From contig NW_005434671.1 of assembly GCF_000315625.1 (NCBI RefSeq), positions 538,078-602,077 of the forward strand: a stretch of DNA of 64,000 nucleotides. Direction: 5' to 3'. This DNA is from Guillardia theta CCMP2712 (taxonomy: Eukaryota; Protista; Cryptophyta). The notes under the pieces are model-generated. The model saw only the letters and a list, made by a program, of their open reading frames with translations, did not search any database and had not been told where the DNA came from. Of this stretch, positions 1 to 64,000 are shown piece by piece. The translations under genes were made by a program, and so were the position numbers. Numbering within the stretch: the stretch's first letter is position 1; the number at the start of each line of letters is the position of its first letter.

Positions 1-870
1 AAAACCAAGGAGGTGCTCTTCATCAATACCGGAGAAGGAATGATAGAGAGGCGGGGGAGATAGTTGCATATAGGCACCCCACTGAAGGGTCAGCTGATGT
101 AGAGAGCGGGTCATTCTGTTTGCGTGGTCGTGGACGAGAGTCATTTGCGGTCTCCTCAATCTCTGCCACCGATGACCCTGGGACAGGACCGAGAGATCAG
201 GATATGCCTGCCGTCCGATGCCACCGTTGCGCACCTGGCAGAGAAGGTCAAGGGAACGCGTCTGGTGGGCGACTGCTGAAGTGGCGCAGGTTCTAGAGCA
301 CGAGGACGCGTCTCTGAATACAATGATAAGGCTGATTTACGGTGGACAGCTCCTCCTTCCTGGTCTTGACTGCATCGCCCCCTTCCCTCTTGGATTCTGA
401 CTTTGATGCCGCAGCAAGGTCAGTCAGGTCGTACAACATCCGAGGGGTAGTGCATGCCGTGATGTCCGAGGCACCAGCTTCGATGATGGCAGGGCGGCCG
501 CAAGATGGTGTGCATGGGCAGGTTGAATGGGATGATTCTGACTGCTCTTTGCTGCTCAGGTGCAGCTGCGCAGCAGCAGCAGCCTCACGCAGTTAGCGGA
601 CAGAGCAGGCCACAGAGTTCACTGGGGGAGGAGATCCAGGGGGAGCTGCTAAATCAGCTGATGATCAAAGTCCCTCCCGGGCTCCTTCTGTTGCTGGGTT
701 GGCTTGCCTTCATCCAGACCAACGGCGAACTTTTCTCTCGCTTCTCCACTCTTGTCTTGTTGTTCCTGACCGCCGAGTACCTTCACTTCGTCTTCCCTCA
801 CTTCCTGTTTTCTCGCTCCGAGTCCTCGTCAAGAAGGACAAGAAGCCAAGGCAACGGGGCTCAGGTGGAT
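1..870 (+). CDS. Ubiquitin-like domain plus C-terminal transmembrane protein (TMUB/Dsc3-like), 5'-truncated, multi-exon
   Basis: Spliced pieces read DREIRICLPSDATVAHLAEK / VLEHEDASLNTMIRLIYGGQLL / SVRSYNIRGVVHAVMS (UBL-like 'RLIY.G..L' and 'VVHAV'), followed by two hydrophobic helices (LLLLLGWLAFIQ...FSTLVLLFLTAEYLHFVF). The 3' end is uncertain. Confidence 0.5.
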
Positions 871-1270
871 TCCTGTCTGCCTATCTACCACCCCTCCATC
901 CCGTCCCTTGACGGTCCCACCCCCCCTGCATCCTTTCCTGTCCCTTCCTTTGCTGACTCACTTAGCAGCTCATGGAGAGCTCTCATGGGTCAGTCGGGGG
1001 GTCCTCGGGCTCTTTCCCAGTAATCTCATGGCTGGCGCTCGGGGCAGTGTCGGTGGGAATGTTCGCAGTGGTTTTACAGCTTCAGGCATGAGCCTTGGAT
1101 GATTTTTTTTGGGTCGGGCCGATGGGTAGGAGGGAGGGTGGGGAGAGGCTATCCGGAGAGTGAGTGAGAGTGAGTTTCCAGAAGATTGTACATTTATTTT
1201 GTTGTTGTCAACAAGACAAACTACATACTTTGATGATTCGAATTCTGTTCCCTCTGTAGAGTACTGTATC

Positions 1271-2845
1271 TCACAAGCTCTCCTTGATCTGTGTCATGAC
1301 CTTGTGACGATCTCTATCCTTGACCCTGTTCCTCGCCTTCCTCTTCCAGTCTGCTCCTTCACCATTCTTCGCTGCCCGGCTCTTGACATCCTGGTTGCCC
1401 TTGCTCTTGCTCGTCGACGGCTTCCCACTGAACCGCCAGGCTCGTCGGATGTCATTGTCTCTGTCATATTGCGATTCAGCTGCGCCATTAGCAGGACGCA
1501 TTACGCTCTCCTGTTCCTTGCCCTGCTCCGCTCCTTCCGCTTCTTCCGCTTCCTCTCCTTCGCTTTGCGCGTCAATGGAAGCCAGCTCGGGCATGTTCTT
1601 GCCATCTCCCTCGCCCGTCTCCTCAACCGCACCATCCTCACCGTCTTCTCCATCAGCCGCTTGTAGCTTCTGGAATTCACTTCCTCCAAACGAAATCTTC
1701 TCGGTTTGCCTCGTTCCGTCCTCAGCAACATCGCTGTAGGCTCTCTCTTCCTTATCTCCACCTTCTTCCTCCACCGCCTGCCCCTCCTCCTCCTCCTCCT
1801 CCTCCTCCTCCTCCTCCTCCTCCTCTTCACCGCTGCTTCTGTCTTCACCAGCATCCATGTCATCATGGGCGGACTTCTGACGGTAACTTTCCATCGCTTC
1901 ATCGAACATGTTCGTCTCTTCCCTTGAGAATCCACTGGCCGCAACCAACTTGTCAAGGTCCATGACACGGACTCCACAGTCAGCCAAGCTGGGGATTGAG
2001 CTGGCCTGGAATCCGAACCTCCTCTCGAAGAAGACCCGCAGGCACTCCACGTCTCGGTTGAAGTAGAAGGCGGCGTTTGCATGAGAGGTCGAGACCATCT
2101 GGGGGAAGTCGATGACGGTGATGTCTTCCCCGTCGCTAATCATCACGTTGAACTCGTTGAAGTCGCAGTGCACGAGGCCGCACTGCGCCAGCCGAATGTG
2201 AAGCTCCATTAACTTGGCAAAGACCTTCCCCGGGTTGCGGAGGTGCTTGATCTGCGTCAAAGGGTAGGCGTCTACCAGCGACATCACCACACAGTGTCGG
2301 TTCTGGTCGATCGGCTCGGGCACGGGAAAGCCCGCATCGCGGAGGACGCGCATGAAAGCGAACTCCTTCTGTGCTGCCAACCTTGAGAGGTACAACCAGT
2401 TTGCGAACTTGCGGTGCTGATGGTAGTCTCGCTTCTCCTTGATCTTGCGGAAAGAGGTTCGCCCCAGCCTGTGCATCTTCACCACTACTTCTCTCTCTTC
2501 CGAGTCGTCAAGGGCGATGAAAACGTCCGACTCCTTTCCAACACCAATCTGACGGCCAACTGCGCGAACGATGTTCCTCTTCGACAGCGTACTGAAGGCC
2601 AGGTAGTCATAGCCGAGGTAGTTCAAGCTGTAGCCATCGTAGTGCTTGCGATCATGCTTGATGAGCTTCGATCGAAGGAGAGAACTAAGACACTTGAATG
2701 CTCCTCCGTGCTTGAGGTTTGCGATGCTCGAGATCAGCTCCACAGGAACGAGCTCGTGGTTCTTCATGCCTTGCTCCACAGCCTGCAGTGTGCGCATTTC
2801 GTCTCTGCTGAGATAGCGAAGCGCAGAAACATCCATGCGCCCCAT
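1271..2845 (-). CDS. RIO2: RIO2 atypical Ser/Thr kinase (40S maturation), intronless
   Basis: Winged-helix start (GMKNHELVP), QIGVGKESDV, HRLGRTSFR, VHCDFNEFN, IDFPQMVS, and an acidic C-terminal tail. ATG at 2845 (MGRMDVSALRYL). Confidence 0.96.
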   Translation of the reverse strand: MGRMDVSALRYLSRDEMRTLQAVEQGMKNHELVPVELISSIANLKHGGAFKCLSSLLRSKLIKHDRKHYDGYSLNYLGYDYLAFSTLSKRNIVRAVGRQIGVGKESDVFIALDDSEEREVVVKMHRLGRTSFRKIKEKRDYHQHRKFANWLYLSRLAAQKEFAFMRVLRDAGFPVPEPIDQNRHCVVMSLVDAYPLTQIKHLRNPGKVFAKLMELHIRLAQCGLVHCDFNEFNVMISDGEDITVIDFPQMVSTSHANAAFYFNRDVECLRVFFERRFGFQASSIPSLADCGVRVMDLDKLVAASGFSREETNMFDEAMESYRQKSAHDDMDAGEDRSSGEEEEEEEEEEEEEEEGQAVEEEGGDKEERAYSDVAEDGTRQTEKISFGGSEFQKLQAADGEDGEDGAVEETGEGDGKNMPELASIDAQSEGEEAEEAEGAEQGKEQESVMRPANGAAESQYDRDNDIRRAWRFSGKPSTSKSKGNQDVKSRAAKNGEGADWKRKARNRVKDRDRHKVMTQIKESL

Positions 2846-3099
2846 GGCTGCGACTGAGGAGAGAAGCGAGAGAAGAAGAAGAGCTAGGAAGAGCACAATG
2901 CTTGCTGCTACGGAGCAGGGAGGTCGACCGAGTCACGCGGACACCTCACCACGTGAGCGAGGGGAAGCAGAGGCTTCAAACAAGACGATAGGCTAGCAAC
3001 AGAGCGAGCGAGCGATCACGGTCAAAGGGATGCGGGAGCGACTTGGAAGACAAGCAGCATGCACGTGCGCCGCCCAGCAAATAGCCTGTTTGTGAGTAA

Positions 3100-3700
3100 A
3101 GGCCCGGCCTTTAAGTTTCAAGTTTTTCCGGGCCGTTGAACACCCGGTGGCTCGGACCCGGACCGGCGTGACGGTTCCGGCTGAGTCCAGACGGTTCAGC
3201 CCGCCGGGCTCGGACGGCCCGGCCCGACCGTACCGTGAGGAACCCGGCCGGCCGCACGGTCTGACTCGCGGTCTCACCCCCCGGGCCCCGGCAACCGGAC
3301 CGGCGGCGGCCGGGCGCGGCTCAACGGCCCGGGCCCTCGGGCCCCGCTGCCGTCACGCGCCGGCGGCAGCGTGAGTGGACGGGTCGGAGCCGCTGAGGGC
3401 CTGGCTTGACGGGACTGAGTCACACGGCCGGCGGTCACGGGGTGGCAGGCTCAGAGTAATCAATGCTAGCGGCTGGCAGTACTTACCGTACAGTACGCGG
3501 TACCGGCGTACGGTAGTGATTGACGCCGTACTACGGTACCGTCAAGTACGGTACGTAAATTAATCAAACTGAAATACTTACTTACAGTCACTGAGTACTG
3601 TGCGGCCGTCCTCGGAGCGCTCCAGGACTCCGGGGGGCCGGGGCCGGGACTCATCAGCCTGCCAGGTTGGGCGGCGCGCCGCTTCAATCAATGTGAAGCA
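3100..3700. repeat. GC-rich CCGG/GGCC/GTAC palindrome-dense low-complexity island in divergent intergenic DNA
   Basis: Dense ccgg, ggcc and gggccc, a GTAC-rich patch at about 3478-3560, then a C-rich tract at about 3990-4860. Confidence 0.6.
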
Positions 3701-5281
3701 TCCAGGGCAGCATCCAGGGGGCTGGCTGAGTTGCCACCGTGACAGCCACTTAAAAGGCGAGTCACGAGGTGAACTCAGAAATGAAATTATAGAGAACAAT
3801 CAACTTAGACACTCGGACATGATCACGCCGTGCCGGGTCCGGTCGGAGCGGCGAGTCTGTCAGGGAGCTGTCACGTGCGCTCAATTGACCCTGATGATTC
3901 TTTCATTTCAAGTTTGTCTCTTGTCAGCCGCTGCCGTGTCTTAAAAAAAAAACGGCAGGACAAGGACATGACTCCATGACTCCGATGGAAGGGTACCACC
4001 CTAGTCACTACCTGACCCCCCTCTTGCACCGGCAATGACACCCCCCCGAGCCCGACGGTCCATCGTTGTCAACCTTCAGCTATCACCGACGGCCCTTTAA
4101 GTGTGCCGCTTCCAATCTTTAACTCAGTCCACCCCTCCCTCTGACCTCCAGGACCCCCGTCCTGTAAGACCCGAACGAGCTCCCTAAAACCTCCTTTTAC
4201 CATCGTTTTGGCAAAGGTAACCCTCACCCTACCCCTTGCGCTACCATTGCAAAAGTTTTCATGACCCCACCCTATACTTCATGCATTCTTGCCATCCAAG
4301 GACCCTCTCTCACAGTTCGTAGATCTACCCCCACCCCCTCCAACCACGGAAAGCTTGTTTGATGTACCCGTGACCAGTTGCCCTCTTCCTGCCACCCTCC
4401 ACCCCCTCTTTGTCGTTGTAATGTACCCCACCCCCACGTGACGTCCGGACTGGGGATCAACGGCTCCTTCATGCAAACAGGTAAAATGCATTTTATCAAT
4501 TTTTTTTGAGTTACCAGCAATAAATAATTTAAATCTCCGGTAGCGAAGGTTTATAAACTTAAATTTGTTTTAGTCAGCCCCACCTACACCCCTCAACTTC
4601 TTCAAAATCTTCTTTTTTCGCATACTTTTGTTACCCCACCCCTCTACATCACGTACTACCCACCTTTTTATCTTGATTGACCCCTTGTTTTACGGGTACT
4701 GGAGTTACAATCATGCTGTTGAGTAGGGTGGGTGATCATTGGCACACCACCCCTGGTTGACCGACATGGCCGCCCAATTGATGAGTAAAACATGAGTGCA
4801 CTTATAAAAATTTACATACACCACCCCCATCGACCCCTTCCCGGCTTCGTCCCCACTCAACAACTCCTGCTTGCCCGCTCGCTCCCTGCTCCCTGCTCCC
4901 TGCTCCCTGCTCCTCTCCCTTGTACTGCACGTTGTCCTACCTCCATCTCGATTTTCTCTTTCCATCCTTCTGTCTGATTGCAAGCAGTACGTCGTTCGGC
5001 CCGCCGAAACGCGTGTTGATACGAATCGTGGGAGGTGATGTACTGATTGTGACAGTCAACGATGAGCCAGCATGAAGGGGCTGGTGCTGTAGATATCATC
5101 TAAGTGGATCTAGACAAGTCTACATCACATTCTTGGCGCTAGGTGAAGTTTGAATAGTTCAACCACAGAGCCCGACAGTCTTAAATGTTTGGATCTGCCC
5201 TCTATTTTCAGGATGACACCTGCTGCCTGATGTTGTGAGAAGAAATCGCACAGAGCGCGGCACAGGTTCACTCCAGCCTCC

Positions 5282-6740
5282 ATGTCAGACAAGGCGCTCA
5301 GGGCAAAGTTGAGGAAGATCGAGGAAAGAGAGAGGAGCCGGCAGCTCCACCTTGCCCTCGATCCCCTCGTCCCGTGCACAGGTGAGTCACGATGTCCAGA
5401 AGGATGGAGGGAGCAGCAGCGGGTGACGTTGATCTCAGAGCGACCTGACGCCCCCCAGGGTGGGAGGAAACGAATCCTTCCCTCCGACCGATCCATCCCT
5501 GACCTGTACCAAGACACCATCGTGCACGTCAAAAGGATTCTTGCAAGACAGCAGAGCCTGGAAGGTTGCCGTACTCTCTTGAGCTGCTCCTGGGGTGCTG
5601 ACCGTTCTCACAGCGCGCAAGTGCAGCTCTGCCAGCGCGTTGCAGCCAAGGCCGGATGAGGCAGGGGAGGGCCCCGAAGGCCTGTTGACTCCGGATATCC
5701 TGAGGCAGGGCCTCCTGTCCTGCAGACTGCGGGGGTTCGTGCAAGTCAGGCTGCCGGACTACGTTGTAGTCTGCATGAGCTATCAGATGCTGCAGTACTT
5801 CGAGCACTGTCCCTTCAAGGGACCTGTTGGGCAGCCTCTCTTTCACTTCATCCATCCTTGCGACGCTCCTTACATCGCAGCATGCGCGGAGGAACGTGGA
5901 GAGCAGCGGCATACGAGTGCGGACAAGGGAGTGGAGGAAGAAAATGTGATGGAAAAGGATATTGCGCATGCTTGTGTGCGAATGTTTACCTTCGGCAGCT
6001 CGGGCATCCGATGCCTCCCGTTTGCTGTCTCGTTCGATCGTTCCTGCTACCAGAACTGCTCCTCGTGCGTGCTGGAGTTCGAGCCGCTGGAGGAGGGGAG
6101 GGGGGACTGCGTGGTGGGCGGCAACAGACCATTCCAGGAGTTCGGGGGCGTCTTTGCCTTTGACGAGCTGAGATCGCATGATGGCGGCCGTCACGGGGCT
6201 CGAGCGGCGTGTGTTGAAGTCGAGGACGCGGTCTATGGGGCAGGAGGGGAGATGAAGAGCCTGGAGGCGCTGGACCTGGCCCGGCAGCTGTCCAGCTGCT
6301 TCGGGGTGAACGAGAAGAAGCTCCTGGTGCGCATGCTGCAGTTGACGCTCTCGATCGTGCGGGGGGAGAAGTTCCCCAAGTGGAACTTCCTGCGGTTTCG
6401 CCTCAGTCTCCCTTGCATCCTCGGACAACTCAAGACGGATTGGCAGCGGGGCCGACACAGCGAGCAAGTGGAGATGAACGGGAGGGACTCTTCATCACCT
6501 TCCTCCTCGTGCTCGTCAAAAGTCATCTTCCTCGTGCACGAGAGCGATGGATCTGCGAGCCTCTGCTTCTCGGAGTTCACCCTGGATGAGAGGAGGGAGC
6601 AAGGCAGTCTGCACGGCAGCAGGTTGTACAGGGTGAGCAAGGAGGAGCTCTACTGCTGTGGGATAGACCAACGGCGGAGGAGCTCCCAGCGGCTACCCGT
6701 GTACGAGCACTGGTGGAACGTAATGGAGGGCGAGACGTAA
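5282..6740 (+). CDS. bHLH-PAS-like transcription factor
   Basis: Basic helix RKIEERERSRQLHLALDPLVP, loop, and helix 2 DRSIPDLYQDTIVHVKRIL. A PAS-like segment follows (GFVQVRLPDYVVVCMS...GQPLFHFIHPCD). GT-AG introns at 5382-5438 and about 5565-5613. Confidence 0.6.
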
Positions 6741-6782
6741 GGGGCGAATGAACAAGAACAAAAGGACACCCTTCCTTTGATA

Positions 6783-9565
<2,783 letters not shown>

Positions 9566-9645
9566 GACGACACCTCAAACTTTGAACTTTGAAAGTTTGA
9601 AGGTTGAAAGTTTGAAGATTGAAAGTTTCAAAACACGGAGAGGAT

Positions 9646-9712
9646 GGATACTTCCACGGATACTTCTACGGATACTTCTACGGATACTTCTACGGATACT
9701 TCTACGGATACT
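9646..9712. repeat. 12-bp tandem repeat (GGATACTTCTAC) x about 5.5
   Basis: Visible directly between the divergent starts of the phosphatase and DAP3. Confidence 0.9.
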
Positions 9713-9734
9713 GCATTTGTTTCAGAGGCGCGTG

Positions 9735-11540
9735 ATGCTACGTTGCAGTCGGCGATGGCTGTCGGCTGCTCCGCCCTCGCGCGGCCTCTGCCTCCTCCTC
9801 CCTCCCTCCTCCTCTCTCTCTCCTACAGGCTCATCTCTTTCGCGCTCCTCCTCCTTCTACTCTACCTTGGCCCCGCTCCGGGTAACCGTCACCTCTCATC
9901 CCCGCTTGATGCACGGTGGAGCCCCGAGATGGTCAGGGTTCCATGCTCCCTCCTCCCTTGGCATTCGTGAGATGTGTTCCATGCCCAAAGAGACCGAGAA
10001 GTCGAGCCTGGGGGTCTCTGGCATCGACGTGGTGGCGGATTCGAACCCCTTCAACCATCAGGTGTCGGACGTCGGCCGAGTCTATCCTTTCGACAAGAAG
10101 GGGATCCTCAAGGTGATACCGGAGGGGCTGGCAGGCTATCTCCACAAGATCCTGTACGGGAAGCGAAGGAGAAATCCCCCTCCAGTCCCAGTCCGAGCCT
10201 GGTACGACAGGGTTCTCAAGGAGAAGCCCGGCATCGTGATCCGCAAGGAGTCGATGCAGATCATCAGCGCCCTCAAGTCCCTGGCCAAGTCCGGCATCCC
10301 CAAGGGCAACCCCCACATCGTGACTCCTGGATTCTTGTTGGACGGGGTCCCGGGCATAGGAAAGAGTGCAATCATCAACCACTGTGTGCACTGGGCGAGG
10401 GCGAGCAAAGAGTGGATTGTTGTGTTCATCCCTGAGGGGTCGCGATTGGTACGCGGCCTTGGGAAGTTCGAGAGGGGCGGCGATGACGATGAGCTTGGGA
10501 GCATCATCGTTCAACCAGAGTTTGGGAAGGAGATTCTGCAGCACCTCATTGCAGCCCACAGACCGATGCTCGACGAGTTGCCGTTGAAAGAAGACGCAAA
10601 CGTGAAATGTTCCGAGGCCATCGACAAAGCCTTGGCATCGAAAGTTGCCAGGGATTCAGTGAAGGCGCTTTTTCAAGTGACATGCGTTCTATACCCATCT
10701 TTCCGCTCAGGTTTTCCTCACAGGTGATGGAAACTCTGAAGGAGCAAACAAAGTTCCCTGTCCTTGTTGCAGGTACTTGCTCTTGTCTTTCTCTCCTGGC
10801 TAAATTGCTTGCAAGTGGACGAGATCAATGCTCTTCAAGGGATCAGTTTTTACTATGACCATAACATGAAGCAGGCAAGACTTTGGTCTTGCTACTTCAT
10901 ACTTGCGCTGAATGTCGTGACAGATCCCGGCCAAGAATGTTGTGATCGCAGAGTTCTTTGGGAGGTTTTTGGATGCAGGGTACAAGGTGAGCATTTGCAC
11001 AAGATTTTTGCTTGCGGCTCAAAGATGTTGCAGAGAGGGTTGGTGCTTGGTGCTGCCACTCGAACAGGTATCTTTCAGCACGTTCGCCTGCCGCCTTTCC
11101 ACAAGAAGCCGATTCAGGTCTTTCTTTCTGGAGGAGGCTGGCGGTCAGCCTGAAGTAGATGTTGATAGGTTCCTGGCATGACACGAGATGAGATCAGAAA
11201 CATGCTTACCTTCCAGCAGAATCAGAAGGAATTCTTCACTAAGGTGACTTGGAAGTGTTTCAGGCTTCTTAGCAGGCCGACTAATCCATCGTCCCCTCAT
11301 GATAGATAACGGACGAACTTCTTGACTACCTTGTTTTCGTCACGTGCGTATCTTTGGGTGGGATTTCAGCTGGGGGTAACATGCGGGTTCCTCAGGGAAG
11401 GAAGGCCTTACGAAGTAGAGAAAATGGCTGCTTCCGAGTTATTTAATGTCGGGTTGAAGAACCTGCCTAAGAAGAAGCGAGTTGGTAAGTTCTTTGGAGA
11501 GTCGCCGGTCACACAGATCATCGGAGCAGACGTTGATTGA
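9735..11540 (+). CDS. DAP3: Mitochondrial ribosomal protein mS29/DAP3, multi-exon
   Basis: Arg/Ser-rich presequence (MLRCSRRWLS), P-loop GFLLDGVPGIGKS, HCVHWAR..WIVVFIP, and FPVLVAVDEINAL. Confidence 0.85.
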
Positions 11541-11686
11541 AAGCCCATCGGCTGTCGGGCTGAGCCCACCCTGTTCTCGGGCATAGTTTACCAGTGAAGT
11601 AAAACAGTATCCTCGATGCAAGAGTGTGGTTAAAATGACATCGAGATCTATTGACCGCCCGATGCCATCGATGTAATGTTGCTAAT

Positions 11687-13332
11687 CTACTCTAGAGACA
11701 AGAACATCCCCCGCCATGTTTGTATCTCTGGCCCAAGGCCAGTAGCACGCTGCAAGGCGCCACCACCAACGAGTACAAAACCCATGTCAGAGAGTACTGT
11801 CTCGGCTTGGTGCAGAGTTCTCCATCTGGCAATGACTGGGTTTACTTCTGTGGAGCTCGTCCCTGGAAATCTGTTAGCAGCAGAAAGAGCATGAAAAAGC
11901 ATTTCAGACCAGAGAACGAGAGATTTTCTTCTTCAGGCTCCTCCACCTGAGCACGTGTCAGCCTTCACTGAGGGACTTTCGGTTAAGTACGGGTGGTTTG
12001 TCCAAGACTTCTTCTTTGCTCCCAGTTGAAAAGTGCTCTCAACTTGTTGAATTTGTGCCTATCACCACGTCTCACTATCGCACGAATCTTGACCGATTCG
12101 ACTTGACCTCTAGTGGTATGCAATCGTGAAAAAGATCCGAAGTGTTGGGAAACAAACTGTCCAAATATGGACACGCCTGGAAAACAGATTGGTCACGTAG
12201 AGAGATTTCTCAACCTTCTCAACCTTCTTCGTATGGTTTGGATCCAAATCGCAAATGTGTTTGTGCAACTTAGCCGCTTCCTCTCTTTCGTCCGTTTTGA
12301 CGAGAAGCGAGCACTGATAACGAACATCAGATAAATACAGGAGTGGATGATAGAGACCTTGTGGTCTAAGGTTAAGATATGCTCTGGATCTGACTTCAGA
12401 ACCTGTTTCGAACAAGTCAATCAGAAGGGCGTAGAGGAAGCATGAAAATCATACAGTGCTGTATAATATTCTTGCCTTTTCAAAGTCATTTAAAACCTGT
12501 GACTTGATAAGATCCATGATGATAAGACAGATAGGACAGATAGGATGACTCATACATTCTGATGAATCAATCCAAGCATCGCAATGCAGTTGTGGTATGT
12601 GCTTTTGTCACATTTCTCCCATTCGCTCTCTTCATTGTACCCATGCACCACCTCCTCGAAAAGAGCCTTTGATCTCTCGTAGTTGCGCATATCGTACAGA
12701 ACAATGGCCAGATGGTAGACTGTCTTGTCATGCTGAGGGCGAACAACGATTGCTCGTTCAAACAACTCGCTCGCTTTCTCGAGATCCCCCCTTGAGTATG
12801 AAATCTTGGCCAAGTTAGTGAGGCACTCGTAATTCACCGGGTCCTTCTCCAGCACTTGAGAGTATATTCTTTCAGCTCCTTTGTCGTCTCTGCTCGTGTG
12901 CATAGCATGAGCCTTCTCCACAAGCGCATCAAGGTTCGCTAGCTCCTCCTCCGTCAGCTTGTCGTGCGGTTCAAAATCCGACCTGACTCTGTCCACCGTA
13001 GCCTGATCCACAGCCTTCGACTCGATGCGCTTTCTCAAAGTTGGCTCGTTAATCCCATGAGCAATCAGCCTTCTGAGGTCATTGCTGTCCTTCCCCTTCT
13101 TGTGCTTCGCCTTCTCCCTGGCAAGGTTGATAAACTCCGGCGGTCGGGCAGAGCTGTCAACTCGAGTTCTGCCCCTGATTGCGGCCGAGCCGGCACGGCT
13201 CGTCCGAGTGGGAGACGAGGTTCCACCTGCAGGCCCATGATCTGTGCCCTCATCTCCTAGAAGATGGCCCAGATTCTCAAGCGCCAGAGCGACTTGGTCC
13301 GGGCGCAACTGCCCGCTTTCCTCGGATGGCAT
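11687..13332 (-). CDS. TPR-repeat protein, multi-exon
   Basis: Repeated TPR helices (AERIYSQVLEKDPVNYECLTNLA; ASELFERAIVVRPQHDKTVYHLA; HKHICDLDPNH). Confidence 0.7.
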
Positions 13333-13689
13333 GGCGTCTGGTTCCGATCGATGGTGGTCGCAACGGGGTTACGATGGGCCCTTTAACCAGTGAAGTGGGC
13401 AAGGATGCAAGGTTTGAATGCTATGACGCCCAATCAATTGAGTTCGCAGGAAAAACAAAGACGGGGTGAGCAATCCCTTCACACGGGAACGAACAGACCT
13501 AAACCTGAACCTGCGAGGACTTCCTCCTTTCCAGGTGTCTGAGCATGAACCAGCTCAGAAGCTCTCCTGTTGTCTTCCAACAACAGAGGTTTTGACTGTC
13601 GTCAGGCTACACTCACTTGTTTCTCATCGCTTCCTCGCCCTTCTTTTCCCCACAGCCTCGTGCTCCTGCCATCCCTGCCGAAGCTTGGG

Positions 13690-15130
13690 AGCCCGACTCC
13701 CACCCCCTCCCCAACCATGCCATTACTACCCCCCTCCCTTCTCGTCCTCAATTACCCTACCCTCCGTTTGTATTTGAACCTCCGCTAGCCATAACCCCTC
13801 CATTACCATTAACCAAGGACCCCACCAGTCAGAACTCGCTTGACCCCATGACCCACCTTACCGTCCCCATGATCATCATATGATTTGTACCCTACCTGTT
13901 TCGATACTTTACCACCCACCCACATAAATCTTCTACCCCACCCTTGCTTCCACCCCTCATTTCCCTATTGAATACCCCACAATCGCTATCTCCATTACAC
14001 CCTCTTCCAACACCCACCCTCTAGTTGTACCCACCATGTGGTTGTCCACGCACAGGCAGACTACCCATGTTGGAATCACCCGAGGGTACCCCCTGTTTGT
14101 GTTTATATATACCCCTACCTCCTGCTTTTGTTCCTCCCCATCTCCACCACCCTGCATGTTCCAATACATTACCCATCCCTCAAATGTACCCCATTCACCC
14201 CTATCTCCTTCAGCCTTTACCCCCTCCCCCTTTTCCTGTTTGTACTCCCCTGGTGAGATTCCCAGGATTTTTACTCAAGTGTGTCCGGATCACCCCACCC
14301 CTACCCCCATTCCACCCCACCCTTACACCCAATGACTTGATGGCAAACCCTATGGTGCCACCCCTGTGTCTCGAGACAAGAACCCCACCTCAGGTCTCAC
14401 GGACCCCTATTGACGAAAACGCTATACTAAGCAACTGGACCCGGTGGTACATCACCCCCACCCCTTTTTTCGGGGACGTGAACAGGCGACGACCCACGGG
14501 AAATCTGGGGAGCATCTCGAGGCTGTGGAGGGAGGGGTCAAATACCATAGGTAGGTAGGGGTAGAACATTGTGGGAGGCAACCGGGTGGTAGCGAGATCA
14601 AATTGTGGTATGAAGGAGGGGTGGTAAAAGGTGAAGGTTGAGATTTGATGATCGACCTCGCCGGTGGCACAGATTTGAATGTCGAGGAGGGTAGGGTACT
14701 TGAGGGGAAGGACCAAAACTGGGTAGGTGTGGGATGTTTTGGGGTAGTGTGATGAGAGAGGGACGGGTAGGAGGGAAGACTAGTCCCCAGACATTTGGAG
14801 GGTGGGTGGTTGAAACTAAGGGGGTACAGTCCTACAAAAGACAAGGAAATTTGGAGGTGAGGCTGAAAATAAAGGTTGGCTGCCAAGGGGTGGGGTACAT
14901 TCATAGTGTTTGGGAGGGTGGACTGGGGCGGGGGTACTGATTGAGTGGCACGAAGAGCCGAGAATGCAGAGGAACCTGTGAAGGGGAAGAGGAAGGGGCA
15001 GGGGGGGCGACAGAGGAAGAGAACAACAGGAAGGATGAAGAAAACTTAGAGATAACGAGAAGACATGCAGTCGGCGGGGGGATAGTGGTGGTGGTGGGGG
15101 GTGGGGGGTAGGAATTCATCGAGGGAAACA
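13690..15130. repeat. Low-complexity intergenic tract, C-rich then G-rich (skew flip near 14500)
   Basis: accccc/taccc-rich over about 13690-14470 and ggggta/ggtggg-rich over about 14500-15130, between divergent genes. Confidence 0.6.
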
Positions 15131-15743
15131 GATTGGATGAAGGGCTTGGGTGAGGGTAGGAGCGAACGAGGATGAGGTACGTGAAGCTGGGATCGAAAGA
15201 ATGAGGCAATCATTACTGTTGTGCAGCATGTGACTTGGACAGTTAACAAGAAGTAGAATTGAAGTTAACAAATAGTGCAGTTGATCCTGACTATTGATTA
15301 GATATCTTTAAGAACGTAGATGAGAATGTTTCGAGGGAGACACAGTTGAAGGGGCAAGCTTGAATAGTGTTGGGATCAAACAAGAAACCACGTCCTGTGA
15401 GTGTTGATATCTGAACAACAGGCCGAGGTTGCTATCGTGGTGATATGCTGAGCGCTCTTCTTCTCCAAGATCTGCAGGTTATGATCATGCGCTGAACGAT
15501 TGAAGGGGCTGAATCTTGGCCTGTGTGCAGGAATCCACGACACCCCAACAGCCCACCACTTTCTGGAGCCTCCTCGGCGACGTCGATCGATCCTACTATA
15601 TCCATTATCCTTGCGAACTTGGACCAGTTGCGACACCTCTTGGATATCGTCAACAGACCTGCCACGCTTACAACTCGCCTACAATCTCGTCTTGGACAGT
15701 ACCTGAGGAGAACTAGACAGTTGCCCTGAGTGTCCTGACAACT

Positions 15744-16724
15744 ATGAGAAAATACAATCTGTCTGAACTCCTTAGTTACACTGCGGACGTGATCGTTGGG
15801 CAGAGGAAAGCTCTCGATGTCAAGTCTGCACAACCTGTCGGACCCAAGGACGATCTTTCTAGTTTCAGTCAACTCATTCAGTTGTCGTTGTTCATGCTCG
15901 TTGCCCTCCTGCTGGCGGAATATATTGGCAAGCTCGTTGGCTCTATGGCAGGTCTTAAGAGGGGAAAGCTGAAACGATTTGCTTCTACTTTTTCTGAGCT
16001 GGTTTATTACACATTCTCAGTGTTCTGTCTCTCAAAGATCTGTTGGAGCAGCAAGTGGTTTTGGCCGTCTGGCTGGTCGGAGGTCATGTACGACGGACGG
16101 GTGCAGAACATCCCTGATTTGGAGGCATACACAGTACCTGCGGATCTCAAGTGCTTCTATCTCTTTGAGACTTCATATTATTTCAGCAGCTTCATGTTGT
16201 TGCTCGTGAGGAAGAAGAAGAAGGACTTCTTGCAGATGGCCTTCCATCACATCGTCACATCTTTGCTTCTTCTCCTGTCGTACAGCACTGGTTACATCAG
16301 GATTGGTGCCGTGGTTATGATCCTCCACAATGTTTTTGATCCATTCATGCTTGTTGCCAAGTGCACGCATTACATGAATGTTCCACTGGTCCCTGACATC
16401 GCCTTCGCATGCTGTACCATCACGTTTGCCGTGTCAAGGTTGTATTACTATCCCCTTTCAATCTACTTTGCTTGGATCGGGGTCTGTACGGGGAATACAA
16501 CCTGTCCTGGAGGAGTGTGGGACAAGACCCCAGTGGAGTTTTCTTTGATTGGTCTCTTGGCGGCGCTGTTGCCTGTGCACTTGATCTGGTTCAAGATGAT
16601 TTTGAAAGTGCTGCAAAGTGCGCTGCTGCAGGCGGGAGTAAAAGGAGATGTGAGGAGTGATTCGGAGGACGAGGACGAGCCAGCGCACAGCAAAGAGCAC
16701 ACCAAGGTCAAGAAGCGGCAATGA
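15744..16724 (+). CDS. Ceramide synthase (LAG1/LAC1, TLC domain)
   Basis: Lag1 motif KKDFLQMAFHHIVT...SY...IG...LHNVFDPFMLVAK, SRLYYYP, WFKMI, and the C-terminal DVRSDSEDE typical of CerS. Confidence 0.92.
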   Translation: MRKYNLSELLSYTADVIVGQRKALDVKSAQPVGPKDDLSSFSQLIQLSLFMLVALLLAEYIGKLVGSMAGLKRGKLKRFASTFSELVYYTFSVFCLSKICWSSKWFWPSGWSEVMYDGRVQNIPDLEAYTVPADLKCFYLFETSYYFSSFMLLLVRKKKKDFLQMAFHHIVTSLLLLLSYSTGYIRIGAVVMILHNVFDPFMLVAKCTHYMNVPLVPDIAFACCTITFAVSRLYYYPLSIYFAWIGVCTGNTTCPGGVWDKTPVEFSLIGLLAALLPVHLIWFKMILKVLQSALLQAGVKGDVRSDSEDEDEPAHSKEHTKVKKRQ

Positions 16725-16849
16725 AGGATCCTTGAGACCGTATCTATATCATATTCGCAGGCAGTTGGGTTTTGTTGCCATGATTCATTGGCACGCGGAT
16801 CGACAGTTTGGACAGTTTGGCTTGCTTTGAGGTCAACGAATAAAGCAGA

Positions 16850-18660
16850 GGCATCGGTCGTTTAGTCTGATTTCTCCCACTTGTCAAACTTGTCGAGCAG
16901 AGGGTCCCTGATGGTTCCGTCCAGCGTTCCTGCAAGCTCTCAACATCGCTGAAGAGGGAGAAACCACTTCCCCTCCTCCCCATTCCCTCCTTCCCTTCCC
17001 CTCCTTATCCTCCCCTCTCCGCATCCCTCACTATCCTTACCTCCTGAGAAGGCATCTTGTCCCGAGCTGGAAGAGAGCAGACGCCTGCGGGACAATGAGA
17101 AGGGAGCAAGCAAGTCCTTCCCCACTTGCGCAAGCCTTCGAAGTTGTTGATCCTGTCCTCCAGCTGTAGCTCAGGGTCAACAGGGCCTCAAGGTCAAGAG
17201 GGCAGGGCATCCGCTTACCGCATCCTTGTTGATCTTGACCTGCTGCTCACGGGCCTCCAGGTCCAGCAGGTCGCCCTGCAGCGCCTGCATCGCATCACGA
17301 GTGGTTTGCAGAGCTCTAGGGCAGCCAGAGGACCTGCAGCTTCTCTTGATCTCTCAGCTTTTCTGCCAAGTGGACTCTTGCCTGGTCCTCGTTGCCCTGC
17401 AGCCGGATGAGCGGAGGGAACCAGCACACGTCTCGTAACCTGCTCCAGCTGCTGGCGAGCTCGAGCCATGCTGGTGTCGATAGAGGCCTTCAGCGATCGA
17501 ACTTGAGACTCTTGGGCAGGGGTGAGGAAGCAGCAGCCGTGTCATAGGGGGAACCTTTGCTGTCTCGAGCATCTACGATGATCCGAAGGGAGTCTTCGGT
17601 GTCACGTAGATCGATGATCTGACGACCCGCAAGAATGTCACTGAGTAACTTGAAGTTTGTCGTGAAGCACGATTCTCATTCCCAGCACTTCCACATCTCC
17701 ATCATTATCATCATCATTCCTTCAACTCCTTCATCTCCATCATCATCTCCATCATCATCTCCATCATCATCTCCATCATCATCTCCATCATCCCCATCCT
17801 TCTCCTCTTCATCATCATCATCTCATTCACCAGCTGCTTGAGCAGCATGGCGCTTTCTTTGGTGAGCCCCAGCCCTGCATCGCATGCATCATCAAACTGC
17901 TGCTACACGAGCAGCAAGACTACTCTTGAGCTCCTCAGCTTGCGCGGCATCAGAGAGTCCTGTGCCTTTACCCAGCCAACCCCCGATCTGCCCGCCCAGC
18001 TCGTCAGTGTCTCCCTCCACCGTCACAGCATACCAGGGCCCCGAACGGCCCGGCCACCAGGGCCCCCACGAGAGCTCCGCCTGAAGGTCGAGAGGGTGAG
18101 TGTAGAACCCTCAGCAGCAGCCCAGCAGACCTGCCGCGCCTCGGAGGTTCGTCCCTGACCTGACGTCTGCTCCAGAGTCCACCCACCCCTTGGCGTCTCC
18201 CAGCTGAGGCATGTCAGAGGAGGTATCATCGTGCGGTGCCCCAACCTTGTCTCTTGCCAGCCTCCCGGCTCTCTTCCACATGTCGTCTACTTGCATTCGC
18301 AGCCTGCAGATCTCGGCCCTTGGAGCAGGCAATGATCATCATGGTGGATCGCCCCCCCCCCCCCCTTCAGGCTCGCTCCTCCCCACTTTCTCCCTCCATC
18401 CCTCGCTCTCCCCCCTCCAGCATCTTGCTGAATATCCTTCGTCTCCCTTGCCCTCTCTGGTACTGTCAGCCTAGTTGGCATTAAGAACCTCCCGTCCCTC
18501 CTCCTCCATCGCACTCCTCCTCCTCTCATCCTCCTCCTCTCATCCTCCTCCTCTCCTTCTCCTCTCCTTCTCCATCGCGTCCTCACCTTCTGCTCGTCTT
18601 GATCCCTGCATGCGCTCCAACATGAAAGCCGTCACATCTTCCTAAGAGCACCGCCGCCAT
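16850..18660 (-). CDS. Hypothetical coiled-coil protein, multi-exon
   Basis: Coiled-coil-like fragments separated by GT-AG introns (e.g. EICRLRMQVDDMWKRAGRLARDK; MARARQQLEQ). No family recognised and boundaries are rough. Confidence 0.35.
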
Positions 18661-18754
18661 GGCGACCACCAGGGCCACCCGCGGCTGAACCATGGCGAAC
18701 TTTACGGCAAGGTCAGCAAAGACCGGCCCGCCTCAATTTCATTGGCCGCAGAAG

Positions 18755-20005
18755 ATGCTTCGAACCAGGATGCGCTTCTGCGTGGCCATGGCAGTTCCGA
18801 TGATCATGGCGACAGAAGGTGAGGATGGAGGAGGATACAGAGACCATGGAGACGAGCAGAAGGGAGGAGGAGACGAGCAGCCTGAGTAGTAGTAGTAGTA
18901 CTAGGATGAGGAGGAGGAGGCGGAATGGGGGGCTGGGATCTGGAGGCTGCTTATGAGTCCTGGGGCATGGGGGCAGGGGATCAGAGGAGCGGTGAGAGGA
19001 GATAGTAGCGAGCTCTATGCTTAGATGTCTTACTCCTGATATCCAGGCTTCATGTTGTCGAGCCCAACCAACTGGAGCGTGCGGAGGCATCACGGCGTCA
19101 GGGCAATGTCGGGCATGGCAGGAGGAGGTTCGGAAAGCAAACGAGCTCTGTGCATCCTGGCAGAGGTGAGGGAGGAGGAGGGAGGGAGAGGTGAACGAGG
19201 AGGAGGGAGGGAGAGGTGAACGAGGAGGAGGGAGGGAGAGGTGAACGAGGAGGAGGGAGGGAGAGGTGAGGGAGGAGGAGCTGGGGATAGTCTGATGCTG
19301 GTCGAAGGGGTTCGAAGAGCTGGAGGCCGTCGCTCCCATCGACATCCTTCGGCGGGCGAACATCGAGGTCACCGTTGCTTCCCTCTCGCAAGATCGCCTG
19401 GTCAAGGGCCGCAATGGCATCTCAGGTGGAACAACTGACGTCTTGTCCTGCTCTCCTCACCTCCTCCTCAGTCATGGCGGACGTCGACCTGGACGCGGCG
19501 CTCAGCACCTCCTCCTACGACGCCATCATCGTCCCCGGTGGCCCCCCGGCCGTCCCCTCGATCGGAACCCTCAAGAAGGACAAGCGTGTGCTTGAGCTCT
19601 TGCAGCAGCAAATGAGCGCTGGCCGCGTCGTCAGCGCCATCTGCGCTGCTCCCTCCGTCCTCCACGAGGCCGGCGTGCTCGAGGGCAAGAAGTACACCGC
19701 CCACTTCTCCGTGGTGCGTTCTCCTTCCCCTCCCCACCCCGCCTCTGCTTGCTGCCCAGCTCACTGTAGTGTGTCGCAGGAGAGCGTCGTGCCCAAGCTG
19801 GACAAGAGCTCGGCTGTGGTGGTGGATGGGAACTTGATCACGTCACAGGGAGCAGGGACAGGAACGCAGTTCGGGTTGGCGCTCGTGGAGAAGCTCAAGG
19901 ACAAGGTGTGGAGGGGAGGAGGGGGAGAAGGAGGGAGAGGCGATGACTTGCTACTCACAGGCTACAGCGGACGAGATCGCCGCTTCAATCTGCTGGAAGG
20001 GATAA
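18755..20005 (+). CDS. DJ-1/PfpI (YajL-type) protein, probably plastid-targeted
   Basis: Spliced KRALCILAE|GFEELEAVAPIDILRRANIEVTVAS, YDAIIVPGG, nucleophile elbow SAICAAP, and VVVDGNLITSQGAGT. N-terminus MLRTRMRFCVAMAVPMIMATEG-FMLSSP. Confidence 0.9.
19163..19280. repeat. About 25-bp purine-rich intronic tandem repeat (GAGGAGGAGGGAGGGAGAGGTGAAC) x about 4
   Basis: Visible directly within DJ-1 intron 2. Confidence 0.85.
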
Positions 20006-20055
20006 GAATGGAGGGAGGAGGAGGAGGAGGAGGAGAAGGAGGAGGAGGAGGAGGA

Positions 20056-23000
20056 CTAGAAGGGAAGCGTCTTCTTGGGGAAGAACTTCTGCTTGAGGTT
20101 CACGTAGTAGAATTTCCAGTGTGTCCATCCCATCTGTCTTGGGTGTCAGCGCTACCTGCCCCTTACACTCTCCTCCTCCTCCTCCTCCTCCTTCCCTTCA
20201 ACCCCTCACTCGCATTGTTGTGCTCTCACCTGCTCAGCAATGGCCTCGAGCTCGGACACAATCTTCTTCGACGGAGGCCCCTCGTTGCTCTTCATCACCT
20301 GCCCTCCTGGTCATCACTCCCTCCTTCTGCTCCTCCCTCAACGCCCCTTCCTCTCCGAGTCTCCTGCCCCAACTCCCTCCCTGTCTCCGTCTCCCTCCTC
20401 CCCAACCTTCAGCAGGTCCTCTAGGGCTCCTCCCGCGCGTCCTTGTCGCCGCTTGACAGCTGACGTGATACTCGTGTACCGCACCTGCGCACGTTCTCGG
20501 TGAGGGGAAGGGGAACGGGAGCGGAGGAGAACGAGAGGAGTGAAGGGAGGAGGAGAGAGGAGAAGAAAGAGAAGCAGGGGTTGTGGGGGGAGGGTCGAAC
20601 CAGCTGCTCGAACTTCTGATCGCTAGCCGTCCACTGGTTCAGGTTCTCAAGGTTCTCCTGCATGAGGCTCAGAGGCCTGAAGGGATCAGGTCAACCACCT
20701 TGAGAAAGTCGGCAGGGGACTTGTCTTGACATCCCGCAAGCGCAAGGTCGACGTCCTTGGATGAGCGTGAGTGTGCCGAGAGTAGCAGTTGAGGGGAAGG
20801 GAGCAGGAGCAGGAAGATCAGGGGGAAGCAGGAGGAGAACGGGCAGCCCAGAAGGAGCTAGCTGGAGCTGAAGCAGTCCGGAAGCAGGCGGCAGGAAGAG
20901 GTGTTTGAGGATTGTTGGAGAGGGTTGAGGACACGGAGAAGTTTGACGAGACGAAGAGGGTTGAGGAGACGAAGAGGGTTGAGGAGAAGGGCGGGGAGGG
21001 GCGGAGGAATTCACCGGCATGAGCTCCGCAGAAGGAGCAGGAAGCAGAAGCTCTTGAAACCTCTCGAGGCGACACAGAAGAGCATCGATCAAGATCTCCT
21101 TCAGCTTGTCCATCTCCTTGCACTTCTCCTACATCCCCTCCCTTCAGCCCAGCACACAGCAGGGTAGCGGCAGGGTGAGGAAAGGGGAAGGGAAGATGAC
21201 GGGGTGGGTTGAGGGTTCAAACGATTCGAGTGAGAGCAGCTGCTGAAAGTAGAACGAGCGAACAAGGGGAGGAAACAAAGGAGGAGGAGGAGGAGGAGGA
21301 GGAGGAGGAGGAGGAGGAGGAGAAAGAGGAGGGAGCAAGGAAGAGGAGGCAGGAGGAGACCTTGCTCTCAGGGTCGTCCTTGACTTGCTTCAGCCCATAG
21401 TGCGCCGCCAACTCCTTCTGGTCGACCGAGTCCAGGACCCAGTTGGTGGCCTCGATGGCTTCAAGGCACCTTGACTTTCTCTGCTGCTCTGCCTCGGCAC
21501 TGTCTCCCTCCACATCCCTCTTGGAGAGGATCTCCTTCAGAACCTGCACGTTCTTGGGGTTCTGCAAGTGACAGTGAGGAGGGGAGGGAGAGGGTGAAGA
21601 GGCAGAAGAGATATTTCACCTCAGCTCGGAGCTCCTTGGCCAGGGCCTCGAACTCGCTCGGCATCTTGTCCTCCCTGAGGGACTTGAGAACCTTGATCTT
21701 GGCCTCCAGCATCTGCTCGGCCTGCCGCTCCTCCGGCGTCTTCTTCTTGGAGCTTTCGTCCTTGTCCTGCTCCTCCTTGCTCTCTTCGGGGGGCAGCAGG
21801 ACCTGGACCCTGCACGCGTTCTTCACCTCCCCGCACGCGATCGAGCCCAGCAGGACGTCGCCTGGCTTTCCTCCTGCGACCTTGTCGGAGGGGCCCGTGA
21901 AGAAGACCCTAACTCGCTCCCCGCGCGTCAGGGTCTTCTTGCTCAACTTTTCCCCGTTGGTGATGGCGGCGCCGTAGGAGGCGAAGGCTCTGCACGAGAG
22001 CTCTTTGGCGAGCGCGAAGTCCAGGCAGAGGACGAGGCTCTTGAGGCTGTCGAGCAAGGACTTGCTGTCGTGCCGCAGCTGCAGGCGCAGGGAGTACTTG
22101 CCCTTGGGCAACGAGACGTCGTAGGTGTGCAGGCCATCCCCGGACCCCATGAGCTGAGAGTTGGAGTCGAAGATCATCCAGAGCTGCGAGTCCAGGGGGG
22201 AGTCGTAGAGGACCTCGAACATGCTCGCGCGGGGGGTGACCTTGACCGCCTCCTTCTCCGTCTGCTCGAAGCTGTAGGAGAGCTCCATCTCGTAGATCTG
22301 CCGGTTGTTGGGCAGAAGGTCCCTCTCCGGCGACCGGACGTTGATGGAGGACTTGGTGGGCCGGAGGAGCTTGCGGAGGTGCGTGAGCTTGGAGGAGAGG
22401 GAGATCGTCTCGCTCCTCAGAGGGGCAGACAGGAAGAGACTGACGGGCTCGGCCGACCCGATGGCGAGCACCTCGGACGAGACCTCGACGCCGTGGAAGA
22501 CGATCTCGATGTCCACCTCCACCTCCCCGATGCTCGCCCACCACTTGCACATGCAGACCTCCAGCGTCACTCCGCCCCGCACGCTCACCCGCTCCGTCAC
22601 GTTGGTGAAGGGCTTCAGCCGCAGGTACTTGTCGAGCTCCGATGGGTTGCGAGAGGTGACGGGGGAGGAAGGGAGAACCTGGAGGCAGTGGAGGACGAGC
22701 ATGTGGTTGCCTTCCAGCTGCTTCGGCTTCACGGTGAACTCTGCCCACGTAGCCCCACGGGGAACGGAGAGGAAGTGACGGTCAAGAGTTCCAGGCAGGT
22801 AGCGCTGAGCAGGCAGGGAGAGCGAGAAGTCGCCAGGAGGGATGGTCATCGGCTTGATCACCGTCACGGGGAAGCGGAAGATCGGTCCCAGGGAAGGACA
22901 TTCAGAGTCGAAGCCGAGGATCTCGCAGAAGTGAGCTCCGGTGGGGAGGGAGGAGGGGTCGACTCGAGCCTCGAAGCCCTTCCCCGAAGCGTTGAGCATC

Positions 23001-24966
23001 AAGAAGTTGGGGACCTCGCACCATGAGGCGGTCGACTTGACCGAGACCTTGACCTCAAAGGCGACCTTCTGCCTGTTGTCGCACTCGTCGTGGAACTTTG
23101 GGCTGGCAAAGAGGTTGGCCGCAAAGACCTCGGAGACTTCGGAGAGGTCTCGGAGGTACAAACCCCTCGCGTCATCCCTTGCAGGCACTACCACGTCGAT
23201 AGGAACGTCAAATGCAACCGAACGATTCTGATGTGCCTTGAAGTGCTGGAATGCCTTGTCGACCTGGAGCAGACCAGGTCCAAGAGCCCAGGGCTCGATC
23301 CCCTCCACCTTGAGGGCTGAGTTCTGGATGACCCGCCGGATGCTCGCCGGCGTCCACGATGCCGCACCCGAGAGCAGGGCGGAGAGGATGAGAGCGAGGC
23401 CTCCACAGCAGTTGGGCGAGGACATGGACGTGCCGTTCATGAGCTGCTTCCCTTGCAGCGTCCACGTCGGCACTGGTGCGATCGCTCCTCCTGGAGCACA
23501 GATGGTGACGCCAAGGTTTCCGTCGGGGGAGGGGCCGCGGGAGGACCAGGTGTAGTTGGTGGAAGCGAGAGTCTCCCGCAGCGAGTACTCCACCTCCATC
23601 ATCCCGGGTGAAACGAAGGCCCCGACGCTGATGAAGGAGGAGGACATGCAGGCTGGAGCCCCGACGGTCGACAGGGCTGGGCCGTTGTTGCCCGCGGAGC
23701 AGACGAAGATGATGCCATGCTTGTTCACGAACTCGTTGATCAGCTCCGGCACGCGCCCGCTCTTGTCGTGCACGAAGCTCTCCCCATAGCTCAGGTTGAT
23801 CAGTTGACACCCGTTGTCCTTGGCCACCTTCAACGCGCGGATCAGGCTGGTTCCAGTCTCCATCGATCCCAGGCGCGAGTCTCCGATCTTGCACGACACG
23901 ATCTGAGCGCCGGGAGCGATGCCGTTGAGTTTCGGGTCATCAGGGAAGTTGGCGGCCACGATGCCTGGGAGAATGAAGAGACGGGTGGTCAGAAGGACGG
24001 AGGGAGGGCGAGACATCAAGGCTCAGAAGGGAAGGGCGAACGGCTCACCTGCGACGTGCGTGCCGTGGGAGCCAGCTTCGCAGACGATGGACAGGAGGTC
24101 GCCCTCTTGGAAGATGCCAACACAGACGTTGAGCAGGACAGAATGGTCCCTTACCCCCCTCACTGAGGACAGGGTGACAAACTCCCGCTCCTCCCTGAAG
24201 GTGGCCAGCGCCTTCACCTCCTGCAGATCCCCGCTCTCCTGGAAGTCGATGAGCGCTCGCCACCTCTCGCCGTCTGAGTAGACGACGCAGTCGAAGGCAG
24301 GCCCCGGATCCGAATACTGCTCCATCGCCTCCTTGAGCGCGTCCACCACCTGCTCCAGGTCCTTGCGCTCCTTCTTCTCCTTGTCATTGGGTGACTTGTG
24401 GCTCTTCTCCCACTCTCTGAGCGCCGCCTGGGCCGCCGCGACGGCCTCCTGCTGCTTCACCAGGAAGGACTCCTTCCTCTCCTCCTTGACCCTCTTGACC
24501 AGAGGGCGCGGGAACAACTCGTACGCCCTCTTCAACCCAAGATGAAACTTCCCTGACGGGCATGTCCGGCTCCCCAAGTTGAGCGTCCTCCCTGAAAGGC
24601 CCGTGATCGTGGTCTCGCCCTCCTTCAGCTCGACGACCTCGCTGGTGTCGACGTCTCCGCTCCCCGTGCAGTCCACCACGTCAATCATTTTGGGTCTCCT
24701 GCCGCACTCCAGTCAACCACCCCAACTAGCTCTCGTCTGCGCACCCGTCGGAGGTGACGAGCAGGCCTGCGGCGCCGGGGTCGACCCCCGTGTCGAAGAT
24801 CGCCACCTTGATGCCTCTCCCGTCCCATTCGGCTGCACTCACCCGCTCAGCTCCGATTCACACCAGCACAGGGTCACTCACGATGCTCCTCGATGAACTT
24901 GGAGGCCTCTGTCTCAGCCTTGGGGAGGATTCCTTCCTTGGGGAAGGGAAGCGCTTCGACGTCCAT
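20056..24966 (-). CDS. TPP2: Tripeptidyl-peptidase II (subtilase S8)
   Basis: LPKAETEA..F...[19 protein letters not shown] (Asp), SHGTHVAG (His), NGTSMSSPN (Ser), TWSSRGP, and the C-terminus GWTHW...FFPKKTLPF-stop. Confidence 0.96.
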
Positions 24967-25972
24967 CACTGCCAGCCACGAGGTCAATATGTCCTGCTGC
25001 AAGGAGCTCGCTTCCAACAGAATGGACCAAGTGAGCTATGGTTTTGTCTGAGTGAAATGAACGTGCATAGTCTGGAAATCACATGTTCTTCCTACCCACC
25101 TAATCCATGTATCATTCTTCAGCTTCGTCTACCCTGCTCGAATCATTGATTTTGCCTCTGAGTCTCCTCCCCCTCCCCTCTCCCCTCCTCTCTTCTCTCT
25201 TCTCTCTTCCCCCCCCTCTCTCTCCCTCCTTTCACTTCTCTCTCACACGCTCCCTCCCTCCCTCCCTCCTCCCTCCTCCCTCTCCCCTCTCTCCTCCTCT
25301 CTCCTCCTCTTCCCTCCCCTCCTCCCATTATCTCTTCTATTTCCCTCCCTCTCTCCTCTCCCTCCATCCTATTCCCAGCATTACTATCCCTGTGACGAAT
25401 CGGCCTTGAGTCTCGTCAGTTACCCACCGTTGCGTGCAGGTTCGATCCGTAACCGTTGTAACTGTTCCCCTTTGCGGCCCAACCAGATTCTTGATGGCTC
25501 AACTAGCGGGGGACGTGAAGAGGAGTCGAGGGGTGGACATGGCAGAGGGAGGGAGGGAAAGAAGAGACGCGAGGAAGAGCAGGCGGAGTGGAGGAGGAGC
25601 AGACAAGATGAGGAGAAGGGATGAAGGAGACGGGAGGAGCAGGGGAGGAAGCCGAGGGCGGGAGGAGGAGGAACCGACCAGGACTACGGGGAGAGTAGCA
25701 AGAGATCTAGATTGAGGTCAGGGATACGAAGCCAAGAGAGTTGGGAATGTGAAGTTTTCCATGTGTTCTGACAGAGGAAGGAAAGTTCAAGGTTAGTAGA
25801 CACGAGTAGTGTCGAGGTTCCTTCAGCGCCACTTCGCCTTGGCATGCTAGGGTGGTCCCATGACCTGGGCCCAAGTTCAACGGTAGAGTCTGACGGCAGG
25901 ACATGAACAGCACGAGTCTGTGACCGACCCTTGATCGTGACACGCTCCTTCCTCTCAGGTGCATCTGCCAGC

Positions 25973-28370
25973 ATGAGGATAGTGAGCCTGCTGCCTTCCG
26001 CCACTGAGATCCTGGCCCTCATCGGCGCCAAGGACATGCTGGTGGGCCGCAGCCATGAGTGCGACTTCCCTCCAGAGATCCTGAAGCTGCCGACCGTGAC
26101 CAACTCCCAGCTTGTCTTCCAGAGCTCTGCTCAGATCGACCAGGCCGTGCGGGAGTCCTCCAAGGCGGGGATAGACCTCTACGCTGTGGACGCGGACCTG
26201 CTGACGGCACTGAAGCCGGACCTGATCATAACCCAGGGCCTGTGCAGTGTGTGCTCCATCGATGGGACCAAGGTCCATCAGATCGTGAGGCGCATGGAGG
26301 TCCGTCCCAAGATCCTCGAGCTCAGTCCCAACACGCTGGAAGACGTTTTGCAGAACGTGGAGCAGGTCGGGGAGGCTGTGGGGCTGACAGATCGCGCTGC
26401 CGACGTGAAGCTCTACCTCAAGAAGCGAATAGAACTGGCGACGAAGACAGCAGAAGAAGGGAGGAAGAAGAGTGTCCATCCAGTCAACGTCGCCTTCCTT
26501 GAGTGGCTGAACCCCTTGTATATTGGGGGGCACTGGACACCGCAGCTGATAGAGATGGCAGGAGGCGAGCAGAAGCTGCACAACACAGCGAGGCAGAAGG
26601 AGGTGGGATTCAAGTCCTATGCCATCTCGCAGGAGGCAGTCACTCAGTCCGATCCTGACGCGATCATCATCGCCCCTTGCGGCCTAGACCTCGGTGCGAC
26701 TGAGACTGAGATCGCGAACCTGGTGCATGACCAAGACTCCGAGTGGTCGCGATGGTTCTGCGAGCTCAGAGCTGTGAAGGGGAAGCGCGTGGCTCTGGTG
26801 GACGGCAGTCAAATGTTCAACCGTCCCGGCCCGCGACTTGTCGATGCTCTCGAGTGGTTGTCCTCCTTCCTCTACCCCGACGCTCAGCAGCTCAATCCCA
26901 TCCGAAGCAGGTGAGGAATCTGCTGCCTCTCCTCTCTCAGATTCCGTGCAGTCGCTTTCCCTGGAAGGTGATGGAGCTCGCCAACCTGCCCAAGAAAGCT
27001 TGTCTCGCAACCTCGTCAGGCGACAAGGAGCAGCGAGATTCGCGTTCAGATCGGTACTCCTCGCCAGGTGTTGGGCACGCACAAGGTTGGAGCTTTCCTC
27101 TCGAGTGACTGTCTTGCAGTTGGAGGGTTTGGGCAGGACATTGAAGACTGTCACCGGCTGGCGATGGAGGTCTGAAGTTCAGTTCCCTGCTCAGGATGAG
27201 TGAGACGGCAGGCGGGGGAGGATATGTACACAGATCCTCGAACAGGCTTCATGGTCTTCACTGAGATGGCGGCTCTCAAGCGAGGAAGCTGCTGTGGCCG
27301 AGGGTGTCGACACTGCCCGTACGGGCATTGGAACGTGCAGGTACCCGGAGGAGGAAGCTGTCGCTCTTTGACTTCCGGCATGCAGAAGTTTCAAGACAGG
27401 AAGAACGTCGTTCGCAGGCCCACCCTCCTCCCACCTGTGCAGGCGAAGAGCAAGACGTTCTCGAGCTTGACCTTTGTCTTCTGGAGTGGCGGGAAGGACT
27501 CGTACATGGCGTACCTCTCGCATTGCTCTGCCATCGCTTCCACTTCGTCCGAAGCTCACGTGAGTGCTGCTCTTGCTTGCCATGGATGGCCGCTGAGTCG
27601 TGACAGGACAACGAAGTCATCCTCCTCACCACCTTTAACTCCTCCACGGGCATCATTCCCGAGCAGGATCTGCCGATTCAGAAGATCATGGATCAGGCCA
27701 AGGCTCTCGGAGTGAAGCTGCTGCTGGTCCCCCTGCCGGAGAACTGCGACAACGGTCTGCCCTCCTACCTCCCTGCATCGTCTCCCCTCCTCTTCTCACC
27801 ATTCCTGATGCACTCTCATCTCCCTCTCTTTCCTCATGCAACTTGGGTTCAGACGTGTACGTCACGCACATCCTCGAAGCCGTGGATCACGTTCTCGACA
27901 CTCTCGGCATCTCGACAAGCAAGCGGTCATGACAGACGAGTACTAAGGCGCTTCTGATTACTGCACCAGGTCTCAAGCTGTTCAGTTTGTGTTTGGCGAT
28001 TTGCATCTTCAAGACATCCAGCAATGGCGGAGGCAGAAGTTTGAAGGTGACCTCGCGTCGCCATGTAACCTTGTGACCGCCCGCATAGCAAGCGAAGGCA
28101 TCCCGTGCAAGTTCCCACTGTTCGACAAGGACTACAATGACCTGATGGACTTGCTCTGGCAGAAGCCCGTGAGCTCAAGTACCCTCGAGGAACCAGAACG
28201 CTGAGGTGTCTTGCCAGGTCACAGTGAAGATCAGCAGCGTCTGCTCCTCCCAGAGCTCCTTGAAAGTCGGCCAGACGTTCGACCGCGAGCTTGCGGAGCA
28301 GCTTCATGCCCGTGGAGAAGTCGATGCGTTTGGGGAGAAGGGCGAGTTCCACACGGAAGTCGTGCTGTGA
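25973..28370 (+). CDS. Fusion of a BtuF/TroA-like (cobalamin-type) substrate-binding domain, a Cys-rich DUF5522/C1orf53-like module and a Dph6/PP-loop ATP pyrophosphatase
   Basis: MRIVSLLPSATEI...VGRSHECDFP...FNRPGPRLVDALEWL; YTDPRTGFMVFTE...KRGSCCGRGCRHCPYGH; FWSGGKDS...FGDLHLQDIQQWR...DAFGEKGEFHTEV. Introns 26911-26951 and about 27069-27119 join the parts in frame. Confidence 0.75.
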
Positions 28371-28477
28371 GAGCCAACGACAGGGTTCTCCTGCGCGATC
28401 TCAGTCATTTATTCCACAATCAATTCATCCCTCCTTGTTATTCATTCTTTCACACTAGTGTTACAGCGGTTTTCCGT

Positions 28478-30251
28478 TTAGAAGTCCGACTCGCGAGACC
28501 CCGATCGATCTCTCCTCTCCCTCTGCCCGTTGGCGTTGTCATGTCTCTCCTTGGCCTTCTGGTATGCCATCTTCGCTCGCTCGAGATACGCTCCCTGCTC
28601 AACAACGGTAAGAAGCTGTGGGGGAGTGCGCAAGTCTGCTCACGTCATCCTCGTCTTCGCTATTGTACATGTGAGGCTGGCTGTTGAGCGGGGGAATGGC
28701 CTGCTGTGTCCGATTCAGTCCCAGCACGACCAACTCTTCCTCAACAGACCTTCTTCGGCAGGCTCTGGCAGAACTCGCTGAACTCCTCGTCGTCATGGTC
28801 ACCCACAGGTCCCTCACGCTCCTGTCAGACATTCAGCTCAAGGCAAGAGAACCTCCGACATGCTCACGTTCTCCCACGAATGGGCAGACGCCTGCAGACT
28901 GCCCCACGCGGGATGATCATTGAGGTGCATGCCAGGGCTCTTGCGGGTCGAGTAGGCCGTCCTTGGGGTCATGGGCGAGCGGCTGGGAGATCCAGGAGTC
29001 TTATCCTTCCTAGATAGAGACTTGCGGATCTTGGACTGAAGGTTTGACTCGACCTCGCCGTCCTGGTAAGCCGCTTCATCGTAGTACATCTTGGGAGACT
29101 GCTGGAGTGCATCAAGTTCAGACACTGGGAGGCGGAGAGCGATCTATCACTCACGCTTACGGCGGGCTTGCGCTTTTGCTTCTCTTCAGATCGATGTGTG
29201 GTGACAACCTTGCTAAACTTTGCGAAATCATCCTCGTCGATACCAGATTCAATTAGCTTCTTGTCGAAGTACATCTTGAAGTAGAGCAGAGCAAAGCCGT
29301 ACACTGTACAACAACCACGTCTCAGCGCACGAGAGTAGAATGTCAACTCGACAAACGAGGAAGCTGCACTCACCAGATTTCGCAATCACATCCAAGATGC
29401 AGTGGAAAATGTGATTGATGTCGTTTGAGATGACATTGGCCGCTCTGTATGAGAGAAGCCACAGCAGGGGGAACAGGAGCCAGATTCCTAAGGCGACGTC
29501 AGCGGCTGATTCAGAGACTCTCTCAGGACGTGACTCACCGAAGTAGATGAAGACTGCCGTCTTCAAGTGCCTGCGAGCCATGGTCAGCCGCCCGTCAGCC
29601 GCCCGTCCAATTGCTTACTTGAGACTCTGCTTGGCGTTGCTGTCACGGGCGCACAGCGTGAAGAAGTCGAGTCTCTGCCTGACGATGGACAAGATGAAGA
29701 CGTACGTGAAGGTGAACAGGACCATTCCCATGGCGAACCAGCAGTAGGAGAACGGAGCTACTGCCAAACTGCAAGCCACCGCGATCACGAGGCACGTGAA
29801 CACCAGGACCGCGCTAGAAATCTTGTACGGGGCATCAAGACACCAGAGCAGGTCCAAGGTAAGGAGGGGGCAGGTGGTGCAGTAGTCGACGTAAGGGATG
29901 ACTGTCAAAGGAGCGAAACCATTGTCGTTGGAGTGCGATTGCAATACCTTGGCGAAATAGGCAAGCGCACACCTGGCAGGAAAAATGTTACCCACCTTCG
30001 TCTCACTCGTTCCCGCCAATCTCACCAGAGATTGATAAAGACTGTAAGCATGTTCTGTTCCTTGAAACCATTGTAGAAGGACTCTGTACCACTGCAGGGA
30101 CGGGTGTAAGAACAGCAGCAGCAGTTTGCACAAGAAAGGATCACCCGGGGCCCTTGTATCGGAGAGAAATCACCAGCAAAATAATAAACGAGGCCGAGAT
30201 GGCAAGAAAGGAGATCCAGTTGGCGGTGATAACAGCGCTGCTCGCAACCAT
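28478..30251 (-). CDS. CCR2: Bacteriorhodopsin-like cation channelrhodopsin (cryptophyte BCCR, GtCCR2-like), 7TM domain plus long cytoplasmic tail
   Basis: Exons 30251-30145, 30091-30026, 29972-29619, 29570-29539, 29487-29374 and 29303-about 29160, plus tail exons to TAA at 28478. TM3 is IPYVDYCTTCPLLTLDLLW (P84, D87, T91, C92, D98). TM6 is IWLLFPLLWLL. TM7 is ILDVIAKSVYG (D219, retinal Lys223). The gene symbol rests on recall of the GtCCR2 sequence. Confidence 0.93.
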
Positions 30252-30529
30252 CGTGTGCAGACTTTGCCAACGACGACTGGGCACTTACAAACTGAGGGTA
30301 AAACCGAGACGAGCAGACACGGCTGGGGAGAGGGAAGGGCAAGAGCTGAGACGGCAGGGAGGAGGTTGAAGTACGAGAGCAGTAGGTCGGAGAGACTGCT
30401 GGAAGAGAGGAGGAGGAGGAGGAGCAGGCAAGCGAGTGGGTGCCGTCGACGAGGACGAAGCAGACGGGTGGACGTGGGACCAAATAATGGAATTGGGCCA
30501 GAGGGGACAATGACTAGAGGGTCCTAGGA

Positions 30530-31510
30530 GAAGTAGGACCAGAAGTCTATCTTTAAAAATCTACCTCTGCTATGACCCAGTGGGTAGGGGTCCTCTAAGA
30601 GTCGTAACGAGAGAATGGGGCAGTGATACCTCCACCCCCTCATAATCCTAAAAGAGAGAGAGATTAAAGGGGTAGGGTCAGTGTGAATGACACTAAGAAA
30701 GGGGCAATCTTAGGTCAACGGGGGTGGGATGTCACGTCACGGGTACTCAGATGCTAGAAACCTGTGGTAGGGATGAGGTGGGGTCTGTGGCATGGGAGCC
30801 ACAATGGGGGGTAGGGTATAGTTTTGACTGGAAGGGCTGAGGGGAAAAAAAGTCCTGGAGGCGGAGGGGGAGGGGGAGGGGTAGTTGCCGTTGTAGGAGG
30901 AGAAAGGCTGAAACGGTCGGGTCAACAATTATTGAAAGAGGGGTGGGGTGAAAGACGACTGGCAGTCAAGTGCTCACTTAATAGTTGCTAGGACCTGAAA
31001 TGGTAGGGGGGTGCCTAGCAGAATGCAAAATTGGGGGGCCATGATTTTCAGATCAAATCGCCCCCTTCCGAGTAAAGAGATCTGGAACGTTGCGTTCTCA
31101 ACCGTGATGTGATCTGAATCGATGTACTCAACAGGGTGTACCCCACCCATCAAATCCTTAGGGGTCAAAAGTGGGTTTATGGCGCTGAAGGGGCTCAAAC
31201 GCAGCGATTCTGGGGGGCCCGAGAGCTCACTATTATGAGGGGTACTGCCTGCCTCAGTCGGTGAGGGGTGGGGTCTGTGGGGTTGTCCTCGTACTGATTC
31301 TTTAACTTAACTTTGGCCCAGTGAGTCCGTGACCGCGCATCGTGGGACCCCGCAACTCCGAGGGGCTAAACACTGAGAACTCGGAGGCTCGGAACTCGGG
31401 CCGCTGGCCGGGCCCGGCCGGGCCCGTTCACTGGTGGCCCGGTCGGCCCGGCACCGCCGGGCACTGACCGGGGTAAAACGAGGCACCGCGGCCCGCCGCA
31501 CAGCCGGTAG
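30530..31510. repeat. G-rich tract followed by a CCGG/GGCC island upstream of the rhodopsin
   Basis: ggggta/ggtggg runs over 30530-31290 and a ggcccggccgggcccg cluster over 31380-31510, between divergent genes. Confidence 0.55.
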
Positions 31511-31638
31511 CAAACGGGTAGGAGAAGAGTATTAATTGACTTCTGCCTTCATAATATTCAATAGAAAGATACTGAGGCGGACTGGTGTACCTAATTAAAG
31601 GGTGTGATCACGGGGCAGCATTTGAAGTTTCGTCCACC

Positions 31639-33300
31639 ATGCTGAAGATTGTGATTGTGGTGGCGCTGTTGGCGACGGGGACGGGGAAGACATGGAGCGA
31701 AGGAGAGCGGATACACGAGAACCACCTGAGATCTCGCACATCACCTGCCCTCTCATGCTGCATCCTGCTACAGCCAACCTCGCTGTTCGTCTCGTACTCA
31801 CCTGCGGTGAACGTGGAGGTCGGGGTATCGGAGCAGTGCGCAAGCGGGAAGAGGGAGTCAAGGCTGGATGTCAACGGACAGACTGTCAGCCAGGTTGTGT
31901 GCCCCTCTCGCTTCACTGTGAACTTGGAGCAGCATGGCCTGTACAACCTCACGCTCAGTGAGGCCAGCGGGGCAAAGAGCTCAGTGAGTTTCTTTGTGGC
32001 CCACAAGGATTTCTCTAATGAGCGGATATGGAGCCCTGCCAGCCTGTCCCTTCACTCTGATCAGAACAGGCCGCACGATGACGGGAAGGAGTGCGTAGAG
32101 GGGGCTGATACAAAGTTCTGGGTGTTCGTAGCTGCATGGAATGCAGCAAGATGGGTGAACACGACACTGTCAAGTCTTCGCCAACAGACCCACTGTAACT
32201 TCTTCTGTGTTGTTGTGGACGACGCGTCAACAGACAGTACGAGCTCGGTCGTGCAGGAGATGATACGGGGGGACGAGAGGTTTCTGCTGCTGGGGAGGTA
32301 GTGCTCCTTGACTTGATTCAGGTTCACCTTAATGAACAACAACAAGAGGCTCGGGGCGGCTCGGAACTTCTTCCAGCACATCTCCGAGCACACAAGCCGC
32401 ATGAGCGATGAAGATGTGATCGTGTTCCTCGACGGAGATGACTGGCTCGCCGACCAGAACGTCCTTCTCCACCTGGCTGAAGACTACTACCGAAACACGA
32501 GCTGCTGGATGACCTACGGAAGCCTAGGTCGAAGGAGGGGGTGGGTGGGGGGGGGGCATGAGGAGGAGGAAGAGGTGGTGGTAGTGGTGGTGGTGGTGGT
32601 GTGGTGGTGGTGGTGGATGAGCAGGAGCAGGAGCAGGAGGAGCAGGAGCAGGAGGATGCTCACCGTGCTCTCAGTCTACTTCCCGCATGGCATCGCCTCT
32701 ATCTCTCCTCCTTTCCCACCGAGTGTTGTGCAGTCCTCCTCCTACCGGGCAAACTTGCAGGCTCGTGCTTTTCTCCCCACTGACTTGCTAGCAGAAGTTC
32801 GAGTGGATCAGCACGCACCTCCGAACCGTCAAGTTCAAGGTCTGGAGGAACCTACGAGAAGAAGACTTCAGGTGCTCGCCGGCCCCTGTCCCCTGCTACT
32901 CCCCCTGCTGACGCCCCAGCAGGGGGCCCGAAGGGCGCTTCCTTGACATGACTGTCGACATGGCCATAATGTTCCCGTCCCTCGAGATGGTGCGTGTCCC
33001 ATGGCTCTGTGCGGCAACGCTGAGGAGCGACAGGCGGCAGGACGAGCTTGTGCTGTGCAACGCGTGATGTACGTGTACAACATGGCGAACGAGCACAATG
33101 ACTTCCGCGTCAGTGAGAAGCGACAGCTGGTAGATACCAGCTCCTCCATCCCTGGACCTCACTCCCCTTGCTACCCTCCCGCCTCCTCCCTCCCTCTCCC
33201 TCCCTCTCCCTCCCTCTCCCTCCCTCTCTTGTTTCCTTCCGCCATTGGGATTTCAAGACCATCTTCACGTGTAATGCATTCCACAGCAGCTCGAACACTT
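31639..33300 (+). CDS. Glycosyltransferase family 2 with signal peptide, multi-exon
   Basis: Signal MLKIVIVVALLATG, FVAAWNAARWV..TLSSL..Q, VVVDDASTD, FLDGDDWL (DxD), WMTYGS, THLRT, and YVYN. The 3' end is uncertain. Confidence 0.85.
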
Positions 33301-33372
33301 CATTCGCAACAAGCCCAGCTACAAGCCGCTGTTATGGTGGTAGATTTCAGCCTACAGGAGAGGGGGCAGGGA

Positions 33373-36300
33373 TCATCCGCTGCCATACTCCCCTGCCAAC
33401 TTGGGCTCGTCTATCACGATCTCAGCCTCCCCCTCCTGGGTTACTTCCACTCTCTGAACGGTAGATTGGAACGATAGCTCCTGATCTTCCACTAGAGTCG
33501 TCGGTTTGTCTTCCAGCGCTGGACCCAGCACAGGCCCGAAGTATCCCAAGAAGACAGGCAAGAAAACCACAGCATGAATCCCGCCAAGAAACAGAACGGT
33601 GAAGAGAATCTGGAGAAGCCAGACGGGTTAACGATCTCCCAGCTATACGCCTCCTCAGCACAAAACTCACGGAGAAGAAGGAGGCGAAGATTCTGCTCTT
33701 GGATCCCACCAGAGGGAGCAGTGCGATCATGGTTGAAAGATCAGCTGCTAGGATTGGCATCCCGATCCTCTCCAGCGCGTCAATGGCCTGACAAGCATAA
33801 GTGAGCGGTTTTGAGGACGGTCAGGCCAACCATCAGCTTCCGCCGCGTGCTTGCGCTCGTGTCTCCCCCTGCACCGGCTCGGCTTGACATGAAGGCGTGG
33901 ATGTAGTGTGCCACGTTGTCGATGGAAAAGCCGATGGCCAAAACCTGCCGTCTTTCAGTGGAGCCGCAAGCAGAGAGGGGAGGAGGGGAAGGAGCTCTGA
34001 TCGCGGAGAGAGCAGAGAGAGGAGATTCATGGGGAAGGTGGGTAGGGGGGTGGGAGGAGGGCAAGCATCGTTACGAGGTCTATCATGGAGATCGTCTCTA
34101 TCCTCAGGTTGGAGATCAGGGTCATGCTCGCCAAAGTGCCGACCTAACGAACGTCAGCAAAGGAGCAGCAGCAGCAGCAGCAGCAGGAAGGGGCCCACCA
34201 GAATCATGGAAACGACGATCATGGCAACAACACAGAGGATCTGCCACCAAGGAACGAGTGAGACGACCAGGATCGGCGATGCTTCTGTCACCGGATGAGG
34301 AATGATGATGACGGTAACCAAGAAGCAGGCAGCGGCCTGCACCAGACCGTGAGCAGCAGCGAATAGCAGCAGCTTCCGTCAGCACAGCAGCAGCAATAGC
34401 GGGCATCAGGGCGTTACCGCATAGACAAGGTTCAAGATGGTCTGTGTCACAATGATGGCTGAGGCTTCGAAGAAGACGAACGTGTTGTCCACATCGACAG
34501 TGAGCGGGCGGTCGTGCAAGTCGTGCGGGAAGTTGTCGTCAAGAATGCTTCTGATCTTCTTGAGACAAGGGACGCCAGTCTTGTCCCCGCTCGTGGTCTT
34601 GGGAGGTATCTGCCTCACCCTGAAGCGACTCATCAGCATCCTCCACTCCGACGGCTTGTCCTTGTCAATCACGAAGTCTGGCTGAAATATTTCTCCGGCA
34701 CCCTCCAGCCACGTTCGCAGCTCCTCCTTGAAGGCTGGTCCGTTCAGATCCTCCGGCCTCACTCCTTTATTGGTCTCGTACTGGTTGAAATCTCGCAGCC
34801 ATAGCCCGTTGCGTTCGCGGAGGAAGCAGGCATCGTCTTCGATCGTGGCTACCACGCGCAGGAGCTTATCCCTTTCTGCCCGAACGCTCAGGTCGGAGGA
34901 GTGAGCAGGAACAGCAACGGTGTACAAAGGACCGACACTGTTGAACAGCCTGAAGTTCTGCGTCACAAACGTCGTCCAGTAAGAGTCCGAGGAGGCCAGG
35001 TCTCGCAGGTCCAGCCCGGTCCCGACATTCGCTGCCCCGTACAGTGCGATCCCGAGGTAACCCGCGAAACCGAGGAGAACCAGGGCTGCGACTTTGGGTT
35101 GGAGGAGGAACGCGCCGTAGCCCGCCGCGAACCGTGTCACGTACGCCGTCTCAGGCTGAGTCCTGCAGTCCCCCTCGGCATTGAGGTAGCTGGTGCTGGC
35201 GGGGCTTGCCTGGCTGTCGTAGCGCGGGGACCAGAGGACGCCCCTCCCTAGCAGCAGCCACCACCAGGAGAGCTGGCAGTACTCGCGATGAGCATCGAGG
35301 GCCATGAAGGCTCCGAAGAAGAGGAGCTGGTGGACGAAGAGGAGGATAACCCCGGAAGCCGCGTACGCACAGAAGCCTTGCACAGCAGGGAAGCTGCTGG
35401 AGGCTCCCACGGCGAAGGCAATGAAGTCGGTGATGGAGGTGAAGAAGATTGACGTGCCAGCGGTCTTGAAGGTCAGGAACATCCGCTGCTGCACGCTCGC
35501 ATCGGCTGGGAGGTGCGCAGCAGAGTAGTGGTACGCCTGCACGAGCACGAACGAGTCGTCCACTCCAAGCCCCAGCAGCAGGAAGGAGACGAAGGCAACG
35601 ACGGGGTTGTACTTGACCCTGCAGTACCCCATGAGCCCGAAAGCGCTTCCGATGGCCAGGAAGACGGACAGGCAGGCGCAGAGGCCAAGAGCGCCCTTGG
35701 ACGCGACCCTGTCCATGAAGGAGTGCATGACGACGAAGGCGAAGAGGGATACGGCGACGAAGGAGATTACCAGGAGGATCGTGTCGCCGCTGGTGCTCTT
35801 GGACAACTCCATCTGGCTCGATCTCGATATCTCGTACGCGATCTTGAAGCGACAGGAGGGAGGCAAGCTCTGGCTGGCCGACTCGATCAGATCCAAGAAG
35901 GAGTTCTCCCACAGATTCGAAACCTCAGCTGACACCTCTGTGCTGAGTTGATAGTAAAGCTTCCACCCCTCAACCCGCTGCAACCTGCTACCATTCGCAG
36001 AGGTCTCCCGTCCTCCCGCAAACGTGGCTACAGGGATGTCCCCGTAAGGGGTCAAGGAGAGCCACGTAGGAGGCAAGTTGAAGATCTCTGAGTCCTTGAG
36101 CTCCACGACTCCGACGAACTTGCAAGAGTCTGGATACCCAGGCAACTTGAACCGTTGGCACACGTCCTTGAAGGCAACCTTGCCCTCCCCATCTGCCGAT
36201 GAGGCGTTTCGAACCTCCATCCTCACGATAGCCTCGTGGATGCTCCTTATCTGCCCGATCGTCTCCGCGTCCAGCAGGTTTCCTCCCTCCTCCTTTGAGT

Positions 36301-36626
36301 AGAGCACCACCTGACTGCCATGCTCCGGCTCAGCAACAAGTTGAGGTAAAGAAGCAATGGTTTCACCTGTATCGGGCTGCCTTGCGACTAGTTGGGAAAT
36401 ATTTTCGGTACAGGTCTCTCTCTTCTCTTGCTCTGTTGCCTTTGGAAGGCGAGTACAGCACCTCCGCTGAGTTCTCTGCCTCGATCATCTTTGTCCCGTA
36501 CAGCAGGCTGAAGCATATGGCGAGAGAGAGCAATATCGACCGAGCAGGGTAGACTGCAACGTAGAGCCCGACCCCTCCAAAGAAATCAGAGAGTTTCTCC
36601 TCCATGTAGATCACAGCGGAGTTCAT
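33373..36626 (-). CDS. Patched/NPC1-like sterol-sensing-domain RND transporter (PTCHD3-like)
   Basis: SSD with FLLLGLGVDDSFVL, GTSIFFTSITD.IAF.VG, FPAVQGFCAY, FFGAFMALD, and a second half with AIGFSIDNVAH. Confidence 0.9.
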
Positions 36627-37667
36627 CTCGGTTTCCCACTACGTTGTCCCGATATACATCTGTGACTCTTTGCTTGGAACTGGTTATCTTGCTCTTTCTT
36701 TCGTCGCCTCGCGCATTCTTACCCCTTCCTCATCCTGCCCTGCCTCAAATGGCCAGTCCTGATACCTCACCCCCTCTCCCCCTCTTCTCCCCTCATCTCA
36801 CTTCCAAACTCTGTTCCTCTTCCATCGTCTGTTTCCTGTTCATCCTTTCTTCCTCTTCCATCGTCTGTTTCCTGTTCATCCTTTCTTGCTCTTCCATACT
36901 CTCTCCGTCTCTCACTCCTCCATATTCGCCTTCCTCGCTCCCTCGCCTTTCCACATGTTCACAGACTGTACCGCACCATTCTGACTATAATAGCCCAGGA
37001 GTCCCGCCGCTGGTACTAATGTTTACTCAAAACAGCCATTTAAAACCTTGTTGCCAACGGTGTGCACATGTAGTAAAGTCAAGTTCTTAAAGCACATGGC
37101 TATATTGGAGCTAAACTATAGCAGAGGCACTAATATAAAATCGCAAGGTGTGTACCCTTCAGCCTCCCTAGGTCGGTGCCGGCAACAGCCCGTGACTCAT
37201 ATCAACAGGCCCGCCTCGGTGGCAACAGGAAATTGAAAGGTATCGTACGGTATGAGGGGCAAATTGACGAGCGTTGGCGAGTTGGGCATGTCGGAGGAAG
37301 CAGAAGAGGTAAGGGGGGGATGCGGCTGTCGCGCTATGGCCTGCGACTTGCTCTCGTCCCATGTGCTCACCATGAGCTAGAGGGGTCCCGTGCCGGCCAC
37401 GATGCCATGCAACACTAGTTGCTCATCGTTGCTTCATACTCCCTCTCCGCTTGGAGAGCTGATGTTGTTACCTTTCGGTGCCCGGTGTTGAAGTGCGATG
37501 AGTTCGTGTGCCGATTCGTTCACTGGGAACCGATATCGTGTTATTCACTTGCGTGCTATGTGCAATTCATTGCATTATTCTCCGCCTGTCTTCTGTGTAT
37601 ACTCCATTGTTCTAGCATTTGCTCTTCAACCGTTACTGCTGCATGTTGTCGGAACTGACGATGGGTT

Positions 37668-40600
37668 TTGAAGGAGTCCAACGTGTGGGCCGAGGAGGCA
37701 CGGAAGCTCCTCGAGATGCCTGGAGAAAAGCTCCTTCGTCGGCAGTCAGGGTCATACAATGAAGGAAGATCGGTGGGTTTCAACAGGTTCCCAGCAGGGG
37801 AGGGAGAAGGAGAAGAAGTCCCGCAGGACGCACAAGAAGGCAAGGTAGATGATCTCGAGAGCAGGCGCGTCGGGTCTGCTCGACCATGGGGATCCGTTGC
37901 CGAGAAGTATGATGAGGATGATCTCAAGAGGTTCCTCGATGCTCATGGTGCAAGCTTGCCGAAGCCAGAGGTGCTCGCTGGGGATTCCTTCGAGGAGGAG
38001 CAAGACGTGGGGATGGCGGAGAGTGACGGCGAGCTTGATGGAGCCCTGCAGAGAGGGGAGGAGGAGGAAGAAGGCGTCTACTATGAGGCGAGCGGGGATG
38101 GGGCGGTGCCCGGGTCATTGGTCAACAGCTCGTGGGAGTCGTCGGAGAGCCACGAGGTGAGAGGGTCGAGGAGTCTGCGACAGACCGTCCGACAGAAACG
38201 AGTGGTGGGCGGTGTGATCAGCACGTACAAGGACAAGAAGGAGATGCAGGAAGTGCTGGAGCGACGAGCGGCGCTGTCGTACATCCAGACGACAAGGGAG
38301 GGCGTACAGAGGAAGGAGACGGTGCTGAGGGAGGCAGAGGGCAGGGTGGCGTCGAAGCGGCAGAACATAGATGAGATGAGTAGCAAGATCAATCTGATGC
38401 GAGATGAGAGCTCGAAGCTTGACGCTGAAGATCATTTCGGGAACCTCAACAAGATCAAGAGCATCCAGAGCAAGATTCAGTCGTTGGAGCTGAAGCGCGA
38501 TGACGAGATGCGAAGTCTGAAGGAAGAGGAGGACATAGAGTATGTGGCAAGAACAGAGTTCAACCGAGCTCAGATTCAACTCCGGAAGGTGGAGGAGGTG
38601 GAGCAGGATCTGATCGAGGAGGAAAACTTGCACAATGACGAGCTCAAGGTCGCGGCAGAGATGCGAGCAGAGAAAGAGGTTCAAGCCGCGATGAGGATGG
38701 GTCAACGGAGGGAAGGGAGGAGAATCGCAGCTGCAGAGCAGCACATTCGGAACCTTGAGAAGACGAACAATGCGATCGAGTACGCCAAGGCAGGAAGAGT
38801 CGCAGCGTTGAGGAGGGTGAGGGAGGCGCGGGCCCAACAGGCAGCGGCCGAGCAGCAGTTCGAGGAGAAGAAGGAGCAGGATCACTTGAAGAGGGCGGAG
38901 GCTCTGCTGGAGCTGAAGGGAAATATGGAGTCAGCCTTCGATAAGATCCGAGGAGCCAACGAGAAGCAGAGGAAGCGCCTGCGCATGATCGCAGCAAAGC
39001 GAGCAGCTGAGAAGTCCGAAATCCTCGCTGCCGGTGGAAACCCATACGCTGTGTGGAGGCAGCAGGATCACGCGCTGCAGAAGGAGCAGGAGAAGAGGAA
39101 GCGAGAGCAGCAAGCGAAGGAGCAGGAGACAAGATTGCTGAAACAGCTGATGGAGGAGGAGTCTCGTCGGCTGGAAAAGGAGGCGCAAGAGAGGAAGCAC
39201 AGGGCTGTCTTGAAGCAGTTTCAAGCGGAGATGGGAGGGCAGGCAAAGCAGGACCGAGTGATCGAGTACATGAGGACGAGGACGGTAGGAAGCGTCGACG
39301 TGTTGGACCCCACGGGGCGGGAGGCGAGGATCTATCCCTCCAAGGCCACCGTCCTCATGGACTGGAAGTTCGGCCTTGGGATCAAGCCTCACCCTAAAGG
39401 AGCTCAGCCTGGGGAGGAGGTTCCTCCAGGGTTCCCTCGAGGGTACGAGGAGGGAGATCCTGCGGCAGTGAAGGAGGAGGGCTGGAGGGTGACGCAGAAG
39501 TCGCGGCTCATTGACAAGGTACAGGATCTGTACCCCGAGGAAAGTTTCAACGCCACCCTGGTGGGCTCGAGGGCCTTGGACGATACGGTGAGGGCCAAGA
39601 CGACCAAGTCCGCGAAGAAGGAGGAGGTGGAGATGGTGAAGAAGCTGGACCAGACCGGCGGAAAGGCGGAGGAGGAGCAGGAGATTCAACAAGCCAAGGG
39701 CAGCCAAACGGCCGGGCAGGAGGAGGAGAAGAAGGAGGTGTTCGCCGTCCCCGAATTCCAAGGGATATGGGACTCGTCAAAGAGTGTGGCAGTAGACAAG
39801 GAGAGGAGGTGGGGGAACGGCCTGTCGAAGCTGGAGCAGGAGTACTTGAAGCAGGCAATGGAGCGGAAGAAGGAAGGGTACGGGTGGATCGAGAAGCAGG
39901 TGGTCTGGGGGAGAGAGTTCAAGGGGACGGCGTTCGTGCCCTCGGAGAAGGGGCGAGACGTGACGGCGGTGGAGTTTGTCGACTTCGAGCCGGGGAAGAC
40001 GTACAAGAAGAAGGTCACCCTGACTAACGCGTCGTTCGCGTTCAACACGTTCAAGCTGCTGGAGCTCACGGACTCGGTCAAGGACTTCTTCGTCATCTCG
40101 TACAACCACCCGGGGTCGCTCTCTCCTGGCATGACGTGTGACCTGCTGATCCGCTTCGAGCCCAAGATCAACGAGGACATCGAAGAGGCCATCCCCCTCC
40201 TCTGCCAGACCGGCCCGCAGGACATCCCCCTCCGCTGCTACACCAAGAAGGTCAACATCTCCACCTCCACTCCTGAGATCGAGCTGGACGCAGTGCTGGG
40301 GGAGGTGGTGCACGGGGAGATCGTGCTGGTAAACAGGGGGGCGCTGTCCTGCCCGGTCAAGATCCGGCAGCTGCGGGAGCGGCCGAGGGAGGGTTGTCTG
40401 GTGGAGGACCTGGCGCGGGCGGAGGAGGAGGAGGGCTACGAGGAGAGGGAGAGCTCGTTGTCGTACGAGGAGGAGGCGATCGTGGCAGGATACTCGACGA
40501 CCAAGATCCGCATCACCCTCACTCCCCAGCAGCCGTCGAGCAAGGAGGTCCTGCTGCACCTGTGCTTCCAGAAGAACCTCTCCAAGCCGCAGTCGGACGA

Positions 40601-41623
40601 CATCGTCGTCTCCGTGCGAGCCAACGTGCATGACGTGCCGATCTACGTGGAGGAGGAGATCATCGACCTGCGATGCTGCTGCTTCGACGTCGTCTACTCG
40701 CAAGTCCTCCAGGTTCGCAACCGAGGCAAAGTCGCGCTCAAGGCGCTGCCCACGGTCCCTCCCGCCCTCCGCAGCTCGATTAAGTTCTCTCCGGACATGG
40801 CATACGTGCAGGCGAGGAGCAGGGAGGGGGTCGACGGGGTGTTCAACTTCCAGATGAAGTTCGAGCCGACGAGCGCGTTCCTGCAGCTCGCGAGAGATTT
40901 CATCATGGAGGGCCCGACGGGCAAGCTGGACGCCTTCGCCATCCCCCTCACCGTCTCAGTCCCCGACCAGAAGCTGCCCGTCAACTTCGAGCTACGCGTG
41001 CAGCTCACGGACGCCGGGGTGCAGCTGGACAAGCAGGAGCTCGACTTCGGGGAGTGCTCTACCTCCGACGCTGTCTCCATCCCCCTCAGCATACACAACC
41101 CCTCCGAGCTCCCCACCCGAGTCGGATTCCTCAGCCTTCCCCGCGGGCTCTCCATCAACCCGGACATGGGGCTGTGCTCGCTGCTGCCGGGGGAGACAAG
41201 GACGCTGCAGGTGGTCTTCGCTCCCTTCACCGACACGGACTTCGACTTGAGGATCGTCTGCTCGACCTCTGCCAACAAGAAGTACCCCATCCGTTGCCGG
41301 GGGAGGGGCGTCAAGAACCCCCTCAAGCTCAGCTGCTCCAACTTCGTCCTCAGGCCCTGCGCGTACGGCGATCGGGTCACCGAGTCGCTCTCCCTCGCCA
41401 ACGTCTCCTCCTCCGAGCAGACGATCGAGGTTGTCGTCCCCCGGGCCAGCGGGCTCAAGATCAGCCCCCTCGTCGCGAAGCTCCAGCCCGGCCACTCCAT
41501 CCGCGTCCAGCTAGACTTCAGCCCTCCCTTCCCTCCGCCAAAGGTCCTTGAACTGCTCAAGGCTACGAGGAAGGGCAAGCGAGCAGTTGCTGAGGGGGAG
41601 GAGCAGGAGGGAGAACAGGAAGG

Positions 41624-41664
<41 letters not shown>

Positions 41665-42863
41665 AGGAGGGAGGAGAGAGAGATGCTCCTGAGGGAGAAG
41701 AAGGGCAAGAAGGCAAAGCTGCAGATAAGTCGGAGGAGGAGGCGAACGAGATGCTGAACGGGCTGAACGAGTCGGAGAGGAGGATACGTGGAGCGCTGTT
41801 GATCGATCAGATGCGATCGGTAGAGGGAGAGGAGTGGTCCCGGCACGAGACATGGCAGGTCCGCCCTCGAAACCTTTGAACTTGCCCCGCACTGTGAAGT
41901 AGCTCTCCCTCCTGCTCCTCTTCCTTCACCTCCTCCCAGTCCTCTTTTGTCCCACTGACTCCTGTTATGCAGCTTCCCATCTTCGTCAAGAACGGGCCCG
42001 TCTCCTTTCTCCAGGTCTTTCCACCTCCTCCTCCTCCTCCTCCTCCTCCTCCTCCTCCTCCTCCTCCTCCTCCTCCTCCTCCTCCTCCTCCTCCTCCTCC
42101 TCCTCCTCCTCCTCCTCCTCCTCCTCCTCCTCTTCCTCTTCCTCTTCCTCTTCCTTGTATGCGCCCTCCTCTTCCTCTTCCTCTTCCTNNNNNNNNNNNN
42201 NNNNNNNNNNNNNNNNNNNNNNNNNNNNNNNNNNNNNNNNNNNNNNNNNNNNNNNNNNNNNNNNNNNNNNNNNNNNNNNNNNNNNNNNGGAGGAGGAGGA
42301 GGAGGAGGAGGAGGAGGAGGAGGAGGAGGGGGGGGGGGGGGGGGCGAAGTTGGGGGGGAAGAGGAGGAGAGATTGAAGTGAGTATGGCAGGACGAAACGA
42401 AGACGGAGAGCTTTCAGCTAGAGCACACGTTCCCTCAGAACCTCGCACAGGTCAGCCCTCTCTCGTCCTTTCCTTTCTTCCCCTCCCCTCCCCTCCTGTC
42501 CTCTCCCTTCCTTCCTTCTTGCCTCCCTCGCCCCTCGCACTCACTGCGTCGGCTCAGAGCAAGGAGACAGCAGATCACTCCTTCATCGTCGGCAACTGCG
42601 GCGCCAAGGCACCGGGCGAGTTTGTGCTGTCGGACATCAAGGAGGCAGAGAGCATGGGCTTCGTCTTCGACCAGGCGGCGGGTAAGGTGGACGCGGGGGG
42701 GAGGGTCTCGCTGCTGGTCAAGTACACCCCTCCTCCCTCCAGCCCTCTCTCCATGTGGAACGAGGTGACGGTCACGGGGGCTCTCAAGGGAGGCGATCCT
42801 CCCCCTCCCGGCGGCTCCCTCCCCTTGGAGATCCGCTTGAGGGGCTTCGTGGCGGCAGACTAG
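37668..42863 (+). CDS. CFAP74: Cilia- and flagella-associated protein 74 (coiled coil plus ASH/Ig-like domains), interrupted by an assembly gap
   Basis: N-terminal coiled coil, then QVVWGREFKG..F, FVDFEPGKTYKKKVTLTN, PGSLSPGMTC, IRFEPKINED and repeated ASH-like 'LDFG..' modules. The true start is probably in an upstream exon. Confidence 0.85.
42189..42288. other. Assembly gap (100 N) flanked by (CCT)n and (GGA)n
   Basis: Run of N visible directly. Confidence 0.99.
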
Positions 42864-43101
42864 CAGCATGTAAATATGTAAAGATGAACACCATGAAGCC
42901 TCGCCCGCAGTCTCAGGCTCTTGCTTTGGAGCCTGCCGGCAAGCCGGAGACCCCGGATGGGCCTCGAACCCTAAGGCGCCCGCTTGGCCGGGCCGGCCCC
43001 CGGGAGCAGGGCCCGGGCCGGCCCACCGTGAGTGAGGCCCGGCCCGGACTCCGGGCCCGGAGCTGCCACGGGGCCGGGAGGCCCGGGCATCATTTCATGA
43101 G

Positions 43102-44155
43102 ATGGTGAGGCGGACTTGTTGGCTCCTCTTCTTGATCCTTCGGCCTCCAATCCCTCTCAACCATGCACAGACCCAACCTCCTCCTCCTCCTCCTCCTCCT
43201 CCTCCTCCTCCTCCCGTCAACCTGTGTCCCTTCAGCTCTCCTGTTCTCCTCTACATCCTCTACCTCCTTCTCCCCCTCCTCCACCACCTCCTCCTCCTCC
43301 TCTCCTACCTCCAACCCTTCTCAGTCATCGCCATTTTGTCGCTCGTCGCAGCGACTGAATGTTGTCTCGGACGCCTCACTGTCATTTGCGCCCACCCATT
43401 CTTCTTCCTCGTATGATTTGTTTCTACGATACTCAACTCATCTTCTTGCCGTCTGTCCCTCGTCACGTCCTCGCGCACCTCCATGCCCTTGGCTCTTGCC
43501 TTCACCAGGAGCATTTCAAGCTGCGACTCAGGCCAGGGCAGCTGCAACGAGGATGCAGAAGGCGAGTATGGAAAAGGAGATGCTGTCAAAGCGAGCCAAG
43601 CGGCGTATGCGGGCACCTCCATCGCAGCTGAGGGTTTGGATGGACGTGCTGAACTCGACTGACGGGGGGCTGCTCCTCCTCCTCGACCTCGACAACAACG
43701 CGGACGCTCTTCCTCAGCTCGAAGATGCGCAGGTAGAAGAGGGGAAGGAGGAGGAGAGCATGACGAGCCGGGCAGGTGAAGGGGCTGCTGGACGGGTTTC
43801 GCATCCTCGGGTTTGCGGGAGTCGACTTCAGCGGCAGCATCCCGGCGTGGGTGGAGCTGCATCAGTGCAGGGTGAGAACGAAGAACGGAGCTGACTTCGT
43901 GCTCGCATTCGAAGCAGGTGCTGCTCGCTCCTCGTGTTGACTTGCGCTGAGAGGTCGACAGGCAGGATAGTAGCGAGGATGCAGCAGGAGGCGAGCGAGG
44001 GGGGCGGGAAGGCAATGCCGATCGCCGTCATCGTCTCGGCAGACGCTGGGATGGAAGTGATCGCTGACCTGATGAGGGGGGAAGGAATCAGCTGCCACGT
44101 CATCAAGACTTTGGCAGACATCAGGACTGTCTGTCAAGCTCTGAGCTTGTTATGA
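43102..44155 (+). CDS. PIN/NYN-like domain protein, multi-exon
   Basis: LLLDLDNNAD ... RTKNGADFVLAFEAGR ... VIVSADAGM...L..EG..C has the spacing of acidic residues seen in PIN-like folds (as in the ZNF451 C-terminal PIN). The start is uncertain. Confidence 0.55.
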
Positions 44156-44190
44156 AGCATACTCTTAGTTACCGCGGCCATCCGTACTCC

Positions 44191-47100
44191 TCACGCTCTC
44201 CTACCGAGAAGGAGCCTGACCTTGGTGCCCGGCTGACCGATGATCATGCTGCGAATCTGCAAGAGAGCAGAGGCGTCAGAGCAACGAGGATGGAAGGAAG
44301 GAGATCTCAACCTGATCCACGGACATGTCGGTGACATTCACTCCGTCGACGGCGAGGAGGTAGTCCTCCAACTGCACTTGTCCGCTCTGTTTCGCCGTGC
44401 CCTACACATTTCAAGTCAACGAGTCAAGTTTGACGAGCTCGACCAGGCAAGGAAGTGACTGAAGGACTGGAGGGGAGCGGGGCTGCCGCTTCTGATACCT
44501 CGTTGAAGCTCGTGATGACGTAGTAGCTAGCAGGCGATGACTTGCCAAAGACGATCCCGATGCCCGTCATCTGTCCGGGGGCGTTGGAGGCTCCGCGGAA
44601 GATTTCAACCTCACGGGTGGCGAGAGGCTGCGAGGGCTGGTGAGCGAGGGAGGACGGCAGGGAGCGACGCACCTGACTGGACAGCTGGGGAAGCGACTGA
44701 ACCTGCGGCTGCACCTGCGCGTCCTTCTTGGGGGGAGGCATGGACTGTGCCGGACGAGAGATGGCAAGGCTAGCCAAGTCGGCCGCTGGGTTTGGCATGC
44801 TCGAAGTTGGAGGAGAGTGAAGCTCGTACGACGGCTGGATGGTGCTGGTCCCGTTCGGGGAATACTGTTCGGGGACGAGAGCGTCGCGGACTAGAGTGCT
44901 TGCAAGCTGCTCCTGATAGACACTCGATGGGCTGGCGGCCTGGAGCAGTAGACGTCAGGTTGAGATTGCAAAAATCAAGAGGGAGGAGATGTCAGGTTCC
45001 TACCTGCTGCTGTGCCGATCCAACTGAGCTGCTGCTGGACATAGGGGTCAAAGTGACGTTGAAGTGCACTAGGGCATTGGGAGGCAGCGGCTTGCCCTGG
45101 AGCAACGGAGGGCGTGAGCAGGGAGGAAAGAGGCAGTGGGGCGGATCACGCACCTGATCCTGGAAGGGGCACCAGATGTCAATCTTCTGACCAGCAGGGT
45201 AACGGGAGAGCTCGATGCCCGCAAGCTCAGCGACTGATTGAGGCTGAGCTCCTCCCGCCATCTCCGTCAAGGTGCCGCCAAGCAAGCAGCCCTCGAGCTC
45301 GGAGGCTGAGAGAATTACTTCGATCATCTCATGCCACACAGCTTGTTGCGAGCTTGGGTTCAGCGGGACCATCTTGGAGGCGAATGTCTTCCTCCCTCCC
45401 CCTGGCACGTTGCTCGGGTACTACATAGATCAGTCCATGTCGGTGGACCAACACTGTTATACCTGCATTGACAGAGTTGCTCCGACTTGACTTCCCGGAG
45501 AGACAGGAAGATTTTTGCCTTCAATGAAAAGGACTTGCACTTTATATGTGTCCGGCTGTTGGATCAGGTCAATGGCAGGCAGTCAAATACGCTCTAGTCC
45601 TTACCTTCACACTGTTTGGCTGCAGGCTTGCCAACGAGCTCGGACCTTTAAACAGTAGAGATCAGAGGCGGTTGGAAAGCCCGAGATTAAAATACCGGAA
45701 GGAACACCTTGGCTCACGACACCTGCTGACTGCAGGAGGGTATGCTTAGGAGAACTCGAAGCCGGGGGCGAGGGCGTCTGTGAGCTGACCGGAACCGGAA
45801 GCTGGTAGCTGACAGGAGCAGGAGCCTGCAAGCTAGCAGGAGGGGGGGCCTGCAAGCTAGCAGGAGGGGGGGCCTGGTAGCTCACCGGGGCAGGGGCCTG
45901 GTAGCTCACCGGGGCAGGGGCCTGGTAGCTCACCGGGGCAGGGGCCTGGTAGCTCACCGGGGCAGGGGCCTGGTAGCTCACCGGGGCAGGGGCCTGGTAG
46001 CTCACCGGGGCAGGGGCCTGGTAGCTCGCTGGAGGCGAAGGAGTCCGGTTGCTCACGGGAGGCGAAGGAGACTGATAGCTTGTGGGTAGAGGAGCCTGGT
46101 AGCTGACTGGAGGCGAAGCTAGGTTGTCAACAGGAAGAGGAGCCTGGTAGCTAGCTGGAGGCGGGGCTTGATAGCTTGCCGGAGCAGGAGCCTGATAGAT
46201 GGCTGGAGGTGTAGATGACCGCTGTGGATATGACATTGAGTTAGTCGAGGTCTTGTCATGCACAGTAGCGCGAGCTCTCACATTTTCTGCTGCATTCTTC
46301 AACACTCTCAGCTCGTGGCTTCTGAGGACCATGATGGGAGCAGGGAGGGCTTGCTCGTTCCGCTCCAGCCCCAGCTTGCACCAGGTTCCGATGGGACCCA
46401 GCACGGCCTCGTTGACCATGTTGGGGCTCCAGTTGCTGACTTCCACGTCATCGACCGTCAAGAGGATGTCACCCTGCCAACTCAGGTCACTCGCTCCTCA
46501 TGCTCGGAGGCAGGCTCGCAACCTGTTGCACCCCCGACAACACCGCCGGGGCGTTGGGGAGGAGGTCTTCGACTCGGTACCTCGTGCCTCCCCGGGGATC
46601 GTTGACTTGTTGGAGGCTGATGCCGATCCCAGCCTTGCGCACGAGGTGCTGGTACCTGTGCCAACCTACAGGAGATTTCTGCATCCCCAACAATCCGATC
46701 AATCTGCATGCACGCCACCACGTACAAGACGGCAACCTGGATCAGCCCGATCCCGTCCAGGATGTCCACAACCTCAGCCGTGTCTCGCTGGTTGAAGATT
46801 TCGCTGCGAGGGAGGAGCAGTGAGACAGGTGAAGCCTGCAAGACAGAGGAGGACGCACTCGACAGCGATGTTGGCGGAGGTATCATGCAGAGCGTACACG
46901 TTGATGCCCTTGCAGGTGTGCGTCTCGATGGGCTCCTTCAAACCGTCCCACGTCGCAATGACGTTGCACGACTGGAGTCGTTGCAGCTTGACGGGGGGAA
47001 CGTCTCCTGCGACGGCGAAGTTGCAAAACTCGCAGTCAACCATGCTCGCCATCGTGTTGACTTGGTCGATCATGATGGTGACATCCTTGCAGCTGCCAGG

Positions 47101-47420
47101 TGGATCAGCAACGACTGAGACAGCATGCGGTCCAACCTGACGATCTGAATTTCTCCGCACGACCCGTACAGCCTTATCATGCATTTGCTGCAGCGATTGA
47201 TCGTCACTTTCGTGTTGGGCCACTCTCTCAAGTTGATCTGAACGTTCTGATCCTGTTGGATCCCCTGGACTAGCAGCCCACCATCTGAGGCTGGAGCGAT
47301 GATGGGTGGGAGTTGCTTTCCACTTGCGTACAAATCAATATCTTGCTGGCTGCCGTGGACAGACATCTGAAAAGTAATGTGAGCGCAGTGAAACAGACTG
47401 AGACGATGCTGATGCTTCAT
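44191..47420 (-). CDS. Multidomain protein: CARP/TBCC-like beta-helix, PDZ, Pro-rich repeat, C2-like domain, PDZ
   Basis: N-terminal TINRCSKCMIRL/SCKDVTIMI/DCEFCNF repeats, PDZ AGIGISL...LLPNAPA...GDIL.TVD...LGPIGT, C2-like QVLFIEGKNLP...AVWHE, and a second PDZ TGIGIVF...IIGQPGTKVRLLL. Confidence 0.65.
45800..46200 (-). repeat. Coding 24-bp tandem repeat encoding (SYQAPAPV)n
   Basis: About six perfect copies of ggtagctcaccggggcaggggcct plus degenerate flanking copies. Confidence 0.92.
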
Positions 47421-47539
47421 GAACTCAGAAATTTGCTGGAATGTAAAGATCGGCTATGATGGTCAGGTTAAAGCACCTTGGATTCCCTCCTCTACATTTC
47501 AGGTACTCATTTCTTCTGAGAGTGTGTTGAAAACCCATT

Positions 47540-49270
47540 CTAGCCCTTTTCCTCCTCCCGGAATCCTAGTCCTCCTTTACCCCCACCACCTCCTCCTCTT
47601 CCTCTTCCTCTTCCTCCTCCCGAGTCCTCCTCCTCCTCCCCCTCCTCGTATCCCTGTTCGTATGTTCCGAGTCGCCATCGAACCCCCCCCTCCACCCCCC
47701 CCCCACTTACCCTGAAAATGAGGTGTAGAAACCACCTGACCTTGTCCGATCGGATCATCGGTCATGACCCCACCCTCTACCCCTATGTCCCTATACTTAC
47801 TACCCCATGAGAAATCCTCCGGATTCTCTACCCCCACTACCCCACCCCCCAATTCGACTACCACCCTCAACCGTACCTCCGAGGTTCAAGCTCTAACGGC
47901 ATCCAAAGGCCCACTGGCCACTCCCCCACCCCTCCTCTGAACCATAAAGTACCCCCCCTACCCATTGACTGAGACATCACCAGTTGGGTGACCTCGCTAC
48001 GAAAAGAGGTCCTAGCAATATTCGTAGGTCATGAGAGTCCTTGGACCAGACACTAGGACCCCGACAACTCTACTAGGCCTAGTACCTCGAGTGCGACGGC
48101 GGTGTCGCAAAAATAAACAAGAGGGGTCAATTAAAAAGTGATTATACTTCCACGGTTTCAAATGTAACCGACCGGTCACGACTCGGACTCACTCGGAACA
48201 GGCTTCTTTACTCAAACCGTTCGGCGCGGGGTCACTGGCTGCCCGGGCGGGCCGCCTCCGAGTGCGCGCCGCCTACCGTAACCGTAACCGGGGCGCCACT
48301 GGCGCCCACCATCCGATGCCATCATCCGAGTCGGACGGCCGCATTCATGTGCCGGTCGGACTCCCGGACTCTGATGAGATCGGACCGGGCCCGCCCGGGC
48401 CGGCCCGGCCCGGCGCCCGGCTCACTGCGGCGCGGCTCGGGCTCCTAACTAGTAACCGGGCCGGGCCCGGCGGGGACCCGGTGCACAAGGACAATCAGGA
48501 GAGTCGAGGAGGCTTGCCAGGAGGCTTGACCCTACTTTACTGAAAGTTAAGTTGAAAATCAGCACGAGGACAACTGGCAATTATCAAGAGAGCCTGCGAG
48601 GAGGCTTGACCGTGCGGCCTCAGCCGACACTGTGGCACTGATTGGCCGCACACGCGCCACGCGGCCGCCCAGGGCCGTCCTGGAACTAACCGCCGGTAAA
48701 CGGCGCGGCACTGCCGCAGGCCGGACCCCGCGCTAGACTCGCGGCCCGGGCCGGGCCGGCGGGCCCCCGGCCGGGCCCGGCGCCGGGTTGCCGCAGTGTG
48801 ACTGAGGCTCGCGGCCGCGACTCGGCGGGCGCCGGGCCGCCGCTGGTCGGATCGGACACCCGGCCCTCAGTGCCCCGGGCGGGCCCGGCCCGGCCGGGCC
48901 CGGGGCCGCACAGGCCCCCGGGCGCGCGTGGGGTGTGTTTACAGTGGGATGAGGGGGTACTAGGGGTAGGCGAGTCAGAAATGTAAGCAAAGGAGGTGGT
49001 GAGGCGTAAGAGGGAACACAGGGGGTGAAATCTGGGTCTGAAAGGGGGTAGGGGTACCTACCAGGAGTCTCCACCCCCGTATGATGAACAGACTTATTGT
49101 TACACGTCTGGGGGTGGGGGAATCTCTAGTGGAGGGGGTAGGGTGGGGAGAAAATCCTTGGTAAGGGTGCTGTACAGTATGACTGGATGGTCAACGTAGG
49201 GGTGAAGAAGAAGGACTATGTTGCATGGGGGTAGGGTAGGGTAAGGTAGGGTTGTTGTTAGGGTTGGCCC
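47540..49270. repeat. Intergenic element: C-rich arm, CCGG/GGCC core, G-rich arm
   Basis: C-rich over 47540-47970, extremely GC-rich palindromic core over 48240-48930, G-rich over 48930-49270, between divergent genes. Confidence 0.6.
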
Positions 49271-49535
49271 GCCCTGATGATGGCGTACATTCAAGGCCGG
49301 GAGGGAGAAGGAGAAGGAGAGGGAGGAGGCGAGAGCAGGACGAATGCTGACCAGCCATGCACAGAAGAACCAAAGGACGAGGATCAGAGGTAGATCTTGA
49401 CCGCCAAGATCGAGGCAAGCAGCTGCATACGCGTCTTTGCGCCCCGGATTCTTGGGTGTCTTCCTGAAAAACTTCGAAACTTGAGTTACTTGACCTCCGC
49501 TGCTCACCCTCTTGCTGTCGGGGTCCTGAGTCAAG

Positions 49536-51837
49536 ATGAGCATACCAGGCCTGGTGTCTGTGAAGCGGTGCAGGCTTCCATGGATCCCAACAGCTGCGAC
49601 TTTGCTGTCCCTCTTGCACGTTGTGCACCCGTTGACTCTCCCACTCAGTTTGAGCCCCACGCCGAGGCTGTCTGGGCATGCCCTGCTCCTCAAGAGCACA
49701 AGATCGATGGCGAACAGAGGGATGTCTCGCTTGCGAATGACCATAACGCAGCCAAGGAAAGATGAGCCCAACAACTTTCAAGAGATTGGACTCATCGGTG
49801 CTGCAGCGGTGGTTGGAGCGGGATCTGGCCTGGCAGTGGTGGCTTTCAAGGAAGGGATCAAGGCCATGAGGGGATGGACTTACCAGGGGTCGTATGCTCA
49901 GCTTGTCCACAATATCGGCTCGTTTCTCCCGTCCTCCGGGCTGCCTAACATGGAGGGTATCAACCTCGAGTACATCTGCTTCCCTGTGATGGGAGGGCTG
50001 CTCACCTCGCTCTTCCTCTTGGTCCTCCGCAAGGACTTCGGGCCGGGCCTGACCGGTCAGCTCGAGGAGGTAGACCGAGGCGTTCCCATCGACCCCGTCA
50101 GGTTCCTTGCCCGGCAAGTCTCCGCCGTGGCTGCCCTGGGCTCGGGATGCTCCCTGGGACCTGAAGGGCCCTCGGTCGAGATCGGGCTGACGGTGTCAAG
50201 AGCAGTCTCCAGCACGCTGGGGCTGGATGCGTCCCTCAGGAGGATCCTCGCCTCTGCTGGGGCGGCAGCTGGGGTGGCAGCTGGGTTTAACGCGCCTCTG
50301 ACGGGCGTCGTGTTTGCACTGGAGATCGTGCAGCCCACGATCTCGAAGCAGGAGGAAGGCCTCCCCGACGCGAAGCTCACAACCGCGCAGAGGGCGGCCG
50401 CGGGAACCGTCCTGACGTCAGCAGCAATCGCGTGTCTTGTCGCCCGGTCAGGCATCATGGTCTCCGAGCGGTTCATGGTGAAGGAGTACTTCATCGTGGA
50501 CAAATTCGCGGAGCTGCCGGTGTACATGACGCTGGGAATTCTCACAGGGGTGGTGGCGGCGAGCTTCCGTTTCCTCGTCAATCAGTTCAGAAAGTTCTAT
50601 GCGGGAGAGGTTCCAGGGCTAGAGGGGATGGCTCGAGTCCCGCGGGAGCTGAAGCCTTTGATAGCTGCTTCCCTGTGTGGGGTGGTGGCGACCAAGTATC
50701 CTCAAGTGCTTTTCTTCGGCTACGAGACGGTGAACAGCTTGCTCGCCGAGTCAGCGACTTACGTTGACGATACTGAGACGCTCCTGACCCTCATGGTCCT
50801 CAAAGTCACTCTCACCGCGTCCTGCGTGGCCAGCGGGCTCATGGGAGGAATCTTCGCTCCTTCCTTGTTCTTCGGAGCGACGCTGGGAGCAGCTTATGAC
50901 AACGTGATGCGAGGAGACTTGGGGTTGGACATCGCCAGCACGACGAGGTACCCGAGAGCTCTCTTGGGAATGAAGTGACTTGATGCAGCTACGCGATGGT
51001 CGGGGCCGCGGCGGTGCTTGCCAGTGTGTTCAGGGCTCCGGTCACAGGTTGTCGATTGAACTCAAGCGGCTTGTCTGACTTGTCTCTCGCTCTCAAGGGA
51101 TCCTCTTGCTCTTTGAGCTCACGCGCAACTATGACATCGTAATGGAGGAGACAGCGAGTGTGGCACATGAGCTTACAAGCCCACGCAGGTGCTGCCACTC
51201 ATCGCAACAGTGGCCATGGGAACAGTCACCATCGACATGTGAACCTTGCTCCTGGCCCTTGGCTTGTGCTGACATAAGCGCAGCATCGAGTCCTCTCATC
51301 CTCAGCCAACTTGGGCCTGGTGGTGGCAAAATTCCAACCCTGAGAACAACGGCTCTACATCGGCGGCCGAGGACCCCGACATCCTCTGTGAGGGATTGTG
51401 CGCGCTCGCGATGTCCTGACTGTCATGCAGGGTCTGCACTCAAGGCAGGAGCGGACGAGGACGACAACATCAGCTTGAGAAAACTTCTCTCCTCGCTCGA
51501 GGTAGCGACCTTAGTGGACGACGCGGAGCCCTTTGACGTGTCATGGCAGACGCTGAGGGAGACAGGCAGCATCGACAAGCACACCCTCGTGGAGATGATC
51601 CGGAAGCTGGGCTTCGACGAGGAGCACGAGAGCATCCAGAGCCTGGGCGGGGGGCCTGGCGAGCTGGTGGACGAGGACGAGGTCCGGCTGCTGCTCCGAC
51701 GCCTTGTGGGTAACGTGCTGCCTCCCACCCTCCTTGACGCCTCTGGCAGATCGAGGACAACCAAGTTGAGCGCAAGTGACGCGTGCTCCTCTCCCTCCTC
51801 CTCTCCCTCCTCCGACCTCTCCTTTGTGTCTTTTTAG
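49536..51837 (+). CDS. CLC chloride channel/transporter (CLC-e/f or prokaryote-like), with N-terminal extension
   Basis: SLGPEGPSV, AAGFNAPLTG..FALE, GGIFAPSLFFGA, RAPVTG..LLFELTRNYDI. Confidence 0.92.
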
Positions 51838-51956
51838 GTTCTCTTAGCCCCGGCGCCTGTTAGATAGTCTCCGCTGCTCGTTGTTCTTCCCTTGTTTTCA
51901 AACGTTCGGTGGTCTTTACATGTCATTCGTCCCATCAGCTCCCTCCTCCCGCCCTC

Positions 51957-52902
51957 TCACTGCGTTATCGGCGGCATACGCAGCGCTACCTTGTCCAGCT
52001 CCTCCTTTGCTATGGCAACAAACATCTGAAGATCGACCTGAAGAGAGCCTGTGAGCCTCCGTCCTCGCTTCTCCTCCACAAACTCCTCCTCCTCTTCCCC
52101 CTCCCCCTCCCCGAACTCCACCTCCTTCTCCTTCACCACGACATCCTCCTTCTGCCACTCTCCGACCCCCTCCTCATCCTCCCTGATTTCCCCAGCCACC
52201 TGCAGCCCTCACCTTCTCAGTCGATGTCGAAGTGAAGTCCTTGATGCCCAGGTTCTGCATCGCTTTCTCTAGCTGAGAGGGCGTGAGGGGAACATAGCAA
52301 GGAGGAAGCAGTATGCCGCTCACTTGTACATGCGTTATCTTCCCGCTCCCCGTCAGGTCAAACATCCCGAACATCGCTATCAAGTCCTTCTCCTCAAAGA
52401 ATGACGGGACCTGAGCTCAATCCCTCAGCGGACCGGCACCACTGACATCTCCTGACGAGATACCGGGACTTGCTGCTGCTGGCATTCGTGGATTCTTTTC
52501 AGCTCTTCGACTAGAAACGCGCGCGGGTCCTCCGGCTTTACAAACAAAATCTACTTGCAATGGTTGACGGTGGGTAGACGTGCAAAAGAACATGCTCCTC
52601 CTCCCCCAAGTACAAGGGGAGGCAGCAAGCGACAGGAGAGAGCAGGAGCAGGGAGGGAGAGGGAGACTGCAAGGATAGATGAAGAGCGAGGAAAGGGAAG
52701 CTGGGGAGGGATGGGGGACGAGAGTTATTTGAACATGTGGAGGGAGGGAAGGGTATGAACGGGGAGGGAGGGGAAGGAGGAAGGGAGAGTTCTGGCTGTA
52801 GGAGGAGCATACCTTTGTACTGAGATGTCTGATCAAGCTTCTGATGTTCTTCTCCTCTAGATACTTCTCTGCTGACTTGCGCGGATCCTTTGATTCCGCC
52901 AT
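51957..52902 (-). CDS. EFCAB10-like protein (RIIa/DPY30-like docking domain plus EF-hand)
   Basis: AEKYLEEKNIRSLIRHL...LFVKPEDPRAFL...DLIAMFGMFDLTGSGKITHVQLEKAMQNLG across about five exons. Confidence 0.75.
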
Positions 52903-53689
52903 GGCGCCCCGAGCCCCAATGTGGAAGGAACAACTCACCTTCAGGGGAGGGGGGTGGTAATCTACGGGGTCCATTTATATTCAAAATGCCCTCATAAGAT
53001 AGGGTGGGGTGGGTATGGAGGGGTGGTCAAGAATCGGACGTCCGTTGATCTCTCGGTTGGTCTCACCTGTCAAGTCACTCACTCTGAGAGCAAAGGAGGA
53101 AGACGATGCGAGGAGAGGAGGGGAGCGAAGAGAAGATGAAGGGATCCTAGGGGAGGAGAGGAGGGAGGAGAGGAGGGAGGAGAGGAGGGAACAGCCCAGA
53201 GGGGAGAATTCAGCTTGTAATCATAACTGGCAACAAATTCCCTCAAAGTGGATCGAAACTTGCTCTTTCTCTGAGCGAAAGCTTCGATAGCAACAGCCTC
53301 CGACAGGCAGGACCTGACCTGAAATAAAAAATACCTTGGCTGCCAACGTCCCGACTTAGCTCGATGCCTTGGGCACCATGCAAGACATCAATCAGATTCC
53401 AATCATCCTTGCGCTCTCTATTGGTGGCCCTTGTCTCATGACTGCCGATGCCTCTTTCTCTTGCACTGGTGGGTCGACGTGGCTGACTTGCCACTGAGGC
53501 GTGCGAGAAGTCACTTACAACCCGAGAAGGTCTAGGAGCCCTTCTCTCTTCCACCTGATATTCCTCGGTTCTCTACCGGGCCGACACCTCCTCCTCCACC
53601 ACCACCACCTCTTCTGCCTCCTCCTAGCGGAGGTGTAAGTCTGCCCTGTGATAGCTGCTCATACACACGTCAAAGCTCTCGCTGCCCCT

Positions 53690-54906
53690 TCAACCCACTT
53701 TGCCAAGGATTGCCGACGAGATCATGCAAAGGATCAAAACCCCCATGATGTCAGTCAGAGTCGCCAGCATCGGCGAGCTGATGTGGCACGGGTCCAGACC
53801 AGCCCTCTCCAGCGCGAGAGGAACGACTGTCCCCCCAGCGATCGCCCCGACGATGGTCAAGAAGGTGGCAGCGGACACGATGAAGGCTGCGGTGATGTTG
53901 GACCCGTGAGTAATCATCACCCTGACGAAGGCAGCGGCCGCCAGGATCAACCCGATGGCGCTGGATGCCAGCACCTCCCTCAGCAACACCTTGAGCATGT
54001 TCTTGGTGTTGATCTCCCCGGTGCTCATCCCTCGGATTACCAAGGACGAGCTCTGGTTCCCCGCGTTCCCTCCGGTCCCTATGAGCATCGTGAGGAACAG
54101 CGCGAGGAAGACGTTCTCCTGGATCAGCTGCTCGTAGTGCGAGAGCACCACGGAGCTCATGGACTGGAGGATCATCAAAGTGGTAAGCACTGAGCTCCTC
54201 CTGACGATCAAGTCCCATAGCGAGCTGCCGAAGTAGGATCGATCCCTGATACGATTTCGACCCTCGAGCGTCACTGTACCCTGCCATGAGTCGGGTGAGA
54301 AAGGAAGGAGGCGGCATGGGGCAGTGGAGTAGCTACCTGTTGTAGCCTCTCCTTGTCCGAATCGATGATCAGAGTGTCGACGACGGCGTCCTTCATCAGT
54401 CCCGATTGCCTCAAACGATTGAGAATGTCCTCGGGGTTTCCTTTCATCTTCAACACCATGTTGAAGGATCCATCGTCATCCAACACTATCTCAGTCTTCT
54501 TGTCTTCATTCGCTTCGGCTTGCAGCCCTCTCTGAACTGCTTGCTTCTTGTTCCTCCGCTGCTGCAGGCCCTCCACCAACTTGACGATGCTTTCTTCTTG
54601 GTCAGAATGAACGACTGGATCCCGGTTCATGCTCACTCCATAGGCGATGCTCCCGTTGATCCTCCTCGTCCGCTGCATCTCACTCGCGTTGTCCTGCTCG
54701 TCTGCATTCTGCTTCAATGACGCCCTGTTGCAAACAAAACTGCGGCTGTTCCTCGTGGACAGCATCAGGGTAGCAAAGGCTGAGGAGACTGAAGGGGGAC
54801 AACGACGAGACGGACAGCTTCGAGAGCAAGGAGGGGAGGGAGGGAGAGACACGATGAGCGGCAAGCCCAGCAGCGCCAGCAGCGCTTGAGGCCGCCACCC
54901 TGGCAT
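53690..54906 (-). CDS. MgtE-family magnesium transporter (TM domain only), with N-terminal targeting-like sequence
   Basis: LTMLIGTGGNAGNQSS..VIRG, LDP..ISSPMLATLTDIMG, and hydrophobic N-terminus MPGWRPQALLALLGLPLIVS. Confidence 0.88.
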
Positions 54907-55029
54907 TGCAACGGGGTGCGAGGGGGAGGAGACCAGCGCAGAACTGATTCTCCTACTTTCTGCCCCACCAATCTCTCTATAGTTCTTCCTAAATAGAAAC
55001 TGCTGCCCCAAATTGTTTCCTAGTAGAGA

Positions 55030-55290
55030 GTCACTAACAAGGTTGGGTAGGGTATCTCGGGTGGGGTACATGGGGGTACTTTAGCGCAAATGGGGGTGAC
55101 ATGGGAGAACCCTCAAAAGCATATGCAGAGGTAGGGTGGGGTGGGGGTTGTGACGAGTAACCCAACTGGCAAAGACCCATGATACTAGCAGTGATCGATC
55201 CGATCATTCAAAGCCCGGCCGGGCGGCCCGGGGGCGGGCCGCCGCCGCGGCCCGCCCGGGACTCGTCCCGGGAGTCCCCGCCGTGTGACA
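55030..55290. repeat. G-rich tract plus short CCGG island
   Basis: ggggta/ggggtg runs then gcccggccgggcggcccgggg, between divergent genes. Confidence 0.5.
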
Positions 55291-55754
55291 GCGAGATGTG
55301 CAACTAAGTCTCGTACCGTACACCGTCTCAGGTGATCCGATCCGACTTCACTCAGGCTGCCATGTTGTCAAGTGCGAACGCACTGCGGCAAAATGATTCG
55401 CCGGCACGGTGCCCAGATCGCGACAATGATGCGGCTGTGGAAGGTATCAGTTACCGTACCGTCAGACAGTGAGTTTGAGGGACAGCAGTTGGCAGGCCCG
55501 ATCTCGACCGGACTCCCAGAGTCTCCTGTCACCGTGGCACCAGTACCGGGGGAGTCGATATCAACTTTGCCGGGATGCACAAGGCTGAGTCGACTCGGCT
55601 ACAGTACGGATGCTTTTTAGTCAACTAAACAGAACTCACTGAAATACGACCCATATTCAGTGGGGAGGGGTCACTGCCCCAGGGAAGCTCATAGTAGAGG
55701 GGGGGTGGGGTATCTATGTGGGTTTGCTGGAACTGAAGAAAAGGCGGGAAGAAC

Positions 55755-58700
55755 ATGGCGGAACCGGCGACCAGCCTAGCCAAGGGCAGCGACACTTGCC
55801 TCGAGCATGAAGAACTTATGAGCCATCAGGAGCAGCCAAGGCCAAGCAGCAAACGAAAAGCCGAAGAAAGCCTACATGTCGAAAGTCGGAAGTTTCGCAA
55901 TTCCCCCGACGTCGAGACAGAAACTGTACGTGAGAGCCTTGGACATAGAGAGATGATGGGAGGTAACGAGATCACCACAAGTGCTACAGCAGAGTTTCAA
56001 TCAACAAGCAAACCTGATGGAGCATTGTGTGGTCATACCTCTCTTCAAGGTGAAACAAAGCAACTGAGCGACCCCAATTCAGAGCCAAGGTACGAATGGT
56101 TCCCGGATGGACACCACCTTCTTGGAGAGACTTTCTCTACCTGTAAGGATGATCAGTCACTGCAAGGGAAAGTAGTGATGTGGGGAAGGCCCTCATTTGA
56201 CCATTCCTGTAAGCTATCCATCTTCCAAGTATTTCTTTACGACGTAGATGGTTCAGTCAAAATGAAAGAGATATGGAATGAGATTAAGGTTCACATGTAT
56301 CTGCATCCTCACCAAAACAAATCTTTGCAAGACGAATTGCAATCGGAAGACAAAGTAAGGCGGTCGATTCGGCTGGGAGAATTTGTAACCACTCCAAAGG
56401 AAATCAAATCAGTTCCAGGATCGACAATCAGCTTTGAAGCTCCGCCAGAACCACCACGTTCGAATGAAGTTCAGTCTCCTGAGCTCCTTGATTTGCAACT
56501 ATGGTATTATCCTGGAGATCTGTACATTAGAAACGTCTACATAGCTCCTTGGGTGGTAAATATTCTTCATTTCCTCCGCCAAAATGGAACTTCTCTGCTG
56601 TTAAGTATCTTGTCGAAATTTAGAAATGGTTTTTCTGAAAAAGGCAGCGAACAAACAAATGAAAGCTTTTTCAGGGATAGATGTGGACAAGGTGTAGGAT
56701 TACAGACTTTGAAATCAAAATACTTGGAGTCTGTCGCCTGCTATGCGATTTTCAATCCCAACGCATCTAGAAGTAGTGAAGGTAGGCCCAGCTCCTTGAT
56801 GGATCTCAATGGCGTATCAGACTTCAAGATCACCTACATAAGGAACAAGGATAAGATCTTCGAAAATGCATTTTTCGCGGCCAAACTGGGAAGTCTCGAT
56901 CTAAGAGTCAAATTGCGCGTTTGCTCGTATTGTGGGTCCTGTTTCAGTGGTCGATTTGAAAATGGATTTGGGTGGAAGAAAATTACCAGTAAAACTAAAG
57001 CTGGCAACTTCGATTGGAAACAATTGATGGGGTATGATTGTCAAGCTTGCGTGTATGTGGGAGGTCCGCTTATTTCCTGATCAGGTGGACCCTTTGTCAA
57101 GCTTGCTACATTCATAGATCATCAAAAGGAAATTTGGCCGATTCATTGAGGAAGAGAATCACACAGCTTGTTGGTAACTTTTGAAATTGACATGTGCGTT
57201 TTATATTGACATGTGCTTTTCAGTCGATCGAAAAGAGTTTCAAATATGTGAAGTGGAATCCGAGGACTTTGAGATATTGAATAACACTTCTGTCAACCAA
57301 GGGTGCAAAGACAAATCAAGTGCATTTGTCCTGAATAAGAATGACAAAATTGAAGTGATGCATTGTCAGCAATGGTAAGTATCACCCAGAGCTTGCCAGG
57401 TACACATCAGGTTTTTGTAATGCTATCTTGCAGGTTACTAGCGACCGTTGTGGAAGAATCTGGTGGGATGATTCAAGCAAAATACACGTTCTGCAACACT
57501 CGTTGGCTGCGATATTTGTATCGTGACAGTGATGAATGGCGAATGATATCAAATGAAGTGATATCTGATTTTATCTTTGGCTTCTGCCTTATCTTGCTTG
57601 ACAGCACTCAATATCAAGAACGACAAAATACGCTTGCTGCACAGGAGTCTATCACAACGTATCTCCTCCTTCACAACATGAAGAAGACATCAGATTAGAG
57701 GGTCAGCAGAAATCTATTCAGAGAGATTTGGACCCAACGCCTTTGAAGTTTCGACGGTTTTGTCACTTTGTCCCTGGATCTGGCTGTAGGCACCTGAACA
57801 CACTTGAAGGTCTGAAGATACTCCACAACATGAGGGAACTCTGGATCACTCTCGCGATCAAATCAAACAGGTAAACGATGCTTCTGAGCTGAAGTGATCC
57901 TGTGTGTCCATTTGTCAAAATGAAACTTTTCCAGGAATATTTGCAGGCACAGAATCACTTGTTCATCCTTGCAGAGTGTTGCAGAGATATTGCAAAGGGC
58001 GATGTCGTGGTAAAACCTTTGAAGAAGAACTCTTCCTATATACAGGTATCTCTATTAGAGCATGTCAAATCCTGGTGTGTCATTGTTGAACAAAATTTCA
58101 TGTATACAGGGTCGATGTACTTTTGATGGGGCACAAGATTTTGTTACAAACAACAGACATAACTGGGTAACGATTTGTTTTAGGGAGTACCTTTTTTTCA
58201 ATTTTCCTATGCAGGTTATTCTCAATGGGGACCATGATCGGTACATTATCGAAGTAGGATCTTATGACAGAGGTAAGAAAGAAGCTCTATGAAGGGTTAC
58301 GGTGACTAGTTCAATTTCGGATAATCTCAGAAACAAGGTCACAGCACTTCCTCGTCAGGTCTCAGGAGGGCAATTCTCAACATTTTACCGTGTTCCTCCG
58401 AACGCATGTCACAAAGGCACAGAAAGACCAAATTTTTATCAACATCGTGTGGAACTCAGCAGAAGAAGTATGTGTTATTGATTTTCTCCGGCAAGTGTTT
58501 CACTTGAAGGAGGGAATACAATTTGAAATGATATGCTCAATGAGTTCTGCGAATGATTACGTGAATGATTTAGTGTTTCCGATACAAGTTAATTGCTCCG
58601 TAGATGTTTTGTAAGCATTCAAAAGTCGATTTGCCCCTGCTATGTGACATTGTGCGGACAAGAACTTGCCTAAGTATTGAATGTGAACAGGTATATCTAG

Positions 58701-59480
58701 TCCTTTGAATTCAAACAAATCCTAATTCTTCAACTAGCAGGACAGAGCAACAATTGACATCTCAGGTTTGTTGACTCATCATTCCAATCCAGACAAGATT
58801 CGACCTGCAGTAATAATTCACAGGAACGCACTTATTCAGGTAGATACATATTCTTTGAAACGATGTTCTCAGAAATGTTTGCTGATATTGAAACTCCTAT
58901 CAGTATGTTTGCTTGTCGGATATATCGCATGCAAGGAGTGTTGTCATTCGTTGGCTGGCTGAAAATTGCAGGTGAATGTTTTATGGTTGTTGTTTTGTAG
59001 AATTGATAATCTCTGCATAGTGAAGCTTTCATGAGGAAAACCTCAAATCATATGGCAGCGGAGTACAACAAGACGAAAGCAAATAGATTGAAGCCGGAGA
59101 GTGACGAAATGATGATTGTTGGGCAGTGCGATTTCTTTAGTTGGAATTGGGAATCAGAAAATGTGCATCGGGCACGCTTGTCGATTCGATCAAATGAAAT
59201 CGATCCTTCAATTCTGGATGATTGCGACGCTATTTCAAACTCAAATAAGAAGAAGAAAAGTCGGAATGTGAACAGTTCCCAATCTAAAGATGGCTTTCAG
59301 GAGTTCAAATGTTTTAAGGAGAAAATCTTTGAAGACGAAAATGCGTCATTCATTCTGAAAAAGATGCAAGGACTCGGTCAAGAACTGCAGATGTGCGAAG
59401 CCCGCCAAGAGGCTTTGACCCGAAACCTTCAGGATATCTTGCAAACTCAGGAAATTGGTTCTATTGATGAGTATCAATAA
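55755..59480 (+). CDS. Hypothetical multi-exon protein(s) in an AT-richer segment
   Basis: 441-aa first ORF then a chain of short same-strand ORFs with GT-AG boundaries. One piece is Tudor/chromo-barrel-like (DKIEVMHCQQWLLATVVEE). No family recognised. Confidence 0.45.
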
Positions 59481-60736
59481 AGTACTACATGCAGTGGATA
59501 CAAAAGATTCAGGATCTGTTGATTTATTGAGATGCTTTGATAAGAAATATCATCATTGAAATTCAGCCTGCAAGCAAACTTGGAATGCAGTTGTTGTCAT
59601 TTCAAGCAGAACCATGCTGGATCAATCCCAACACCAGCCTGTCACAAAAATTCGGCCTTTCATATTCTCTCCAACCCAAAGCTGTCTTGCTCTTCATCTA
59701 ATTGTGTGCAATTTTCATAGCCAGCTCATGCATCTGCCTCATCTGCTTCTACATAAATGTTGATCTCCTTTACTACTTGCTCAAATCTTCAACTTGCTTT
59801 CCTCGATCATTCATTTTCATACCTCCTGCTTCGGCTCACCATCTGATGTATCTCTAACCTTACCAGCTCCACGTCACTCTACGGTGTCCCTGCTCATGGT
59901 CTTTTTGCCTTCCATTAGTTGACTTTGACCGCCTTCTCTCCTCTTGCCTGTTCTGTTGGACTGGACTCACTTATTGTACCCTACTTCTGTCCATTCCTCT
60001 CTTTCTCTCTCCTCTTCCATCCCCACTGTTCCTCTCTTTTCTTCATTTCTGGTTTTTCTTCCTCTCCTCCCCTTCCCTCTTATCTCCTTCTCCACCTCTG
60101 ATTTTTCTCTTCCTCTTCCCAACTTACTCCTCTCCTTTTCTTCCATCTCTTCTCCCTCTGCTCCCCTTCTCCTTCCCTCCTCCCTCAGATCTCAAATTCA
60201 AAATCTCTCTCACCAAGCTCGCCTCAATAAAGTACCCTACCCCCCTCTTTCTATCATGCAATGGTCATCGAGGGTGGGTTGTTGGGAAGAGCGCGGGAAG
60301 CGAGCAGGGAATGGCGAGAGGGAGGGCGTAAACGGTGCAGGGAAGCCGAGGTAGAGTGAAGAGAGAGGAAGAGAGAAGAGGGAGAAGAAGAAGAAGAAGA
60401 AGAAGAAGAAAGAGGTAGAGTGAAGAACAACATCAAACAGCGAGCAAGCAAGCTCTAGTGGAAGCGATCGTTTTCAATCAACACGCATAGCGGGATCTGT
60501 CGAATCATCCACTACAAACCAGCAATCACAGGTCACACGTAGATAAGCTTGCTTCAGCGGTCACTGGGTTGAAGAGATCAAATCAGATTCAAAACAGAAG
60601 TGAAACATCATCAAAAATTGAAACAAGGAAGCAAGCTCGTGCGTTCTTCCTCTGAATTGGTTTATGTCGACCAACATAAGTTAATCATCCAAGATCGTAC
60701 ACATCCATTGCACACGTTTCTTCTCTTTATCTCGGA

Positions 60737-63500
60737 ATGCAAGTTTACATCAGGACTAGTACGATGTGCATGAGTGGGCGAATGTTGTCAATGCTGCTGT
60801 TGGCGCAAGCTTGTTTGGCCCTACAGGCATGGGGTGGGCATATCGATGTGGAAAGTCTCGCGGCTCTCAGTGGCAACTCGGTGCTGAGAGTACGTGGAGG
60901 AGGACCGCACAACAACAAGGACAAGGTGAGACTGGATGAACGAACGGAGGGGGAGGGGGAGGGGGGAGAGGGGAGGGAACGGGGGGGGGGGGGGCGAAAG
61001 TCGCAATGGCAGACTAATCTTGGTTGAACAGGCCGGGGACTCAACGAAGTATAAGCGCGAAGTGTATGAGAAGATCCAGAGAGAAGTGACGGACAAAGTG
61101 CGATCTCACTTCCAGGACCAACTGAAAGATGAAAAGATACGAAAAGTGCGGGAGAACTCGCGCAGCCGCAACAGGGCGAGGGAGACGTTCAGGAGGTCGA
61201 GAGGGGCTGCGCTGCCTTCCACCAAGAATCGAGTGAGAAACATCGAGCGAACACTTGCGCGGAAGGGCGATTCCATCCCCGAAGACGTGAAGGAGAAGAT
61301 GAGGCAGCGGATCGCTCAGCTGAAGACGGAGTACGAGGAGATCGTTTTGGCTGACAAGGAGAGGAAATATTCGATACGCTACCGAAAGGTGAAATTCTTC
61401 GAGAGGAAGAAGTTGGAAAGAATGCTTTCTCGGAATGCTAAGGAAATCAGGGAATCGGATCCAAACAGCGCAGAGTTCGCCCGGTTGACTTCAGATAGAA
61501 AGCAGATGCTGGAGGACCTGCAGTACGTCCTTTACTTCCCACGAGACATGAAGTATGTCTCTGTGTTGAACAATGACCGGGAGACCATTGCGCGCCTTCG
61601 ATCTTCTCCTGAGTTCCAGAAGAAGATGTCGAGGGCAAGGCAGATCGTGCTTGCTTACAGAGCACTCAAATTGAACCAGACGTCAACCGAGAAATTGAAA
61701 CCTACAGAATCAAGAAAAGTCGCATACCAAGGAACGGAAGCGGAAGATGTAGAGAAGAAAAGAGAGTCTCCCGTGGGAGGAAAAGACAGAAAAGAAGGAA
61801 AAGCATCGGAGAAGAAGAAAGTTCGCCAGGAGGTTACACAAGAACAAGAACAGGAGAATGAAGATGAAGCTTCCTCCATTTCCGCTGGCTCTGTAAGCGA
61901 TGGATTCATGGAGAGGATGAGGCAGGAGCAGCAGAGGTACACTACTGAGATCTCCAAGCTTCGTGACGTCTCCATTGCACCTGCTGAAAAAGCACCTGAC
62001 AACTCAGGAGCAGCTTCAATGTCTGAGGACGAGCACTCGAGCCAAACGCATTTCTTCTCGAGCGGAGAGCAACGTGGAGCGCAAGAGCACGCCAAGCATC
62101 TGATGGAGACGCTCAAAGCAGATCCAATAGACGATGAGAGCGGAGAGGAAGAAATTCCTGGATTGAAACAATTCCTTGGAGTTGAAAGCGACCCTTCAGA
62201 AAACGAGATACGGCGCAGGAAACGATACAACGCAGCTGAAAACTGTTTGAATGCTGGAGACTCCTCATCCGAAGGAGACAAAGCAAGATCAAAGCAAATC
62301 CAGGACAAGAGAGCGAAGGCCAATGGGCGGGCGAAGCAAGACAGCAATACGAGGGAGTCAGCAAAGAAGACAGGCAAAGTGAGGAGTAATTCGCCAAGGG
62401 AGGATCAGGAAGGTTTTCTTGATACCAACCCTTTCTCAGTGGAATCCTCTCCCTCCAAGCAGAGGGTTTCACGTCCTGTGACACTCAACAGCGGCCGAGC
62501 CTTTCCCGCGGCACCCCATGATATGCAAGGACAGACCGGAAAGGAAAACTATTCAGGGATGGACAAAGGGGAACAGAAACAGACCCTGAGCCACAGGAAG
62601 CGATCAGCCGTGAAGCAGCTGCGGCAAGAGCTGAACAGCAAGACCGAAGCGGAAGGCATGAGCAGCTCGGAGCTAGAAGGCAGTGCGAAGGAATGCTTCA
62701 AGTCGGAAGCTCGTAGGAAGGTGAAGCATGTTGAGTCCTCCATGGAAGAGGAGAACTCCTCGCAAGTCGTCAAGAACCGTCACTCCAGAAGGACGCCTAC
62801 TGCCTCAGCCCTCGCTGCTGAGACTCCCAAGTGGAAGCGGCAGGGCCGGGAGAAGCGGAAGGAAAGGTCGCTGGCGCGGGAGAGGCAAGCGGCTGACTCC
62901 GAGGAGAAGGACATCGACGTCTTGTTTCGAACTCCTGCCAAAGACTCTAGGGGCCACAGTAGTCATGTGGAGCCTTGGCAAGAGTCTCCCGGTGGTGCGT
63001 CAGGCCAACCCTCGCGGGTCAAGATCCGAGAAGCAGCTGGAGGATGCGAAACTCCGAGGACGGAGGTGACGAGGCTTGACTTCACCCCCAAACTCACGAC
63101 CAGCCGCACGCGCATGCTCGCACGGAGCCCGCGCGCCATGCCTGAAGACGACCTACTGCGGACACCTCATCTGCCGTTCTATCCAGAAGCCAGCGAATCC
63201 GAGGGGTCAGTGCATAAATCTTCATCCAAGGACAGGCGGAGGGAGGGAGGAAAGCTGGCAGAGGCGACTGCTGCATCCTCCAGCAAATCGAGCGGTAGGA
63301 GAGAAGAGGAGAGCCCCAAGAAGGCTTCTCTCACCCCCAGATCTCTCAAGCCTGTCTCAACTCCAGACAGAACCAGGCGAGTGCTTGACGATATCAACAC
63401 CTTCTTAGACAAGAGGAAGGAGAAGAAACAGCTGAGCTCGGCGGAAGTTCTGGTTGCTCGAGCCGCGTGTTCACACTCTAGAAGGAAAACTGCAAAGTGA
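60737..63500 (+). CDS. EFG1: rRNA-processing protein EFG1 domain with N-terminal signal-like leader and long low-complexity tail
   Basis: KNRVRNIERTL...ERKYSIRYRKVKFFERKKLER...DLQYVLYFPRDMKYVSV. Exon 1 joins in phase 0 through intron 60926-61031. Confidence 0.85.
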
Positions 63501-63567
63501 GGTAGAGGTGCATATGTCGTGAAGGTGGATGTTGTATAAAGTTTCAATGGAGTAAACATAAAACAAC

Positions 63568-64000
63568 TCAAAGCTCGCCATCCCTCATAAAATACACATC
63601 AGATCTTTGAGGTGGTTTGCCAGCGATCAAGCTCAACGGTTCTTTCCGTATCCGAAGATGCCGTTGTTGTTCACTGTTCCCCAGTTCCAGTTGAGAGGAG
63701 TAGGCTTGTCCACGTTGTTCAGGAAGGCGAAATCTGCAAAGAAGACTGACTGGAGGCGAGCGAGCCGAGGCGTCGGGACTCACCTGGGTCAACTGAACAA
63801 TCAGGGTCGTCGCTGCTGTCAGTGGGGTTGAAACTGCGTCACGTTGCAGTCAAGACACTGCAGATGCAGAGGTTACAAGCAAACCTAATGTTGTCCCAGT
63901 TGGTCGTTGGCCCCGCGTTCTGACAAACAGAGTTACACCAACCACAAGCAAGACACGCAAGAGCGTACGCATATGCCATCGTAAGCTGCCTTCCTGAGTA
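63568..64000 (-). CDS. 3' end of an unidentified gene running off the window
   Basis: ORF fragment ending ...KPPQRSDVYFMRDGEL-stop with intron-like gaps upstream. Confidence 0.3.

Follow-up and report, generated by a model that had tools for sequence, protein, structure and literature searches.

The analysed window was a 64,000-nucleotide stretch of the Guillardia theta CCMP2712 genome (RefSeq assembly GCF_000315625.1, contig NW_005434671.1, positions 538,078 to 602,077 of the forward strand), and the positions below are those of the window. At 25973-28370 on the plus strand we found a gene of 10 exons, encoding a 645-aa protein of three domains with no N-terminal extension. The spliced coding sequence comprised 1938 nt (645 codons plus stop), and a scripted check of the spliced model revealed no internal stops. 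The features are as follows.

25973..26910, + strand: exon 1, start codon and a complete signal-less Peripla_BP_2 domain (BtuF/heme-binding-protein-like), 312 codons; from spliced contigs
26952..27067, + strand: exon 2, linker with the conserved FPW motif at its start; 26910 joined to 26952 in three runs
27120..27340, + strand: exons 3 (27120-27169) and 4 (27212-27340), Cys-rich DUF5522 module with CCGRGCRHCPY; Pfam PF17653 on exon 4
27386..27559, + strand: exon 5, linker and PP-loop motif FWSGGKDS; joint 27340/27386 and orthologue alignment
27607..28168, + strand: exons 6-9 (27607-27754, 27853-27925, 27970-28046, 28089-28168), DUF71-type PP-loop core with FGDLHL and FPLF; joints and collinear alignment
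28218..28370, + strand: exon 10, remaining C-terminal portion of the PP-loop domain, carrying FGEKGEFHT (DUF71-B12 signature); stop codon
28371..28718, + strand: 3' untranslated region; X1 contigs extend to 28498 and 28718
Introns, all GT..AG and absent from the contigs: 26911-26951, 27068-27119, 27170-27211, 27341-27385, 27560-27606, 27755-27852, 27926-27969, 28047-28088, 28169-28217

Transcript contigs from three different studies (runs X1, X2 and X6) spanned all nine introns, which places the exons on one mRNA. The whole gene was covered by single contigs of 2087 nt in X1 and 2059 nt in X2, and by two overlapping contigs together in X6. The gene was thus confirmed to be real and expressed, with the three domains on one spliced mRNA, as the original prediction had proposed; the peptide strings quoted there were all present and its three splice joins were exact. 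An artefactual fusion, in which the stop at 26914 would be used and the domains divided among two or three genes, is suggested by the TGA in frame after exon 1, from which ORF-based callers obtain a 313-aa protein, but it is extremely improbable, considering that this TGA (26912-26914) falls within intron 1 and is unused in the contigs of all three runs, that all exons are spanned by contigs of the three studies, single ones included, and that the reading frame continues into the FPW motif and DUF5522 just as it does in 75 fused homologues. An acceptor at 26940, leading into a stop, was unused in the contigs. A start of exon 5 at 27443 was ruled out by the contigs, which place it at 27386 and so add 19 codons (KFQDRKN...) before the PP-loop motif to the earlier model. 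The DUF5522 module is interrupted by a 42-nt intron between exons 3 and 4.

Pfam scoring of the gene was done exon by exon. Exon 1 matched PF01497 (Peripla_BP_2) over residues 3-275 with an E value of 6.9e-13 (49 bits, cut-off 27.5). The transcripts start at 25957-25972, at most 16 nt before the ATG at 25973, and the Pfam match begins as early as residue 3, so neither a signal nor a transit peptide could fit; the TroA/BtuF-like domain therefore lacks a signal peptide, as predicted. The AF2 model of the domain (pLDDT 93.7) consisted of two predicted alpha/beta lobes joined by a long helix (139-165), and its best PDB folds in Foldseek were those of the heme-binding RhuT, PhuT and ShuT and of BtuF. 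These matches to BtuF and the heme-binding proteins had probability 1.00, E values of about 1e-13 to 5e-17 and a TM of about 0.8 on the target; heme-binding BhuT was also among the top matches, and the heme binders stood level with BtuF. NCBIfam gave weak matches to IsdE, to F420-0 and to the "helical backbone metal receptor" model. Six residues of the domain (H28, C91, C94, H187, W188 and C236) were invariant across the family, and the FPW motif that follows the domain in homologues was part of the family consensus. In 19 of 21 bacterial orthologues the binding domain began at most 14 residues after the upstream stop, and no FecCD/ABC genes were found beside the binding-protein gene in the three bacterial loci L003, L073 and L042.

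Exon 4 matched PF17653 (DUF5522) with an E value of 4.7e-22 (78 bits, cut-off 25), and four Cys and three His were invariant among 44 homologues of this module. The only DUF5522 copy in the G. theta genome was that of exons 3-4. Standalone DUF5522 genes were rare in Pseudomonadota (4 of 401 genomes), and no B12 context was seen at three standalone loci. One diatom member was annotated as "chromosome 1 open reading frame 53", and human C1orf53, an uncharacterised protein, may belong to this family, as that annotation suggests. Literature searches found nothing on DUF5522, only expression lists for C1orf53, and no published function for the family.

The PP-loop exons matched PF01902 weakly when taken singly (E 0.06-0.14, 12-13 bits, below the cut-off of 23.2), and all their motifs aligned in collinear order with those of full-length orthologues, which matched positions 4-187 of 219 with 17-39 bits against the same cut-off; bacterial homologues reached 40-48 bits. 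SGGKDS was present in the G. theta gene and in 119 of 120 homologues. The signature near the C-terminus was EKGEFH (EKGEFHT), with Lys where the ENGEF/YH of the DUF71-B12 type has Asn; E-x-G-E-F-H-[ST] occurred in 109 of the 120 homologues and exact ENGEFH in 48. Its His aligned with the catalytic E188 of Pyrococcus furiosus PF0828. The AF2 model of a close bacterial DUF5522-PP-loop homologue (pLDDT 91) had the DUF71 enzymes PH1257 and PF0828 as its best PDB folds, and the clade scored far under the cut-offs of the NCBIfam PAB0415, TTX_0299 and Dph6 models. A canonical Dph6 gene (EGGEYE) was located elsewhere in the G. theta genome (contig C29, 588328-589168). Dph6 identity was ruled out by the signature residue and this separate gene, and the domain stands apart from canonical Dph6 as had been anticipated: judged by its sequence, it is probably a divergent DUF71/Dph6-type PP-loop domain with the DUF71-B12 signature. 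DUF71-B12 is the subgroup of DUF71/COG2102 with the ENGEF/YH188 signature, whose members are predicted B12-salvage enzymes (de Crecy-Lagard et al. 2012, PMC3541065). In that paper, which did not mention algae or diatoms, 75 of 102 members adjoined B12 transporter genes, and DUF71-B12 and CbiZ were mutually exclusive in bacteria (PMC3541065).

The three-domain layout was found in 75 of the best 120 relatives, diatoms and other protists included, and the three parts recurred as fusions and adjacent genes across hundreds of eukaryotic and bacterial sequences, which bears out the proposal that they act together. DUF5522 was fused to the PP-loop domain in 50 of 80 bacterial loci, an orthologous signal-less binding-protein gene lay near the DUF5522-PP-loop gene in 23 (immediately upstream in 21), and two Myxococcota carried all three parts in a single ORF. 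The family was widespread among algae that use B12, among fungi of the chytrid and mucoromycote groups, and among bacteria not making B12; the carriers include genetically tractable diatoms and the culturable bacterium Novosphingopyxis baekryungensis DSM 16222, which encodes the parts as a pair of neighbouring genes (L073:6947-8594). In the binding-domain tree, only the diatom copies were sister to the bacterial (Myxococcota) fusions; the G. theta copy fell within a broad clade of eukaryotes in which Planctomycetes were nested, so that the suggested acquisition of the cryptophyte copy from bacteria was not upheld. No literature describing the three-domain family was found, and a search on diphthine and cobalamin also returned nothing relevant.

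A cobalamin riboswitch (RF00174, 70-98 bits) was found directly upstream of the module in five proteobacterial loci (L073, L085, L072, L077 and L042), where the genes behind it were DUF6580, the binding protein and DUF5522-PP-loop. These loci span two binding-protein clades, and in L073 a riboswitch-controlled TonB-dependent receptor was located next door. In locus L070 a sixth cobalamin riboswitch (123 bits) stood divergent beside the module. The suspected B12 connection was thus strengthened by the bacterial neighbourhoods, and the bacterial homologues appear to be under B12-riboswitch control in proteobacterial loci only: none was detected in about 25 other scanned loci, where the neighbours were housekeeping genes. 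In the Balneolaceae, Nitrospinota-like and Myxococcota loci the module did not cluster with genes for B12 uptake or salvage, and the genes around the Planctomycete stand-alone binding protein, like those in the Nitrospinota-like and Balneolaceae loci, were unrelated housekeeping genes only. Among ten carrier genomes, CbiC was found in none and CobS in four. DUF6580 was compared with PDB chains including BtuM, and no match was obtained, so it was not taken to be BtuM.

Over half of the algal species that have been surveyed require vitamin B12 made by prokaryotes. Little is known of how they handle it inside the cell beyond CBA1, a surface protein, and a small number of salvage genes of bacterial type. 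In G. theta we found METH, METE was not detectable, and CbiZ-CbiB, CobU, CobT and CobS were present; CbiZ and the DUF71-B12-type gene thus occur together, unlike the exclusion reported in bacteria. The diatom Fistulifera solaris carries the three-domain gene and is reported without CbiZ-CbiB/CobU/CobT/CobS-type salvage genes. Considering its presence in this diatom and in bacteria without CobS, the role of the three-domain gene is not tied to nucleotide-loop rebuilding.

The B12 idea is supported by independent comparative evidence, namely the non-Dph6 signature, the fusion and operon linkage, the riboswitches and the host context. On balance we favour the reading that one nuclear gene encodes a cytosolic 645-aa protein, a conserved three-part module most likely handling imported cobamides in the cell, and the gene is a strong candidate for a missing step in cellular B12 handling. 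The binding domain may hold a corrinoid in the cleft between the lobes, which would be lined by the invariant His and Cys; the PP-loop domain would, by the chemistry of its family, spend ATP to AMP and PPi in activating a carboxyl or amide group of the ligand, which could then be used for amide formation or exchange; and the Cys4/His module of DUF5522 would bind metal and couple the other two domains. The DUF71-B12 function is itself a prediction. We might speculate further that the triad is an undescribed cytosolic cobamide-processing system of bacteria, algae and early-diverging fungi, which traps imported corrinoids for ATP-dependent repair or conversion, e.g. re-amidation of hydrolysed side chains or an alternative pathway leading either to cobyric acid or away from it; this more specific proposal is possible but doubtful.

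Another ligand has to be considered, since the top Foldseek matches RhuT, PhuT, ShuT and BhuT were level with BtuF, IsdE and F420-0 gave weak NCBIfam matches, and most bacterial loci were without a B12 marker. The module could capture heme, a siderophore or another tetrapyrrole or iron chelate in the cytosol and modify its carboxylate by the PP-loop domain, with no corrinoid involved. We regard this as unlikely, as five loci of two binding-protein clades have a cobalamin riboswitch directly upstream, the PP-loop domain bears the DUF71-B12 signature, and the loci examined showed no genes for heme or iron next to the module.

The invariant Cys and His of the binding domain lie, by inferred placement, in loops after beta-strands of both lobes, as do the metal ligands of TroA/ZnuA. 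With the weak match to the "helical backbone metal receptor" model and the Cys4/His-rich DUF5522, they might indicate that H28, C91, C94, H187 and C236 serve a TroA-like receptor for Zn, Co or Fe ions or else an Fe-S protein, and that the PP-loop enzyme depends on or delivers metal without any tetrapyrrole. The closest folds were tetrapyrrole binders instead of ZnuA or TroA, and as the carrier bacteria have no corrin-ring synthesis (CbiC in none of ten), control of cobalt supply by a B12 riboswitch would be pointless; such a metal role therefore seems quite improbable.

B12 riboswitches also repress B12-independent isozymes, and Dph6 and many PP-loop relatives (QueC, NcsA, TilS) act on proteins or RNA precursors; folds of this kind were among the PDB matches. 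The PP-loop domain could accordingly be imagined to modify a macromolecule, either a protein side chain or a tRNA base, with the other two domains as scaffolds and with the riboswitch controlling only the DUF6580 transporter or marking a B12-independent back-up pathway. The residues that Dph6 uses for EF-2 are replaced along with the catalytic Glu (PMC3541065), a canonical Dph6 is encoded separately, and the domain's persistent fusion with a fold that binds small molecules points to a small ligand, which leaves little probability for this explanation.

Returning to the handling of imported cobamides, the original interpretation is partly supported overall, and part of its idea is already contained in the 2012 DUF71-B12 hypothesis (PMC3541065). 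That prediction now becomes a concrete, testable system, the parts of which are joined by fusion and operon structure and appear to be B12-switched in several bacteria, and which provides DUF5522 and DUF6580, both domains of unknown function, with their first functional lead. If true, a cobamide-processing triad would fill a gap in the processing of imported B12 by B12-dependent algae, and DUF5522, its animal relatives included, would gain a first function, in B12 trafficking.

Compared with the class III substrate-binding proteins BtuF, PhuT, ShuT and RhuT, the binding domain shares the two Rossmann-like lobes and the long helix, but has about 20% identity, an invariant set of its own (H28, C91, C94, H187 and C236) and no signal peptide, as is also the case for 19 of 21 bacterial orthologues. 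The export signal by which periplasmic BtuF of the BtuFCD importer is recognised was not found, nor was its partner ABC permease/ATPase in the loci examined. The PP-loop domain has the ATP-binding motif of Dph6 (PF01902; 3RJZ, 3RK0, 3RK1 and 2D13) and probably its fold, with presumed carboxylate adenylation in common, whereas EGGExE (EGGE/DxE188) of Dph6 is EKGEFH in the G. theta gene, catalytic Glu188 being replaced by His, and the C-terminal RidA-type domains of eukaryotic Dph6 (PMC3541065) were not found in it. With the DUF71-B12 proteins (e.g. P. furiosus PF0295) it shares SGGKDS, ExGEF/YH in place of EGGE/DxE188 and, in the proteobacterial homologues, the genomic linkage to B12 uptake genes; the G. 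theta-type clade differs in having an N-terminal DUF5522, in being found also in eukaryotes, and in having a signal-less BtuF-like protein as partner or fusion instead of the BtuFCD transporter. The algal CbiZ-CbiB and CobU/CobT/CobS salvage genes (Vancaester et al. 2020; Helliwell et al. 2016) likewise encode bacterial-type proteins in algal nuclei, with folds unrelated to the three-domain protein. With the DUF5522 (PF17653) family the G. theta gene shares the CCGxGCRHCPY motif and a full-length Pfam match, and here DUF5522 is an internal domain.

The gene was read from positions 25850-28700 of the window as a 10-exon model on the plus strand and tested over 25400-28900 with three public RNA runs from different studies (X1, X2 and X6). 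It is spanned whole by one X1 contig (2087 nt) and by one X2 contig (2059 nt), and jointly by two X6 contigs. Nine GT..AG introns of 41-98 nt each are absent from these contigs, which therefore derive from spliced RNA. Thus the in-frame fusion of the original prediction is confirmed as one spliced mRNA in all three studies, and the in-frame TGA at 26912, which had been considered as a possible stop, falls within intron 1. Eight of the nine introns lie as predicted; an intron 4 end at 27442, as first predicted, was ruled out by the contigs, which place it at 27385.

Exons of the gene (from transcript contigs, checked by script)
25973-26910, plus strand, exon 1
26952-27067, plus strand, exon 2
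27120-27169, plus strand, exon 3
27212-27340, plus strand, exon 4
27386-27559, plus strand, exon 5
27607-27754, plus strand, exon 6
27853-27925, plus strand, exon 7
27970-28046, plus strand, exon 8
28089-28168, plus strand, exon 9
28218-28370, plus strand, exon 10

By script, the exons sum to 1938 nt, that is 645 codons and a stop. Transcript 5′ ends lie only 1-16 nt ahead of the ATG at 25973, which excludes a targeting peptide. A CT-rich low-complexity stretch (25107-25409) separates the gene from a minus-strand ORF (24023-24688), which we take to resemble a tripeptidyl-peptidase II-type subtilase exon.

Domain searches were run on the protein exon by exon. Exon 1 holds a complete Peripla_BP_2 domain (Pfam), and its AF2 model (pLDDT 93.7, input alignment of 77 sequences) has the periplasmic heme-binding proteins RhuT, PhuT, ShuT and BhuT, together with BtuF, as closest PDB folds. 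These folds place the modelled domain, within the class III binding proteins, in the branch that binds tetrapyrroles; the fold by itself cannot tell B12 from heme. Exons 3-4 encode DUF5522 (Pfam, 78 bits), with four Cys and three His invariant in 44 homologues. Across the genome searched (87.1 Mb, 669 contigs), PF01497 and PF17653 have one copy each, both within this gene. By alignment, exons 5-10 match the PP-loop domains of the orthologues motif by motif (FWSGGKDS, LLTTF, FGDLHL..WR, FPLF and FGExGEFHT). The orthologues cover PF01902 positions 4-187, and their profile aligns to residues 9-191 of Pyrococcus furiosus PF0828; for a bacterial homologue, the AF2 model (pLDDT 91.1) has PH1257 and PF0828 as its nearest structures.

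Thousands of relatives of the binding domain (41-51% identity) were found, stand-alone (~300-330 aa), joined to DUF5522 (~400-450 aa; 27 of the best 120) or longer. They include Emiliania, Bryopsis, Parachlorella, Dunaliella, Closterium, an ochromonad, the mucoromycotes Umbelopsis and Calcarisporiella, and Planctomycetes. A second query, the DUF5522 and PP-loop part of a truncated homologue, matched 507 proteins. Of the 120 best matches, 75 have the full three-domain set, with representatives in Fistulifera, Nitzschia, Thalassiosira, Cyclotella, Seminavis and MMETSP protists. The two-domain form (DUF5522 and PP-loop) is seen in Tribonema, Ectocarpus, Phaeothamnion and the chytrid Rhizoclosmatium. 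The homologues from these searches all align collinearly to the exons of G. theta. Land plants, dikaryan fungi and animals are absent from the top lists of both searches, which, for these lists, fits B12 use. Other arrangements were also seen: P0223 (911 aa) joins DUF5522, PP-loop domain, DAO-type oxidoreductase and methyltransferase; P0179 has a Creb_binding-like region before DUF5522 and the PP-loop domain; and in P0070 the binding domain and DUF5522 precede a degenerate PP-loop domain without SGGKDS.

A prokaryotic scan for the conserved PP-loop motifs, with one genome per species, gave 264 relatives, and the ORFs of 80 retained loci were examined by local profile searches. The three parts proved to be linked in bacteria too. 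DUF5522 is fused ahead of the PP-loop domain in 50 of the 80 loci. In 23, a gene orthologous to the algal binding domain (138-323 bits) lies near the PP-loop gene: 21 of these loci have it immediately upstream in the same orientation, and in L042 and L035 it is 2.4-4 kb away. Single ORFs (~665 aa) hold all three parts in two Myxococcota:

L086, 6702-8696, triple fusion in one ORF
L020, 2857-4854, triple fusion in one ORF

The bacterial binding domain starts no more than 14 residues after the preceding stop codon in 19/21 cases, so these proteins are cytoplasmic too. DUF5522 is missing from the Balneolaceae relatives. As a standalone gene it is rare in Pseudomonadota (4/401 genomes), with no B12 context around it. 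Two DUF5522-PP-loop genes have tRNA genes upstream: 18 within 1.7 kb, ~6 kb away, in a Longimicrobiales locus (L013:191-1889), and a selenocysteine tRNA gene directly upstream, slightly overlapping the open frame, in a gammaproteobacterial MAG (L047:7643-7732).

Rfam scans of 32 bacterial loci revealed a cobalamin riboswitch (RF00174, 70-123 bits) in six. The same-strand cases, each directly upstream, are L073 (Novosphingopyxis baekryungensis), L085 (Erythrobacter), L072, L077 and L042, and the riboswitch of L070 is divergent; in the tree of binding domains the riboswitch-linked loci belong to two distinct clades. A DUF6580 membrane-protein gene directly precedes the binding-protein gene in all seven proteobacterial loci (these six and L035), downstream of the riboswitch wherever a same-strand one was found.

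L073, 6316-6978, DUF6580 gene, ~170 aa membrane protein
L042, 10444-10962, DUF6580 gene, ~170 aa membrane protein

The DUF6580 protein is a candidate transporter of corrinoids across the inner membrane; its sequence matched no PDB chain. In L073 the next gene encodes a TonB-dependent receptor and has a cobalamin riboswitch of its own. CbiC, a marker of corrin-ring synthesis, was found in none of ten carrier genomes and CobS in only four; therefore the regulated operon serves users of B12, not producers, which speaks against a role in supplying cobalt. In Nitrospinota-like, Gemmatimonadota, Myxococcota and Balneolaceae loci the Rfam scans found no riboswitch, and the neighbours are housekeeping genes.

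G. theta has METH and no METE was detected in its genome, so it should be B12-dependent. Its cobamide salvage set is near-complete:

C43:461675-462650, METH
C4:227707-228498, CobS
C4:841733-842423, CobU
C108:75156-76226, CobT
C15:72248-73975, CbiZ (154 bits) and CbiB (254 bits), adjacent on one strand

A CbiZ-CbiB fusion is known in diatoms. Fistulifera solaris, reported to lack the CobS/CobT/CobU/CbiZ-CbiB salvage genes, contains the three-domain gene, as do bacteria without CobS; therefore the role of the gene is probably more general than lower-ligand remodelling.

In the binding-domain tree, the G. theta sequence pairs with P0126, whose label "Tamp" presumably stands for the cryptophyte Teleaulax. 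The pair falls in a strongly supported clade with green algae, mucoromycotes, one haptophyte and ochrophytes, in which five Planctomycete sequences are nested. The proteins of diatoms group separately, in a clade whose sister is the pair of Myxococcota triple fusions (SH-aLRT 98); these fusions stand apart from the cryptophyte, green algal and fungal clade. This suggests at least two histories of the fused gene. The original prediction raised a possible acquisition from bacteria; no donor can be named, because the tree has a midpoint root only.

The binding domain may hold a corrinoid in the cytosol. By the chemistry of its family, the PP-loop domain would adenylate a carboxyl group of this corrinoid (ATP to AMP and PPi), serving amide formation, exchange or hydrolysis, with DUF5522 perhaps binding metal and coupling the other domains. 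In bacteria, the cytoplasmic binding protein might also trap B12 arriving via DUF6580. Our literature search found no paper mentioning DUF5522, C1orf53 only in expression lists, and no mention of the three-domain protein in recent algal B12 papers. The proposal of corrinoid capture with ATP-dependent amidation or repair is partly supported: the linkage of three parts, the non-Dph6 C-terminus and, through the riboswitches of some bacteria, the B12 association stand, and the ligand and the chemistry stay predictions.

DUF71 has been divided into Dph6 (EGGE/DxE188) and "DUF71-B12" (ENGEF/YH188), the latter adjoining B12 transporter genes in 75/102 cases and cbiB in 18/102 (De Crecy-Lagard et al., PMC3541065). 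Canonical Dph6 is encoded separately in G. theta (contig C29, 74 bits) with the motif GEGGEYET, whereas the gene studied here carries EKGEFHT. Among the 120 homologues compared, ExGEFH[ST] was found in 109 and exact ENGEFH in 48, the Dph6-type Glu in none, and the signature His aligns with the catalytic E188 of PF0828; a grouping with canonical Dph6, which would have counted against the original prediction, is therefore not borne out. A CbiZ-like role was proposed for DUF71-B12 in 2012 (PMC3541065); G. theta, like some archaea, has both such a gene and CbiZ, which is neutral on this. The gene represents a fused, eukaryotic form of this predicted, uncharacterised B12-related enzyme family, which gains new, independent comparative support, and its binding domain has an invariant residue set of that domain family's own (H28, C91, C94, H187, W188, C236, D277 and R288).

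What the first reader, a model, noticed from the sequence alone, without database searches (positions are those of the whole stretch)
29160..30251. Intron-split rhodopsin with a proton-pump DTD motif but channel hallmarks: a bacteriorhodopsin-like cation channelrhodopsin
Seen: the ORF track shows only fragments, but removing five short GT-AG introns gives a full 7TM opsin. It reads MVASSAVITANWISFL...GFKEQNMLTVFINLWCALAYFAK...IPYVDYCTTCPLLTLDLLW...IWLLFPLLWLLS...HCILDVIAKSVYGFALL. It keeps the bacteriorhodopsin D85/T89/D96 equivalents (D87/T91/D98), the D212 equivalent (D219) and the Schiff-base Lys (K223). R82 is replaced by Pro84 and T90 by Cys92 (the channelrhodopsin gate Cys). TM2 lacks the Glu ladder of green-algal channelrhodopsins and TM4 has no Asp. 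Established: this combination marks cryptophyte BCCRs (the GtCCR/ChRmine group), light-gated cation channels that evolved independently of chlorophyte channelrhodopsins and are used in optogenetics. Inference: this is a light-gated cation channel rather than a pump, possibly a phototaxis receptor. Caveat: from memory it closely resembles G. theta GtCCR2, so it may already be described.
Basis: partly seen in the sequence, partly recalled or inferred. Interest (0 to 1): 0.92.

Follow-up and report, generated by a model that had tools for sequence, protein, structure and literature searches.

The report
Known cryptophyte channelrhodopsin gene GtCCR2

Summary
Removing five GT-AG introns (48-70 nt) on the minus strand joins the ORF fragments into a 7TM opsin.

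It has 10 exons and 9 introns (window 30251..28478) and encodes 433 aa, including a C-terminal cytoplasmic tail of about 170 aa with no Pfam match.

The spliced product is letter-for-letter XP_005841429.1 (GUITHDRAFT_99928, Guillardia theta CCMP2712). It is also 100% identical to residues 27-458 of PDB chains 8YEJ/8YEK, named "GtCCR2". Published primers for Gt_99928/XM_005841372.1, which a second paper calls GtCCR2, land exactly on the start codon and the last codons.

Published work on this protein already covers photocurrents, loss of channel current in D98N, loss of photocurrent in the Cys92-to-Ala mutant, the photocycle and a trimeric structure.

RNA runs gave only low-depth, unspliced contigs over the gene, so reads did not confirm the junctions here. 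Support for them comes from the functional protein and from colinear homologues encoded without introns.

Novelty: already known. Interest: low.

The parts
30145..30251 (-). Exon 1 (ATG at 30251-30249): N-terminus and TM1, residues 1-36 (last codon split)
   Evidence: 24 model. 100% match to 8yej_A residues 27-60. The published forward primer for Gt_99928 starts at 30251.
30092..30144 (-). Intron 1, 53 nt, GT..AG
   Evidence: The residue count across the junction fits the PDB chain numbering.
30026..30091 (-). Exon 2: start of TM2, residues 36-58
29973..30025 (-). Intron 2, 53 nt, GT..AG
29619..29972 (-). Exon 3: rest of TM2 and TM3-TM5, residues 58-176. Carries P84, D87, T91, C92 and D98.
   Evidence: 117/117 identical to 8yej_A residues 84-200, E 7.9e-74. 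Residues checked.
29571..29618 (-). Intron 3, 48 nt, GT..AG
29539..29570 (-). Exon 4 (32 nt): start of TM6, residues 176-187
29488..29538 (-). Intron 4, 51 nt, GT..AG
29374..29487 (-). Exon 5: TM6 and most of TM7, residues 187-225. Carries D219 and the Schiff-base K223.
   Evidence: Pfam Bac_rhodopsin E 5.7e-08 on this exon alone. Also.
29304..29373 (-). Intron 5, 70 nt, GT..AG
   Evidence: The junction AKS|VYGF is seen in the PDB chain (second alignment).
29155..29303 (-). Exon 6: end of TM7 and start of the cytoplasmic tail, residues 225-275.
   Evidence: The PDB chain reads ...KRKPAVS|QSPKMYY.
29102..29154 (-).
28868..29101 (-). Exon 7: cytoplasmic tail, residues 276-353
   Evidence: Match to 8yej_A residues 296-378. 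Also.
28822..28867 (-). Intron 7, 46 nt, GT..AG
28750..28821 (-). Exon 8: tail, residues 354-377
28701..28749 (-). Intron 8, 49 nt, GT..AG
28644..28700 (-). Exon 9: tail, residues 378-396
28595..28643 (-). Intron 9, 49 nt, GT..AG
   Evidence: The junction EDEDD|GAYLER is seen in the PDB chain.
28478..28594 (-). Exon 10: tail, residues 397-433, plus the TAA stop (28480-28478)
   Evidence: The published reverse primer for Gt_99928 lies at 28481-28495.

Best explanation
Window 30251..28478 (minus strand) is the Guillardia theta CCMP2712 nuclear gene GUITHDRAFT_99928, known as GtCCR2. It has 10 exons and encodes 433 aa. The product is a retinal-binding 7TM microbial rhodopsin of the bacteriorhodopsin-like cation channelrhodopsin (BCCR) family, followed by a cytoplasmic tail of about 170 aa that has no recognised domain. 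The mechanism below comes from published work on this same protein and was not tested here. Light isomerises retinal bound to K223, and the Schiff-base proton moves to D87. Channel opening needs deprotonation of D98 towards a cytoplasmic acceptor. The Schiff base is then reprotonated from D87, so there is no net proton pumping, and cations (mainly Na+, also H+) flow passively. The protein is a trimer. Its role in the alga, for example as a photomotility receptor, is an inference.
For: My spliced 433-aa model equals database protein P0002 exactly. P0002 is EKX54449.1/XP_005841429.1, GUITHDRAFT_99928, Guillardia theta CCMP2712. It is 100% identical to PDB 8yej_A/8yek 'GtCCR2' residues 27-458, E 2.7e-301 (exon by exon). 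Primers published for Gt_99928/XM_005841372.1 (PMC7714340) hit at 30251 and at 28481-28495. PMC10172181 equates GtCCR2 with XM_005841372 and reports photocurrents with tau-off 11 ms and EC50 1.2 mW/mm2. PMC7175095 reports that D98N abolishes channel current and that the Cys(T90 position)-to-Ala mutant abolishes photocurrents in GtCCR2. PMC13078637 gives the gating model with D98 as donor and D87 as acceptor, and calls it a Na+-selective BCCR with a high-resolution structure. bioRxiv 10.64898/2026.10.19.760008 describes the trimer, maps D87/D219 to BR D85/D212, and reports a D219-K223 contact of 2.8 A in 8YEJ. The own genome has 87 Mb in 669 contigs.
Against: RNA-level proof of the junctions was not obtained. 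Three 'RNA?' runs gave only low-depth (3-4x) contigs that run unspliced through introns 1, 2, 3, 4 and 9, and a raw-read RNA run gave 2 reads. Gt_99928 is absent from the RT-qPCR primer table of PMC7714340, so native expression is not documented in what I read. RefSeq still labels the protein 'hypothetical protein'. The deposited sequences may derive from the gene model of this same genome, so identity to them is not independent proof of splicing.
Confidence: 0.97

Rival explanations
1. It is a light-driven outward proton pump, as the DTD motif would suggest on its own.
For: D87/T91/D98, D219 and K223 match the bacteriorhodopsin pump residues. By sequence it lies nearer to pump rhodopsins than to chlorophyte channelrhodopsins: BR, archaerhodopsins and cyanobacterial pumps are in the top 60 PDB hits and chlorophyte ChRs are not.
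Against: Published recordings of the identical protein show passive cation currents. All five GtCCRs gave I-V relations with inward rectification, D98N removes channel current, and the Schiff-base proton returns from the acceptor so no vectorial transport occurs. R82 is replaced by Pro84 and T90 by Cys92.
Confidence: 0.01
2. The locus is a silent or barely expressed gene model. The protein works when synthesised but is hardly made in the alga, or is made with different splicing in the tail.
For: Only unspliced low-depth contigs and 2 raw reads lie over the gene, while the neighbouring + strand gene is covered at 10-19x and is spliced. The gene is not in the RT-qPCR table of PMC7714340.
Against: All nine introns are short GT-AG introns that keep the frame. 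Homologues P0003 (281 aa on an 1151-nt contig) and P0004 (312 aa on a 1351-nt contig) are encoded without introns. P0003 runs without gaps across all five 7TM junctions, and P0004, which starts at residue 49, across the four it covers. The full-length product folds into a solved trimeric 7TM structure. Low expression in a few culture conditions is not absence.
Confidence: 0.1
3. It is a paralogue (GtCCR1 or another Clade-D rhodopsin) rather than GtCCR2.
For: G. theta has 42-46 rhodopsin genes. A 73%-identical paralogue sits at G000:C178:89716-90760.
Against: Identity to the PDB chain named GtCCR2 is 100% over 432 aligned residues. The primers for XM_005841372.1 match exactly. Paralogues are at most 73% identical.
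Confidence: 0.005

Closest known systems
GtCCR2 (Guillardia theta cation channelrhodopsin 2; GUITHDRAFT_99928, XP_005841429.1, PDB 8YEJ/8YEK)
   Same: Everything: 433/433 residues.
   Different: Nothing in the protein. The PDB chain adds 25 N-terminal and 6 C-terminal construct residues.
GtCCR1 and HpCCR (same BCCR sub-branch)
   Same: Same sub-branch of the BCCR tree according to PMC7175095. The genomic paralogue at C178 is 73% identical in TM3-TM5 and is also split by introns.
   Different: A different locus. In homologues P0003 and P0004 the BR-R82 position is Arg, whereas here it is Pro84.
GtCCR4 (PDB 8YEL) and ChRmine (PDB 7W9W, 7SFJ, 7SHS)
   Same: BCCR family, with the TCP motif in TM3, the DTD-type residues, and TM7 D and K. 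E 1.2e-47 and about 1e-44.
   Different: Other BCCR sub-branches. GtCCR4 is about 48-fold more light-sensitive than GtCCR2.
HcKCR1, HcKCR2 and HcCCR (stramenopile kalium/cation channelrhodopsins)
   Same: Related by sequence (E 1e-16 to 1e-22). A shared gating mechanism through the D96-homologue is reported.
   Different: A different lineage. The KCRs are K+-selective, whereas GtCCR2 is described as Na+-selective.
Bacteriorhodopsin (Halobacterium salinarum)
   Same: 7TM retinal fold, equivalents of D85/T89/D96/D212/K216, and a trimer.
   Different: BR is a pump, not a channel. BR R82 and T90 are replaced here by P84 and C92. E is only about 2e-07.

Membership tests
Microbial (type 1) rhodopsin | 7TM Bac_rhodopsin domain above the Pfam gathering score | tested here: met
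   PF01036 at 65.1 bits against a cut-off of 24.6, residues 45-233.
Microbial (type 1) rhodopsin | Schiff-base lysine in TM7 (BR K216 position) | tested here: met
   K223 sits in DVIAKS. The column is conserved in all 17 aligned homologues. It is named as the retinal lysine of GtCCR2.
Bacteriorhodopsin-like cation channelrhodopsins (BCCR) | DTD motif in TM3 (BR D85/T89/D96 positions) | tested here: met
   D87, T91 and D98. The correspondence is stated.
Bacteriorhodopsin-like cation channelrhodopsins (BCCR) | Cys at the BR T90 position (TCP motif), needed for photocurrent | tested here: met
   C92. Conserved in the aligned BCCR homologues. The Cys-to-Ala mutant of GtCCR2 has no photocurrent.
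Bacteriorhodopsin-like cation channelrhodopsins (BCCR) | Closest relatives are cryptophyte BCCRs, not chlorophyte channelrhodopsins | tested here: met
   The top PDB hits are GtCCR2, GtCCR4 and ChRmine, then KCRs, then pumps. No chlorophyte ChR is among the best 60.
Bacteriorhodopsin-like cation channelrhodopsins (BCCR) | Light-gated passive cation conductance | not testable with these tools
   Published for the identical sequence (PMC10172181, PMC7175095, PMC13078637).
Bacteriorhodopsin-like cation channelrhodopsins (BCCR) | Trimeric assembly | not tested
   Reported for PDB 8YEJ in bioRxiv 10.64898/2026.10.19.760008. I ran no structure or complex job because a solved structure of the identical protein exists.
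Chlorophyte channelrhodopsins (ChR1/ChR2 type) | Glu ladder in TM2 and the DC-gate Asp in TM4 | tested here: not met
   There is no Glu in residues 48-68 and no Asp in residues 106-130.

The most novel reading that the evidence does not exclude
The unexplored part is the C-terminal tail of about 170 aa (residues ~260-433, four extra exons). It has no Pfam match. It carries three weakly similar acidic 'K/H-M-Y-x-D/S...' stretches at about residues 234-251, 278-295 and 382-399. Such a tail could control localisation or regulation of the channel in the alga. Separately, tight convergent packing with the neighbouring gene (stop codons 107 nt apart) could lower its expression through overlapping 3' ends. 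Neither idea was tested, and most functional work used truncated constructs (residues 1-300).
Probability: 0.1. Interest if true: 0.3.

Novelty: already known. Interest (0 to 1): 0.06.

Why it matters
It matters little as a discovery. [quoted passage not shown] The result is useful as a calibration: a tool-less reader reconstructed a five-intron 7TM domain and named the protein correctly. RefSeq still calls the product a 'hypothetical protein', so the annotation could be updated. The exact 10-exon structure and the lack of read-level support for its junctions are recorded here.

Tried and rejected
1. RNA-seq confirmation of the junctions. Four runs from four studies were laid. No joint was reported over the gene. 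Contigs at 3-4x depth ran unspliced through introns 1, 2, 3, 4 and 9, and the raw-read RNA run gave 2 reads. This is uninformative about splicing: it could be low expression, pre-mRNA or DNA carry-over.

2. The look-up of encoding contigs for the exact protein returned nothing. The tool says records of the window's own genome may be left out.

3. The search of earlier findings by place returned nothing.

4. My recollection that GtCCR2 was JGI model 146828 was wrong. In PMC7714340 that ID has different primers, and the primers that match this locus belong to Gt_99928.

5. The PDB chain reads KPAVS|QSPK, which puts the donor at 29154 (GTGAGT).

6. I ran no structure prediction, fold search or complex prediction, because an experimental structure of the identical sequence exists.

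7. Pfam on the tail (residues 255-433) found nothing.

Full report
**Observation.** The region was read on both strands. The coding strand is the minus strand. In a script I joined the ORF fragments at GT..AG boundaries. The five introns are 30144-30092, 30025-29973, 29618-29571, 29538-29488 and 29373-29304, with lengths of 53, 53, 48, 51 and 70 nt. Removing them gives one open frame starting at the ATG at 30251. The residues are P84, D87, T91, C92, P93, D98, D219 and K223. There is no Glu in residues 48-68 (TM2) and no Asp in residues 106-130 (TM4).

**Extent of the gene.** PDB chain 8yej_A matched the downstream frame as well. It reads ...KRKPAVS|QSPKMYY..., which places the exon 6 donor at 29154 (GTGAGT) and the acceptor at 29102. 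Three more short introns follow. The full model has 10 exons (30251-30145, 30091-30026, 29972-29619, 29570-29539, 29487-29374, 29303-29155, 29101-28868, 28821-28750, 28700-28644 and 28594-28478 including TAA). It has 9 GT-AG introns of 46-70 nt and a product of 433 aa.

**Identity.**
- Exon 3 alone is 117/117 identical to PDB 8yej_A, molecule name "GtCCR2", E 7.9e-74. Exons 1, 6 and 7 are likewise identical.
- An exhaustive HMMER search with exon 3 returned P0002 (433 aa, 100%). My spliced model equals P0002 letter for letter.
- P0002 is EKX54449.1/XP_005841429.1, [quoted passage not shown]. Its 90% cluster also holds the 464-aa construct named GtCCR2.
- P0002 aligns to 8yej_A residues 27-458 without a single difference, E 2.7e-301.
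- PMC7714340 lists primers for Gt_99928/XM_005841372.1. Their gene-specific parts map to 30251 (start codon) and to 28481-28495 (the last five codons).
- PMC10172181 states that GtCCR2 is XM_005841372.
- The window's genome has 87.1 Mb in 669 contigs, and the window is contig 3:538078-602077.

**What it does (from the literature on this same protein; not tested here).**
- GtCCR1 and GtCCR2 were the first characterised cryptophyte BCCRs. They keep the DTD motif of proton pumps but conduct cations passively. Channel opening requires deprotonation of the D96 homologue, Asp98, and the Schiff base is reprotonated from the acceptor, which prevents vectorial proton transport. D98N abolishes channel current, and replacing the Cys at the T90 position with Ala abolishes photocurrents in GtCCR2 (PMC7175095).
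- PMC13078637 repeats the model (Asp98 donor, Asp87 acceptor), calls GtCCR2 a Na+-selective BCCR, used residues 1-300 (GenBank KU761992), and notes that a high-resolution structure exists.
- PMC10172181 reports photocurrents under 530-nm light, inward rectification, tau-off of 11 ms and EC50 of 1.2 mW/mm2.
- A 2026 preprint that uses PDB 8YEJ describes a trimer. It maps D87/D219 to BR D85/D212 and reports a D219-K223 distance of 2.8 A.
D87 is discussed there as the proton acceptor.

**Family placement.**
- Pfam Bac_rhodopsin scores 65.1 bits against a cut-off of 24.6.
- Among solved structures the order is GtCCR2, GtCCR4 (1.2e-47), ChRmine (about 1e-44), HcKCR/HcCCR/BlChR2 (1e-16 to 1e-22), then cyanobacterial and haloarchaeal pumps including bacteriorhodopsin (about 2e-07). 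No chlorophyte channelrhodopsin is among the best 60.
- In an alignment of 17 homologues, D87, C92-P93, D98, D219 and K223 are conserved, while the BR-R82 position varies (Pro here, Arg in the closest two). This agrees with PMC7175095.

**Support for the splice junctions.**
- Read evidence was poor. Three runs of guessed RNA type gave contigs at 3-4x depth that pass unspliced through introns 1, 2, 3, 4 and 9. A 2026 raw-read RNA run gave 2 reads from about 6% of its data, and no joints were listed.
- In the same runs the neighbouring + strand gene is covered at 10-19x and is spliced (intron 28169-28217, GT..AG on +). The runs therefore do contain mRNA, and GtCCR2 is simply rare in them.
- Gt_99928 is not in the RT-qPCR primer table of PMC7714340.
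- The junctions therefore rest on four other points. All nine introns are GT-AG and keep the frame. The product is identical to a protein that is functional and folds into a solved 7TM trimer. Homologues run without gaps across the five 7TM junctions in the alignment. And P0003 (281 aa on an 1151-nt contig) and P0004 (312 aa on a 1351-nt contig) are encoded without interruption.
- The deposited GtCCR2 sequences may descend from this genome's gene model, so identity with them is not independent proof.

**Surroundings.**
- No second rhodopsin lies in the window (tblastn).
- Elsewhere in the genome the best paralogue (73% in TM3-TM5, also intron-split) is at C178:89716-90760. Weaker ones lie on C27, C64, C56 and C32.
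- Downstream, on the + strand and convergent, lies a gene with Peripla_BP_2 (25931-26911) and DUF5522 (27200-) domains. Its stop codon is at 28368-28370, only 107 nt from the GtCCR2 stop.
- Upstream, at 31.6-32.9 kb on the + strand, there is a glycosyltransferase family 2 match.

**Verdict.** The remaining open points are minor: native expression, the splicing of the tail exons, and the function of the tail, which has no Pfam match.

Noticed in passing
window 25931-28498 (+): A convergent neighbour gene on the + strand has a Peripla_BP_2 domain (25931-26911, E 8e-13) and a DUF5522 domain (27200-, E 3.5e-21). It is spliced at 28169-28217 in RNA contigs at 10-19x depth. Its stop codon at 28368-28370 lies 107 nt from the GtCCR2 stop, and its contigs reach 28490-28498, inside the last GtCCR2 codons. 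Contig ends do not show RNA ends, so 3' overlap is only suggested.
   Followed up: partly
window 28478-30251 (-): RefSeq and UniProt still name the product 'hypothetical protein GUITHDRAFT_99928' / 'Uncharacterized protein L1K1K8', although it is the published and structurally solved GtCCR2.
   Followed up: yes
window 29465-29871, 29885-30094, 30049-30205, 28477-28718: Low-depth (3-4x) contigs from runs labelled as probable RNA cover GtCCR2 exons together with their introns, unspliced. This points to pre-mRNA or DNA carry-over and to very low expression of the gene in those samples.
   Followed up: partly
protein P0001 (ENA, 151 aa), matching window ~29620-30070 (-): A 99%-identical ORF from another public assembly covers exon 3 and reads on through intron 2 without a stop. 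It has one substitution in the exon (N73D) and several in the intron. It is likely an allele or sister strain of G. theta sampled as unspliced DNA.
   Followed up: no
GtCCR2 residues ~234-251, 278-295 and 382-399 (window exons 6, 7, 9-10): Three weakly similar acidic stretches beginning K/H-M-Y (KMYFDKK..., KMYYDEAAY..., HMYNSEDEDD...) appeared as sub-threshold HMMER self-alignments. The tail has no Pfam match and aligns poorly among homologues.
   Followed up: partly
G000:C178:89716-90760 (-): The closest genomic paralogue is 73% identical over TM3-TM5 and is also split into short exons. It is probably GtCCR1, but this was not checked.
   Followed up: no
window 31585-32943 (+): Upstream ORFs show a Glycos_transf_2 match (E 2e-08). 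They are followed by a low-complexity Glu/Val/Trp/Arg-Ser run inside the ORF at 32332-32943.
   Followed up: no
window 42189-42288: A run of 100 N, which is an assembly gap or a masked stretch.
   Followed up: no
window 30396-30434: A (GAG)n-type simple repeat lies about 150 nt upstream of the GtCCR2 start codon. Read laying skipped it as a repeat.
   Followed up: no
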